64,000 nucleotides of DNA, taken from contig CAJLTZ010000001.1 of the NCBI GenBank assembly GCA_905209725.1, forward strand, positions 53 to 64,052, read 5' to 3'. Source of the stretch: an uncultured Muribaculaceae bacterium (GTDB lineage: Bacteria > Bacteroidota > Bacteroidia > Bacteroidales > Muribaculaceae). A program made the position numbers and the translations under genes. Within the stretch, counting starts at the first letter, position 1. Each line of letters begins with the position of its first letter. Under the pieces are notes generated by a model that was not told the origin of the DNA, did no database searches, and worked only from the letters and a program-made list of their open reading frames with translations. Of the stretch, positions 1 through 64,000 are shown piece by piece.

Positions 1-20
1 AAGTTCCTGGCGGTCCATAC

Positions 21-140
21 TTATCGATTTTGATTATAGTTTTGCCGTGCTTGTTGCTGATTCCCTTGAATTGAGGGACGGCGAAGACAACTGCGCATTG
101 CGAGCAGCAATATGGCAAGTGCCAGAAGTACTTTATTCAT
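21..140 (-). CDS. possible small secreted/lipoprotein-like peptide (39 aa, MNKVLLALAILLLAMRSCLRRPSIQGNQQQARQNYNQNR)
   Basis: ATG at ~138-140 and stop at ~21-23 on the minus strand. Hydrophobic signal-like N-terminus followed by Cys. No homology recognised, and it falls below the ORF-track length cutoff. Confidence 0.15.
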   Translation of the reverse strand: MNKVLLALAILLLAMRSCLRRPSIQGNQQQARQNYNQNR

Positions 141-256
141 CGCTTTAAGAGTTAGATGAGTTAGATGAGTTGATGATATAGATAGGATAGATGTCCTATA
201 TCTAATACGTTCAACAGACTAAAATGTGACAAAAAAAATTTTTTGGTTCGATCTCT

Positions 257-1615
257 TTATCGAGACACTATTTCCAGATAGAAGGGCAACATGTAGACTG
301 GGAGGAAAGTGACGATGCCCTCTTTGTGGAAATCTTTTGTGTAAACCACTATCGGGTCTTTTGATTTTGCCGAGTATTTGCGGACAAATTCATCAAGCGA
401 CTTATGAGTTTTATACCCCGACGATTTCACTTCAATCGGAGAAACCTTGCTTCCATTGGATATTAAAAAATCTACTTCATATAAGTGTCTGTTATCTGAG
501 GGAAAGGTGTAATAGAACAGTTTTCTCCCGCTACTCACAAGTATCTGTGCCACTGCGTTCTCATACACATATCCGAGGTTGGCGGATAATTTGTCTGAGA
601 GAAGTTTCTCGTAAATCTCATTATCAGCCACATCCTTGTCCCAAAACGCAAGTGTTACAAACAGACCAGTATCTCCGACATAGAGTTTAAAATAGTCTTT
701 ATCATAATCCAATGCAAGTCCATTCGCCGGATCTGCTGTATGATAGCACATATTTACTATCATTGAGGCTGCCAATTCTGAAATCAACGTGTCCTCTTTT
801 GTCTGATCAGTATCACCGATAACAGGATGGAGCATATAGCGCGACAGCTTTCGGTTGAGTTGAACTGGCACATCCTCGAAAATTCGGCTTAATCTTCCGC
901 TTTCATCAATCTTTTTAAGGTCGGCGAGATAAAGATTGATAATTGCACGTTTCACCTTATCAACCCTCAGAAGATCATTTGTCTCTAAATATTCAGATAC
1001 GACTTTCGGCATACCTCCTATCAGTAGATATAGGCGAAATTTGCGCATCAGGGTGCGGTGCGCACCATCCAATTGCATTCTGGCTTGAAGAGCTTGTCTC
1101 AACAGTCCTGGGGTGGCAGTATCTCCCAGAGCCCACAGAAATTCTTCAAAATCCATCGGGCACATCTTTATATGATCTTCTTCGCTTGGAATCAGTATAT
1201 CCTTGACATTTTTACTTATAGAGATGAGTGAGCCGGTCTCTATATAATCAAATCGGCCATCGGCCACAAGATGCTTTATTGCCTGGCGAGCTTTCGGACA
1301 GAATTGAATCTCGTCAAATATTATCAAAGATTTCCGAGGGATTAATGATACATTATACTCGAATTGAAGTTGCATGAAAAGGGAATCCAGATTTGAGATA
1401 TCCTCAAATAGCTGATGGATTTTAGGAGAGGCTTTTGAAAAATCAATTTCTATGAAGCTATCATACTCATTTTTCCCGAATTCCCTGGCTAAAGTAGACT
1501 TGCCCACACGGCGAGCGCCTTCAATCAGGATAGCTGTAGCGCCATTCTCCTCATTTTTCCATTGAAGCAATCTGTCATACAGTTTTCGTTTGAATATGTG
1601 CTTGATTTCCTCCAT
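257..1615 (-). CDS. AAA+ family ATP-binding protein (AAA_14 + DUF4143 architecture)
   Basis: Walker A motif GARRVGKST near the N-terminus. Walker B-like IIFDEIQ. Length and domain order are typical of the Bacteroidales DUF4143 ATPases. Confidence 0.8.
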   Translation of the reverse strand: MEEIKHIFKRKLYDRLLQWKNEENGATAILIEGARRVGKSTLAREFGKNEYDSFIEIDFSKASPKIHQLFEDISNLDSLFMQLQFEYNVSLIPRKSLIIFDEIQFCPKARQAIKHLVADGRFDYIETGSLISISKNVKDILIPSEEDHIKMCPMDFEEFLWALGDTATPGLLRQALQARMQLDGAHRTLMRKFRLYLLIGGMPKVVSEYLETNDLLRVDKVKRAIINLYLADLKKIDESGRLSRIFEDVPVQLNRKLSRYMLHPVIGDTDQTKEDTLISELAASMIVNMCYHTADPANGLALDYDKDYFKLYVGDTGLFVTLAFWDKDVADNEIYEKLLSDKLSANLGYVYENAVAQILVSSGRKLFYYTFPSDNRHLYEVDFLISNGSKVSPIEVKSSGYKTHKSLDEFVRKYSAKSKDPIVVYTKDFHKEGIVTFLPVYMLPFYLEIVSR

Positions 1616-1663
1616 AATTATAATCTAAGCAATAATATTGAGATAATACATTGAATCACTGCA

Positions 1664-1694
1664 CAAAAATAATAAAGAAATATTGACGCGCAAA
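1664..1694 (-). promoter_or_regulatory. Bacteroidetes sigma-A promoter for the DUF4143 ATPase: -7 TATTTTTG, -33 TTTG, 19 nt spacer
   Basis: Minus-strand read gives TTTG-N19-TATTTTTG about 50 nt upstream of the ATG at 1615. Matches the Bacteroides TTTG/TAnnTTTG consensus. Confidence 0.5.
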
Positions 1695-1775
1695 TTTTTT
1701 TACGCCCAAATATCCTCTGAGCGCAAAATTTTTTCGCCCAAAATATCCTCTGAGCGCAAAATTTATGGATGATTC
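1685..1775. repeat. tandem direct repeat (2.5 copies of a ~37 bp unit cgcccaaa(a)tatcctctgagcgcaaaattttt); each copy carries an AAAATTTTGCGC box
   Basis: Direct repeat read off the sequence at about 1690-1770. The proximal copy supplies the -33 TTTG of the adjacent promoter. Confidence 0.7.
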
Positions 1776-1807
1776 TTATCCCGATATGCCTGATTATGGG
1801 CGTTCAT

Positions 1808-2074
1808 CTATCTTGAATTCACGTCTTCTACAAAGGCACTGATGTCGAATTCTGTGGCTGATTCATTCCCTTTGATATAATAAGGCAGTAAGAAGTCGAG
1901 GAACCCCTCTTTTACTTCCTTATTGGGGTAATCAAGGATATACTGATTGAATCGCCCCACATAGCCCTTGATGGTCAGATAGCCTGCCTGATAAAAGACC
2001 GGAACGGGGTCGTCGGAACTGATTCCTGCCTGCTCGAGAGTCCGTCGCGATGGGTGTAGTCTCCGATATTGAGG
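1808..2074 (-). pseudogene. truncated remnant of an AAA-ATPase-like / PD-(D/E)XK (PDDEXK_9) family gene (88 codons, no start)
   Basis: The minus frame translates to ...LEQAGISSDDPVPVFYQAGYLTIKGYVGRFNQYILDYPNKEVKEGFLDFLLPYYIKGNESATEFDISAFVEDVNSR*. The YQxGYLTIK.Y ... FPNxEV ... FLxxLLPYY motifs are, as I remember them, characteristic of Bacteroides AAA-ATPase_like proteins. The frame is bounded upstream by an in-frame TGA and has no start codon. Confidence 0.4.
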
Positions 2075-2139
2075 TCAAGATGCAGCACAGGGTATGAATC
2101 CCAGTCATCTGTTAACCGGCCAAGATCCAGGTGTGGAGG

Positions 2140-3261
2140 CTATTTCTGCATCTCTACGGGGCGGGTCGGGGGGAGTTCTTCGCGGCGGCGGGATACGGCT
2201 TTCACCACATTGCCGGCCAATTCGGCGAAGGCGCGTGCCTCGGGACCTGCGTGCTCGGGATCATCCTCCAACTCTACGGCTACCGGTTTGCCGGCATCGG
2301 CACGTTCCATAATGTCGGCCACCAACGGTATCTGTGCCAGCAATTCCACGCCCAGTTTTTCTGCAAGACGCTTTCCACCCTCGCGGCCGAAGATGTAATA
2401 CCGCTCATCTGGATGGGGCGCCGGGGTGAACCAAGCCATATTCTCCACAATGCCCAATACCGGCACATTCACCTTGTCGTCGCGGAACATTGCCACACCC
2501 TTGCGGGCATCGGCCAATGCCACCTCCTGCGGAGTGGTGACAACAACTACCCCCGTGATGCCGAGCGTCTGCACAAGCGTCAGGTGGATATCGCTCGTGC
2601 CGGGAGGCATATCTATCAGGAAATAGTCAAGGTCGCCCCATAGGGCATCGCCAATCAACTGCTTCAAGGCATTGCTTGCCATTCCGCCGCGCCAGAGCAC
2701 CGGTTTCTCCTTGTCGACAAGAAACCCAATCGAGAGCATCTTCACCCCATATTTCTGCAAAGGCTCAATCCAGTCGCGCCCCTGCTCATTCACCATATAG
2801 AGCTGTTCATCCTCCACGCCAAACATCTTAGGCATAGAGGGCCCGAAAATGTCGGCATCGAGAAGGCCCACCTTATAACCGGCGGCTGCCAGCGCCACAG
2901 CAAGATTGGCGGAAACTGTAGACTTGCCGACGCCACCCTTTCCACTGCTGATGCCGATGATGTTTTTCACGCCCGGCAGCAGGTCGGGTTTCTCGGCAAT
3001 CGGTTTGCGGTATTTCACTGCAATGTTGCCGTCAATCTCCACATCGGGAGAGATATTGGTCTTGATAGCGGTCTCGGCCGACTTTACCACGCTGCGGATG
3101 AAGGGGTCGGTGGGACGGTCGAAAATCAGCGAGAAGGAGACCTTCATGCCATCAATGCGGATGTCATCTTCGACCATACAGAGGCTCACGATATCTTTCC
3201 CGTTGCCCGGATAGCGCACATGCTTCAGTGCGTCAAGAATAAGATTCGGATATAGAGTCAT
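2140..3261 (-). CDS. apbC: Mrp/NBP35 (ApbC) family iron-sulfur cluster carrier ATPase
   Basis: GKGGVGKSTVSANLA deviant Walker A motif, CxxC region and DUF59-like N-terminus. Start placed at the internal Met (MTLYPNLILDALKHV), because the ORF-track N-terminal extension overlaps trmB. Confidence 0.9.
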   Translation of the reverse strand: MTLYPNLILDALKHVRYPGNGKDIVSLCMVEDDIRIDGMKVSFSLIFDRPTDPFIRSVVKSAETAIKTNISPDVEIDGNIAVKYRKPIAEKPDLLPGVKNIIGISSGKGGVGKSTVSANLAVALAAAGYKVGLLDADIFGPSMPKMFGVEDEQLYMVNEQGRDWIEPLQKYGVKMLSIGFLVDKEKPVLWRGGMASNALKQLIGDALWGDLDYFLIDMPPGTSDIHLTLVQTLGITGVVVVTTPQEVALADARKGVAMFRDDKVNVPVLGIVENMAWFTPAPHPDERYYIFGREGGKRLAEKLGVELLAQIPLVADIMERADAGKPVAVELEDDPEHAGPEARAFAELAGNVVKAVSRRREELPPTRPVEMQK

Positions 3262-3304
3262 ATTAATTTTGAATTTTGAATTTATGAATTTGCGGCGGAC
3301 AGCC

Positions 3305-4063
3305 TCACCGGCCCTCATTAAGGGTGATGGTCGGCCGGGGGATTGCGCGGTAGTCATCCTTTTCGATGTCATCCTCGCGTGGTTCTGTGAGTTCTCCCTC
3401 GGCTGGAAGCCGGAAACTGATAAGTTTGATCTTCTTTCCACGCGACAGCCACTGCTGCTCATAATATGTCTTGATGGCACTCACAGGGTCGGCCATTCCG
3501 CTGCCATAAAGGTCATCCGTAGCGCGGATCACCTCAAATCCATTCAGTTCCACCAGCCGGCGAGTATACTCATAAAGGAAAGGAGAGTCCGTCTTGAGAT
3601 TGATCACCCCGTCAGGACGAAGGATACGGCGGTAAAGGTTGAGGAAACGTGTGGATGTAAGACGCTTGCGAGACTTCTTCATCTGCGGGTCGGGAAACGT
3701 GATCCAGATTTCATCCACCTCCGCCGGTGCAAAGAAATGGTCGATATTCTCGATCTCACAACGCAGGAATGCTGCATTCGGAATCTGTTCCTGTTCCACA
3801 GTCTTTGCGCCGGTCCACATTCTGGCACCCTTGATGTCTATACCCACGAAATTGCGCTCCTTTTCGCTGCGTGCCAGCGCCACGGTATATTCGCCGCGCC
3901 CGCAACCCAGTTCGAGCACCATAGGCAGTCCTCCGGGAAGCACCTCGGAATTCCATTTACCCACATAGGGGAATCCCTCTGCGAGCAATTTCTCGCGTGG
4001 ATACTGGAGCACACAACTGAAACTCTCCATATCCGCAAACTTCTTCAGTTTATTCTTTCCCAT
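3305..4063 (-). CDS. trmB: tRNA (guanine46-N7)-methyltransferase
   Basis: LELGCGRGEYTVALA SAM-binding motif and TrmB-like length (252 aa). Confidence 0.9.
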   Translation of the reverse strand: MGKNKLKKFADMESFSCVLQYPREKLLAEGFPYVGKWNSEVLPGGLPMVLELGCGRGEYTVALARSEKERNFVGIDIKGARMWTGAKTVEQEQIPNAAFLRCEIENIDHFFAPAEVDEIWITFPDPQMKKSRKRLTSTRFLNLYRRILRPDGVINLKTDSPFLYEYTRRLVELNGFEVIRATDDLYGSGMADPVSAIKTYYEQQWLSRGKKIKLISFRLPAEGELTEPREDDIEKDDYRAIPRPTITLNEGR

Positions 4064-4066
4064 AGT

Positions 4067-5278
4067 TTATCTGTTGAAGGGTGTTTTGCATTGGTAGGTA
4101 TAATTCTTATAACCGGTGCGGCGCATTGACATGCGGAAGAAGAAATTTGCAATCGGCCGCACAAGCATAAATGGAGCCACAGCCCACCAAAGCCTTACAG
4201 CCTCAAGCTTTTTAGCCGTGGCGCGATAAGTGGCAATCTCGCATCCCCAGAAAATGAGCAGGATTACGGCTCCTGCAATCGCAGGCACCAGTGACGGCAG
4301 TCCCAGCAATCCTCCGGCCACAGCAAGCAGCAGCACAATCCATTGCGAAGCCGAAACAAAACCGGCTCTTCGGAACGGACCTTTCGGAAGCCAGCGCTGG
4401 GTAAACGCATAGCGTTCCTTGCGCAGGCTCTGGAGATGATGAGCCTCCCTTCCCCAGCTGATGGTGAGGATTGTGGTGGAATCCACCACAACGCGTGTAT
4501 TGTCGCCTCGGCATATCTCATTAAGGAAGATATCATCCTCGCCATTATTGAGGTGGATGGTGCGCGCATAGCCTTTGTGGTCAAAGAAGAGTTTGCGGCG
4601 GAAAGCAAGATTGTTTCCATCGCCGCGATATGGCATCCCGGCGACAGCATAACCTATCCACTGGCTGTCGGTCATCACGCCGTCAAACTGTCCATACCAT
4701 TTCCATGCGCCATGCAGATCTCTGAAATTCAGTCTGGAATATCCGAGCACCACATCCACGCCCTGCTCCCTGTATGGCTCCATCATATGGCTCAGCCAGT
4801 GGTTGTCGGGGATTGACGCACGCACCGAAGTGGTGAGCACGACATCCTTCTTGGCGGCTTTCATGCCGATGGTCAGGGCCAGTTTGTGGCGGCTAAGACC
4901 TTTTGCTCCCGAGAGCATAAAGGTGACATGAAGCCAGGGATACTGCACCTCATAATTAGAGGCCCATTCCATAATTTCGCGTGAATGCGTTTCGAGCACC
5001 ACAATCACTTCAAAGTCGGGATAATCCTGAAAGTCCATCTGCTGCAGGAATGCTTCGAGCGAATCACGGTCCTCAGATCCGTGCACAATCACGGATACAC
5101 CGGGAAGAGCGGCTTCGCCATTCTCCTCCGCCGTTTCCTGCTCATCACCCGCATCATGCTGAGGGAGGGCGGCCGCAAGCCGCTGAGGCCTGAGACCGCG
5201 CCATATGCACCAGGCTGTCACCAATAAGGCCACGCCCGGCAATATCCATATCAAGGGGTTAAAATCTATGCTGAACAT
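4067..5278 (-). CDS. family 2 glycosyltransferase with C-terminal transmembrane segments
   Basis: GT2 fold hallmarks (VSVIVHGSEDRD..., DxD-like region) and hydrophobic C-terminal helices. Only 3 bp from trmB, so an operon is likely. Confidence 0.75.
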   Translation of the reverse strand: MFSIDFNPLIWILPGVALLVTAWCIWRGLRPQRLAAALPQHDAGDEQETAEENGEAALPGVSVIVHGSEDRDSLEAFLQQMDFQDYPDFEVIVVLETHSREIMEWASNYEVQYPWLHVTFMLSGAKGLSRHKLALTIGMKAAKKDVVLTTSVRASIPDNHWLSHMMEPYREQGVDVVLGYSRLNFRDLHGAWKWYGQFDGVMTDSQWIGYAVAGMPYRGDGNNLAFRRKLFFDHKGYARTIHLNNGEDDIFLNEICRGDNTRVVVDSTTILTISWGREAHHLQSLRKERYAFTQRWLPKGPFRRAGFVSASQWIVLLLAVAGGLLGLPSLVPAIAGAVILLIFWGCEIATYRATAKKLEAVRLWWAVAPFMLVRPIANFFFRMSMRRTGYKNYTYQCKTPFNR

Positions 5279-5299
5279 TTTTTTTGATTCAAATTATCT

Positions 5300-5307
5300 G
5301 CAAATTT
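5300..5307 (-). promoter_or_regulatory. -7 box TAAATTTG (Bacteroidetes sigma-A) for the GT2-trmB-apbC operon
   Basis: Plus-strand caaattta is TAAATTTG on the minus strand, about 22 nt upstream of the GT2 ATG, giving a very short leader. No clear -33 TTTG. Confidence 0.4.
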
Positions 5308-5401
5308 AATCAATTTTGCCGATTCTTACGTTCCATAATAAGGAAGAATGTAATGTCGCACATCGAAAATCCATGTCGGCATCCACATTCCCTATCTAAA
5401 T

Positions 5402-6931
5402 ATGGATTTCACCAAACTCGCACGCCCTTATTTCTCAATGCTTTGCAAGCGAAGCGACCGCTGGGCTGCCTCTCCCGCCGAGGCTCAGCAGGCTCAATTG
5501 CGCTCGCTCCTGAAGCGTGGGGCCGGATCCGAGGTCGGCCGCCATTTCGCATTCTCGGAAATTGCCGCAATGGAGTCACCATACGCTGCCTTCGCAAGAA
5601 GAGTGGTGCCGGTGGAATATGAAGATATCCGGGAGGACGTGATGCGCATGGTAAATGGCGAGGCCGATGTGCTTTGGCCCGGCCGATGCATGGATTTCGC
5701 GCAGTCGTCGGGCACATCGGGTGGTCGCTCCAAATATGTGCCTATCACCCGCGACAGCCTTCAACGTTGCCATTATGCCGGCGCATCGTATGTCGTGGCA
5801 AATTATCTGCGTTGTGTGCCCGATTCGCGACTCTTCTCTGGGAAAGCATTCATACTCGGCGGTTCATTTGCCAGCGAATTGCATCCCGACAATCCGAGCG
5901 TCAGAATCGGCGACCTCTCCGCCTCCCTTATCCGAAACATCAATCCGCTTGCCGGACTCTTCCGCATCCCTTCGGCATCGGTGGCCCTGATGCCTGATTG
6001 GGAGAGCAAGCTGCCGGCCCTTGTAAAGGCTGCTTCTCATGCCAATGTCACCAACCTCTCCGGCGTGCCTTCATGGTTTCTTACCGTCATCAAGGGCGTG
6101 ATGAAAGAGCGCGGGGTGGAAAAGATTTCCGATGCCTGGCCTAATCTTGAGGTGTTCTTCCATGGAGGTATCTCCTTCGAGCCCTACCGTCAGATTTACA
6201 GTGACATCACCGACCCCACCCGGATGCACTTTATGGAGACATACAATGCATCCGAGGGATTCTTCGCCGCGCAGGACCGTCTTGAGAGCAGCGAGATGCT
6301 GCTGATTCTCGACAATGACGTGTTTTACGAATTTGTCGACATCTCTGAGCCGGGTTCCGATCCGCGCCCCATCTGGGAGATTGAGCCCGGGAAAGTGTAT
6401 GAATTGCTGATCACATCGAGCAATGGGCTCTGGCGCTACCGCATTGGGGACACGGTAAGGGTAGAGAGCATTTCGCCGGTAAGAATCAGGATAGCAGGAC
6501 GTACGAAAGCCTTTATCAATGCATTCGGCGAGGAACTGATGGAGGAGAATGCCGAGCGGGGGATTGCCGAAGCCTCGGAGTCCACGGGAGGCATCGTGCG
6601 CCACTACACGGCGGCTCCCGTATACGCCGACGGCGCCCACCGGGGACGCCATCAATGGATTATAGAATGGGAACGTGAGCCCTCAGATATCGCGGCATTC
6701 GCCCGCGTGCTCGACGCTTCGCTGCGCAAGGTGAATTCCGACTACGATGCCAAGCGCACCCATACGATTTTCCTCGACCCGCCGGAGGTGATCACAGTCC
6801 CGTCAGGCGCATTCGAGCGCTGGCTTCATAGCGTTGGTTCCGGCCGGCTTGGCGGACAGCGGAAAGTGCCGCGCCTTCGCAACGACCGCAGCATCGCCGA
6901 TGCCGTGCTTACATTAATTTCACAACGCTGA
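5402..6931 (+). CDS. GH3 family (auxin-responsive promoter-like) acyl-acid amido synthetase
   Basis: N-terminus (FTKLARPYFSMLCKRSDRW...AQQAQLRSLLKR) and overall 509 aa layout match Bacteroidetes GH3 proteins. Confidence 0.85.
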   Translation: MDFTKLARPYFSMLCKRSDRWAASPAEAQQAQLRSLLKRGAGSEVGRHFAFSEIAAMESPYAAFARRVVPVEYEDIREDVMRMVNGEADVLWPGRCMDFAQSSGTSGGRSKYVPITRDSLQRCHYAGASYVVANYLRCVPDSRLFSGKAFILGGSFASELHPDNPSVRIGDLSASLIRNINPLAGLFRIPSASVALMPDWESKLPALVKAASHANVTNLSGVPSWFLTVIKGVMKERGVEKISDAWPNLEVFFHGGISFEPYRQIYSDITDPTRMHFMETYNASEGFFAAQDRLESSEMLLILDNDVFYEFVDISEPGSDPRPIWEIEPGKVYELLITSSNGLWRYRIGDTVRVESISPVRIRIAGRTKAFINAFGEELMEENAERGIAEASESTGGIVRHYTAAPVYADGAHRGRHQWIIEWEREPSDIAAFARVLDASLRKVNSDYDAKRTHTIFLDPPEVITVPSGAFERWLHSVGSGRLGGQRKVPRLRNDRSIADAVLTLISQR

Positions 6932-8273
6932 CTGTGGTGCCCACCACTGCGCGTACCATTGCTATTTCATCTGCAGCCACTCCGGGGATTGCAATGCTTT
7001 CGCCTGCATTGCGGCGCTCGTAAAGTCTTGCTCCGGAGATTGAGAATACTTCCACAAGTTCCATCGGAGCATTGGCTTTCACTATAATCGCGTCGCCATC
7101 GCGCCAGGCGCGGAGACTTGCGTTTTCAGTTATGGCGGAGTCAATGTATGACACAATGTCAAGATTAAACCGGCTCCATACAGGATGCTGTTTCCAGGCA
7201 TTCTCTGTGCCCTTAAGCACACGCAGGGCGATATCATAATTCCCGTCAGCATTTTCAAGACCGGAAAAAGCATCTGTGTCAATTTCAGGTACGTTTTCTT
7301 CCAGTTCTGAAACATTCACATTGGATATGCCTGTATCGTTGCGGAAAGCGTGAGCCTTGATATTGGTCACGCCCGGCATAAGGTTCACTTGTGTGATCTG
7401 AGGATTGTTGGCATAAGCAGCCTCGCCTACTTCACGGGCATATACCGTGATGGTGCCTCTGGCCCCTGTATGCGCCATCACAAGCGCAGGAATATCGGCA
7501 GGCAGTGCGGGAATCGCCGCCAATACAGGATTGGCGAAAAAGACGCCTTTCCCCAGTTTCGGTGAATTTTCTACGGCATAGATTATGCCTGTGAGGCGTG
7601 GCATCTCTGCAAATGCGAAGTCTCCGATGCTTTTGATGTGGCGAAGGTCCACCATGCGGAGTCCTGAACGTCGGAAGGCAGTTGCACCGATTGTTTCGAT
7701 AGATTCGGGAAGCGTCATATCGAGCGATGTGCACCCCTCGAATGTCTTGTCGGGGATCTGACTTGTGTTAGCGCCGAAAGTGACGCTTGTCAGAGCCTCG
7801 TCACCGCTGAAGATTGCCTTGCCTAATTCTGGCGATGAGGCGAATGTGAAATTGGTCAGCGCCGGACAGCCGGAAAACGCATAGTCGCCGACTTTTTCGA
7901 TAGCGGCCGGAAGCACCATCTCCTCAATCATGGTGGCGGCAAACGCGTGGTCGCCGATGGATGTGGTAGCAGGATTCAGCTTCACCGTCCTCACATTGGT
8001 GCCAAAAAGCATATTGGCGGGAATCTGATTGGAGGGAAGGGTCAGGGATGAGATGTCCACAGAGGTCACCTCGCCGGAAAGCGAGCGCAGTGTGGCAAGG
8101 TCGGCCGCTGATGCCGCCCCCTCGAGAATCAGTTCGCCATCGGCGATAGCGGCCACCGCATCGGGGTCGGCAGCCAAAGAGCCGGGCGACACCTGAATCC
8201 GGGCCGCCCACGAGCCGGCTGCCGCCATAAGCGACACCGCTATTACTATAATGCTTCTTTTTATCGAGATCAT
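6909..8273 (-). CDS. BspA-type leucine-rich-repeat surface protein with T9SS C-terminal sorting domain
   Basis: Signal peptide, then repeated LRR_5-like units (IGDHAFA...VGDYAFSGC...IGATAFRRS...IGDFAFAEM). The C-terminus (EVFSISGARLYERRNAGESIAIPGVAADEIAMVRAVVGTTVSVVKLM) fits the Por_Secre_tail pattern. Confidence 0.75.
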   Translation of the reverse strand: MISIKRSIIVIAVSLMAAAGSWAARIQVSPGSLAADPDAVAAIADGELILEGAASAADLATLRSLSGEVTSVDISSLTLPSNQIPANMLFGTNVRTVKLNPATTSIGDHAFAATMIEEMVLPAAIEKVGDYAFSGCPALTNFTFASSPELGKAIFSGDEALTSVTFGANTSQIPDKTFEGCTSLDMTLPESIETIGATAFRRSGLRMVDLRHIKSIGDFAFAEMPRLTGIIYAVENSPKLGKGVFFANPVLAAIPALPADIPALVMAHTGARGTITVYAREVGEAAYANNPQITQVNLMPGVTNIKAHAFRNDTGISNVNVSELEENVPEIDTDAFSGLENADGNYDIALRVLKGTENAWKQHPVWSRFNLDIVSYIDSAITENASLRAWRDGDAIIVKANAPMELVEVFSISGARLYERRNAGESIAIPGVAADEIAMVRAVVGTTVSVVKLM

Positions 8274-8303
8274 ATGATGAAATTGTCTAATCTTTACTAA
8301 GAA

Positions 8304-11300
8304 TCAATTGACCACAAGTATCTTCGACACCTTTGAGAATGCCTCGGCATCGGGGCCGTTGGAGGCCAGCACAAGGTAGACTCCTGCCGGCACGCGCTTG
8401 TGGTGGATATTGGTTACATCCCAGCGGCATTCACCGCTGCTTGCGCGGCCGAGGTCGCGGATTAGGTTGCCTGCGGCATCTGTGATCTTTACGGTGGCAT
8501 CTTCGGGAAGCCCGTCAATAGTGACATATCCGAAATAGTCCGGGCGTACGGGGTTGGGGTATGCCCTTGCCGTGTCTTCGTCGCCGTCGCCTCCCGCTGA
8601 AGAGAGGTAGAGTTCGCAGTTGCCTTTGCCGGTGGACATTACAATCGAATTGGATGCCGGATTATAGATTATGCTGTACACTGCATTGTCGGGCAGCATG
8701 GAATTGTCGGAGTTATAGCTTTTGAGCACGGTGCGTCCATCGGCCGATGTGCACACCACTCCTGCGGTCATTGTGGCAAACCATTTGCGACCCTGCGAGT
8801 CGGAAGTGATTCCGGTCACTTCGATATCGTTGAGCAGATAGTCGGCAAGGCCGGTGCCGTCGTCGCGCGACACCTTTATGCTTCTTACATCGGGAGTGCC
8901 TGCCAGCACGCCGCGCGGATTGAATGTGAATACTCCGGCATTATGGCCAACCCAGACAAGACCGGTCGACGGATCCTCGTGCCAGGCGGTGACATACAGC
9001 ATATTCAGGTCGCGATTCAGTTCCTTTCCGTCCTGGTTTGTTGCGGAAAGAGTGAGGCGTCCCTCTTTGCGGGAGGCCGACGAACCGGGGTTGCCCTGAT
9101 GGTCAAGCACAAGGATAGGTGCTTCTTTGTTGCCGGCATGGAAGAGCACGAGATTTTTGTTGGCGCTCGTTTGAGTTGCAAAGATTGAGTAGGTGTATGA
9201 GGGTTGGATGCGGTAACTGAGCTTGTGCCAGGGGCGGAACGACGATACCGATTTTGAGGCCTCCCGGTCGGCCGGAGTCCAATACCAGAGTTCCACATAT
9301 GGAGTCCCTCCACCTGATATCGGGGTTTTGTCAGGGTCGATATGTGCGGTCCAGAGGATTCCGGATGTGTCGAACACCGGGTCGGCAAAACCACACTGCG
9401 TGGGATAATCTTTGTCGCTGTGAACGGGCACGCAATCCACGAAGCCCGGTTTCCCCTTGCCTCCGGCATGGTCGTTGGCCGCAGTCATGTGCAGTGATGC
9501 AGCGGGATTGGCGAGGTCGAGGCGAAGCATGCCATTTTCCTGCGAACCGCAATAAACGTGGTCTTTGTTCAACGGGTCGATGGCCACACCGCCGGGATTG
9601 TAGATGGTCATTCCGGGGAAATCGCCGCGATAAGTGGTGCTCAGAGGCGTCCATTTCCCATCCTTGTATCCGGCGATAAGGTCCGGTTCGCCGAGATGAA
9701 TGAAGAAATGGGAGTTGATGCCGTGATTTCGCAGAAGCACTCCATAAGTGGGGTGTATGGCGAGTTTTGTGGCGATGAATGCATTGGCGGCGTTGGGCAC
9801 AGAGGGATTGGCCGTGACTGTCCAGGCCGACTGCCCGGCTGCCGGCACACGCTTGCGGCTTACTCCCTTCCTGCCATTCGACACCCAATATTCCCTGCCG
9901 TCATAACTGGCAGCAGGACAATCCTTGTCGGCCTCGGCCCGGGCAATCTCAGTCTGCTTCCCGGCTGTGTCGAATTGAAGAATCCGGTTACCTTCCACTA
10001 TGGAGAGGGTCTGAGCACCGCGTTCCAGGGAATATGCACGATTTTGGGAGATCACGGAGCCTGTCGGCACTCCGTTGCTGATGCTGTAATATCCGCTCGC
10101 GGGAGAACCGAACTTTCCATGGAGGGCATATAGACGGTCGCCCCAGGGCAGAAAGCGCTGCACCGGTTTTGAAATGCCCCTGAGAGCCTCAAGGTCGGAA
10201 AACGACTGGCCGCGGCCATCGCTGTAATAGTTACCCTCGGGAGTGCTTACAAAAAGAATTCCCTTGAAGCGCACTGCGGCATTTACGCGTCGGCGATATA
10301 TACGCGACTCCTCCACCTCCCCTTTCTTGGGGTCGATTTCGGCATATCCGAAATCCGTGGCCACGAATGCGTGTCCGTTGTCAGGGCTGAATGTGATGCT
10401 GCGAGGACGCCGCGAAAGCTCGGAGTCGGCAAGCAGAAGCGCCGGAATGTTTTTGATTTCCCCGTTGTCGTAAAATATGTCGATGTTGCCGTTGTCGTAG
10501 GCCACCATCAGATATTTGCCGTCGTAATTGTATTCGGCGCAATTCACGATATATTCGGAGGCTCCTTCATTGCGGCCTATATGGCGCCATTCTTCGCTCT
10601 CCTTGTCGAATACAAAGAGATTGATATAGATGTTGTTGAAATTGTCTAAGCCGGAATTGTCTTCATATGGCTGCATGAATGGAAGCACATATAGCCGGTC
10701 TTTTGTGTCGATGATTCGGGCGAGGGAGCCGTCGTAAGTGGGGAGGATTCTCCATTGCTCGGCGTTTGCGGAGAATGCTGCCGTGAGCGTGATGATGGCG
10801 GCCACGATGATGCCGAGGAAGTCGCGGAGTTTGCGCAGGGCTCTTCCGCGGTGGGAGATGGCGTTTTTGTCGTCGGCGCTCATCTCTGCGAAGCATTTGC
10901 CCGACTCCTTGGCACGGAAGATGGGATCGTAGCCGAATCCTCCGTCGCCGTGGCGTTCCGTGGTAATCTTGCCGTCCACGCTGCCCGTGAAGCAATGCTC
11001 CTCGCCGTCGGCGCAAAGGGCGATGACCGTGCGAAACTGTGCGTCACGATTCTCGATGCCCTCCATCTCGTGAAGGAGTTTGGTTACATTCTCGTCGGGC
11101 GTGCAGTGTTCGCCGGCGTAGCGGGCGCTGTATACTCCTGGAGCGCCGTTGAGAGCCTCCACGCAGAGCCCTGTGTCGTCGGCGAAACAGTCGTAGCCGT
11201 AGCGGTCGCGAACCCACCGGGCCTTCTGAAGGGCATTCCCTTCAAGGGTGTTCGCTGTCTCCGGTATCTCGTCGTGACAGTTTATCTCGGCAAGCGACAC

Positions 11301-11390
11301 AATTTGAAACCCGTCGGAAACAATCCGGCGGGCCTCTTCAAGTTTATGCTGATTGTTGGTTGCAAATACAAGAGCCTTCTTCTGATTCAT
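8304..11390 (-). CDS. rdgB: single 1028-codon frame: N-terminal RdgB/HAM1 dITP/XTP pyrophosphatase (~195 aa) continuing with no stop into a hydrophobic signal/anchor segment, a Reg_prop-like beta-propeller region and a T9SS C-terminal sorting domain
   Basis: N-terminus [14 protein letters not shown]...GFGYDPIF...[10 protein letters not shown] is canonical Ham1. Immediately after comes [24 protein letters not shown], which is signal-peptide-like and has no in-frame ATG (only a GTG near 10805). Later motifs [14 protein letters not shown] and [12 protein letters not shown] are Reg_prop-like. The C-terminus [29 protein letters not shown] is a T9SS CTD. No stop codon lies between the domains. Confidence 0.6.
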
Positions 11391-11430
11391 AAGCGTTGAT
11401 GATGCGGTAGGTTCGCAACCATATAACGCA

Positions 11431-12762
11431 TTAAGAGGGTGCGTTATTGCGCAGGCCGATGCAGGAGTATTCGAAGCCCTCGGAGTTGAGCTGGCGGGCG
11501 TCGTAGATATTTCGGCCGTCGATAATCACGCGGGTGCGCATTGTGCGGTGGAGCACATTCCAGGATGGGAGACGGAACTGTTTCCACTCCGTGAGCAGGA
11601 GCACGGCGTCGGCGTCAAGTGCTGCCTCATAGATATTGGAGGCATACTCTATGGAATCGCCGAGACGGCGGCGGGCCTCATCCATGGCCACAGGGTCGTA
11701 GGCCACCACCGATGCGCCGGCCTCAAGCAGACGGGCCACAATACGCAGCGAGGGAGCCTCGCGCATGTCGTCGGTGTCGGGCTTGAATGCAAGGCCCCAT
11801 AATGCAATACGCTTGCCTCGCAGGTCAGGGCCGAAACGCTCCACAAGTTTGTCGAAAAGGCGCTCTTTCTGGCGCTCGTTGACGCTGTCCACAGCCTCGA
11901 GCACCTGCATCTTATAGCCATGCTTGGCCGCGGTCTTTATCAGTGCCTTCACATCCTTAGGAAAGCATGAGCCTCCGTAGCCGCATCCGGGATAGAGGAA
12001 TTTTGATCCGATGCGCGTGTCGGCACCGATGCCGGTGCGCACCATATTCACGTCGGCCCCCACGAGTTCGCAAAGGTTGGCGATGTCGTTCATGAATGAG
12101 ATGCGGGTGGCCAGCATAGAATTGGCGGCATATTTAATCATTTCTGCCGATGGAATGTCGGTGAATATCATGCGGTATTTATTGAGCATGAAGGGCTTGT
12201 AGAGGCGCTCCATCAGTTCGCGGGCGCGCTCGCTCTCCACACCTACCACCACGCGGTCGGGATGCATGAAGTCGGTCACGGCACGTCCCTCTTTCAGGAA
12301 TTCGGGATTGGATGCGACGTCGAATTCTATGTCGATGTCGCGCATCTCGAGTTCTTCGCGGATGGCGTCCTTCACCTTCTTCGCCGTGCCCACCGGCACA
12401 GTCGACTTGGTGACCACCAGCTTATATCCGTTCATCGTGCGTCCGATTGTATGTGCCACATCCAGCACATACCGCAGGTCGGCCGATCCGTCCTCGTCGG
12501 GTGGCGTGCCCACAGCCGAGAAAATCACCTCCACATCGTCGATAATCTCCTTCAGGTCGGTGGTGAATTTAAGTCTGCCCTCGGCATAATTCCGTTTCAC
12601 CTTGTCCTCGAGCCCGGGCTCATAGATGGGGATCACCCCCGCCTTCAGGTTTCCAATCTTTCTGGCATCCACATCAACGCAGGTCACGTCGACGCCCATT
12701 TCTGCAAAGCAGGTTCCGGTGACGAGTCCTACATATCCGGTTCCGACAATCGCTATTTTCAT
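11431..12762 (-). CDS. ugd: UDP-glucose 6-dehydrogenase (UDP-glucose/GDP-mannose dehydrogenase family)
   Basis: [16 protein letters not shown] Rossmann N-terminus and catalytic GGSCFPKD motif. Confidence 0.9.
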
Positions 12763-12806
12763 TGATATCGCTTTAAATAATTAGACATGAAAAAGGGATC
12801 TCATGA

Positions 12807-14177
12807 TTACTCATAGCGTATGCGGCATTTGCGGAGCACTTTCCAATATCCATTCTCGAAGATGGCGGTGCCGTCGCTTTCGGTCACGATTGCCGACACG
12901 CCGATTGTATCTTCAAGATTATCGCCGGAGCATCCTGGGGCAAGATATTCATTGGGGTTGGAGAGAGCTAGTTCCACCACCTCGGGGTCGTCGGCCACAT
13001 AGAAGGTGCCCACAAGGCCGTCGTTTGTGTCGAGACGGTAAATCGTGTTTCCGGGGCTGAGGCGACGGTCGGCGCGTACGAAAATACCACGCGAGTTGGC
13101 TCTGCCAAGATAGATCTCGTGGATAATCGGGCGTTCCTCGGCTACAGCCTTACGGCGTTCCTCGCGGCGCGGTTCTTCGCGGCGGGGCTCCACTCGGCGC
13201 GGTTCCTCGCGACGCGGTTCTTCGTAGCGGGGTTCCTCTCTGCGCGGAAGGGGATTGCGTGCCTCAGATGCGGCAAGAAGGTCGCCACGGAGTTTCTCAA
13301 TCTGCGCAAGCAAACGCTTGTTGTCGAGTTTATAGCGTTCGAGCTCGGCGCCGATCTCGCTGCTTCTTCCCTCTTCCATTTCGAGGCGGCGGCGCAGGTC
13401 GTCAATCTCTTCATTTTTCTTTGTGAGAGCCTCCTTGGCCTTCTCCCGGAGTGATGAAATCTCGGAAGCATCCTCCTTGCTGCGGCTTTCGCTGCGGGGC
13501 TGTTGCTGCTTCTTCATCACATTGGCGGCATATACCACCAGCCATATCACCACAGCCACCAGCACCACGAGGATAATCACGTATACCACCGTGTTGCCAT
13601 CCTCCTGCTGCGTTGGGGGTGCGTTTTTGTCGGCATCCTCGCTTATGGCCTGCTGGTCGGCAAGGATATCCTGCTGGTCGGCCGCAGGTGCGTCGGCCGC
13701 AGGGGTGGCTTCAGCAGCGGATGTTGTGGCCGGGTCGGGCGTTGTGGCCTCGGGTACAGGCTCAGGCGCCGGCGCGGGTGCAGAGGGTGCTGATACATTC
13801 ATCGCCGATATCTGCTTGCGCACTCTTCCGCGGGCAGCCTTTCCCTTGTCGGAAAGCCCTGAACTCTGGAAGAAGGTCGACGACCAGTATTCCACGAGTT
13901 TCTCCTTGTCCCAGGAAGCATAGTCGGCAGGCACCTTCACGGCCTCGAATGCCCGCAGGTTCTCCTTCTCCTTGGCTTTAAGGCTTCCTTTAAGCTGCGT
14001 CATTGATGTGGCCTTCACATCGTCGAGATAGCCGGAACCATCATTGGCATAACGCAGATAGGCCTTCGCCGCTATGGCGCGGGCCTCATCCATTTCCTTA
14101 TCCGTGACAGCCATGGCCGCCACCGATACCAGCATCATTGCTGAAAGCAGAATCGCACGTCTCAATATTCTAATCAT
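12807..14177 (-). CDS. hypothetical bitopic membrane protein: signal peptide, Pro/Ala/Thr-rich linker, one TM helix, coiled coil, (EEPRR)x6 repeat, conserved C-terminal domain
   Basis: N-terminus MIRILRRAILLSAMMLVSVAAMA; TM segment VVYVIILVVLVAVVIWLVVYAA; repeat PRREEPRYEEPRREEPRRVEPRREEPRREERRK, encoded by ~15 bp DNA tandem repeats around 13140-13260. Confidence 0.6.
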   Translation of the reverse strand: MIRILRRAILLSAMMLVSVAAMAVTDKEMDEARAIAAKAYLRYANDGSGYLDDVKATSMTQLKGSLKAKEKENLRAFEAVKVPADYASWDKEKLVEYWSSTFFQSSGLSDKGKAARGRVRKQISAMNVSAPSAPAPAPEPVPEATTPDPATTSAAEATPAADAPAADQQDILADQQAISEDADKNAPPTQQEDGNTVVYVIILVVLVAVVIWLVVYAANVMKKQQQPRSESRSKEDASEISSLREKAKEALTKKNEEIDDLRRRLEMEEGRSSEIGAELERYKLDNKRLLAQIEKLRGDLLAASEARNPLPRREEPRYEEPRREEPRRVEPRREEPRREERRKAVAEERPIIHEIYLGRANSRGIFVRADRRLSPGNTIYRLDTNDGLVGTFYVADDPEVVELALSNPNEYLAPGCSGDNLEDTIGVSAIVTESDGTAIFENGYWKVLRKCRIRYE

Positions 14178-14243
14178 AACTCAAATATCAATATTCGATA
14201 TACTGAAGTTGTTTAAACTAATTTACGTTTAATGAAATCTCAA

Positions 14244-15617
14244 TCAAAGTTCCTTGCGCAAGCGGGCCACGGGTATCCCGAGCCTGTCGCGGTATTTTGC
14301 CACGGTGCGGCGCTTCAGGTCGAAGCCCTCGGCGTTCATCGTTTCCATCAGCCGCTGGTCGCTGAGAGGATGGCGCTTGTCCTCCTTCTCCACAAGCGTG
14401 CGGATGCGCGCCTCGATCATGCGGTTGGTGGTGGCTTCCTCGCTCTCACCTTTGTCCCCCTTCTCGTCGCTGAAGAAAAAGCGCAGCGGGAACACTCCCC
14501 AGGGCGTGGAAACGTATTTATTGTTGGTGGCTCTTGATATCACGGAAATATCGAGTCCCGTGATGTCGGCCACTGTCTTGATCATCATCGGTTTGAGCCT
14601 GTACACATTGCGTGTCATGAAATATTCGTGCTGCAGCTTTATGATGGCGCTCATCACGGTCATCATTGTGTTCTGCCGCTGCTGGAGCACTCGGATGAAG
14701 TCGCGGGCATCATTATATCGGCTCACGATATATTCCGACCCCTTTCGCGGGCGGCCTGTAGGGGTGCGGTCCACGCTCGCCATGGCCTGCTCGAAGCTCT
14801 TGGCAATCTGAAGTTCCGGCACGCTGTTGTTGAGCGTCACATAGAATTCTCCCTCCTCCTCCGTGACCACAAAGTCGGGCACAATCACTCCGGCTGTGTC
14901 GGCGGGGTCGTTGCCCATCGACGCGCCGGGTTTCGGATTGAGGCTTTTTATGAGCGAAAGCGCATTGTCGGCCTCGGCATCTGAGAGTTTCAGCAACGAG
15001 CGTATGCGGTGGCGATGCTTCATGGTGAATGCCTCGTAGGCATCAGCGAGGATACGCAGGGCATTGTCGCGCTCGGGGCTTGCAGGCATTGCCCGCAATT
15101 GAATCTGCAGGCACTCCCGCAGGTTGGCGGCGCCCACTCCGGCCGGATCGAGTCGCTGCACCTCAGCGAGAGCCTGACGGCCCTCCTCCTCGCTTACCTC
15201 TACTCCCTCGCGGAAGGCCATCTCATCAATCAGATGATGCAGTCCGCCCCGCAGATATCCGTTGGAGTCGAGATTGCCGATAAGATACCTTGCGGCAAAT
15301 TCCACCTTCGGCGAGAGATTGCGCTCGGAAAGCTGGGTGTTGAGATAGTCGTAGAGGTTGGCGGTGCGGTCGGCCGGTGCAAATTCATAGTCTTCACTTT
15401 GCGATGAGCGGCGGGAGAACAACGGATAGCGCCGTGTGTCCTCTTCGTGCACCTCCTCTTTTTCCACAAGAGCCTCATTCTCTTCGAGCTCGCGCTCCAC
15501 AGTTTCATCGAGTTCGGGCGCATTGAGTTCCAGCAACCTCACATAGCGAAGCTGCTGCTGCGAAAGTATCGGACGCTGTGCGAGCGTCTGCCGTGTCTCG
15601 AGATTCTGTGTGGGCAT
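14244..15617 (-). CDS. rpoN: RNA polymerase sigma-54 factor
   Basis: Gln/Leu-rich N-terminus (RPILSQQQLRYVRLLELN) and a C-terminal RpoN box (RRTVAKYRDRLGIPVARLRKEL). Start placed at the internal Met (MPTQNLE), because the ORF-track extension runs into the tRNA. Confidence 0.9.
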   Translation of the reverse strand: MPTQNLETRQTLAQRPILSQQQLRYVRLLELNAPELDETVERELEENEALVEKEEVHEEDTRRYPLFSRRSSQSEDYEFAPADRTANLYDYLNTQLSERNLSPKVEFAARYLIGNLDSNGYLRGGLHHLIDEMAFREGVEVSEEEGRQALAEVQRLDPAGVGAANLRECLQIQLRAMPASPERDNALRILADAYEAFTMKHRHRIRSLLKLSDAEADNALSLIKSLNPKPGASMGNDPADTAGVIVPDFVVTEEEGEFYVTLNNSVPELQIAKSFEQAMASVDRTPTGRPRKGSEYIVSRYNDARDFIRVLQQRQNTMMTVMSAIIKLQHEYFMTRNVYRLKPMMIKTVADITGLDISVISRATNNKYVSTPWGVFPLRFFFSDEKGDKGESEEATTNRMIEARIRTLVEKEDKRHPLSDQRLMETMNAEGFDLKRRTVAKYRDRLGIPVARLRKEL

Positions 15618-15652
15618 CTTGCGTCTGGGGCTTTTGCTGATTCCCCAAGATG

Positions 15653-15684
15653 CAAAATTATTAATTTTTGACAATATCAGCAAA
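15653..15684 (-). promoter_or_regulatory. rpoN promoter: -33 TTTG, 20 nt spacer, -7 TAATTTTG
   Basis: Minus-strand read TTTGctgatattgtcaaaaattaaTAATTTTG, about 35 nt upstream of the rpoN ATG and downstream of the tRNA terminator. Confidence 0.55.
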
Positions 15685-15712
15685 TAAAAAAGGAGAGACC
15701 TGAGGCCTCTCC
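15681..15712 (-). terminator. rho-independent terminator after tRNA-Leu (9 bp stem GGAGAGGCC/GGTCTCTCC followed by a T6 tract)
   Basis: Hairpin ggagagacctgaggcctctcc at ~15692-15712, followed on the minus strand by TTTTTTATTTG. Confidence 0.7.
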
Positions 15713-15721
15713 ATGTCAGCG

Positions 15722-15806
15722 TACAGAAAGTGGGACTCGAACCCACACAGCCGATAAGGGCCAGGAGATTTTAAGTCTCCCGTGTCTACCATTCCACCAT
15801 TTCTGC
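15722..15806 (-). tRNA. tRNA-Leu (anticodon TAA), type II with long variable arm, no encoded CCA
   Basis: Minus-strand read GCAGAAATGGTGGAATGGTAGACACGGGAGACTTAAAATCTCCTGGCCCTTATCGGCTGTGTGGGTTCGAGTCCCACTTTCTGTA. Acceptor stem 7 bp with a G1:U72 wobble, anticodon loop CTTAAAA, T-arm GGTTCGAGTCC. Coordinates are +/-2. Confidence 0.85.
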
Positions 15807-15871
15807 ATCCGGGCTGCTGATTGCGTGCCGTATTTGCACCCGTCGGCACCTTCTCAGCGCTGTTTCATCTG

Positions 15872-15879
15872 CAAATTTA
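15872..15879 (-). promoter_or_regulatory. -7 box TAAATTTG, candidate promoter for the tRNA-Leu precursor
   Basis: Plus-strand ctgcaaatttaa is TTAAATTTGCAG on the minus strand, about 65 nt upstream of the tRNA 5' end. Confidence 0.4.
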
Positions 15880-15998
15880 AGCATTTGTAGCCACTTACCC
15901 CCATTTTGTTAAACTATTTTTGATTATTTTAACACAACCCTGCAAGAACTCCGCAGTCATGGCCTGTAATTTTGCAGCAGAATCAAAAATAAACGGAT

Positions 15999-16433
15999 AT
16001 GGTCACTACGAGTTATAACATTCAGAGCCGTCAGGGCAGCCAGAACAGTTACAGTGCGCAGCGCCGGAGTATGGATGGTCTTGTGCGCCGCAGTTTTTCG
16101 CCGACGCAGGCCACTGCGGTCACTCCGTCGGGCACGGGACATCCCATGAAATATGGCGACAAGGTGTATGCGCGTCTTGTGTTGGGCGGACGCGCCGTGG
16201 CCGAATTCACTACGGCCTGCGTAAACGACCTCACCGAACTCTTCATGGAGCTCCGTAGGCTCACACGCGGCTGCCGCGGCCTTGGACATCTGTTTATCCG
16301 CAATATGAGTCGCGGCTGGCGCATAGAGCGCCCGTTGATGCTCTATGCAGGCGACCGCCGCTCATCCTCAATCCTGCCTTCCTACTCCGTCAAGGCTCCC
16401 GCACGCCAGATCATGCCCTGGGAAACGCACTGA
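15999..16433 (+). CDS. hypothetical protein (144 aa, Arg/Ser-rich, no recognised domain)
   Basis: Only long ORF in the 15.85-16.44 kb gap. A -7 box TAATTTTG at 15967-15974 sits about 25 nt upstream of the ATG. It is convergent with the TPR gene. Composition is unusual, so it could be spurious. Confidence 0.4.
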   Translation: MVTTSYNIQSRQGSQNSYSAQRRSMDGLVRRSFSPTQATAVTPSGTGHPMKYGDKVYARLVLGGRAVAEFTTACVNDLTELFMELRRLTRGCRGLGHLFIRNMSRGWRIERPLMLYAGDRRSSSILPSYSVKAPARQIMPWETH

Positions 16434-16447
16434 ATTCTAAATTGCAA

Positions 16448-16729
16448 TCAGGGATTGTAAAGGTCCTTGTTGCGGTAGTCGAGGATTTCGTCGGCGGCCT
16501 TGATGGCCTCCTTGGCACGGCTTTGCGGATTAATCTCCACAGCCTTCAGGAAATCGTTGATGGCAAGAGCGCGTTTTCCGGCACCCCAATAACGCATGCC
16601 GCGCAAGGTGTATGCTTCGTCGCTCTCCGGATGAGCCGCGATATATTCTGTGAGATGAGCCACAGCCGCATCATAATCCATATCTCTGAGCGCCTCTTTC
16701 AGCGCAGGTATATTCTCTTTATTTTCCAT
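16448..16729 (-). CDS. small tetratricopeptide-repeat protein
   Basis: 93 aa with TPR-like helices (AAVAHLTEYIAAHPESDEAYTLRGMRYWGAGKRALAINDFLKAVEINP). Confidence 0.7.
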   Translation of the reverse strand: MENKENIPALKEALRDMDYDAAVAHLTEYIAAHPESDEAYTLRGMRYWGAGKRALAINDFLKAVEINPQSRAKEAIKAADEILDYRNKDLYNP

Positions 16730-16762
16730 GGCTTAATTATTTCCGTTTTTTTGTATAACGCA

Positions 16763-17605
16763 TCACAAAGTGATTTTGCTTGATTTCACATCCTCACCCA
16801 TAAAGATAGAGGCGAGTTGGTCGAAGCGCTCGGCATTTTCCGTGGTGAGGAATTTCGTGTTGCCTCCAAGCGAACATCTGCCTTCGATTTCGGGATGGCG
16901 GTGAAGATAGTCGGCGAGGCTGTCCGCCACGATGTCGCCCTGCGCCACGATGCGCACATGCTGCGGCACGTATTCCCTGATTTTGGGAAGCAGTAGGGGA
17001 TAATGCGTGCATCCGAGGAGAAGAGTGTCGATTTCGGGGTCGGCCGCAAGGATTCTGTCGAGATATTTCTTTACGAAATAGTCGGCACCGGGCGAAGCGC
17101 TTTCATTCATCTCCACGAGTGGCACCCACATGGGGCATTCTGTTTCAGTGATCTGCATGTCGGGATAGAGTTTCGCTATCTCCATGCGATAGGAATGCGA
17201 CCTCACGGTGCCCGGCGTGGCGAGCAGGCCGATGTGCCGTGTATGGGTAATGTCGCCTACAGCCTCGACCGTTGGGCGAATCACCCCCAGCACGCGCCTG
17301 TCGGGATATAGCGCGGGCAGCACATTCTGCTGCACGGAGCGCAGCGCCTTGGCCGAAGCCGTGTTGCAGGCAAGAATCACGAGCCGGCAGCCACGGCGGA
17401 ACAATTCCTCCACGGCCTGGCGCGTGAAGTCGTACACGATGTCGAAACTCCGTGTGCCATAGGGGGCGCGCGCGTTATCGCCTAAGTAGAGATAATCATA
17501 CTGGGGCAGATGGCGGCGTATCTCCTTGAGGATGGTAAGCCCGCCATAGCCTGAGTCAAACACTCCTATTTTCTCCACTCTGTTCCCTGAAGCCGTGCTG
17601 TTCAT
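16763..17605 (-). CDS. murI: glutamate racemase
   Basis: GVFDSGYGGLT and ACNTAS motifs. Confidence 0.92.
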   Translation of the reverse strand: MNSTASGNRVEKIGVFDSGYGGLTILKEIRRHLPQYDYLYLGDNARAPYGTRSFDIVYDFTRQAVEELFRRGCRLVILACNTASAKALRSVQQNVLPALYPDRRVLGVIRPTVEAVGDITHTRHIGLLATPGTVRSHSYRMEIAKLYPDMQITETECPMWVPLVEMNESASPGADYFVKKYLDRILAADPEIDTLLLGCTHYPLLLPKIREYVPQHVRIVAQGDIVADSLADYLHRHPEIEGRCSLGGNTKFLTTENAERFDQLASIFMGEDVKSSKITL

Positions 17606-17697
17606 CTCTTCTGCTGAAATCTATGAATTAATAAAAAGGCCGCCGGCTGAGATAGCCGACAGCCAAGCCTTATGATAATCTAATTTCCGATGTTCGC

Positions 17698-18210
17698 TTA
17701 TTTCAAGCCGAGTTTGGCCTTCACCTGCGGGGTGACGTCAACCACCGGCGATGCGTAATAGAGAGTGAGCGAAGGCTCATAGTTCTCGATCATGCCGAAA
17801 CCGCCCTCTTTGCCTACAGCCTCCACAGCGGTGCGCACTTTCTGGATCACCGGCTGCATCAGCTCATTCTGCATTTTGGCCAGGTCCTGCTGGGCATTCT
17901 GCTCGAAAGCCTGCATCTTCTGATTCATGTCCTGCACTTCGCGGGTCTTGCGGTCCTTGATAGCCTGAAGCTCATCCGGCTTCATGGCCTGGAATTCATC
18001 ATAGAGGCGTTTGAGTTCCTCCTGAAGACGTGCGAATTCGTCCTCATATTTCTTTGATGCCTCGGCGAGTTTTTTCTGTGCGTCGGAAGTCTCGGGCATA
18101 GCCTGGAGAATCGAGTTGGTGTCGACAAGTCCGATCTTTACACTTTGCTGGGCGGATGCCCCGAAGAAAGGCAGGGCGATTGCCACTGCGAGCAAGATTT
18201 TCTTAAGCAT
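17698..18210 (-). CDS. OmpH/Skp family periplasmic chaperone
   Basis: Signal peptide plus coiled-coil Skp-like sequence. Second of two tandem copies, as in the Bacteroides bamA locus. Confidence 0.85.
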   Translation of the reverse strand: MLKKILLAVAIALPFFGASAQQSVKIGLVDTNSILQAMPETSDAQKKLAEASKKYEDEFARLQEELKRLYDEFQAMKPDELQAIKDRKTREVQDMNQKMQAFEQNAQQDLAKMQNELMQPVIQKVRTAVEAVGKEGGFGMIENYEPSLTLYYASPVVDVTPQVKAKLGLK

Positions 18211-18246
18211 TTCTGTATCTTGGTTATTTTTTTGTTAAATTTCCTT

Positions 18247-18762
18247 TTATTTTGAATATCCGAGTTTATTGAGCACCTCATTGCTCACGTCGATACGCGG
18301 CGATGCAAACACGATGCTTTGGCTCGATGCGCGGTCAAAGATGGCCTGATAGCCTTTTTCTTCCGCCACAGCCTTCACTGCATTATATACATCCTCCTGG
18401 ATGGGCTTGATCAGCGACTGGCGCTTTTTATAGAGTTCTCCCTCCGGACCGAAGTATTTATAGCGAAGGTCGGTGGCCTCCTTCTCCTTGGCCACAATCT
18501 CCTCCTCGCGTTTCTTTTTCTGGTCGTCGGTGAGGAACACCATGTCGGCCTGATAGTTCTTATACATTGTCTCGGCCTCCTTGGAGAGTTCGTTTACCTC
18601 CTTCTCCCAGCGCTGGCTCACCTGGTTGAGCTGTTCGTTGGCCATCTCGTATGCAGGCACATTGCGCAATACATACTCCATATCGATCAAGGCGAATTTC
18701 TGTGCTGAACAGCCGAGTGCTCCGGCCACAGCCAGCATCACAGCGAATAGTATCTTTCTCAT
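18247..18762 (-). CDS. OmpH/Skp family periplasmic chaperone
   Basis: Signal peptide and Lys/Glu-rich coiled coil. Paralog of the adjacent gene. Confidence 0.85.
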   Translation of the reverse strand: MRKILFAVMLAVAGALGCSAQKFALIDMEYVLRNVPAYEMANEQLNQVSQRWEKEVNELSKEAETMYKNYQADMVFLTDDQKKKREEEIVAKEKEATDLRYKYFGPEGELYKKRQSLIKPIQEDVYNAVKAVAEEKGYQAIFDRASSQSIVFASPRIDVSNEVLNKLGYSK

Positions 18763-18940
18763 ACTCTTGTTTACTTTGTTAAAAATTAACGTCTATTTGC
18801 GGATAATGCCGCTAAAACGGCCTTTTCCTGAATGCGGCGCTCCTCATTTTCTAAGAACGAAAAACATCCGTCATAATTATAGACGTCTGGGCTATATGTT
18901 TGGTTTAATCAGACATGAGTCGCAGACATTGCAAGATAAG

Positions 18941-21610
18941 TTAGAACTCCTGGCCGAGCACGAAGTGGATCTGGCTGCCGCCCTTGCGTCCCCACACTTT
19001 GTCGAAACCGTATGCCCAGTCGATGCCGAGGAAGCCGAGCACGCTGAGGTATACACGGGCGCCGACGCCGGCCGAACGTTTCAGGTTGAAGGGCGAGAAG
19101 TCTTTCACCGATGTCCAGCAGTTGCCCGCCTCTGCGAAGGCAATTGCATAGATGGTGGTGGAGGGCTGGAGAAGGAACGGGAAGTGGAGCTCGAGGGAGA
19201 ATTTGCCGTAGGCGTAGCCTTCATAGCCCGAGGGAGTGAACTGACCGTTCTCGTATCCGCGCATGGCGATGGTCTCCGTGGCATAGGTGTAGGAGCCCGA
19301 CATGCCGTCGCCGCCGAAATAGAAGGTCTCGAAAGGAGTCTTGAGATATTTGTTCCATGACCCCAGCAGACCGAAATCGGCGCGTGTCATGAGCACGAGG
19401 GTCCATTTGCCGTCAGGGTCTGTGAGCGGAGTAAAGGTCTTGCTCTTGAAGCGGAGTTTCCAGTATTCAATCCATTTATAGAGCTGTCCGCGGGCTGCTT
19501 CTCGGGAACTGCTGTCCTGATTGAAATAACTTGCCTGTTCGGAGAGCGACCTCCAGTCCTTGCGTCCGAAGAGAGAGGCGGGGGGAGTGGCGGTGAAATC
19601 AATCGAGAATTGTGATCCGCGGCGTGTATAGATCGGGTTGTCGATACTTGTGCGCGACAATGTCAGTCCTAGAGTAAGGGAGTTTGACGTACCGTTGCGC
19701 ATATAGTAGAGGTAATCCCAGTTTTTCAGATAATACCAGCGGTAGGCCAGCTGAGCCTGGAACTGGAAATAGTCGTCGGGCCAGCTGAGTCGTGTGCCGA
19801 ATCCCACGCTCACGCCTGCGAGCTGAAGCACCTTGTTGGGGTCGTAGGCATTCTGGATGGCATAGGAGGAATAGTTGGTATTATAGGAATACTGGTTCCA
19901 TACTGCATTCTGATATGCGGAGCTCCAGGCATCGTTGTAGAATTGGGAGTTGATACCTGTGGAACGGCTGAAGTCTACTGATACGGCAAGTGAGTTGGGG
20001 CGGCTGCCTCCAATCCAGGGGTCGAAGAAACTGATTGAATAGCTTTGATAATACTGGGCGTTGGTCTGCGCCGAGATGGAGAAAGTCTGACCGTCGCCTC
20101 GCGGTATTATGCCCCTGTAGCTCTTCGGATTGAAGAGGTTCTTCATCGAGAAGTTGGAGAATGATAGCGCGAGCTGTCCGGTGAGGCCGGTCTGTCCCCA
20201 GCCGAAGGAAAGCTGAATCTTGTCGTTGGCCTTCTGCTCGAGATTGAACACGATGTCCACCGTGCCGTCATTCTCGTTAGGCATCGGGCGGATATCCATA
20301 TTCTCCGGATTGAAATGGCCGCCGGCTGCGATCTCACGCGCCGAGCGCATCAGGTCGCTCTTCGAGAAAAGCTCGCCGGGGCGCACGCGCAGTTCGCGGC
20401 GGATCACCTTCTCATACAATTGGTCGTTACCATTGATGATTACCTTGTTCACCTTTGCCTGCGGACCCTCGATCACACGCATCTGCAGCGCGATGCTGTC
20501 GCCCTTGATGCGCTCCTCAATGGGCACAAGTTGGAAGAAGAGATAACCGTTGTCGAGATAGAGGTTGGCCACGGCATCTTCATCGTCCATCGTGCGCTTG
20601 TTGAGCATCTTCTGGTTGTAAACGTCGCCGGGGTACATACCCAATATCATATTGAGCGTCTCGGTGGGATAGACCGTATTGCCCACCCAGGAGATGTCGC
20701 TGATGTAATATTTCTTGCCCTCATCCACGTCGATGAACACGTCGACGCTCTTGTCGTCGTAGCGGGCCACGCTGTCGTGGGTGATTTTGGCGTCGCGGTA
20801 GCCGAGCTCGTTGTATTTGTCGATGATGCGCTGGAGGTCGTCCTCGAAGTCGCGCTCCACAAATTTGCGCTGTTTGAAGATGTTCAGCAGGTTGCCGCTC
20901 TCGTTGGTCTTCTTCATGGTGCGTTTCACCTTATTGTCCGAAAGCACCTGATTGCCCTTGACATAAATCTTGTGGACCTTGATCTTGCTGTTGCGGTTCA
21001 CGTCGATGTTGAGGATCACCATGTTCTCCTTCGAGAGGTCGGGCTGTTCGATCACGCGCACCTGGGCATTCTTGAAGCCCTTTTTCGCATAATATTCTTC
21101 CACGAGTCTCTTCACCTGGGCGATGATATTGGGAGTGAGTTGTTGTCCCGACACCATGCCGAGTCGCTGTTCGATATCCTTTTTCTCGCCACCCTTCACT
21201 CCATTGAACCTCATTTCCGACATGCGGGGCTGCTGGTTGAGCACAATCTCGAGCCATGCCTTGTCGCCCGCAATCTTCTCCACGTTAATCTGCACCTTGG
21301 AATAGAGGCCCTGACGCCAGAAGCGGCGCACGGCATCAGTGATTTCCTGGCCGGGAATCTCAATTTTGTCGCCCACGGAGAGCCCCGAATATCCAATCAC
21401 CACATAGTCCTCGGCATTCTTGATTCCCGACACCTTGACGCCTGCGATTTCATAGGTCTTGGGCATCGGGGAATAAATGATGTCGGGATTGTAGATGGTG
21501 TCCACGGGGGCAGTGGGCTGTTGTTCCCCATCGAGCTTTATGTCGAGAGCCGAGGCTGACAGCGCAGCCAATGCGGCAAGGAGGATGAATATGGAGCGGA
21601 TATGTTTCAT
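18941..21610 (-). CDS. bamA: outer membrane protein assembly factor BamA
   Basis: 889 aa with a signal peptide, POTRA-like repeats, and a C-terminal Omp85 beta-barrel ending ...HFVLGQEF. Confidence 0.92.
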   Translation of the reverse strand: MKHIRSIFILLAALAALSASALDIKLDGEQQPTAPVDTIYNPDIIYSPMPKTYEIAGVKVSGIKNAEDYVVIGYSGLSVGDKIEIPGQEITDAVRRFWRQGLYSKVQINVEKIAGDKAWLEIVLNQQPRMSEMRFNGVKGGEKKDIEQRLGMVSGQQLTPNIIAQVKRLVEEYYAKKGFKNAQVRVIEQPDLSKENMVILNIDVNRNSKIKVHKIYVKGNQVLSDNKVKRTMKKTNESGNLLNIFKQRKFVERDFEDDLQRIIDKYNELGYRDAKITHDSVARYDDKSVDVFIDVDEGKKYYISDISWVGNTVYPTETLNMILGMYPGDVYNQKMLNKRTMDDEDAVANLYLDNGYLFFQLVPIEERIKGDSIALQMRVIEGPQAKVNKVIINGNDQLYEKVIRRELRVRPGELFSKSDLMRSAREIAAGGHFNPENMDIRPMPNENDGTVDIVFNLEQKANDKIQLSFGWGQTGLTGQLALSFSNFSMKNLFNPKSYRGIIPRGDGQTFSISAQTNAQYYQSYSISFFDPWIGGSRPNSLAVSVDFSRSTGINSQFYNDAWSSAYQNAVWNQYSYNTNYSSYAIQNAYDPNKVLQLAGVSVGFGTRLSWPDDYFQFQAQLAYRWYYLKNWDYLYYMRNGTSNSLTLGLTLSRTSIDNPIYTRRGSQFSIDFTATPPASLFGRKDWRSLSEQASYFNQDSSSREAARGQLYKWIEYWKLRFKSKTFTPLTDPDGKWTLVLMTRADFGLLGSWNKYLKTPFETFYFGGDGMSGSYTYATETIAMRGYENGQFTPSGYEGYAYGKFSLELHFPFLLQPSTTIYAIAFAEAGNCWTSVKDFSPFNLKRSAGVGARVYLSVLGFLGIDWAYGFDKVWGRKGGSQIHFVLGQEF

Positions 21611-22374
21611 AGAGCTTTTTCGTCTTCTATCTGGTCGCCCGTTTTTCCGAAGCGACGCTGGCGGTGCTGGAAGTCTTCGAGCGCGGCCACGAATTCATCT
21701 TCATTGAAGTCGGGCCAGAGGGTAGGGGTAAAATATAGTTCGCTATAGGCAATCTGCCAGAGCAGGAAATTGCTTATGCGGAGCTCGCCGCCGGTGCGGA
21801 TAAGCAGGTCGGGGTCGGGCATTCCTTTTGTAGCAAGGGAATCGGAGATAAGGTTTTCGTCGATGCTGTCGGGATCGAGTTTTCCTTCGGCTGCGAGGCC
21901 GGCGAGATTGCGCACAGCGCGTGTGATCTCCCAGCGGGAGGAATAACTCAGACATAGGCAGAGATTGAGCCCGTCGCAGTCCTTGGTGGCATCCACACCC
22001 TCCTGCAGGCTTGCAGCCACCTCCGCGGGGAGGCGGTCGATCTCGCCAAGCAGAAGGATATGCACATTGTTGGCGCGAAGTTCAGGCGTTTCGCGGCGGA
22101 TGGTCCAGCCGATGAGATGCATCAGCAGTTCCACCTCGCGCTGAGGACGGTTCCAGTTTTCGGTGGAGAAGGCGTAGAGCGTGAGATATTTCACTCCGAG
22201 GTCGGAGGCAAGGCGGGTGATGCGGGTCACGCTGTGCACGCCCTCAGCATGCCCCTCGCTGCGGTCGCGCATGCGCTGCCTGGCCCAGCGTCCGTTCCCA
22301 TCCATTATCACTGCCACATGGCGCGGAATCCGCTCCATGTCCAGACGACTCATATATTTCTCCAGTTCACTCAT
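21607..22374 (-). CDS. uppS: isoprenyl transferase (undecaprenyl-diphosphate synthase)
   Basis: HVAVIMDGNGRWA motif. 4 bp overlap with bamA. Confidence 0.92.
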   Translation of the reverse strand: MSELEKYMSRLDMERIPRHVAVIMDGNGRWARQRMRDRSEGHAEGVHSVTRITRLASDLGVKYLTLYAFSTENWNRPQREVELLMHLIGWTIRRETPELRANNVHILLLGEIDRLPAEVAASLQEGVDATKDCDGLNLCLCLSYSSRWEITRAVRNLAGLAAEGKLDPDSIDENLISDSLATKGMPDPDLLIRTGGELRISNFLLWQIAYSELYFTPTLWPDFNEDEFVAALEDFQHRQRRFGKTGDQIEDEKAL

Positions 22375-22397
22375 CTCTGTCTCCGGTCAGTTTCGGT

Positions 22398-23078
22398 TCA
22401 ATCTTTATAGTGACATTGCTCGCAACGCTTGCTGAATTCGTAGCTTATCGTAATCGACAGCGTGGAATACCAGTCGGTGTTCTTCAGGAAGGAACTCTTT
22501 ATCTCCATCGGATCCTTGAGGTCGGAACTGTCAAGACGGTCGGTGAAGGTCTTTTTCATCAGGAATTCCAGCCCTATGTTCCAGCGCAAGGCCGGTTTGT
22601 ATTTGAAGCCGATGCCGAAAGGTATCGTGAGCGCGGCGCCGAATTTGTCGGCCTTCCATGCTGTCACGCTCAGGCCGGCCGTGATATAGGGTGTCCACCG
22701 TTTCAGTTTGCGGTAACTCTCCCCCATTCCATAATTGAAGAAATGGAATTCCGCCATTTCCCCCAGTTCATAAAAAGTTGTTGAAAACTTGAACGAACGA
22801 CCTTCGGGGAACACATTGTCCATCTTTGAGGAGTCGCCGCGCAGCGAACCGAGGTAGAAATTGGTCTTGAAATTGAAACGGGGGTTGAGGATATATCTGA
22901 AGAGAATCTCCGCGTCCCAGCCCGGATTGGCCCAGAGGTTGGAGGAATTGGCGTCGCCCAGATATCCGGTCATGCCGAATCCGGCTCCGATGTCGAAGCG
23001 GTAGTCTTCCTGTGCGCGGGCTTTAGGCGCCGACGCAAGAAGCATCAACAGGGCTGATATCCAGAGGATTCTTTTCAT
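22398..23078 (-). CDS. DUF6089-type outer-membrane beta-barrel protein
   Basis: Signal peptide, alternating-hydrophobic beta-strand pattern, C-terminal aromatic residue. Conserved position upstream of uppS-bamA in Bacteroidales. Confidence 0.65.
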   Translation of the reverse strand: MKRILWISALLMLLASAPKARAQEDYRFDIGAGFGMTGYLGDANSSNLWANPGWDAEILFRYILNPRFNFKTNFYLGSLRGDSSKMDNVFPEGRSFKFSTTFYELGEMAEFHFFNYGMGESYRKLKRWTPYITAGLSVTAWKADKFGAALTIPFGIGFKYKPALRWNIGLEFLMKKTFTDRLDSSDLKDPMEIKSSFLKNTDWYSTLSITISYEFSKRCEQCHYKD

Positions 23079-23108
23079 TTGCGGATTTTTTCTCTTTGTT
23101 TTAATCGG

Positions 23109-24581
23109 TTAGAACACGGGTGCGAATGTAAGTCGGGTCAGCACTCCGCGCCATATCGAACTGTAAAGCTTGCCGTCGGGGTCATTGCCGCCTATCAGAT
23201 AGATATAGGGGCAGGTCCAACTCACGATGCCATTGTCCACAGTGTGGGAAATGCGCATCGGGGCGCGCACCACGGGTGCTGTCTTCACCGTGCCGAGCAC
23301 CACATTGTCGCAGTCGGAAAGCGCCGGGAAGCTTTCAGGAAGCTGCATCGACGCCATCCCGCGCGACCAATGCACGGCATTGTCGTATGATATGAATACG
23401 GTGCGGTTGAAGGAGCCGTCGTTAAGCCGGCCACCCACAAGCATCCATACATTATATTCAGTCATCGCGCCTCCCGAGCTGGATGCCCGATAAGCATAAT
23501 AGGGGATTATCGAAGCGCTGTCCACTGCCGGCACGCCCCCTTCCGAGAGTTTAATCCATTCGGTGCCGTCGAAGGCCCAGGTGGCAGAAGTGGCTGATCC
23601 ATTGCGGAGTGTGCCTCCCACAAAGAATGCAACGGGGCTTGATGTCCATTTGTTCTGAAGCGTCACGAAGTTGCTGTGGCCGCTCACGGGGAAGTCGCCG
23701 GGAATCTCCACGCTGTTGAGGGATTGCTGCGGATATTGTATAAATGACATGTTGTTGCCATCCTTCTTTAAGCCGAGCACGCTGTCGAGGTAAGGGCCGA
23801 TAATCACCGACCAGCTCTGGCCGGCTGCCTGCCAGTTCTCGGCATCGGCGCTTTTGTAAAGTTGGCCATCGGCTGCCAGCATATAATAGTCGGCGGATGT
23901 GGATGTAAATGAGCGCACATCGGGCGTGAACGGCAACTGCAGTTGCTGTTTGTCCCAGCGGTTGGCCACAAGGTCTTCGCTTCTGGCGAGCGTATATGTG
24001 CCGTCGCTTTCGAGGATGAGCGTCACGGCCTTGGAGTCTTTCTGCACTGTTTTCTGGTTGACGGGATTGGGAAGACGCGACGGGAGAGTGGTCTGCGTCA
24101 TGTCTACCCACACCAGGGAGTCGGCCACTTCGCGGTGAACATTCACGCGGATGTCGTAACTGCGGCGCATCTCGCCGTCGTTGGCCGTGAGAGTGAGAGT
24201 CACCTTGCCGCTGAAGTCGATTGAGTCGGTGGGATTGTTCTTATAGTCCACTTCACCTTCACGGGTGGTGCCGCCGCTCATTGTGATGATGGCGCTCTCC
24301 ACCTTCGAACTGTATTTGATCACGGGCACAAGCTTATCCACGGGTGTCCCCTTGCGAAGAGAGTCGGCATTATAGATCACGCCGCGCTCCAGGTCGATGG
24401 AGAAATATGTGGAGTCCACGCCCTGCACCTTGCTGTCGAATTTGAGCGAGAAGGCGGTTACGGCCACATTGGCCGGATCCACATAAAGCTCCGAGTCCGA
24501 CTCCTTATTGCAGGATGCAAGAAGAGAGGCTGCCAAAGTCAGGCCGCCGAGCGCCCAACCGGTTATCGTCGTTTTTATCAC
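23109..24581 (-). CDS. hypothetical lipoprotein (likely GTG start; signal VIKTTITGWALGGLTLAASLLASC)
   Basis: The 525-codon ORF has no in-frame ATG near a signal peptide. The GTG at ~24579-24581 gives an ideal lipoprotein signal plus the lipobox LLASC. The predicted promoter at 24698-24705 lies upstream of this start but only 12-20 nt upstream of the longer ORF-track start at 24686. Confidence 0.6.
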   Translation of the reverse strand: MIKTTITGWALGGLTLAASLLASCNKESDSELYVDPANVAVTAFSLKFDSKVQGVDSTYFSIDLERGVIYNADSLRKGTPVDKLVPVIKYSSKVESAIITMSGGTTREGEVDYKNNPTDSIDFSGKVTLTLTANDGEMRRSYDIRVNVHREVADSLVWVDMTQTTLPSRLPNPVNQKTVQKDSKAVTLILESDGTYTLARSEDLVANRWDKQQLQLPFTPDVRSFTSTSADYYMLAADGQLYKSADAENWQAAGQSWSVIIGPYLDSVLGLKKDGNNMSFIQYPQQSLNSVEIPGDFPVSGHSNFVTLQNKWTSSPVAFFVGGTLRNGSATSATWAFDGTEWIKLSEGGVPAVDSASIIPYYAYRASSSGGAMTEYNVWMLVGGRLNDGSFNRTVFISYDNAVHWSRGMASMQLPESFPALSDCDNVVLGTVKTAPVVRAPMRISHTVDNGIVSWTCPYIYLIGGNDPDGKLYSSIWRGVLTRLTFAPVF

Positions 24582-24697
24582 TGTCACTATTATAGTGTTG
24601 TGTGTTAGGCAGAAACTTACTGGTTTCCGCCGGATTTCACATGCATTGCAAGTCTTTGTGCATCCTTTCGGCACGCAAAGACCCACCTTTTAACCTG

Positions 24698-24705
24698 CAA
24701 ATTTA
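24698..24705 (-). promoter_or_regulatory. -7 box TAAATTTG for the lipoprotein / DUF6089 / uppS-bamA transcription unit
   Basis: Plus-strand cctgcaaatttagc is TAAATTTG on the minus strand. Confidence 0.4.
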
Positions 24706-24843
24706 GCATTTATTGGCGAAATAGCGACTATAAAAGCATTATAAAATATAATTTAAGATTTTTTAAGTAGCCTTTCAGCCCTCCCGATAAAGAGCTTTTC
24801 CGGCTCTAAGTCCACATCTTTCAACTAAAACAGGATGCATTTT

Positions 24844-24900
24844 TCACAAAAGCGTCACCTCTTAGGGGAAAGTTTCTCAAAAGCGACATCGGTAAGGGAA
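24844..24900. repeat. imperfect tandem direct repeat (two ~27 bp units, cACAAAAGCGtCAcCtcttaGGGGAA / cTCAAAAGCGaCAtCggtaaGGGAA) in a divergent intergenic region
   Basis: Read directly from the sequence. Located about 170-230 nt upstream of the CMD-cupin gene. Candidate regulator-binding sites. Confidence 0.5.
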
Positions 24901-25073
24901 TATTTGTAGATATCATTAGTTGTTAATAAATTCTAAATCAATCAGCATTAATTGTTGCTTAAATAATTTTAGGTTAATTTTGTGAAGTGCATAAGGTTAT
25001 TGCCGGATGCAGCGGTACAAGATTCCGCGACAACACTATTCCGCATTACAGATTTTTTAACCCGACCGCCATA

Positions 25074-25892
25074 ATGAACAGAAAGATTCTAACAATTTTA
25101 TTGTCTTGCATTATATCAATCAACGTTATGGCACAACAGAAAATAGTACAGACTGCCGGACGCGACGCCCTTGGCGATTTCGCTCCGGAGTTCGCGCATC
25201 TCAACGACGACATCCTCTTCGGAGAAGTCTGGAGCCGCAACGACTTGCTCTCCCTGAGAGACCGTAGCCTTGTGACCATCACAGCGCTCATCAGCCAGGG
25301 CATCACCGACTCATCGCTCATGCATCATCTGCAGAACGCTAAAAAGAACGGCATCACCCGCACTGAAGCAGCCGAGACAATCACCCACATCGCCTTCTAC
25401 GCAGGCTGGCCTAAGGCTTGGGCCGCTTTCCGCCTCGCCAAAGAGGTATGGAACGATGATATCAAGGGCGACGACGCTATGGCTCAGTTCCAGCGTGAGA
25501 TGATATTTCCGATTGGCGAACCGAACACTGCCTATGCGAAATATTTCAAAGGCAAAAGTTATCTCGCCCAGGTATCCACAAAACAGATTCCCTTCGCCAA
25601 TGTTACCTTCGAGCCCGGATGCCGTAACAACTGGCACATCCATAAGGCCGAGAAGGGCGGCGGTCAGATGCTCGTGGGCGTGGGCGGCCGCGGATGGTAT
25701 CAGGAGGAGGGTAACCCCGCCGTGGAGATTCTTCCCGGCACGGTGATCAATATCCCTGCCAATGTGAAGCACTGGCATGGAGCAGCCAAGGATTCCTGGT
25801 TTGCTCACCTCGCATTCTCAGTGCCCGGCGAAATGACCGAAAACATTTGGCTTGAGCCCGTCACCGACGAAGAATACAACAAACTGAAATAG
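25074..25892 (+). CDS. secreted carboxymuconolactone decarboxylase (AhpD-like) domain fused to a C-terminal cupin domain
   Basis: Start at MNRKILTILLSCIISINVMAQQ (signal peptide). The CMD-like region includes HIAFYAGWP, and the cupin-like region contains ...HIHKAEKGGGQMLVGVGGRGWYQEEG...NVKHWHGA. Confidence 0.75.
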   Translation: MNRKILTILLSCIISINVMAQQKIVQTAGRDALGDFAPEFAHLNDDILFGEVWSRNDLLSLRDRSLVTITALISQGITDSSLMHHLQNAKKNGITRTEAAETITHIAFYAGWPKAWAAFRLAKEVWNDDIKGDDAMAQFQREMIFPIGEPNTAYAKYFKGKSYLAQVSTKQIPFANVTFEPGCRNNWHIHKAEKGGGQMLVGVGGRGWYQEEGNPAVEILPGTVINIPANVKHWHGAAKDSWFAHLAFSVPGEMTENIWLEPVTDEEYNKLK

Positions 25893-25974
25893 AAAGCGCC
25901 GTGCCCTCGCATATCGAATGCGGGGGCACAGTGTATTTATCGGATTTTAGGGTTTAACAATAAATTTGGGAACA

Positions 25975-26301
25975 ATGGTAAAACACATCGTTACATTTCA
26001 GATGAAGGGGACAAAGGAGGAGCGTCTCGCCGCTGCGCAGGATTTTGCCGCAAGGCTGAGGGCTCTTCCTGAAGTAATCGACGTTCTTGAGGCAATAGAG
26101 GTAGGCATAAATGAGAATCCGGCAGAAAACTGGGATCTGGTGCTCACCGCCACAGTGCCCACGATGGCCGATGTGGCCGTCTACGCCAATCATCCGGCAC
26201 ACGTGGCCGCCGCAGCATCCGCCAAGCCCCACATAGCCGCCCGCGCCTGCGTCGATTATTCCCACTCGATGGTTGCCGGTGGTTTGGAGGAGATGTCGTA
26301 G
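25975..26301 (+). CDS. Dabb (stress-responsive dimeric alpha/beta-barrel) family protein
   Basis: [44 protein letters not shown] is a typical Dabb fold sequence. The 3' end overlaps the convergent guaA stop by about 45 bp. Confidence 0.7.
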
Positions 26302-27782
26302 ACTACGCGGTTGATGCCGCGCACCTTGTTGATGATTTCGTTGCTTACCTTTGCCAGCAGTTCATAAGGCAGGTGCACCCAGTCGGCAGTCATGCCGTCG
26401 GTGGAAATCACCGCCCTCAGTGCGCAGCAGCGTTCATAGGTGCGTTCATCTCCCATCACGCCGACACTCTGCACAGGCAGAAGCATCACGCCGGCCTGCC
26501 ACACTTTGTCGTACCAGCCCGACTCCCTCAGCGCGTCGATGAAAATCTTGTCGGCGGCCTGAAGCACACGCACTTTCTCGGCCGTAACTTCACCAAGGAT
26601 ACGAATGCCAAGTCCGGGTCCCGGGAAGGGATGACGTCCGAGCAAACGCTGGTCGATACCAAGCGCCTTGCCCACACGGCGCACCTCGTCCTTAAAGAGC
26701 AGACGCAGCGGTTCCACCACTTTCAGATTCATCTCCTTAGGAAGGCCTCCCACATTGTGGTGGCTCTTGATTGTGGCCGAAGGCCCTTTTACAGAGCAAC
26801 TTTCAATCACGTCGGGGTAGATTGTGCCCTGACCCAGCCAGCGCGCGCCCTCCACCTTCTTTGCCTCGGCATTGAACACCTCCACAAAGTCGCGGCCGAT
26901 AATCTTGCGCTTCTGCTCCGGGTCGGTGACGCCTGCAAGGTCGGTATAGAAACGCTCCGATGCATCAACACCGGTAACATTAAGTCCCATACCCTGATAG
27001 GAGGCCAGCACATCCTCGAATTCATTGGCACGAAGAAGGCCATTGTTCACAAAGATACAGTGAAGGTTCTGGCCGATGGCACGGTGAAGCAGCATGGCAG
27101 CTACAGATGAATCCACACCTCCGGAGAGGCCGAGAATCACCTTGTCGTTGCCAATTTTCTTACGCAGTTCCTCCACTGTGGAATCAATGAAAGAAGCGGG
27201 ACTCCATGTGCCTGAGCATCCGCAGATGCCAATCACATAATTGCGCAGCAACTGAGGGCCGTCGGTGGAATGGAACACTTCGGGGTGGAACTGTATACCC
27301 CAGGTCCTTTCGCCGGTGACGCGGTATGCAGCCACGCGCACATTATCGGTAGAGCCGATGATGTGGAAATCGTCGGGAACCTCAGTGATGGTGTCGCCAT
27401 GCGACATCCATACCTGTGTGGTGGCCGGAACTGAAGCCATCAGCGGATCCTCGGCGTCAACAACGCTGAGCATGGCGCGGCCATACTCGCGACTGGGAGC
27501 TCCGGCCACTGTGCCGCCACACTCCATAGCAAGCAACTGCGCGCCATAGCATACACCCAAGAGGGGCAGGTGGCCGCGAAGCTTGCCAAGGTCGATGCGG
27601 GGCGATCCGGCATCGCGCACCGACGCCGGGCTGCCTGAAAGAATCACACCGCGAACATCGGCGTCAATCTCCGGCATATGGTTGAACGGATGAATCTCAC
27701 AATACACATTCAGCTCACGCACGCGGCGTGCGATAAGCTGAGTGTACTGAGATCCGAAGTCGATTATTAATATCTTCTCCAT
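26256..27782 (-). CDS. guaA: GMP synthase (glutamine-hydrolysing)
   Basis: N-terminal class I GATase ([20 protein letters not shown]), then an ATP-PPase SGGVDSSV motif, and a C-terminus ending ...KPPATIEWE. Confidence 0.95.
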
Positions 27783-27809
27783 AAGTCTTGATAAATGGAA
27801 ATACAGGAA

Positions 27810-29282
27810 TTAATTGCCCGGTGAATAGTTGGGCGCCTCCTTGGTGATGGTCACATCGTGGGGATGGTTTTCCACCACGGCGGCAGAGGTGATTCTCACA
27901 AACTTGGCATTGTGTAGAGCGTCGATATCCTTGGCGCCGCAATAGCCCATACCGGAGCGTAGGCCACCGATGAGTTGGTATACAGTCTCGCCGAGCGAAC
28001 CCTTATAGGGAACGCGAGCCACGATACCTTCCGGCACGAGTTTGTTGGAATCCATCTGGTCGCCCTGGAAATAGCGGTCCTTCGAACCGGCCTGCATGGC
28101 TTCCACGGAACCCATTCCACGATAAGCTTTAAATTTACGGCCATTGTAGATGATAGTCTCGCCCGGGGACTCCTCCACACCTGCGAGCATCGAGCCCATC
28201 ATCACGCAGTCGCCGCCTGCAGCAAGCGCCTTCACCACGTCGCCCGAATAGCGGAGTCCTCCGTCGGCGATTACCGGCACATCATGGCGATGAGCAGCCT
28301 CGGCGGCGTCGTAGATGGCTGTAAGTTGGGGCACGCCGACTCCGGCCACAATGCGGGTGGTGCATATGGACCCCGGGCCTATACCTACCTTTATTCCGTC
28401 GGCACCCGCAGCCACCAGATATTCGGCAGCCTCGGCAGTGGCGATATTGCCCACCACCACATCAAGGTCGGGATAAGCCTCCTTCACAGCACGGAGAGTG
28501 CGCACCACATTGGCCGAATGGCCGTGTGCGGTATCGATCACCACAGCATCAACGCCATTCTCCACAAGCGCAGCCACGCGCTGAAGCGTGTCGTGGGTCA
28601 CACCTACGCCGGCTGCCACACGCAGACGTCCCTTGGAATCCTTGCAGGCATTAGGAAATTCGCGAATCTTCGTGATGTCGCGATATGTGATGAGACCCAC
28701 GAGATGGTTCTCCTCATCTACCACAGGGAGTTTCTCAATCTTGTTCTGCAGCAGAATCTGCGAAGCCTCCTCCATGTCGGCATGGCGCGTGGTGACAAGA
28801 TTCTCTGACGTCATCACTGTGGCCACGGGCAGCGACATATCCTGCTGGAAGCGGAGGTCGCGGTTGGTCACAATGCCGATGAGATGGCGTTCGTCATCAA
28901 TTACGGGGATGCCGCCGATGCGGTTTTCACGCATGAGGCGCAGCGCGTCGGCCACGGTCTTGTCGCGGGTGATGGTCACCGGGTCATAGATCATGCCGGA
29001 GTCGGCGCGTTTCACCTTGCGCACCTGCTCTGCCTGACGGGCAATCGACATATTCTTATGAATCACGCCGATGCCGCCCTCGCGGGCGATGGCGATGGCC
29101 ATAGGTGCTTCTGTCACAGTGTCCATGGCGGCTGAAACCACCGGGATGTTCAACTTGATATTACGCGAGAAGCGCGATCCGAGACACACCTTGTCGGGTG
29201 TCACCTCCGAATAGGCCGGAATGAGAAGCACGTCGTCAAACGTCATTCCCTCCTGTGCTATCTTGTTTTCTATGAAACTCAT
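27810..29282 (-). CDS. guaB: IMP dehydrogenase
   Basis: CBS pair plus a TIM barrel with the catalytic loop [11 protein letters not shown]. Confidence 0.95.
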
Positions 29283-29285
29283 AAA

Positions 29286-30578
29286 TTAGAAGTTGTTAAG
29301 ATTCTTGTCCTTGATGATTGTCTGAGTGCGGTCGGGTCCCACGGAAATCATTCCTACGGGCACGCCTGTAATCTCCTCGATGCGTGCCACATAGTTCTTT
29401 GCGTTCTGCGGCAGCTGGTCGAATTCTCTGATCTGGGTGATATCCTCTTTCCAGCCGGGAAGGGTTTCATACACGGGTGTGCAGCGGGAGAGGGAGGCGA
29501 TTGTGGAGGGAGGCGACTGTATCTTGCGGCCGTCGAGTTCATAGGCGGTGCAGATCTTCACTTCATCGAGCCCGGAGAGCACGTCGAGCAGCATGATTGC
29601 CCAATGGGTGGTGCCGGCAAGACGGGAAGTGTAACGGGCCACTACGGCGTCAAACCAGCCGATGCGGCGGGGACGTCCGGTCACAGTGCCATATTCATGT
29701 CCGCGTTCGCGGATGCCGTCGCCGATGGCGTCGTGCAGTTCGGTGGGGAAGGGCCCTTCTCCCACGCGTGTGCAGTAAGCCTTTGCCACGCCCACCACCT
29801 CCGAAATCCATTTCGGGGCGATGCCGGCGCCTGTGGGCACGGATGCCGCTGAGGGCGACGAACTGGTGACAAACGGATATGTGCCGTGGTCGATGTCGAG
29901 CATCTGACCCTGCGCCCCCTCAAAGAGGATGTGGGCGTCGGTGAGCAGGGCCTTGTTGATTAGGTCTGAGGTGTCGCAGATGCGGGGGCCGAGTTCCTTG
30001 GCGAGTTCCATATACTGCTCGTATACCTCGTCGGCCTTGAATGTGTCAAGGCCAAGCATCTGGAGTTCTTTGTTCTTAACCTCCAGGGCAGCCTCAAGAC
30101 GCATGCGGAAATATTCCGGCTCTAAAAGGTCGCCCATGCGCAGTCCGATGCGGCTGTACTTGTCGGCATATGCCGGGCCGATACCCTTCTTGGTGGTGCC
30201 GATCTTGGCATTTCCCTTACCGGCCTCGTAGGCGCCGTCGAGCACCGGATGCCAGGGCATCACCATGGCGGCACGGTCGGAGATATACAATTGGTAATCG
30301 CGTATGCCCTGCTCATTGAGGCGCTTCAGCTCGGCTACCACCGACACCGGATTCACCACCATGCCGTTTCCCATCACATTCACCGTGTTGGGATTGAAGA
30401 TCCCCGAGGGGATGCTTTGCAGAGAATACTTGTGGCCGTCGAATACGACCGAATGGCCGGCATTGTTGCCGCCCTGGTATCTCACCGCCATATTCGCCCT
30501 TGTGGCGAAATAGTCGGTGATCTTTCCTTTGCCTTCGTCGCCCCATTGCGAGCCGACCACTACGAGAGTCTTAGACAT
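29286..30578 (-). CDS. purA: adenylosuccinate synthase
   Basis: GSQWGDEGKGK P-loop and GTTKKGIGP motif. Confidence 0.95.
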   Translation of the reverse strand: MSKTLVVVGSQWGDEGKGKITDYFATRANMAVRYQGGNNAGHSVVFDGHKYSLQSIPSGIFNPNTVNVMGNGMVVNPVSVVAELKRLNEQGIRDYQLYISDRAAMVMPWHPVLDGAYEAGKGNAKIGTTKKGIGPAYADKYSRIGLRMGDLLEPEYFRMRLEAALEVKNKELQMLGLDTFKADEVYEQYMELAKELGPRICDTSDLINKALLTDAHILFEGAQGQMLDIDHGTYPFVTSSSPSAASVPTGAGIAPKWISEVVGVAKAYCTRVGEGPFPTELHDAIGDGIRERGHEYGTVTGRPRRIGWFDAVVARYTSRLAGTTHWAIMLLDVLSGLDEVKICTAYELDGRKIQSPPSTIASLSRCTPVYETLPGWKEDITQIREFDQLPQNAKNYVARIEEITGVPVGMISVGPDRTQTIIKDKNLNNF

Positions 30579-30612
30579 ATCTTTCTTTGTGTGATTTTTA
30601 ATTCTTATTTCC

Positions 30613-31911
30613 TCACTCCTTGATGCCGTTGCGGTCGAAGATATACTGCACGTTCTTCATATAATAGTCGAGCGTGAAGCAAGCCTCGAGTTCCTCATCC
30701 GTGAGGTTGGCCTTTATGGTGGGATCCTCGCGAAGCAGGTCGATGTAAGGCACGCCGGCGGCCATGGCGCGCATTGCCACGGGCTGCACCGTGTCGTAAG
30801 CTTTCTCACGTGCGAAACCCTTGCCGATGAGTGCGTTCATCACACGCTGGGCGAAGATCACGCCGTTGGTGATGTAGATGTTCTGCTTCATGCGCTCTGG
30901 GAACACGGTGAGGTTGCCCAGGATATTGCCCATCCGGTTGAGCATATAGTCGAGAAGCATAGTGGCATCGGGGAGGATGATTCGCTCTGTGGCAGAATGG
31001 GAGATGTCGCGTTCATGCCAGAGAGCCACATTCTCATAGGCCGTGGCCATATATCCGCGGAGCACACGGGCGCATCCGCACATATTTTCCGAACCGATGG
31101 GATTGCGCTTATGGGGCATGGCCGAAGAACCCTTCTGGCCCTTGCCGAAAGCCTCCTCCACCTCGTGCACCTCAGTGCGCTGCAGGCCGCGGATCTCCAT
31201 GGCCATCTGCTCGATGGAGGCGCCGATGAGGGCGATGGTGGCAAGATAATAAGCGTGACGGTCGCGCTGGATCACCTGCGTGGACACATTCGACGACTCG
31301 ATGCCGAGTTTCTCGCACACATAGTCCTGCACGAAGGGGGGAATGTTGGCGAAATTACCAACGGCACCGCTAATCTTTCCGACCTCCACTCCGCGAGCAG
31401 CCTCGTCGAAGCGCTTGATATTGCGCTGCATCTCGGCGTGCCAGAGCACCCATTTGAGGCCGAAAGATGTGATGTCGGCATGGATGCCGTGCGTACGGCC
31501 GATGCAGGGGGTGTATTTATATTTCAAAGCCTGGCTGCGGAGCATCGCGGCGAAGTTCTGAAGGTCGGCACGCAGGATGTCGTTGGCCTGCTTGAGAAGA
31601 TAACCGTTGGCCGTGTCCACAACGTCGGTCGATGTCAGGCCATAATGTATCCACTTGCGCTCCTCGCCGAGGCTCTCGCTCACGGCGCGTGTGAAGGCCA
31701 CGATGTCGTGGCGCGTCTGCTCCTCTATCTCCTTGATGCGGGGGATGCTGAAGGTGGCTTTCTCCCAGAGAAGTTTAACATCCTCTGCCGGAACCACACC
31801 AAGCTCGCGCCAGGCTTCGGCGGCCAGAATCTCTACGCGAAGATAGGCATTGAATTTATTCTCTTCTGTCCAGATGGCCCGCATCTCGGGTCGTGAATAT
31901 CTTTCAATCAT
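30613..31911 (-). CDS. purB: adenylosuccinate lyase
   Basis: Fumarase/ASL superfamily signature GSSAMPHKRNP. Confidence 0.93.
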   Translation of the reverse strand: MIERYSRPEMRAIWTEENKFNAYLRVEILAAEAWRELGVVPAEDVKLLWEKATFSIPRIKEIEEQTRHDIVAFTRAVSESLGEERKWIHYGLTSTDVVDTANGYLLKQANDILRADLQNFAAMLRSQALKYKYTPCIGRTHGIHADITSFGLKWVLWHAEMQRNIKRFDEAARGVEVGKISGAVGNFANIPPFVQDYVCEKLGIESSNVSTQVIQRDRHAYYLATIALIGASIEQMAMEIRGLQRTEVHEVEEAFGKGQKGSSAMPHKRNPIGSENMCGCARVLRGYMATAYENVALWHERDISHSATERIILPDATMLLDYMLNRMGNILGNLTVFPERMKQNIYITNGVIFAQRVMNALIGKGFAREKAYDTVQPVAMRAMAAGVPYIDLLREDPTIKANLTDEELEACFTLDYYMKNVQYIFDRNGIKE

Positions 31912-31954
31912 TGTGTAATACTTAAGTCAAAATTATTGAATAAGGAATAGGGAA

Positions 31955-32812
31955 TCAATTGTCCCGGCTCATTTTGTTGAGATAGCATTTAAGGGTATTT
32001 TCCATGAGGCAGGCGCGCGTCATGGGTCCCACTCCTCCGGGCACAGGTGTAATCACCGAAGCCTTCGGAGCCACATGCTCATAGTCCACATCGCCGGCAA
32101 GTTTGCCGGTGGCCGGGTCGCGGTTCACGCCCACGTCGATCACCACGGCGCCGGGGGCCACCATATCCTCGGTGACGAAGCGGAGACGCCCCACTGCCGC
32201 CACCAGGATATCAGCCTCACGGGTGATGGCGGCCAGGTCCTTGGTGCGTGAATGCGCTATGGTCACGGTGGCATTGCGGTCGAGAAGCATCTTGGCCATC
32301 GGAAGGCCCACAATGTTGCTGCGGCCTATCACCACGGCGCGTTTTCCTTCGATTTCCACTCCGGCCTTGTCGAGGAGATGGATGATGCCCTGCGGCGTGC
32401 AGGGATTGATGCACTCACGCTTTTGCCAGAGTGCGGCCACATTCTCGGGATGGAATCCGTCTACGTCCTTCTCATGGCTGATGGCCGCAATCACGCGGTC
32501 CTCGTCGATATGTTTCGGCACGGGGAGCTGCACCAGAATGCCATCCACGGTGTCGTCGCCGTTGAGTCCTTCGATAATCTCGAGAAGATGACTCTCCTCT
32601 GTATCTTCGGGAAGACGGATGGTGGTGCTCTTGTAGCCAACCTGTTCGGCGTCTTTGCCTTTCGATTTTACATAACTCTGGCTGGCCGGATCCTCGCCCA
32701 CGAGGATCACCGCCAGATGCGGCGCACGGCCATATTTCTCTGTCAATGCGGGTACCTGCTCCGCTATGCCTGCCTTTATCTCTTTGGCCAGGTCTTTTCC
32801 GCTAATATCCAC
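31955..32812 (-). CDS. folD: bifunctional 5,10-methylene-THF dehydrogenase / methenyl-THF cyclohydrolase
   Basis: 285 aa, VILVGEDPASQSYV and GRSNIVGLPMAKMLL motifs. Confidence 0.93.
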   Translation of the reverse strand: MDISGKDLAKEIKAGIAEQVPALTEKYGRAPHLAVILVGEDPASQSYVKSKGKDAEQVGYKSTTIRLPEDTEESHLLEIIEGLNGDDTVDGILVQLPVPKHIDEDRVIAAISHEKDVDGFHPENVAALWQKRECINPCTPQGIIHLLDKAGVEIEGKRAVVIGRSNIVGLPMAKMLLDRNATVTIAHSRTKDLAAITREADILVAAVGRLRFVTEDMVAPGAVVIDVGVNRDPATGKLAGDVDYEHVAPKASVITPVPGGVGPMTRACLMENTLKCYLNKMSRDN

Positions 32813-32856
32813 TGTTTCAGCGTAATATTTAGTGTAATTATTATTCCTTTTCTCTT

Positions 32857-34113
32857 TTACTTTGCAGCGCCGATATCTCTTCTATAGAAGAATCCGGGGC
32901 ATTCGAGGCTGTCGATTCGACGATAGGCTTCTTCGCGGGCCATTTCAAAAGATGACGCCATCGCTGTCACCATCAGCACGCGGCCTCCTGACGAGAGGAG
33001 TTTGCCGTCGCGCTCCACGGTGCCCATGTGATAGATGCCATCGATGTTGTCGGCACCCTTGATCTCAAGTCCTTTCTTGTATTTTCCGGGATAGCCCTCG
33101 GCGGCGAGCACTACGCCAAGCACCGTTTCCGGACGCCAGCGGATCTCGCAGTCCTCCCCATCCACAGCTGCGGATATGAGCCGGCCGAAATCACTCTCGA
33201 TACGCGGAAGCACCACCTCTGTTTCCGGGTCGCCGAAGCGGGCGTTGAATTCTATCACCTTCGGCACGCCGCGATGCAGAATCAGTCCGCCGTAGAGCAC
33301 TCCGGTAAAGGGATATCCCTCCTCCACCATAGCCTCGGCTACGGGGCGGATGATGGTGTTCAGTGCTGTCTTGCGGATCTCGTTAGTGACGAATGGCACG
33401 GGGGAATAGGCTCCCATACCTCCGGTGTTGGGGCCACGGTCATGGTCGTAGGCACGTTTGTGGTCGCGGGCTATGGCAAGAGGATAGACCTTCGTGCCGT
33501 TCACGATGCACATGAACGAGAACTCCGGGCCATCGAGGAATTCCTCCACCACCACCTTGCCCTCGCCGAAAGTGCCGTCGAGAAGCATGTCGCGCAGAGC
33601 ATCCTCGGCCTCCGCGAGTGTCAGCGCCACCACTACGCCCTTGCCTGCCGCCAGTCCGTCGTATTTGATTACTACCGGAATCGAACCTGCCTTAACATAG
33701 GCCAGGGCCTCGTCATAGTCGGTGAATGTGCGGTAGGAGGCTGTCGGAATTCCGTGGCGCGCCATCAGGTCTTTGGCAAACTGCTTGCTGCTTTCGATGC
33801 GGGCGGCGCTCTGCGTCGGGCCGAACACCCTGAGTCCGGCCTCGCGGAATCGGTCCACGATTCCCATTGCAAGCGGTGCCTCGGGACCTACTATGGTGAG
33901 GTCGATGTCGTGGCTGCGGGCGAAGTCGAGAAGCGCCGGTATGTCGGTAACTCCGATGGCCACGCATTCAGCCTGTCGGCCTATGCCGGCATTGCCGGGG
34001 GCAGCGTAGATTTTCGCCACGCTCTCCGAACGCGAAAGGGCGTCGACAATCGCGTGGCAGCGGCCTCCGCCACCTATAACCAGCACTTTCATATCCTTGT
34101 CTTTCTTATCCAT
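32857..34113 (-). CDS. purD: phosphoribosylamine--glycine ligase
   Basis: MKVLVIGGGGR...ATP-grasp. The start may instead be the Met 7 codons downstream (34092). Confidence 0.92.
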   Translation of the reverse strand: MDKKDKDMKVLVIGGGGRCHAIVDALSRSESVAKIYAAPGNAGIGRQAECVAIGVTDIPALLDFARSHDIDLTIVGPEAPLAMGIVDRFREAGLRVFGPTQSAARIESSKQFAKDLMARHGIPTASYRTFTDYDEALAYVKAGSIPVVIKYDGLAAGKGVVVALTLAEAEDALRDMLLDGTFGEGKVVVEEFLDGPEFSFMCIVNGTKVYPLAIARDHKRAYDHDRGPNTGGMGAYSPVPFVTNEIRKTALNTIIRPVAEAMVEEGYPFTGVLYGGLILHRGVPKVIEFNARFGDPETEVVLPRIESDFGRLISAAVDGEDCEIRWRPETVLGVVLAAEGYPGKYKKGLEIKGADNIDGIYHMGTVERDGKLLSSGGRVLMVTAMASSFEMAREEAYRRIDSLECPGFFYRRDIGAAK

Positions 34114-34131
34114 TATCTTATGCGGTGCTTA

Positions 34132-35661
34132 TCAATGCTTGAAATGGCGCATACCCGTGAAGAGCATGACGATACCTTTTTCATCGGCTTTCTTCACGGA
34201 GTCCTCGTCGCGGATTGAGCCGCCGGGCTGCACGATGGCTGTCACGCCATAATGCGATGCCTGCTCCACGGTGTCGTCGAAGGGAAGGAAGCCGTCGGAT
34301 GCGAGCACAAGACCCTCGGTGGCGCCTGCTGCCTTGGCCTCTTCAAGGGCGATGGTGGCCGAACCTACGCGGTTCATCTGGCCGGCACCAACTCCGAGTG
34401 TGGCTCCATCTTTCACCACCACGATGGCGTTGCTCTTCACATGCTTCACGATTTTCCAGCCGAAATTCAGGTCGGCCAGTTCGCGTACCGAGGGATGACG
34501 CTTGGTGACTGTCATCGCATCGGTCACCTCTAAGCATTCCGTGTCGGCGTCTTGCACAAGCAGACCGCCGGTAACAGCCACATACTGGTCGCGCTTCTCT
34601 CCGCGCTTCTCCATCTTTACCTCCAGGAGGCGCAGGTTTTTCTTCGAGGAGAGAACTTCGAGTGCCTCCGGTTCGAATGCGGGAGCCATTACAATCTCGA
34701 GGAATATCGGTTTGAGGGCGCGGGCGGTCTCGGCGTTCAGCGGACGGTTGAAAGCCACGATGCCGCCATAGATGCTCACCTTGTCAGCTTCGTATGCGCG
34801 TGTCCAGGCATCGAGCACGTCTGCGCCTACGGCTGCTCCGCAGGGGTTCATATGCTTGAGGCCTACGCAGAAGGGCTCCTCAAATTCGCTTACAATCTCA
34901 AGGGCTGCATTGGCATCCTGGATATTGTTGTAGCTCAGTTCCTTGCCCTGAAGTTGACGGGCGTTGGCCACGGAATAGGAATATTCCACCGGGCCACGGA
35001 AGAATTTAGCCTTCTGGTGAGGATTCTCTCCATAGCGGAGGGGCTGCACCTCGTCGAAACTGAGGAAGAGTTTCTCGGGAAGACCGGCCTGACGACGCAT
35101 ATATTCGGCGATGTGGCTGTCATAGAGTGCGGTATGAGTGTAAGCCTTTGCGCTCAACTGCAGACGGTGTTCCTCGCTCGTGTTGCCATTCTCGGCTATC
35201 TCCTTGAGGATGGGCTCATAATCGTCGGGGTCGCATACCACTGTCACGCTCTTGCAGTTCTTGGCTGCGCTGCGGAGCATCGAGGGTCCGCCTATGTCGA
35301 TATGCTCGATGGCGTCTTCAAGAGTCACGTCGGGCTTGGCAACTGTGGCCTCGAAAGGATAGAGGTTGACGCACACAAGGTCGATAAGGCCGATGCCGTT
35401 CTCTGAAAGCTGTGCCATATCGGATGGATTGTCACGACGGCCAAGAAGGGCGCCGTGCACTTTCGGATGAAGCGTCTTTACGCGTCCACCGCAAATCTCC
35501 GGAAATCCTGTGATTTCACTGATGCCGGTCACTTTCACGCCATTGTCGATGAGCAATTTCATTGTGCCGCCGGTGGCGATTATCTCCCATCCCATATTCT
35601 CGAGGGCAGAGGCGAACTCCACCACTCCGCGCTTGTCGCTTACGCTGATTAAAGCCTTCAT
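34132..35661 (-). CDS. purH: bifunctional AICAR transformylase / IMP cyclohydrolase
   Basis: MGS-like N-terminus (MKALISVSDKRGVVEFA) and AICARFT C-terminus ending FTGMRHFKH. Start trimmed from the ORF-track extension to the conserved Met. Confidence 0.93.
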   Translation of the reverse strand: MKALISVSDKRGVVEFASALENMGWEIIATGGTMKLLIDNGVKVTGISEITGFPEICGGRVKTLHPKVHGALLGRRDNPSDMAQLSENGIGLIDLVCVNLYPFEATVAKPDVTLEDAIEHIDIGGPSMLRSAAKNCKSVTVVCDPDDYEPILKEIAENGNTSEEHRLQLSAKAYTHTALYDSHIAEYMRRQAGLPEKLFLSFDEVQPLRYGENPHQKAKFFRGPVEYSYSVANARQLQGKELSYNNIQDANAALEIVSEFEEPFCVGLKHMNPCGAAVGADVLDAWTRAYEADKVSIYGGIVAFNRPLNAETARALKPIFLEIVMAPAFEPEALEVLSSKKNLRLLEVKMEKRGEKRDQYVAVTGGLLVQDADTECLEVTDAMTVTKRHPSVRELADLNFGWKIVKHVKSNAIVVVKDGATLGVGAGQMNRVGSATIALEEAKAAGATEGLVLASDGFLPFDDTVEQASHYGVTAIVQPGGSIRDEDSVKKADEKGIVMLFTGMRHFKH

Positions 35662-35704
35662 ACTTTGAATAATGTTGAATTTTGAATTTTGAATTAACGC
35701 TACG

Positions 35705-36733
35705 TTAATTTTTAATGGTGACTCCTTTCCCTCTGACCACCTTGCCAATCACTCTCGGGCTCAGTCCGGAAGCGCGCAGCGACTCGAGAGCCTTGTCGCT
35801 GTCGGCGGCGCTGACGGCTATCACCATGCCGATGCCCATGTTGAAGATATTGAACATCTCGCGATGAGGCACCTTGCCATATTTCTCAAGCATATGGAAC
35901 ACCGGAAGAATTTCCCAACTTCCCTCCTTGATTTCCACGCCGAGTCCTTCGGAAAGTATGCGGGGGATATTCTCGTCGAATCCGCCGCCGGTGATGTGAG
36001 CCACGCCGTGAACGTCAACATTCTCCATCAGTGCGAGCACTGGGCGAACATAGATGGCAGTCGGAGTGAGAAGCATCTCGCCAAGGGTGAGTTCTCCTGT
36101 CTCATCATATTTGGCGTTGAGGTCAAGATTGGCGTCGGCCACAATCTTGCGCACGAGCGAGAAACCATTGGAGTGTACGCCGGTGGAGGGGAGACCGATA
36201 AGCACATCGCCCTCGGCCACCTTGGAGCCGTCGATGAGACGCTCCTTTTCCACAGCGCCTACCGTGAATCCGGCGATATCGTAATCTTCGGGAGCATACA
36301 TACCCGGCATCTCAGCCGTTTCGCCGCCCACCAGAGCGCAGTTGGCCTGGCGGCAGCCCTCGGCCACACCGCTCACAATGGCTTCCACCACTTCGGGACG
36401 GTTTTTGCCGACTGCCACATAATCGAGGAAGAGCAGCGGTGCCGCGCCCTGGGCCAGAACATCGTTGACACACATGGCCACGGCGTCGATGCCGATTGTG
36501 TCGTGGCGGTTGAGCGCAAAGGCGATCTTCAGTTTTGTGCCCACACCGTCGGTGCCGCTCACAAGTATCGGGTGCTTATAGCCGAGGCTGCCGAGATCGA
36601 ACATACCGCCGAAGGCGCCGATGCCCCCCATGCAGCCGGGGCGTTTCGTGGAGGCCACATGCTTCTTGATGCGGCTCACTACCTCATATCCCGCCTCCAG
36701 ATTCACACCGGAGGCTTCATAACTCTTTGCCAT
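35705..36733 (-). CDS. purM: phosphoribosylformylglycinamidine cyclo-ligase (AIR synthetase)
   Basis: PurM N- and C-domain motifs ([20 protein letters not shown]). Confidence 0.93.
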
Positions 36734-36781
36734 ATATTGTTTTAGTGCTGAGTTGTTATTCAGTTTGATAATTTTTATTTG

Positions 36782-39700
36782 CTATTTGCGGAAATATTCC
36801 ACGGCATTGCGGAAGATATTCTGTTCCTTGTTGCCGGGCACATTCTTCAGCAGCCCCTTGCGGTATCTCTCCGAGTGACCCATCTTTCCGAGAATGCGTC
36901 CGTCGGGCGATACGATACCCTCGATGGCCCAGGTGCTGCCGTTGGGGTTATAGGGGGATTCCATTGTGGCGTGGCCATCCTCGCCTGCATACTGGAAAGC
37001 AATCTGGCCGTTGCGCATCAGAATCTCACGCAGTTCGCGGGAGGCGGTGAATTTTCCCTCGCCGTGCGACATAGGAACGGCATGAAGCTCGCCTACATGG
37101 AAACTCGAGAGCCAAGGCGATGCCGTGGTGGCCACGCGCGTGTTGGCTATCAACGAGATGTGGCGGTTGATGTTGTTGCGGAAGAGTGTGGGCGATTCCG
37201 GTGTGAGGTCGCCGATCTTTCCGAAAGGAAGCAGACCTGATTTCACAAGTGCCTGGAATCCATTGCAGATACCCAGGATGAGACCGCCGCGCGCTATCAG
37301 ACGTTCCACAGCAGCCTTGACCTCGGCATTAAGGAGCACTGAGGCAATAAACTTGCCGGAGCCGTCGGGTTCGTCGGCCGCCGAGAATCCGCCGCTGATT
37401 GCGAGGATGTGGCAACGGTCGATATTCTCCGCCATCTCGCGGCAGGAGTCGGCGATATCTTCGGCCGACAGGTTGCGGAACACGCCGATGCATGTCCTTG
37501 CTCCCTCGGCCTCGAATGCGCCTTTCATGTCGTAGTCGCAGTTGGTGCCCGGGAAAACGGGGAGGAACACAAGTGGATGCTCCGCTTTTTCGCCGGGATA
37601 GTCAGCGGCCTTGCGTGTGCAGCAGGCATCGGGCGCATCGCCATCGGCATCTGCCTTCTCGGGATATACTGTCGTGTAGTCACCCTCCAGGGCTGCAATC
37701 ACATCGCAGAGCGGAGTTACATTGTCATTTACGGAGATGCTTTCCTCTTCCACCGTTTCGCCAATTTTCACGGCGCCGGGAATTGAGAGGTCGGCATCGG
37801 CCTCAAGGATGAAGCCGCCATATTGCTTGTCGAAGAGTGTATCGGCGGGAATCTGCGCGCGGGCGCCAATCATGTTGCCCACGGCCATCTTGGCGAGAGC
37901 CTCGCCTATGCCGGCCATGCCGAGGGCGAATCCGGAGAGCACGTGGCCCTTGAGAATCTCTTCGCGGATAGCGTCGAAACGTTCAGCGAGAGCCTTGGTG
38001 TCGGGCATGAAATTATCGCGGCGTGCTGCGGGCACCCACCAGATTGAATTGCCGGCAGCCTTGAACTCGGGGCTGATCACCTCCGATGCCTTCACGGGCG
38101 CCATGCCGAAAGCAATCAGCGTGGGGGGCACGTTGAGATGGCCGAATGTGCCGCTCATGGAGTCTTTGCCTCCGATGGAAGGAAGGCCGAGTTCATGCTG
38201 CATGCGGAGTGCGCCGAGGAGTGCGGCGAGCGGTTTGCCCCAGCTTTCAGGGCTTCCCATGCGTTCGAAATATTCCTGATAGGAGAAGCGCATGCGGCGG
38301 AAGTCGGCGCCTGCGGCCACAGCCTTGGCAGTGGCGTCAACCACGGCCCATGCAGCGCCGTGATAGGGACTCCACTCCGTGAGATAGGGGTCGAAGCCCC
38401 ACGACATCATCGAGGCTGCGTCGGTATGGGCGGAACCTACGGGCAAACGCTGTACGCTCACCTGTGTCTTTGTCAGCGAGGTCTTGCCGCCGAATGGCAT
38501 CAGCACGGTGGAAGCGCCGATGGTGGAGTCGAACATCTCCGCAAGGCCCTTCTGGGCGCTTACGTTCATGTCGGAGAGCGGACCGGCGAGCAGGTCGTTG
38601 GTGGCGGGGCCGCGGAAGGGGTCTTTCTCGCTCACGGCCGTGATGCGGGCCTTGGCGAAATGCGGTGCGCCTGCCGAGTCGATGAATTCACGGCTCAGGT
38701 CGGCCACAACCTCGCCATTGAGCATCATGCGCATACGGCCACGGTCGGTGACATCGGCCACATGGCGAACCTCGATGTTCTCCTCATGGCAATAGCGCAT
38801 GAATTCCTCCATATCCTTTTTCTCCACCACTGCCGACATTCTCTCCTGACTTTCGGAGATGGCGAGTTCAGTGGCGTTGAGGCCGTCGTATTTGGTGGTG
38901 ACGCGGTCGAGGTAGATGTCAAGGCCGTCGGTGAGTTCGCCGATGGCCACGCTCACGCCTCCGGCGCCGAAGTCGTTTGATTTCTTGATAAGGCGAGTCA
39001 CCTCCGGGCGGCGGAAGAGGCGCGAGAGCTTGCGCTCCTCGGGGGCATTTCCTTTCTGCACCTCAGAGCCGCACATCTCGAGGCTCGACTCGTTGTGTTC
39101 CTTGGAGCTGCCTGTGGCGCCACCGATTCCATCGCGTCCTGTGCGGCCGCCGAACATGAGCACCACATCGCCGGGTGCCGGACTTTCACGGCGCACATCG
39201 GCCGCGCGCACGGCTCCGGCCACTGCTCCCACTTCCAGACGCTTGGCCACATAGCCCGGATGGTAAATCTCATGCACATGCGTGGTGGCAAGGCCTATCT
39301 GGTTGCCATAGGAGGAATATCCGGCGGCGGCTCCACGCGAGATTACGCGCTGCGGAAGCTTGCCGGGGAGAGTGTCGGCCACGCTGCGGCGGATGTCGCC
39401 GGCACCGGTGAGGCGCATGGCCTGATATACGTAGGCACGTCCGCTCAGCGGGTCGCGTATCGCGCCGCCAAGACATGTAGAAGCCCCGCCATAGGGCTCT
39501 ATCTCCGTGGGATGATTGTGCGTCTCGTTCTTGAATTGAAGCAGCCATTTCTCTGTGGCGCCATCCACGTCGACGTCCATATATATGGAACAGGCATTGT
39601 TTTCCTCGCTCTCTTCAAGGTCGTCGAGTTTGCCGTGCTTGCGCAGCCAGCGGGCACCTATTGTGGCGAGGTCCATCAGGCAGAGGGGCTTCTGCTCCCG

Positions 39701-46845: not shown

Positions 46846-48969
46846 ATGGCAAAACACGACGAACTTAAATACACCCGCAATATCGGCATCATGGCTCACA
46901 TCGATGCCGGCAAAACCACTACGTCCGAACGTATTCTCTTCTATACCGGTCTGACCCACAAAATCGGTGAGGTGCACGATGGCGCCGCCACCATGGACTG
47001 GATGGAACAGGAGCAGGAACGCGGTATCACCATCACTTCCGCTGCTACCACTACATTCTGGAAATACAAGGACGACAAATACAAAATCAACCTGATCGAT
47101 ACCCCGGGACACGTCGATTTCACCGTCGAGGTGGAACGCTCCCTCCGTGTGCTCGACGGCGCTGTGGCTGCCTTCTGCGCAGTGGGCGGCGTTGAACCCC
47201 AGTCGGAGACCGTTTGGCGTCAGGCCGACAAATACAACGTGCCCCGTATCGGTTACGTCAACAAGATGGACCGCTCCGGCGCCAACTTCTTCGAGGTTGT
47301 CCGCCAGGTGAAAGAGGTGCTCGGCGCCACCCCGCTCCCCATCCAGATTCCTATCGGTGCTGAGGAGAGCTTCAAGGGAGTTGTCGACCTCGTGAAGATG
47401 AAGGCTATCTTCTGGCACGACGAAACAATGGGCGCCGAATACGAGGAGGAAGAGATTCCCGCCAATCTCCGCGCTGAGGCTGAGGAGTATCACGACAAGA
47501 TGCTCGAGACCCTTGCCGAACTCGACGAGAACCTCATGGAGAAATATTTCGACGACCCCTCCACAATCACCGAGGACGAGGTCCGCGCCGCCATCCGCAA
47601 AGGCACGATCTCCATGGCCATCAACCCCATGATCTGCGGCTCTTCGTTCAAGAACAAGGGCGTGCAGACTCTGCTTGATGCCGTCTGCGCATATCTGCCC
47701 TCTCCCGAGGACGCAGGTGCTGTGGAAGGCCACGCTCCCGGCAACTCCGACGAGATCGAGACCCGCGAGCCCAGCCCCGAGGCTCCTATGTGCGCCCTCG
47801 CGTTCAAGATCGCCACTGACCCCTATGTGGGCCGTCTCTGCTTCTTCCGCGTATACTCGGGCGAGATGGTGGCAGGAAGCTATGTCTACAACTCCCGCTC
47901 CGCAAAGAAAGAGCGCGTCTCACGCCTCTTCCAGATGCACTCCAACAAGCAGAACCCGATGGAGAAGATCGGCTGCGGCGATATCGGCGCAGGCGTTGGC
48001 TTCAAGGATATCCGCACAGGCGATACCCTCTGCGATGAAAACCATCCCATCGTGCTCGAGGCTATGGAGTTCCCCGATCCCGTGATCGGCATCGCCGTAG
48101 AGCCCAAGACTCAGAAAGACCTCGACAAACTTGGCGTTGGCCTTCAGAAACTCGCCGAGGAGGATCCTACCTTCCGCGTTGAGACAAATGAGGAGACCGG
48201 CCAGACCGTGATCAGCGGTATGGGTGAGCTTCACCTCGACATCATCATCGACCGTCTGCGTCGTGAGTTCAAGGTTGAGTGCAACCAGGGCCGTCCCCAG
48301 GTTACTTATAAGGAGGCAATCACCAAACCTGTCGAGCTCCGCGAGACATTCAAGAAGCAGACCGGTGGCCGTGGTAAATTCGCCGACATCATAGTCCGCG
48401 TCGAGCCCGTTGACGAAGGCTTCGAGGGCAACCTCCAGTTTGTCGACGAGGTTAAGGGCGGTAACGTGCCTAAGGAGTATATCCCCAGCGTGCAGAAGGG
48501 CTTCCAGACAGCTATGAAGAATGGTGTCCTCGCAGGCTATCCTGTTGAGCAGCTCAAGGTTACACTTCTCGACGGCAGCTTCCACCCCGTGGACTCCGAC
48601 CAGCTCTCCTTCGAGCTCTGCGCCATCCAGGCATTCAAGCATGCCAGCGAGAAAGCAGCCCCCGTGCTCATGGAGCCTATCATGAAGATTGAGGTGGTGA
48701 CACCCGAAGAGTCGATGGGCGACGTGATCGGCGACCTTAACAAGCGTCGCGGTCAGGTGGAAGGCATGGAAACAAGCCGCAGTGGCGCCCGCATCGTCAA
48801 GGCCAAAGCCCCGCTCGCAGAGATGTTCGGTTATGTAACAGCTCTCCGCACAATCACTTCCGGCCGTGCCACAAGCACCATGACGTTCAGTCACTATGCC
48901 GAGGTAAGCAACTCGATTGCCAAGAACGTGCTCACCGAGGTGCAGGGCCGTGTGGATCTTCTCAAGTAA
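46846..48969 (+). CDS. fusA: elongation factor G
   Basis: [13 protein letters not shown]-domain and 707 aa length. Confidence 0.97.
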
Positions 48970-48990
48970 TAAAATAGCCTATCATATAAT

Positions 48991-49296
48991 ATGAGCCAGA
49001 AAATCAGAATCAAACTCAAATCTTACGACCACAATCTCGTCGACAAGAGTGCCGAGAAGATCGTAAAGACGGTGAAGAGCTCAGGCGCTGTGGTGAGCGG
49101 TCCGATTCCCCTGCCCACGCACAAGAGAATCTTCACGGTGAACCGTTCCACCTTTGTCAACAAGAAGAGCCGCGAGCAGTTCCAGCTCAGCTCCTTCCAG
49201 CGTCTGATCGACATCTACAGCAGCACTGCGAAGACAGTTGACGCCCTCATGAAGCTCGAACTCCCCTCCGGAGTCGACGTTTCCATCAAGGTGTGA
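48991..49296 (+). CDS. rpsJ: 30S ribosomal protein S10
   Basis: [21 protein letters not shown]10 signature. It directly follows fusA with no tuf between them. Confidence 0.96.
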
Positions 49297-49353
49297 TGTT
49301 GCTCGCCAATAAAAGAAAAAACAACTAAACGACACAAATAAGTAATAAAAGAA

Positions 49354-49971
49354 ATGCCAGGATTATTAGGAAAGAAAATCGGAATGACATCCGTTTTCAG
49401 TGCCGACGGAAAGAACATTCCGTGCACTGTTATCGAAGCAGGTCCTTGCGTTGTAACGCAGATCAAGACTGTCGAGAAAGACGGTTATGAGGCTGTGCAG
49501 GTAGGCTTCCAGGAAGCAAAGGAGAAGCACACCACCCAGCCGATGGCCGGACACTTCAAGAAGGCAGGCGTTGCTCCGCAGAGACACTTGGCCGAGTTCA
49601 AGTCGTTCGAGACAACACTGTCTCTGGGCGACACGCTGACTGTGGACCTTTTCCAGGAAGGCGGCTTTGTCGACGTGGTCGGCACCTCCAAGGGTAAAGG
49701 TTTCCAGGGCGTTGTGAAGCGTCATGGATTTGGCGGCGTAGGCCAGAAGACCCACGGCCAGCACAACCGTCTCCGCGCACCCGGTTCTATCGGAGCCTGC
49801 TCCTATCCCGCAAAGGTGTTCAAAGGCCTCCGCATGGCCGGCCAGATGGGCAACGAGCGCGTCACCGTGCAGAATCTCCAGGTGATCAAAGTGCTCCCTG
49901 AGCACAATTTGTTAATGATTAAGGGTTCCGTCCCCGGGCCTAAAGGTTCAATTGTAATGATTGAGAAATAA
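49354..49971 (+). CDS. rplC: 50S ribosomal protein L3
   Basis: [15 protein letters not shown] signature. Confidence 0.96.
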
Positions 49972-50606
49972 TGGAAGTAGCAGTATATAATATCAAAGGC
50001 GAGGATACCGGCCGTAAGGTCACCCTCAACGACGAAGTGTTCGCACGCAATCTCGAAGAAGGCAACGCCGAGCACACCCTTTATCTCGATATCAAGCAAT
50101 ACCTCGGCAACCAGCGTCAGGGCACCCATAAGAGCAAGGAGCGCAGCGAAGTGTCTTATTCCACCCGCAAGATGGGACGTCAGAAAGGTGGCGGCGGCGC
50201 TCGTCGCGGCGACCTCAACTCTCCCGTGCTCTATCATGGCGGCCGCGTGTTCGGTCCCCGTCCCCGCGACTACCGCTCGAAGCTCAACAAGAAGATGAAG
50301 AGCCTTGCCCGCAAGATCGCCCTCACTTCGAAGGCTCAGGACAAGAAGATCTTCGTGGTGGAGAACTTCACTTTCGAGGCACCCCGCACAAAGAGCTATC
50401 TCGAGATCGCCCGCAACTTCAAGCTGCAGGACGCCAAGGTGCTCCTCGTGTTCGCTCAGCCCGACAACAATGTGCTCCTCTCGGTGCGCAATGTGCCCAA
50501 CGCCCTCATGGCCCAGGCTGTCGACCTGAACGCTTACACGGTGCTCAATAATGACGCAATCCTTATCACTGAGGACAGCGTCGGCATCATCAACGACTAT
50601 AAATAA
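49971..50606 (+). CDS. rplD: 50S ribosomal protein L4
   Basis: Conserved position and length (211 aa). Confidence 0.95.
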
Positions 50607-50620
50607 GGAGAACAAGAGAA

Positions 50621-50911
50621 ATGGACATTCAGATCAAACCTATCGTGACCGAAAAGGCCACGGCTTATAGCGAGAAAGAGAATTGCTACACGTTCGCAGT
50701 GTCTCCTGATGCCAACAAATTCCAGATCAAGGACATTGTGGAGAAACTCTACAATGTGCGCGTGGAGAGAGTGAACATCGCCAACTATTCGGGCAAGCGC
50801 AAACAGCGCTACACGAAGGGAGGCCTCATCCGCGGCCGCCGCGACGCCTTCAAGAAGGCTTTCGTCACTGTGGCCGAGGGACAGAAGATTGACTATTACA
50901 GCAATATTTAA
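50621..50911 (+). CDS. rplW: 50S ribosomal protein L23
   Basis: 96 aa in conserved position. Confidence 0.95.
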   Translation: MDIQIKPIVTEKATAYSEKENCYTFAVSPDANKFQIKDIVEKLYNVRVERVNIANYSGKRKQRYTKGGLIRGRRDAFKKAFVTVAEGQKIDYYSNI

Positions 50912-50917
50912 AAAGAA

Positions 50918-51745
50918 ATGGCAGTAAGAAAATTCAAGCCCACTACGCCTGGGCAGAGACACAAGGTTATTGGTGTGTTCAAAGGACAAATCACTGCTAC
51001 CACACCAGAAAAATCTCTTACGGTCGGCAAGCGCTCCACCGGCGGCCGCAACTCGTCGGGCCATCTGAGCACCCGCTATCGCGGCGGCGGCCACAAGAGA
51101 AAATTGCGTCTTATCGACTTCAAGAGAACCAACGACAATGTACCGGCCACTGTTAAGAGCATCGAGTATGATCCTAACCGTTCGGCCCGCATAGCGCTTC
51201 TCTACTACCAAGACGGATCAAAGGCATATATGATCGCCCCCAACGGTCTCGAAGTGGGCCAGGTGGTGATGAGCGGAGCCGACGTGGCTCCCGAGGTTGG
51301 CAACTGCCTTCCCCTTGCCAAGATCCCTGTCGGAACTCTGATTCATTGTATTGAGCTTCGTCCCGGCCAGGGTGCCTGCATGGCACGCAGCGCCGGCACT
51401 TTCGCGCAGCTCACCTCGCGCGAGGGTGATTATGCAATTATCAAGTTGCCTTCTGGAGAAACCCGCAAGGTGCTTCTCACATGCCGTGCCACAGTAGGTG
51501 TGGTCGGCAACTCCGACCATGCTCTCGAGAGCAGCGGTAAGGCTGGCCGCAGCCGCTGGCTGGGCCGTCGCCCTCACAACCGTGGTGTAGTCATGAACCC
51601 TGTCGATCACCCGATGGGTGGTGGCGAGGGCCGTCAGAGCGGTGGTCATCCCCGCTCGCGTACGGGTCTCTACGCAAAGGGCCTCAAGACTCGCTCGCCG
51701 AAGAAGCATTCTTCGAAGTATATAATTGAAAGAAGGAAAAAATAA
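50918..51745 (+). CDS. rplB: 50S ribosomal protein L2
   Basis: [15 protein letters not shown] signature. Confidence 0.97.
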
Positions 51746-51764
51746 TTGAATAATTGACACTATT

Positions 51765-52034
51765 ATGAGTCGTTCGTTAAAAAAAGGACCGTTTATCAGC
51801 GTCAAGCTTGAGAAGAAGGTGGCAGCCATGGAGGAGAGCGGAAAGAAAAACGTGATCAAGACATGGAGCCGCGCCTCGATGATTTCTCCTGACTTCGTGG
51901 GCCACACTTTTGCCGTGCATAATGGCAATAAGTTCATCCCCGTTTATGTCACTGAGAACATGGTGGGCCACAAGCTCGGCGAGTTTGCCCCCACCCGCAC
52001 ATTCCGCGGACATGCCGGCAACAAGAAAAAATAA
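51765..52034 (+). CDS. rpsS: 30S ribosomal protein S19
   Basis: [10 protein letters not shown] signature. Confidence 0.97.
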
Positions 52035-52080
52035 ACAGGCGTCCTTGCATCTATTAATGACAATTTAAGCACAAGATACA

Positions 52081-52485
52081 ATGAGTAAAAGAAAAAGAGA
52101 AGCAGCCGACGCCATCAAGGAGGCTCGGAAAAGCGAATACGGCGCTCGCCTGCGCAATGTTCCCTCTTCCCCCCGCAAGATGCGCTACGTGGTCGACATG
52201 ATCCGCGGCGTGGAGGCTTTCAAGGCTCTCGGCATCTTAAAATTCTCCAATAAAGAGGCTTCCCGCAAGGTGGAGAAGCTCCTCCGGTCGGCTATCGCCA
52301 ACTGGGAACAGAAGAACGATCGCAAGGCCGAGGCCGGCGAGCTCTTCGTAAAGACAGTCTTTGTTGACGCTGCCCCGATGCTCAAGCGCATGCGTCCCGC
52401 TCCCCAGGGCCGTGGCTACCGCATCCGCAAGCGCTCCAATCACGTCACTTTGTTCGTAGACACGATTTCTAAAAATAAAGATTAA
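52081..52485 (+). CDS. rplV: 50S ribosomal protein L22
   Basis: 134 aa in conserved position. Confidence 0.95.
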
Positions 52486-52493
52486 ACTGCAAG

Positions 52494-53225
52494 ATGGGAC
52501 AAAAAGTTAATCCAATCAGCAACCGTCTGGGAGTGATCCGCGGTTGGGACTCAAACTGGTACGGTGGAAAGAAATACGGCGAGACTCTTCTCGAGGACTC
52601 CAAGATCCGTAAGTATCTCCACACTCGTCTTGCCAAGGCAAGCGTGTCGCGCATCATCATCGAGCGCACCCTTAAGATGGCTACCGTCACAATCGCCACT
52701 TCTCGCCCCGGTATGATTATCGGCAAGGGCGGAAAGGATGTTGACGCACTCAAGGAGGAGCTCAAGAAGATCACCGACAAGGATGTTCAGATCAATATCC
52801 ACGAGATCAAGCGTCCCGAACTCGACGCAGAAATCGTGGCTACCAACATCGCACGTCAGATCGAGAACAAGGTGGCTTACCGCCGCGCAGTGAAGATGGC
52901 TGTCGCTTCTACAATGCGTATGGGCGCCGAGGGCATCAAGGTGCAGGTTTCCGGCCGTCTGAATGGCGCCGAGATGGCCCGCTCCGAAATGTTCAAGGAG
53001 GGCCGCACTCCTCTGCACACTCTTCGTGCAGATATCGATTATGCGCTGGTGGAGGCTCTCACCAAGGTGGGCATCATCGGCATCAAGGTGTGGATCTGCC
53101 GTGGCGAGGTCTATGGTAAGAAGGAGCTCACTCCTTCCTACGTGGCAGGCCAGAAAGAACCCGGCGGTCGTCCCCGTGGCGAGCGCAAGGGCGGATTCCG
53201 CAACAAAAAGAACAACAACCGATAA
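52494..53225 (+). CDS. rpsC: 30S ribosomal protein S3
   Basis: [13 protein letters not shown] signature and KH domain. Confidence 0.97.
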
Positions 53226-53238
53226 TTAGACTACGATA

Positions 53239-53670
53239 ATGTTACAACCAAAGAAAACCAGATTCCGCCGTTCGCAGAAGGGCCGCATGAAAGGTGAGGC
53301 TCAGAGAGGCAATCAGTTGGCTTTCGGCTCGTTCGGCATCAAGACACTGGATTCGAAATGGATCACAGGTCGCCAGATTGAGGCTGCCCGTGTGGCTGTG
53401 ACGCGTTACATGCAGCGTCAGGGTCAGATCTGGATCCGAATCTTCCCCGACAAGCCCATCACTAAGAAGCCTGCCGAGGTGCGTATGGGTAAAGGTAAAG
53501 GTAACCCCGAGGGATTCGTTGCGCCTGTCACTCCGGGCCGCATCCTGATTGAGGTGGACGGCGTCCCCTACGAAGTAGCCAAGGAGGCACTTCGTCTGGC
53601 CGCTCAGAAACTTCCCGTGATCACAAAGTTCGTGGTTCGTCGCGACTATGATCCCTCTCAGAACGTTTAA
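53239..53670 (+). CDS. rplP: 50S ribosomal protein L16
   Basis: [11 protein letters not shown] signature. Confidence 0.97.
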
Positions 53671-53685
53671 ACCCCAAAGTAAGAA

Positions 53686-53901
53686 ATGAAAAAGGAAGAA
53701 ATCAAGGAATTAAGCATTCAGGAATTGCAGGCCCAGATAGAGGTCGCAGAGAAAGCTTATCGTGAATTGAAAGTAGCGCACGCGATATCTCCTTCCGACA
53801 ACCCCGCCAAGATCACACGTGATCGCCGTGAGATTGCTCGCATGAAGACTATTCTGCGCCAAAAGGAAATGGCTGCCCAGAAGGAAGCCGCTTCCAAGTA
53901 A
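53686..53901 (+). CDS. rpmC: 50S ribosomal protein L29
   Basis: 71 aa coiled coil in conserved position. Confidence 0.93.
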   Translation: MKKEEIKELSIQELQAQIEVAEKAYRELKVAHAISPSDNPAKITRDRREIARMKTILRQKEMAAQKEAASK

Positions 53902-53926
53902 CTAACCCCTTCAAACGCTTCAAAAA

Positions 53927-54190
53927 ATGGAAGAAAATAAAAGACATTTGAGAAAAGAGAGAATCGGGGTCGTTTCCAGCAACAAGTGCGACAAGACCAT
54001 CACGGTTGAGATCAAGTGGAAAGAGAAACACCCGATTTATGGCAAATTTGTGAATAAGACCAAGAAGTACCATGCTCACGACGAGAACAACGAGTGCTCG
54101 GTAGGTGACACAGTACGTCTGATGGAGACCCGTCCTCTGAGCAAGACGAAGAGATGGAGAATGGTAGAAATCATCGAAAAAGTTAAGTAA
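53927..54190 (+). CDS. rpsQ: 30S ribosomal protein S17
   Basis: 87 aa OB-fold in conserved position. Confidence 0.94.
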
Positions 54191-54192
54191 TC

Positions 54193-54558
54193 ATGATACA
54201 GACAGAATCACGTTTGACAGTAGCCGACAACAGCGGTGCGAAGGAAGTGCTGTGCATTCATGTGCTTGGAGGCACAGGACGCCGTTACGCCGGAGTGGGC
54301 GACATTATCGTAGTGACCGTGAAGAGCACCATCCCATCATCTGATGTAAAGAAGGGCACTGTATCGAAGGCTGTGGTGGTCCGCACGAAGAAAGAAATCC
54401 GTCGTGCCGACGGCAGCTACATCCGTTTCGACGACAATGCCTGCGTCCTGCTCAATAACGCCGGCGAGCTCCGCGGCACCCGTATCTTCGGCCCTGTGGC
54501 ACGCGAACTCCGCGCCACTAACATGAAGATCGTGTCGCTCGCACCCGAGGTGCTTTAA
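54193..54558 (+). CDS. rplN: 50S ribosomal protein L14
   Basis: [16 protein letters not shown] signature. Confidence 0.97.
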
Positions 54559-54593
54559 CATTTCACATCAACGTCTTTAACACAAACAAGAAA

Positions 54594-54914
54594 ATGGCAA
54601 AATTGCATATAAAGAAAGGAGACATCGTCTATGTCAATGCCGGCGACGACAAGGGCAAGACGGGTCGTGTCCTCGAGGTGCTGGTGAAGAAAAACCGCGC
54701 TGTCGTGGAGGGCATCAACATTGTCTCCAAGAGCACAAAGCCGACTGCCAAATATCCTCAGGGTGGTATCGTGAAGATCGAGGCGCCGGTGAATATTTCT
54801 AACCTTAACCCGGTGGATCCCAAGTCGGGCAAGCCCACCCGTATCGGCCGCCGTCGCAACGACGAAGGCAAGCTGGTGCGTTACGCTAAAAAATCTGGAG
54901 AGGAGATCAAATAA
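54594..54914 (+). CDS. rplX: 50S ribosomal protein L24
   Basis: KOW motif [12 protein letters not shown]. Confidence 0.95.
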
Positions 54915-55462
54915 TGAGCGAGACCACATTAAGCAAGGTATATAAAGAGAAGATCGTGCCCGAACTCACTGAGGAGTTCAAGTACACGACCCCGATGCAG
55001 GTGCCCCGCCTGACAAAGATTGTGATCAACCAGGGACTTGGCGCCGCCACACAGGACAAGAAGATCATCGAGACAGCCCTCACCGAGCTGAGCGCTATCA
55101 CAGGCCAGAAGGCTGTGCCCACGCTCTCCCGTAAGGATATCTCTAACTTCAAGCTCCGTAAGAAGATGCCCATCGGCGCGATGGTTACTCTCCGTCGCGA
55201 GAAAATGTATGAGTTCCTCGAGCGTCTCGTGCGCGTGGCTCTGCCCCGTATCCGCGACTTCAAGGGTATCAACTCCAAGCTCGACGGCCGTGGCAACTAC
55301 ACACTCGGCATCACCGAGCAGATCATCTTCCCTGAGATCAATATCGACAACGTGCCCAAGCTTCAGGGTATGAACATCACCTTCGTCACAACGGCCAACA
55401 CCGATGAGGAGGGTTTTGCTCTGCTCAAAAAGTTCGGCCTTCCCTTTAAACATGACAAATAA
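54914..55462 (+). CDS. rplE: 50S ribosomal protein L5
   Basis: 182 aa in conserved position. Confidence 0.96.
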
Positions 55463-55469
55463 ATAAGAT

Positions 55470-55772
55470 ATGGCAAAAGAATCAATGAAGGCCCGCGAGG
55501 TGAAGCGCCAGAAGATGGTGGCAAAGTATGCCGCCAAGAAGGCAGCCCTCAAGAAAGCGGCTTTGGCTGATGCCGACGGCAATATCGACTATGAGGCGCT
55601 CACCAAGCTCCAGAAGCTTCCCAAGAACGCGTCGCGCGTGCGTCTGCACAACCGCTGCGAAATCACGGGTCGTCCCAAAGGATACATGCGCCAGTTCGGA
55701 ATTTCCCGCATCCAGTTCCGCGAGATGGCTTCCGCAGGTCTGATTCCCGGTGTCAAGAAAGCAAGCTGGTGA
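55470..55772 (+). CDS. rpsN: 30S ribosomal protein S14
   Basis: 100 aa with C-terminal [27 protein letters not shown]. Confidence 0.95.
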
Positions 55773-55880
55773 TTCTTCGGAATCACCGGCTTAGCCAGCC
55801 GGGCACCAACATCCCCACAAGATTTGAAGTGAGTATTAAATATTGTTCAGTAGATCTGAATCAATTTAACCAACAAAACA

Positions 55881-56279
55881 ATGACTGATCCAATAGCAGA
55901 TTATTTGACAAGACTTCGCAACGCCATCATGGCGGGCCACCGCGTGGTAGAGGTCCCCACGTCAAAAATGAAAAGAGAGATCACGAAGATCCTCTTTGAC
56001 CAGGGCTATATCTTGAACTATAAGTTCGACGACACCAACGCGCCGAAGGGAGTTATCAAGATCGCCCTTAAGTATGATCCGGTTGACAAGGTGAGCGCCA
56101 TCAAGAACCTTCACCGCGTTTCGCGTCCGGGTCTGCGCCAGTACACCGGCTATAAAGACATGCCCCGCGTGCTTAACGGCCTGGGCATCGCAATCCTGAG
56201 CACATCCCAGGGCGTGATGACCAACAAGGAGGCCAAAGAGCGCAAGATTGGCGGCGAAGTATTGTGTTACGTTTATTAA
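55881..56279 (+). CDS. rpsH: 30S ribosomal protein S8
   Basis: MTDPIADYLTRLRNA signature. Confidence 0.96.
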   Translation: MTDPIADYLTRLRNAIMAGHRVVEVPTSKMKREITKILFDQGYILNYKFDDTNAPKGVIKIALKYDPVDKVSAIKNLHRVSRPGLRQYTGYKDMPRVLNGLGIAILSTSQGVMTNKEAKERKIGGEVLCYVY

Positions 56280-56293
56280 AAGAGGGAGGTATT

Positions 56294-56848
56294 ATGTCAA
56301 GAATTGGTAAAGCACCTATTACGATACCTGCCGGCGTAACCGTACAGGTAAAAGGAAATGAAGTGACTGTAAAGGGCCCCAAGGGTGAGCTCAAGCAGGA
56401 GGTGAATCCTGACATCACGGTCACAGTGGAAGATGGCCATGTTCATGTAAGCCGTCCTACGGACGACCGTGAGCACCGCGCCATGCACGGACTCTATCGC
56501 GCGCTGATCGCCAACATGGTTCACGGCGTGTCGGAGGGTTACAAGAAAGAGCTGGAGCTCGTAGGTGTGGGCTATCGCGCCACAAGCACGGGCCAGGTGC
56601 TCGAACTCGCCTTAGGATATTCACATGCTATCTATATCAAGCTTCCCAAAGAGGTGAAGGTTGAGGCTAAGACGGAGCGTAACAAGAACCCGCTCATCAC
56701 TCTCGAGAGCAGCGACAAGCAGCTCCTCGGTCAGGTGTGCGCAAAGATTCGCTCCCTCCGCAAGCCCGAACCTTACAAGGGCAAAGGTATCAAGTTTGTC
56801 GGCGAGGTGATCCGCCGCAAGAGTGGTAAATCAGCTAACGCCAAATAA
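56294..56848 (+). CDS. rplF: 50S ribosomal protein L6
   Basis: Start at MSRIGKAPI, the internal Met of the ORF-track ORF. Confidence 0.95.
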   Translation: MSRIGKAPITIPAGVTVQVKGNEVTVKGPKGELKQEVNPDITVTVEDGHVHVSRPTDDREHRAMHGLYRALIANMVHGVSEGYKKELELVGVGYRATSTGQVLELALGYSHAIYIKLPKEVKVEAKTERNKNPLITLESSDKQLLGQVCAKIRSLRKPEPYKGKGIKFVGEVIRRKSGKSANAK

Positions 56849-56863
56849 AACAAATAGATAATT

Positions 56864-57205
56864 ATGGTATCCAAGATAGCAAGAAGAAATAAGATCAAGA
56901 CTCGCATCCGCGGTCGCATCAGCGGCACTGCTGAGCGTCCCCGCATGAGCGTGTTCCGTTCGAACAAGGGCATTTACGTACAGGTGATCGACGACCTTGC
57001 AGGTGCCACTCTGGTGGCAGCGTCTTCCAAGGGCCTCGAAGGAGGCACCAAGGTCGACCAGGCAGCCAAGGTTGGCGAGGAGATCGCTAAGAGAGCCCTC
57101 GAGAAGGGGATTACCGAAGTGGTGTTCGACCGCAACGGCTATCTCTATCACGGAAGAGTTAAATCATTGGCAGACGCAGCCCGCAAGGGAGGCCTTAAAT
57201 TCTAA
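56864..57205 (+). CDS. rplR: 50S ribosomal protein L18
   Basis: 113 aa in conserved position. Confidence 0.95.
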
Positions 57206-57214
57206 CATACAGAC

Positions 57215-57736
57215 ATGGCAACTAAAATTAATAAGGTAAAGAGCACAAACGATCTTGAACTGACGGACCACCTTGTGGCCATCAACCGCGTCACGAAAGT
57301 GACCAAGGGCGGACGTGCGTTCAGTTTTGCGGCCATCGTCGTAGTAGGCGACGGCAACGGCGTGATCGGCTGGGGCCTCGGCAAAGCCAATGAGGTGCAG
57401 GCAGCGATTGCCAAAGGTGTTGAGACAGCTAAGAAGAATCTGATCAAGGTGCCTGTGCACCGTGGCACGATTCCTCACGAGGTGGTAGCCAAATTCGGCG
57501 GTTCCCGCATTTTCCTCAAGCCTGCAGGCGAGGGTACCGGTGTGAAGGCCGGTGGCGCTATGCGTGCCGTTCTCGAGAGCGTCGGCGTCACCGACGTGCT
57601 CGCTAAGTCGAAAGGCAGCTCCAACCCCCACAACCTTGTGAAGGCCACAATCGCTGCGCTCGCAGAGCTCCGCAGCCCCGCTCAGGTGGCTCAGAACCGC
57701 GGCGTAGCTGTGGAAAAAGTGTTTAACGGAAAATAA
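57215..57736 (+). CDS. rpsE: 30S ribosomal protein S5
   Basis: 173 aa with a dsRBD and an S5 C-terminal domain. Confidence 0.96.
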
Positions 57737-57744
57737 TCATTCAG

Positions 57745-57924
57745 ATGGCACAGATAAAAATCACTCAGACTAAGAGCCGCATCAACGCGCCCAAGGTGCA
57801 GAAACTCACCCTCGACGCGCTCGGACTGCGCAAGATGAACCATTCGGTGATTAAAGAGGACACTCCCAGCATCATGGGTATGGTCAAGACGGTGCACCAT
57901 TTGGTGACGGTTACAAAACTTTAA
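57745..57924 (+). CDS. rpmD: 50S ribosomal protein L30
   Basis: 59 aa ORF ([59 protein letters not shown]), found by hand because it is below the ORF-track cutoff. Confidence 0.9.
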
Positions 57925-57939
57925 ACTGACACATCAGAA

Positions 57940-58386
57940 ATGGAATTACATACGCTTAAGCCTGCCGTAGGCAGCAATAAGAAGAACAAGAGAGTGGGAC
58001 GCGGACCCGGTTCCGGTTACGGCGGCACATCGACCCGCGGCCATAAGGGCGCCAAGTCACGCTCCGGATATAAGCACAAGATCGGCTTCGAGGGTGGCCA
58101 GATGCCGCTCCAGCGTCGCGTGCCGAAATTCGGATTCAACAATATCAACCGTGTGGAATACAAGGCCATCAATCTCGACGCGCTCGAGGCTCTTGCCGCC
58201 GCCCAGAATCTCACGAAGATCACTGTGGAGGATATGCGCGCCGCCGGTCTCGTTTCCAAGAAAGCCCTTGTCAAGGTCCTTGGCAATGGCGCCCTCACCC
58301 GCGCGCTCGAGGTGCAGGCCGATGCCTTCTCCAAGAAGGCTGAGGAGGCTATCGCCGCCGCTGGAGGTACGGTTGTTAAAAAGTAA
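57940..58386 (+). CDS. rplO: 50S ribosomal protein L15
   Basis: 148 aa, Gly-rich N-terminus. Confidence 0.95.
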   Translation: MELHTLKPAVGSNKKNKRVGRGPGSGYGGTSTRGHKGAKSRSGYKHKIGFEGGQMPLQRRVPKFGFNNINRVEYKAINLDALEALAAAQNLTKITVEDMRAAGLVSKKALVKVLGNGALTRALEVQADAFSKKAEEAIAAAGGTVVKK

Positions 58387-58397
58387 TTTGATACACA

Positions 58398-59735
58398 ATG
58401 GGATTTACAAAAACAATTAAAAATATCTGGAGCATCGATGATCTCCGCAAGCGCATCGGCATCACCCTGCTGCTTGTGATCATCTATCGCTTCGGATGCT
58501 ATGTGGTCTTGCCGGGTATCAACCCCGACGAGCTGCTCGCACTGAAGAATTTCACTGCCGACGGTCTTATGCAGCTGCTCGATATGTTCTCGGGCGGCGC
58601 CTTCTCGCAGGCTTCCATCTTTGCGCTCGGCATCATGCCCTACATCACGGCTTCCATCGTGATCCAGCTTCTCGGCATGGTGCTCCCCGCTTTCCAGAAG
58701 ATGCAGCGCGAAGGGGAGAGCGGACGTATGAAGCTCAACCAATATACCCGTTATCTCACAGTGCTTATTCTCGTGCTGCAGGGTCCGGCTTATCTGATGA
58801 ATCTCAAGTATCAGGTTCAGGCAGCCGGCGGCCACGTGGAATTAGGTTTCTGGACTATTGTGTTCATGACGATTGTGCTCGCCGCCGGCTCCATGTTCAT
58901 CATGTGGCTAGGCGAGAGAATCGACCAGAAGGGAGTCGGCAACGGCATCTCGTTCATCATTCTTATCGGTATCATCGCCCGTCTGCCTGAGGCTTTCGTG
59001 CAGGAGTTCACTGGTCGTCTGATGAATTCTGAGGGCGGCGGTCTCGTGCTTTTCCTTATTGAGATCGTGATTCTGCTGGCTGTGATTGCTGGTGCTGTGC
59101 TGCTCGTGCAGGGCACTCGCAACGTGCCTATCCAGTATGCCCAGAAGGTGGTTGGCAACAAGCAGTATGGCGGTGCCCGCAAGTTCATTCCCCTCAAGGT
59201 GAATGCTGCAGGCGTTATGCCTATCATCTTCGCTCAGGCCATCATGTTCATCCCTGTCACCCTCGTGGGCTTCTCCACAAATCAGACTGGCTTCGTGGGT
59301 GCGCTAACCGACATGTATGGCTTCTGGTACAATGCGATCTATTTCATCATGATTGTGGCGTTCACATATTTCTATACAGCCATCACCGTGCGTCCCGCAC
59401 AGATGGCCGAGGACCTCAAACGCAACAACGGATTTATCGCCGGTGTGAAGCCGGGCAAGCCCACGGTTGACTATCTCGACTCCATCATGTCGAGAATCAC
59501 GCTTCCGGGTTCGATATTCCTGGGCATCGTGGCCATTCTTCCGGCCATCGCCCACGTGTGTGGTCTGAATAGAAGTTTCGCCTCATTCTTCGGCGGCACA
59601 TCGCTGCTGATTCTCGTGGGTGTGATCCTTGACACGCTCCGCATTGTGGAGGGTCATCTTCTGATGCACCGTTACGACGGACTGATGAAGGGCGGCCGCA
59701 TCAAGGGACGCGCCTCCGGCAACAGTGCATTCTAA
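58398..59735 (+). CDS. secY: preprotein translocase subunit SecY
   Basis: 445 aa, 10 TM helices, conserved position. Confidence 0.96.
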   Translation: MGFTKTIKNIWSIDDLRKRIGITLLLVIIYRFGCYVVLPGINPDELLALKNFTADGLMQLLDMFSGGAFSQASIFALGIMPYITASIVIQLLGMVLPAFQKMQREGESGRMKLNQYTRYLTVLILVLQGPAYLMNLKYQVQAAGGHVELGFWTIVFMTIVLAAGSMFIMWLGERIDQKGVGNGISFIILIGIIARLPEAFVQEFTGRLMNSEGGGLVLFLIEIVILLAVIAGAVLLVQGTRNVPIQYAQKVVGNKQYGGARKFIPLKVNAAGVMPIIFAQAIMFIPVTLVGFSTNQTGFVGALTDMYGFWYNAIYFIMIVAFTYFYTAITVRPAQMAEDLKRNNGFIAGVKPGKPTVDYLDSIMSRITLPGSIFLGIVAILPAIAHVCGLNRSFASFFGGTSLLILVGVILDTLRIVEGHLLMHRYDGLMKGGRIKGRASGNSAF

Positions 59736-59749
59736 GCATACGTCATCAA

Positions 59750-60538
59750 ATGATTTATATCAAGACATCCGAAGAGATCGAACTCATGCGCGCGGCAGCC
59801 GACCTGGTGAGCCGCACGCTCGGTGAGGTGGCCCGCTGGGTCACTCCCGGAGTCACGACTCGTCGCCTCGACACCATAGCAAGGGAGTTTATCCTCGACA
59901 ACGGGGGTAAGCCCGCTTGCCTTGGCTATGAGGGATTCCCCGGCACGCTCTGCATCGAGGTCAACGAGACCGTGGTGCATGGCTTCCCCTCGCAGTATGT
60001 GCTTCGCGAGGGCGACATCGTGGGCTGCGACACAGTGGCCGAACTCAACGGCTTCAACGGCGACAGCTGCTACACATTCCAGGTGGGCGAGATTCCCGAG
60101 CAGACGGCATCGTTCCTGAGCACGGTGAAGGAATCGCTCTATGTGGGCATCGAGGCTGCAAAGGCCGGCAAGAGGGTAGGCGACATCTCCAATGCAGTGC
60201 AGCGGTACTGCGAGCAGCGCAATTTCAGCGTGGTGCGCGAGATGTGTGGCCACGGCATTGGCCGCGACATGCACGAAGAGCCCGACGTGCCCAACTACGG
60301 ACGCCGCGGTTGCGGCCCCGTGTTGCGCCCAGGCATGTGCATCTGCATCGAGCCTATGATCAATGTGGGAAGCAAGAACATCGTGATCGAACGCAATGGC
60401 TGGGAGTGCCGCACGCGCGACCGCAAGCCATCCGCACATTTCGAACACACTATCCTCATCACGGAGGATGAGCCCGAAGTGCTCACCACTTTCCGCTACA
60501 TCGAGGAGGTGCGCAAAGAGATGGGATATAAATTTTAA
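59750..60538 (+). CDS. map: type I methionine aminopeptidase
   Basis: 262 aa pita-bread fold with conserved metal-binding residues. Confidence 0.95.
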   Translation: MIYIKTSEEIELMRAAADLVSRTLGEVARWVTPGVTTRRLDTIAREFILDNGGKPACLGYEGFPGTLCIEVNETVVHGFPSQYVLREGDIVGCDTVAELNGFNGDSCYTFQVGEIPEQTASFLSTVKESLYVGIEAAKAGKRVGDISNAVQRYCEQRNFSVVREMCGHGIGRDMHEEPDVPNYGRRGCGPVLRPGMCICIEPMINVGSKNIVIERNGWECRTRDRKPSAHFEHTILITEDEPEVLTTFRYIEEVRKEMGYKF

Positions 60539-60557
60539 CGACGCATAAATAGATACA

Positions 60558-60776
60558 ATGGCAAAACAAGCAGCTATAGAGATCGACGGAGTGATTCTCG
60601 AGGCCCTATCGAACGCAATGTTCAAGGTGCAGCTCGAGAACGGGCATGAAATCACGGCCCATATCTCCGGCAAGATGAGAATGCACTATATAAAGATTCT
60701 TCCCGGCGACAAGGTGAAGGTGGAGATGAGTCCATACGACCTGAGCAAGGGGCGGATCTCATTCCGTTACAAATAA
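60558..60776 (+). CDS. infA: translation initiation factor IF-1
   Basis: 72 aa S1-like OB fold. Confidence 0.95.
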
Positions 60777-60790
60777 AAACGAAACTCGAT

Positions 60791-60907
60791 ATGAAAGTCA
60801 GAGCATCTGTAAAAAAACGCACTCCCGACAGCAAGATTGTACGCCGCAAAGGGAGACTCTACGTGATTAACAAAAAGAACCCGAAATTTAAACTCCGTCA
60901 GGGATAA
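60791..60907 (+). CDS. rpmJ: 50S ribosomal protein L36
   Basis: 38 aa [38 protein letters not shown], found by hand. Confidence 0.9.
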
Positions 60908-60926
60908 TCAGGGTTCAGTGCCGGAG

Positions 60927-60949
60927 CGGGGGGCTAAAAAGTGCCCCCG
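60927..60949 (+). terminator. weak terminator/attenuator-like hairpin (GGGGGC/GCCCCC) after rpmJ
   Basis: cggggggctaaaaagtgcccccg. It is not followed immediately by a U-tract, so partial termination at most. Confidence 0.25.
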
Positions 60950-60995
60950 ATAGTAAAAAAAAGTTATAACTTTTTTCTATTCGGCACTTTATGAT

Positions 60996-61003
60996 TATCT
61001 TTG
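60996..61003 (+). promoter_or_regulatory. internal -7 box TATCTTTG upstream of rpsM (alpha-operon promoter candidate)
   Basis: tgatTATCTTTGcac, about 25 nt upstream of the rpsM ATG. The -33 element is poor. Confidence 0.35.
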
Positions 61004-61025
61004 CACAAAATTTGTAAGTGAACAT

Positions 61026-61406
61026 ATGGCAGTAAGAATTGTCGGCGTAGATTTGCCGCAAAATAAGAGAGGTGAGATAGCGTTAACCTATATCTACGGT
61101 ATCGGCCGCAGCGCAGCCAAATCGATACTTGAGAAGGCTGGCGTTGACAAGGATATCAAGGTAAAGGACTGGAGCGACTCGCAGGCAGCCGCCGTTCGCG
61201 AGGTGATTCAGCGCGATTACAAGGTGGAGGGTGATCTCCGCACAGAGGTACAGCTCAATATCAAGCGTCTGATGGATATTGGCTGCTATCGCGGTATCCG
61301 TCACCGTATCGGACTTCCCGTGCGCGGACAGAGCACAAAGAACAACGCCCGTACACGTAAGGGCCGCAAGAAAACAGTGGCCAACAAGAAGAAAGCTACA
61401 AAATAA
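61026..61406 (+). CDS. rpsM: 30S ribosomal protein S13
   Basis: [11 protein letters not shown] signature. Confidence 0.96.
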
Positions 61407-61421
61407 CATAGTAAAAGCAAT

Positions 61422-61811
61422 ATGGCAAAAAAGACAGTCGCAGCAAAAAAGAGGAATGTCAAGGTTGACGCCAATGGTCAGCTTCATGTGCATAGCTCTT
61501 TCAACAACATCATTGTGTGTCTTGCCAACAGCCAGGGCCAGGTGATATCCTGGAGTTCGGCCGGCAAGATGGGCTTTAGAGGCTCTAAGAAGAACACACC
61601 CTATGCAGCCCAGATGGCAGCACAGGACTGTGCGAAGGTGGCTTATGATCTCGGACTCCGCAAGGTGAAAGCCTATGTGAAGGGACCGGGTAACGGCCGT
61701 GAGGCCGCCATCAGATTCGTGCACCAGGCAGGAATCGAGGTCACCGAGATTGTCGACGTCACTCCGCTTCCCCACAACGGATGCCGTCCTCCCAAGAGAA
61801 GAAGAGTCTAA
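61422..61811 (+). CDS. rpsK: 30S ribosomal protein S11
   Basis: 129 aa in conserved position. Confidence 0.96.
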
Positions 61812-61955
61812 ACGGAAGAATTCATATAGAAACATTCCAGCAAAAAGTCCGGCCAGTCATGCCCTGAATGCGAATAGACCGTCACATACACTTTCTCTCG
61901 ACGGTCGCGGCTGCGCTAAGGGGCAGGCTCATGGATGAGCTAAAAAGAAAAAATA

Positions 61956-62561
61956 ATGGCAAGATACACAGGACCCAAAACAAAAATCGCCCGTAAATTC
62001 GGCGAGCCAATATTTGGCGACGATAAAGTTCTCGCAAAGAAGAACTATCCCCCGGGCCAGCATGGTCAGAACCGCCGCAGAAAGCAGTCGGAGTATGGCC
62101 TGCAGCTCCGCGAGAAGCAGAAAGCCAAATATACCTACGGTGTGTTGGAACGCCAGTTCCGCAATCTCTTCGAGAAGGCCGAGCGTTCGAAAGGCATCAC
62201 CGGTGAGGTGCTTCTCCAGCTTCTGGAAAGCCGCCTCGACAATATAGTATATCGTCTCGGACTCGCTGCCTCTCGTCCGGCAGCCCGTCAGCTCGTGCTC
62301 CACAAGCACATCTGCGTTAATGGCAAGACTGTGAACATCCCCTCATATCGCGTTATGCCCGGCGACGTTGTCACCGTGCGCGAAAAGTCCAAGAGCCTTG
62401 AGGTGATTGCTGACTGCCTTACCGGCTTCAACCACAGCAGATATCCCTGGATTGAATGGGATGAGAGCATCAAGGGCGGAAAATATCTTCACCTCCCACA
62501 GCGCGAGGATATTCCCGAGACTATCAAGGAGCAGCTCATCGTCGAGCTCTATTCTAAATAA
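61956..62561 (+). CDS. rpsD: 30S ribosomal protein S4
   Basis: [16 protein letters not shown] signature. Confidence 0.96.
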
Positions 62562-62578
62562 TAAATTGTAAGATACCC

Positions 62579-63577
62579 ATGCCAATATTAACATTTCAGA
62601 AACCCGACAAGGTGGTGATGCTTGAGGATGGCAACTCTTTCGGCAAGTTTGAGTTCCGCCCCCTTGAGCCCGGATACGGCCAGACCATCGGCAATGCGCT
62701 TCGCAGGATTCTGCTCGGATCGCTTGGCGGATTCGCCATCAATTCCATCAGAATCAACGGCGTGGCCCACGAACTGGACACCATTCCCGGCGTGAAGCAG
62801 GATGTGACAAACATCATTCTCAATCTCAAGCAGATCCGCTTCAAGCAGCTCACTGAAGATCATGTGGCCGAGAAAGCCACGGTGAAGGTGTCGGGCACAG
62901 ATGTGTTTACGGCTGGCGACTTGGGTAAAGTGCTCTCCGGATTCCAAGTGCTGAACCCGGAGTTGGTAATCTGCGAGCTTGACCCCAAGCAGGGATTCGA
63001 ACTCGAATATTCAATCAATAAGGGTCGCGGTTGGGTGCCCGCGGATGAAAACCGCGAGATGCTCGCCGGCGCCGACCCCAATGTGATTGCCATCGACTCG
63101 ATTTATACTCCGATCAAAAACGTTAAATATAGCGTGGAGAATTTCCGTGTCGAGCAGAAAACCGACTATGAGAAGCTTATAATCGAAGTCACCACCGACG
63201 GCTCCATCAAGCCTAAGGATGCTCTCAAGGAGGCTGCCACGATTCTTATCCAGCACTTCGCGATGTTCTCCGACGAGAAAATCGCCCTGGAGGCTCCCCA
63301 GCAGGACACTCCCGATGAGTTTGACGAGGAGGTGCTCAAGATGCGTCAGCTTCTCAAGAGCAAGCTTGTCGACATGGATCTTTCGGTCCGCGCCCTCAAC
63401 TGCCTCAAAAGCGCCGAGGTCGAAACGCTTGGTGAGCTTGTGGTCCTCAATAAGAACGACCTGCTCAAATTCAGGAACTTCGGAAAGAAGTCGCTCTCTG
63501 AGCTCGATGAACTCCTCGAGAAGCTCAACCTTTCCTTTGGAATGGATATTTCGAAATATAAATTAGACAAAGAATAA
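62579..63577 (+). CDS. rpoA: DNA-directed RNA polymerase subunit alpha
   Basis: 332 aa with N-terminal domain and C-terminal domain. Confidence 0.96.
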
Positions 63578-63583
63578 ACCGAC

Positions 63584-64000
63584 ATGAGACATAATAAGAA
63601 ATTCAATCACCTTAGCCGTAAGAAGGGTCATCGCGAGGCGCTCCTCTCGAATATGGCCGCCTCTCTTATCATGCATAAGAGAATCTTTACGACACTGGCT
63701 AAGGCCAAAGCTCTTAGAGTTTATGCCGAGCCGCTGATCACTCGTTCCAAGAAGGATGAGACCATCAACCGTCGCGTTGTGTTCAGCTATCTGCAGAACA
63801 AAGAGGCTGTGAAGGAGCTTTTCGGCGTGATTGCCGAGAAGGTGGCCGACCGTCCCGGTGGCTATCTCCGCATCCTTAAGACCACACGCCGCGTGGGCGA
63901 TAACGCCGAGATGGCAATGATCGAGTTTGTTGACTTCAACGAGGCTGCTCTCGAGTCAACAGAGAAGAAGACAAAACGCACTCGTCGTAGCCGTGGCAAG
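63584..64000 (+). CDS. rplQ: 50S ribosomal protein L17 (3' end truncated by the window edge)
   Basis: [17 protein letters not shown] signature. The ORF runs off the end of the window. Confidence 0.9.

What the first reader, a model, noticed from the sequence alone, without database searches (positions are those of the whole stretch)
8304..11390. RdgB/HAM1 frame reads through, with no stop or ATG, into a signal peptide and a T9SS-sorted beta-propeller protein
The first ~195 codons are a textbook non-canonical purine NTP pyrophosphatase (RdgB/Ham1), a cytoplasmic housekeeping enzyme that is normally stand-alone. Without any stop codon the frame continues into ...[28 protein letters not shown]..., which looks exactly like the N-terminal Sec signal peptide of a separate secreted protein. 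About 800 residues follow, with Reg_prop-like propeller motifs and a classic T9SS C-terminal sorting domain. A cytoplasmic enzyme fused ahead of a Sec/T9SS cargo protein is topologically paradoxical. Possible explanations: (a) a genuine fusion producing a type-II-anchored protein; (b) loss of the rdgB stop plus a non-ATG internal start (the GTG near 10805) for the cargo gene, i.e. overlapping coding with translational coupling; or (c) an assembly or indel error. Any of these is worth knowing.
Basis: partly seen in the sequence, partly recalled or inferred. Interest (0 to 1): 0.7.

Follow-up and report, generated by a model that had tools for sequence, protein, structure and literature searches.

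The report
Conserved RdgB–PorZ fusion protein
A gut Bacteroidales (Muribaculaceae) genome encodes a cytoplasmic nucleotide-cleaning enzyme (RdgB) and a cell-surface secretion-system component (PorZ) as one protein joined through PorZ's signal peptide; this fusion is real, arose at least three times and has been kept, so one chain is probably cut at the membrane into two proteins for two compartments.

Summary
Window 8304-11390 (-) is one 1028-codon ORF made of three parts:
- a complete RdgB/Ham1 enzyme, residues 1-192;
- an uncharged hydrophobic stretch ending in A-N-A, residues 191-210;
- a full PorZ, the T9SS attachment-complex protein, with two beta-propellers and a C-terminal domain.

It is not an assembly error. 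The identical protein sits on at least 23 independently assembled contigs. More than 120 protein clusters, down to 39% identity, share the architecture.

In all 79 Muribaculaceae loci with upstream sequence, rdgB lies directly upstream of porZ. In 49 of 64 more distant PorZ loci it does too, often with an ATGA overlap. The fusion arose at least three times (bootstrap 95, 100 and 100). Each time the basic C-terminal helix of RdgB was joined to the hydrophobic core of PorZ's signal peptide.

RdgB catalytic residues and the (A/S/V)-x-(A/S) cleavage motif stay conserved. An internal start codon does not: 39% of clade-A proteins have no usable Met, and three sequenced junctions have no usable ATG, GTG or TTG.

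Best reading: full-length translation, Sec insertion through an internal signal-anchor, then signal peptidase I cleavage. That releases PorZ and leaves RdgB on the cytoplasmic side. The mechanism is inferred, not shown.

The parts
8304..11390 (-). Single ORF of 1028 codons plus stop, encoding the RdgB-PorZ fusion
   Evidence: The identical protein is on at least 23 independent contigs.
10815..11390 (-). RdgB/Ham1 non-canonical purine NTP pyrophosphatase domain (residues 1-192)
   Evidence: Pfam PF01725 E 1e-67. NCBIfam PRK14823 scores 278 bits, above its 272 cutoff. PDB 4bnq and 1k7k match by sequence and by fold, TMt 0.85-0.91. Catalytic motif residues are invariant in 73 fused homologues.
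10821..10850 (-). Basic end of the RdgB C-terminal helix (R181-D190, [10 protein letters not shown]). It takes the place of the signal-peptide n-region.
   Evidence: Net charge upstream of the hydrophobic run is higher in fused proteins than in unfused signal peptides (2.5 against 1.8).
10773..10820 (-). Hydrophobic core (F191-F206, [16 protein letters not shown]). It is homologous to the h-region of PorZ's signal peptide.
   Evidence: It aligns with the h-regions of unfused PorZ orthologues. In the AF2 model it lies within one continuous helix, residues 180-204. It is more hydrophobic than unfused signal peptides.
10761..10772 (-). c-region S-A-N-A (residues 207-210). The predicted signal peptidase I site lies after A210, between nt 10761 and 10760.
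   Evidence: Small residues occupy -3 and -1 in 110 and 109 of 115 fused proteins, in a fixed register before the conserved QW. pLDDT is below 50 at residues 206-209.
8307..10760 (-). Mature PorZ (residues 211-1028): two beta-propellers plus a C-terminal domain
   Evidence: NCBIfam NF052228 scores 303 bits, above its 260 cutoff. Pfam PorZ_N_b_propeller covers residues 257-390. Foldseek top hit is 5m11, E 3e-45, TMt 0.81.
8307..8567 (-). T9SS C-terminal beta-sandwich domain of PorZ (about residues 942-1028)
   Evidence: Strands 942-1026 in the model. PDB 5m11 residues 456-742 align to residues 721-1010. TIGR04183 is weak, 17.3 bits against a cutoff of 23.
10803..10805 (-). GTG codon (Val196). 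It is the only canonical alternative start codon in the junction. Starting there would give a 15-residue signal peptide with no basic n-region.
11431..12762 (-). Upstream gene, UDP-glucose 6-dehydrogenase. It ends 40 nt before the fusion ORF and is probably in the same transcription unit.
6909..8273 (-). Downstream BspA-type LRR_5 protein gene, 30 nt after the fusion ORF. Its position is conserved in clade-A relatives.

Best explanation
This is a genuine, selectively maintained translational fusion of two neighbouring genes, rdgB and porZ.

In the ancestor, as in most relatives today, rdgB ended a few codons after '...HRGRAxRKLxDFL'. porZ started within about -11 to +220 nt, often as an ATGA overlap, with an ordinary Sec signal peptide. 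In the lineage of this window a small deletion removed three things: the rdgB stop, the porZ start and the MK(K/R) n-region. The basic C-terminal helix of RdgB now runs straight into the hydrophobic core of PorZ's signal peptide.

Proposed mechanism (inferred):
1. The ribosome makes the whole 1028-residue chain.
2. RdgB folds in the cytoplasm.
3. The internal hydrophobic segment, with positive charges on its N-terminal side, engages SRP/Sec as an N-in signal-anchor.
4. The roughly 820-residue PorZ part is translocated.
5. Signal peptidase I cuts after A-N-A210 and releases PorZ into the periplasm.
6. PorZ is then exported by the T9SS through its C-terminal domain and joins the surface attachment complex.
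7. RdgB stays on the cytoplasmic face carrying the signal peptide as a C-terminal tail. It remains tethered, or is freed if the signal peptide is degraded.

The fusion hard-wires the 1:1 co-expression that translational coupling already approximated.
For: SHOWN
- One ORF with both complete domains.
- The identical ORF in at least 23 independent assemblies.
- More than 120 clusters of full-length fusions down to 39% identity.
- rdgB directly upstream of porZ, same strand, in all 79 Muribaculaceae loci with upstream sequence. 33 are fused, plus L015 (scored unfused, NN at the junction) if counted.
- The same adjacency in 49 of 64 distant PorZ loci.
- At least 3 independent fusions: bootstrap 95, 100 and 100 for the three groupings, 0/100 for a single fused clade, Fitch parsimony gives 3 gains. 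All three join RdgB's terminal helix to the h-region.
- RdgB catalytic residues invariant in 73 fused proteins. RdgB can only be made as part of the full-length chain, because no stop codon follows it.
- Small residues at -3 and -1 in 110 and 109 of 115 fused proteins.
- The junction is more hydrophobic and more positively flanked than signal peptides of unfused orthologues, p about 5e-8 and 5e-11, not corrected for phylogeny.
- The AF2 model shows one helix over residues 180-204, a disordered c-region, then the propeller.
- No conserved internal start.
- No A-enrichment at synonymous sites before the junction, and no Bacteroidetes -7 promoter motif in the ORF.

INFERRED
- Sec targeting, N-in orientation, cleavage by signal peptidase I and the fate of RdgB.
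- P. gingivalis PorZ is a surface protein with a cleaved M1-A25 signal peptide and an intact C-terminal domain (PMC5121618).
Against: - No protein-level data exist for any fused species.
- No signal-peptide predictor was available. The cleavage site is inferred from the -3/-1 rule and from homology to signal peptides of unfused orthologues.
- The hydrophobicity and charge comparisons are not phylogenetically independent.
- The query has an in-frame GTG (Val196), and clade B has a conserved 'MMKW'. Either could serve as an internal start, so some PorZ may be made separately.
- I could not check whether these genomes carry a second rdgB or porZ copy.
Confidence: 0.6

Rival explanations
1. Two products from one ORF by internal initiation. 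PorZ is translated mainly from an in-frame start inside the junction: GTG Val196 or a weak CTG Leu185 in this window, ATG in many relatives. It then carries a normal N-terminal signal peptide. The read-through fusion is a tolerated by-product that supplies RdgB.
For: - The unfused sister clade starts porZ at TTG, so non-ATG starts are used in this family.
- Many clade-A genes have ATG right after HRGRA, giving 'MRKLRDFLG...', a good signal peptide.
- All 30 clade-B proteins have 'M(M/V)KW' just before the hydrophobic core.
- The query has GTG at 10805.
Against: - 33 of 85 clade-A proteins, including the query, lack any Met at least 15 residues before the cleavage motif.
- In L083-L085 and L016 the only ATG, GTG or TTG codons leave 10-16 residues and no basic n-region.
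- Met after HRGRA is less frequent in fused genes (7/28) than in unfused genes (29/47), so it is an RdgB feature and not a selected start.
- There is no A-enrichment at synonymous sites upstream and no TAnnTTTG motif.
- The query's GTG product would have no positive n-region.
- Every ribosome that starts at rdgB must still read into PorZ, so the full-length chain has to be dealt with in any case.
Confidence: 0.2
2. Permanent type-II membrane protein. The hydrophobic segment is an uncleaved anchor. The PorZ moiety stays tethered to the inner membrane facing the periplasm, with a changed role.
For: - The segment is as hydrophobic as a membrane helix (max 10-residue Kyte-Doolittle 3.2 in the query, mean 2.98 in fused proteins).
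- The model shows one continuous helix over residues 180-204.
Against: - The uncharged run is only about 19-20 residues, the same as in cleavable signal peptides of unfused orthologues.
- The -3/-1 small-residue motif is kept in about 95% of fused proteins, in a fixed register.
- The T9SS C-terminal domain and the whole PorZ fold are conserved. That makes sense only if PorZ still crosses the outer membrane, which a tether to the inner membrane would prevent.
- In P. gingivalis, PorZ works at the cell surface (PMC5121618, PMC8545088).
Confidence: 0.12
3. Artefact or pseudogene: a sequencing or assembly indel, or a recent inactivating mutation that merged two genes.
For: None found. One database locus, L015, looks frameshifted only because of an NN in the record.
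Against: - The identical ORF occurs in at least 23 contigs from different samples and assemblers.
- The fusion is conserved across two deep clades, with both halves under purifying selection.
Confidence: 0.01

Closest known systems
PorZ (PG1604/PGN_0509) of Porphyromonas gingivalis, T9SS attachment-complex protein that delivers A-LPS to the PorU sortase (PDB 5m11)
   Same: Residues 211-1028 pass the NCBIfam PorZ equivalog cutoff. The model superposes on 5m11 (TMt 0.81): two beta-propellers plus an Ig-like C-terminal domain. The cleavage-site position corresponds to the M1-A25 | Q26 signal peptide of P. gingivalis PorZ (PMC5121618).
   Different: P. gingivalis PorZ, and most PorZ proteins, are stand-alone proteins of about 780-840 aa with an N-terminal signal peptide. 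Here the Met and n-region are gone and a 190-residue cytoplasmic enzyme precedes the h-region. Sequence identity to 5m11 is only about 19%.
RdgB/Ham1/ITPase non-canonical purine NTP pyrophosphatases (E. coli RdgB 1k7k/2pyu; S. aureus 4bnq)
   Same: Full-length domain with about 40% identity to solved structures, rmsd about 2 Å. All motif residues are conserved.
   Different: Known RdgB proteins are soluble, stand-alone proteins of about 190-220 residues. Here the C-terminal helix continues into a membrane-type helix. The enzyme would be made membrane-tethered, at least initially.
Polyproteins split by signal peptidase at an internal signal peptide. Examples: the flavivirus capsid-anchor-prM junction and HCV core-E1, and in bacteria the Bradyrhizobium FbcH cytochrome b/c1 precursor. 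The bacterial example is recalled from my own knowledge and was not retrieved here (searches found nothing).
   Same: One chain with a cytoplasmic or membrane N-terminal product, an internal signal sequence with a signal-peptidase site, and an exported C-terminal product. The signal peptide stays on the C-terminus of the upstream product.
   Different: Cleavage is not demonstrated here. The upstream product is a soluble housekeeping enzyme with no known relation to the downstream one. The downstream product goes on through a second (outer-membrane) secretion system. The design evolved repeatedly from an overlapping gene pair.
Ordinary bitopic N-in inner-membrane proteins (cytoplasmic domain, one membrane helix, periplasmic domain), such as anti-sigma factors of the RseA type (own knowledge)
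   Same: The same predicted membrane topology before any cleavage. Positive residues lie on the cytoplasmic side of the helix.
   Different: Those helices are not derived from a signal peptide, have no conserved AXA site and are not followed by a T9SS-exported protein.

Membership tests
RdgB/Ham1 (PF01725; NCBIfam PRK14823/TIGR00042) | Profile match above the curated cutoff over the whole domain | tested here: met
   PF01725 scores 228 bits (cutoff 22.5) over profile positions 1-185 of 186. PRK14823 scores 278 against 272. TIGR00042 scores 194 against 145.
RdgB/Ham1 (PF01725; NCBIfam PRK14823/TIGR00042) | Conserved substrate- and metal-binding motif residues (N-terminal T-N-N-x-x-K...E, DDTGL, FGYDP, SHR) | tested here: met
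   T11 N12 N13 K16 E19 E44 T45 K56 D71 D72 T73 G74 F152 G153 Y154 D155 P156 K175 S179 H180 R181 are invariant in 73 fused homologues. The assignment of these residues as catalytic rests on general knowledge of the family.
RdgB/Ham1 (PF01725; NCBIfam PRK14823/TIGR00042) | Ham1 fold | tested here: met
   AF2 model against 4bnq: TMt 0.91, rmsd 1.9 Å. Against 1k7k: TMt 0.85.
RdgB/Ham1 (PF01725; NCBIfam PRK14823/TIGR00042) | ITP/XTP/dITP pyrophosphatase activity | not testable with these tools
   Needs an enzyme assay.
T9SS PorZ (NCBIfam NF052228 equivalog) | Equivalog profile above cutoff, reaching the C-terminus | tested here: met
   303.4 bits against a cutoff of 260; profile positions 52-757 of 757.
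T9SS PorZ (NCBIfam NF052228 equivalog) | Two beta-propellers plus an Ig-like C-terminal domain, as in 5m11 | tested here: met
   Foldseek top hit is 5m11, E 3.1e-45, TMt 0.81. The sequence also hits 5m11, E 1.4e-28.
T9SS PorZ (NCBIfam NF052228 equivalog) | Generic T9SS type-A sorting domain model (TIGR04183) | tested here: inconclusive
   17.3 bits, below the cutoff of 23. Pfam PF18962 is recorded for some homologues.
T9SS PorZ (NCBIfam NF052228 equivalog) | Surface location, A-LPS binding, requirement for T9SS function | not testable with these tools
   Known only for P. gingivalis (PMC5121618, PMC8545088).
Sec/SPase I signal peptide | Positively charged n-region, hydrophobic h-region, c-region with small residues at -3 and -1 | tested here: met
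   RKLRD / [16 protein letters not shown] / SANA. -3 and -1 are small in 110 and 109 of 115 fused proteins. The segment aligns with signal peptides of unfused orthologues. No dedicated predictor was available.
Sec/SPase I signal peptide | Located at the N-terminus of the translated protein | tested here: not met
   It begins about 185 residues into the ORF, and no conserved start codon precedes it. It is therefore an internal signal or signal-anchor, not a classical signal peptide.
Signal-peptidase-processed polyprotein | Single translation product containing two functional proteins separated by an internal signal sequence | tested here: met
Signal-peptidase-processed polyprotein | Demonstrated cleavage at the internal site | not testable with these tools
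   Requires proteomics or Western blot.

The most novel reading that the evidence does not exclude
The pairing is not accidental. rdgB and porZ are adjacent, often overlapping, in most PorZ loci sampled and have fused at least three times. That could reflect an unrecognised functional link. One possibility is that RdgB is delivered to, or acts at, the inner-membrane site where PorZ or T9SS cargo enters the Sec pathway. Another is an obligate 1:1 dosage relationship. On this reading the fusion would be a natural bacterial 'two-compartment polyprotein', whose cleavage by signal peptidase I is part of how both halves are regulated.
Probability: 0.12. Interest if true: 0.8.

Novelty: new variant of a known kind. 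Interest (0 to 1): 0.6.

Why it matters
If the inferred mechanism holds, this is a natural and repeatedly evolved bacterial case of one polypeptide divided by signal peptidase into two products: a cytoplasmic housekeeping enzyme and a protein that ends up on the cell surface through two successive secretion systems. It would show that Sec signal peptides work efficiently when buried about 190 residues inside a chain behind a folded domain. It would also show how translational coupling can slide into translational fusion.

There are two practical consequences:
- Annotation pipelines currently name these roughly 1020-residue proteins only 'non-canonical purine NTP diphosphatase'. PorZ, and so a complete T9SS, would be missed in many Muribaculaceae genomes.
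- The broad rdgB-porZ synteny is an unexplained association. I found no mention of it in the T9SS literature I could search.

Tried and rejected
- Assembly or indel error: rejected.
- A conserved internal start codon: looked for at the DNA level in 33 fused genome loci plus three further loci, and at the protein level in 115 clusters. It is not conserved in clade A.
- Selection for a start context: A or AT content at synonymous sites in the ten codons before the junction does not differ between fused and unfused genes (p 0.1-0.7). Met after HRGRA is rarer in fused genes.
- An internal Bacteroidetes-type promoter (TAnnTTTG, motif from my own knowledge): absent from the whole ORF, and rare in both fused and unfused rdgB 3' ends.
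- A single origin of the fusion: rejected by bootstrap, 0/100.
- Literature: no paper links PorZ with RdgB or Ham1, and none mentions the fusion. One search failed on a syntax error. Searches for the FbcH precedent found nothing in the held library, so that comparison rests on memory.
Full report
**1. What is in the sequence**

One search lists one ORF at window 8304..11390 on the minus strand. It has 1028 codons and an ATG start. Searches give the codons across the junction...[44 protein letters not shown]...

There is no in-frame stop. There is no in-frame ATG between Met170 and Met239. The only canonical alternative start codon in the junction is GTG at Val196 (10805-10803).

**2. Identity of the two halves**

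- Residues 7-190 match Pfam Ham1p_like (E 1e-67). They pass the NCBIfam cutoffs for non-canonical purine NTP diphosphatase (PRK14823, 278 against 272 bits; TIGR00042, 194 against 145).
- Residues 257-1028 pass the NCBIfam equivalog for the T9SS anionic-LPS delivery protein PorZ (NF052228, 303 against 260 bits, reaching the last profile position). They also carry Pfam PorZ_N_b_propeller.
- By sequence, the protein hits solved RdgB structures (4bnq, 1k7k) and the P. gingivalis PorZ structure 5m11.
- An AlphaFold2 model built on 73 fused homologues has mean pLDDT 88. Its best PDB match is 5m11 (E 3e-45, TMt 0.81). Its N-domain superposes on 4bnq (TMt 0.91, rmsd 1.9 Å).

So the partner is PorZ, a component and cargo of the T9SS, not a generic cargo. 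The generic T9SS tail model is below threshold on its own (17.3 against 23 bits).

**3. Not an artefact**

- The exact 1028-residue sequence is encoded on at least 23 contigs from different samples and assemblers, always with the same neighbours.
- A search of 5.8 billion proteins returned, as its best 120 clusters, only full-length proteins of about 1000-1040 residues with both Pfam domains, down to 39% identity. Where named, they are from Muribaculaceae.
- In an alignment of these, the junction always has the same form: the RdgB C-terminal helix, then an uncharged hydrophobic run, then a small-x-small motif, then the conserved (E/S/A)(Q/D/E)W(R/K)... start of PorZ.

**4. Where the fusion came from**

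With the PorZ part as query against 50%-identity representatives, most close relatives are stand-alone proteins of about 820-840 residues with ordinary MK(K/R)-h-region-AXA signal peptides. Only three representatives are fused.

A scan of species-representative genomes gave 80 Muribaculaceae loci.
- In every locus with upstream sequence, rdgB lies directly upstream of porZ on the same strand.
- 33 loci are fused. About 46 are separate, with gaps from -11 to +222 nt, and many share an ATGA overlap.
- One apparently frameshifted locus, L015, simply has NN in the record.
- The unfused sister clade of the query's clade starts porZ at TTG. In L011 and L060 the two genes are in the same frame, separated by one stop codon and a short spacer. 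A small deletion is therefore enough to make the fusion.

A neighbour-joining tree of the PorZ part, with 100 bootstraps, gives:
- the query's fused clade A: 95%;
- a second fused clade B: 100%;
- a lone fused species, L038, sister to unfused L060: 100%;
- monophyly of all fused sequences: 0 of 100.

Parsimony gives an unfused root and three gains. The three junctions differ (RKLRDFLG-, AMMKWLS-, ALISFLMM-), but all join the end of RdgB's last helix to the h-region.

With a separate alignment of distant PorZ proteins, a metagenome scan found rdgB directly upstream in 49 of 64 loci that had enough flank. Five of these were fused, and all five were clade-B-like. The gene pair is therefore much older and broader than the fusion.

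**5. Are both halves under selection in the fused state?**

- In 73 fused proteins the RdgB motif residues are invariant: T11 N12 N13 K16 E19, E44 T45, K56, D71-G74, F152-P156, K175, S179 H180 R181. Many PorZ positions, including C-terminal-domain positions, are invariant as well.
- RdgB identity to the query is similar in fused (55-77%) and unfused (56-72%) lineages.
- No stop codon follows RdgB, so RdgB can only be made as the N-terminal part of the full-length chain. The full-length product must therefore be functional, or at least harmless. This is a logical inference from the sequence.

**6. Internal start or full-length product?**

*DNA level.* The 33 fused genome loci show no start codon conserved in position. 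In L016 and in three further clade-A loci fetched for this purpose (L083-L085), the only in-frame ATG, GTG or TTG codons would leave 10-16 residues before the cleavage motif and no basic n-region.

*Protein level.* 33 of 85 clade-A clusters, including the query, have no Met at least 15 residues before the motif. All 30 clade-B clusters do, as 'M(M/V)KW'.

*Start context.*
- Met immediately after HRGRA would give a good signal peptide, MRKLRDFLG... However, it is less common in fused genes (7/28) than in unfused genes (29/47). It is therefore an RdgB feature rather than a selected start.
- Synonymous-site A or AT content in the ten codons before the junction does not differ between fused and unfused genes.
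- The Bacteroidetes -7 promoter motif TAnnTTTG is absent from the ORF. This motif is from my own knowledge.

Internal initiation therefore cannot be the general way these organisms make exportable PorZ. It remains possible as a side route. In the query that would be GTG196, giving a 15-residue signal peptide with no positive charge. It also remains possible in clade B.

**7. Cleaved or permanent anchor?**

- The -3 and -1 positions, measured from the conserved Trp, are small residues in 110 and 109 of 115 fused proteins.
- The uncharged run is about 19-20 residues, the same as in cleavable signal peptides of unfused orthologues.
- The junction is more hydrophobic (max 10-residue Kyte-Doolittle 2.98 against 2.63, p 5e-8). 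It is also more positively flanked (2.5 against 1.8, p 5e-11). These tests are not corrected for phylogeny.
- The model shows one continuous helix from residue 180 to 204, a low-confidence c-region (206-209), and the first PorZ strand at 212.
- In P. gingivalis, PorZ works on the cell surface with its C-terminal domain intact and its M1-A25 signal peptide removed (PMC5121618, PMC8545088, PMC5445135).
- A PorZ permanently tethered to the inner membrane could not reach the surface, yet its C-terminal domain and fold are conserved here.

I therefore favour cleavage by signal peptidase I after A210.

**8. Proposed mechanism** (inferred; confidence about 0.6)

1. The full-length chain is translated.
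2. RdgB folds in the cytoplasm.
3. The internal segment acts as an N-in signal-anchor for SRP/Sec.
4. PorZ is translocated and cut off by signal peptidase I.
5. PorZ is exported by the T9SS.
6. RdgB remains at the cytoplasmic face with the signal peptide as a C-terminal tail, or is released if that peptide is degraded.

The layout before cleavage is an ordinary bitopic topology, so it is unusual rather than paradoxical.

The closest analogues are polyproteins split at internal signal peptides: the flavivirus C-prM and HCV core-E1 junctions and, from memory, the Bradyrhizobium cytochrome b/c1 precursor FbcH. I could not retrieve the FbcH example from the library.

**9. Novelty**

The proteins are already in public databases. 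They are named there only after their RdgB half. I found no paper in the searchable library that mentions the fusion, or the rdgB-porZ synteny.

I rate it a new variant of a known kind: a gene fusion with an internal signal sequence. It is made more interesting by three independent origins, long-term retention, and the unexplained, widely conserved pairing of a nucleotide-sanitising enzyme with a T9SS component.

**10. Limits**

- No protein or transcript data.
- No dedicated signal-peptide predictor.
- No whole-genome check for paralogues.
- No taxonomy for the metagenome loci.
- Group comparisons not corrected for shared ancestry.

Noticed in passing
L086-L165 (metagenome loci) and L003-L082 (genome loci): rdgB lies directly upstream of porZ on the same strand, far beyond the fused clades: 49 of 64 distant PorZ loci with enough upstream sequence, and all 79 Muribaculaceae loci with upstream sequence. 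Many share a 4-nt ATGA stop/start overlap. The reason for this conserved pairing is unknown, and I found no mention of it in the literature.
   Followed up: partly
L011 about 3953, and the equivalent sites in L018, L019 and L035 (junction regions shown): In the unfused sister clade of the query's clade, porZ appears to start at TTG (TTG-AAA/AGA-..., giving M-K/R-R/K-h-region-A|EQW). The first ATG would leave a signal peptide of only 6-9 residues.
   Followed up: partly
window 6909-8273 (-) and 5402-6931 (+): A BspA-type leucine-rich-repeat (LRR_5) protein gene follows the fusion gene after 30 nt. It holds the same position in clade-A relatives (L001, L083-L085, L166-L171). A convergent GH3-family gene overlaps its 3' end by 23 nt.
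   Followed up: no
window 12807-14177 (-): A 456-aa ORF has an N-terminal signal-like segment, a second hydrophobic stretch, a coiled-coil-like region and 'EPRREEPRR' repeats. It has no Pfam family above threshold.
   Followed up: no
L015 (DAAI01000019.1), locus nt about 838-839: Two N bases sit exactly at the junction, so a fused rdgB-porZ gene looks frameshifted in this public MAG.
   Followed up: yes
window 14244-15746 (-) and 18941-21610 (-): The neighbourhood also encodes sigma-54 (RpoN) and a POTRA-rich BamA-like outer-membrane protein. No other T9SS gene was seen among the eight neighbouring ORFs scanned.
   Followed up: no
P0088 (1104 aa; alignment): One fused homologue carries an extra insert of about 26 residues (MIEQSAIELRNKPGNPDSSITSTLKNS) between the RdgB helix and the hydrophobic core. 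This shows that the linker length is not strictly fixed.
   Followed up: no
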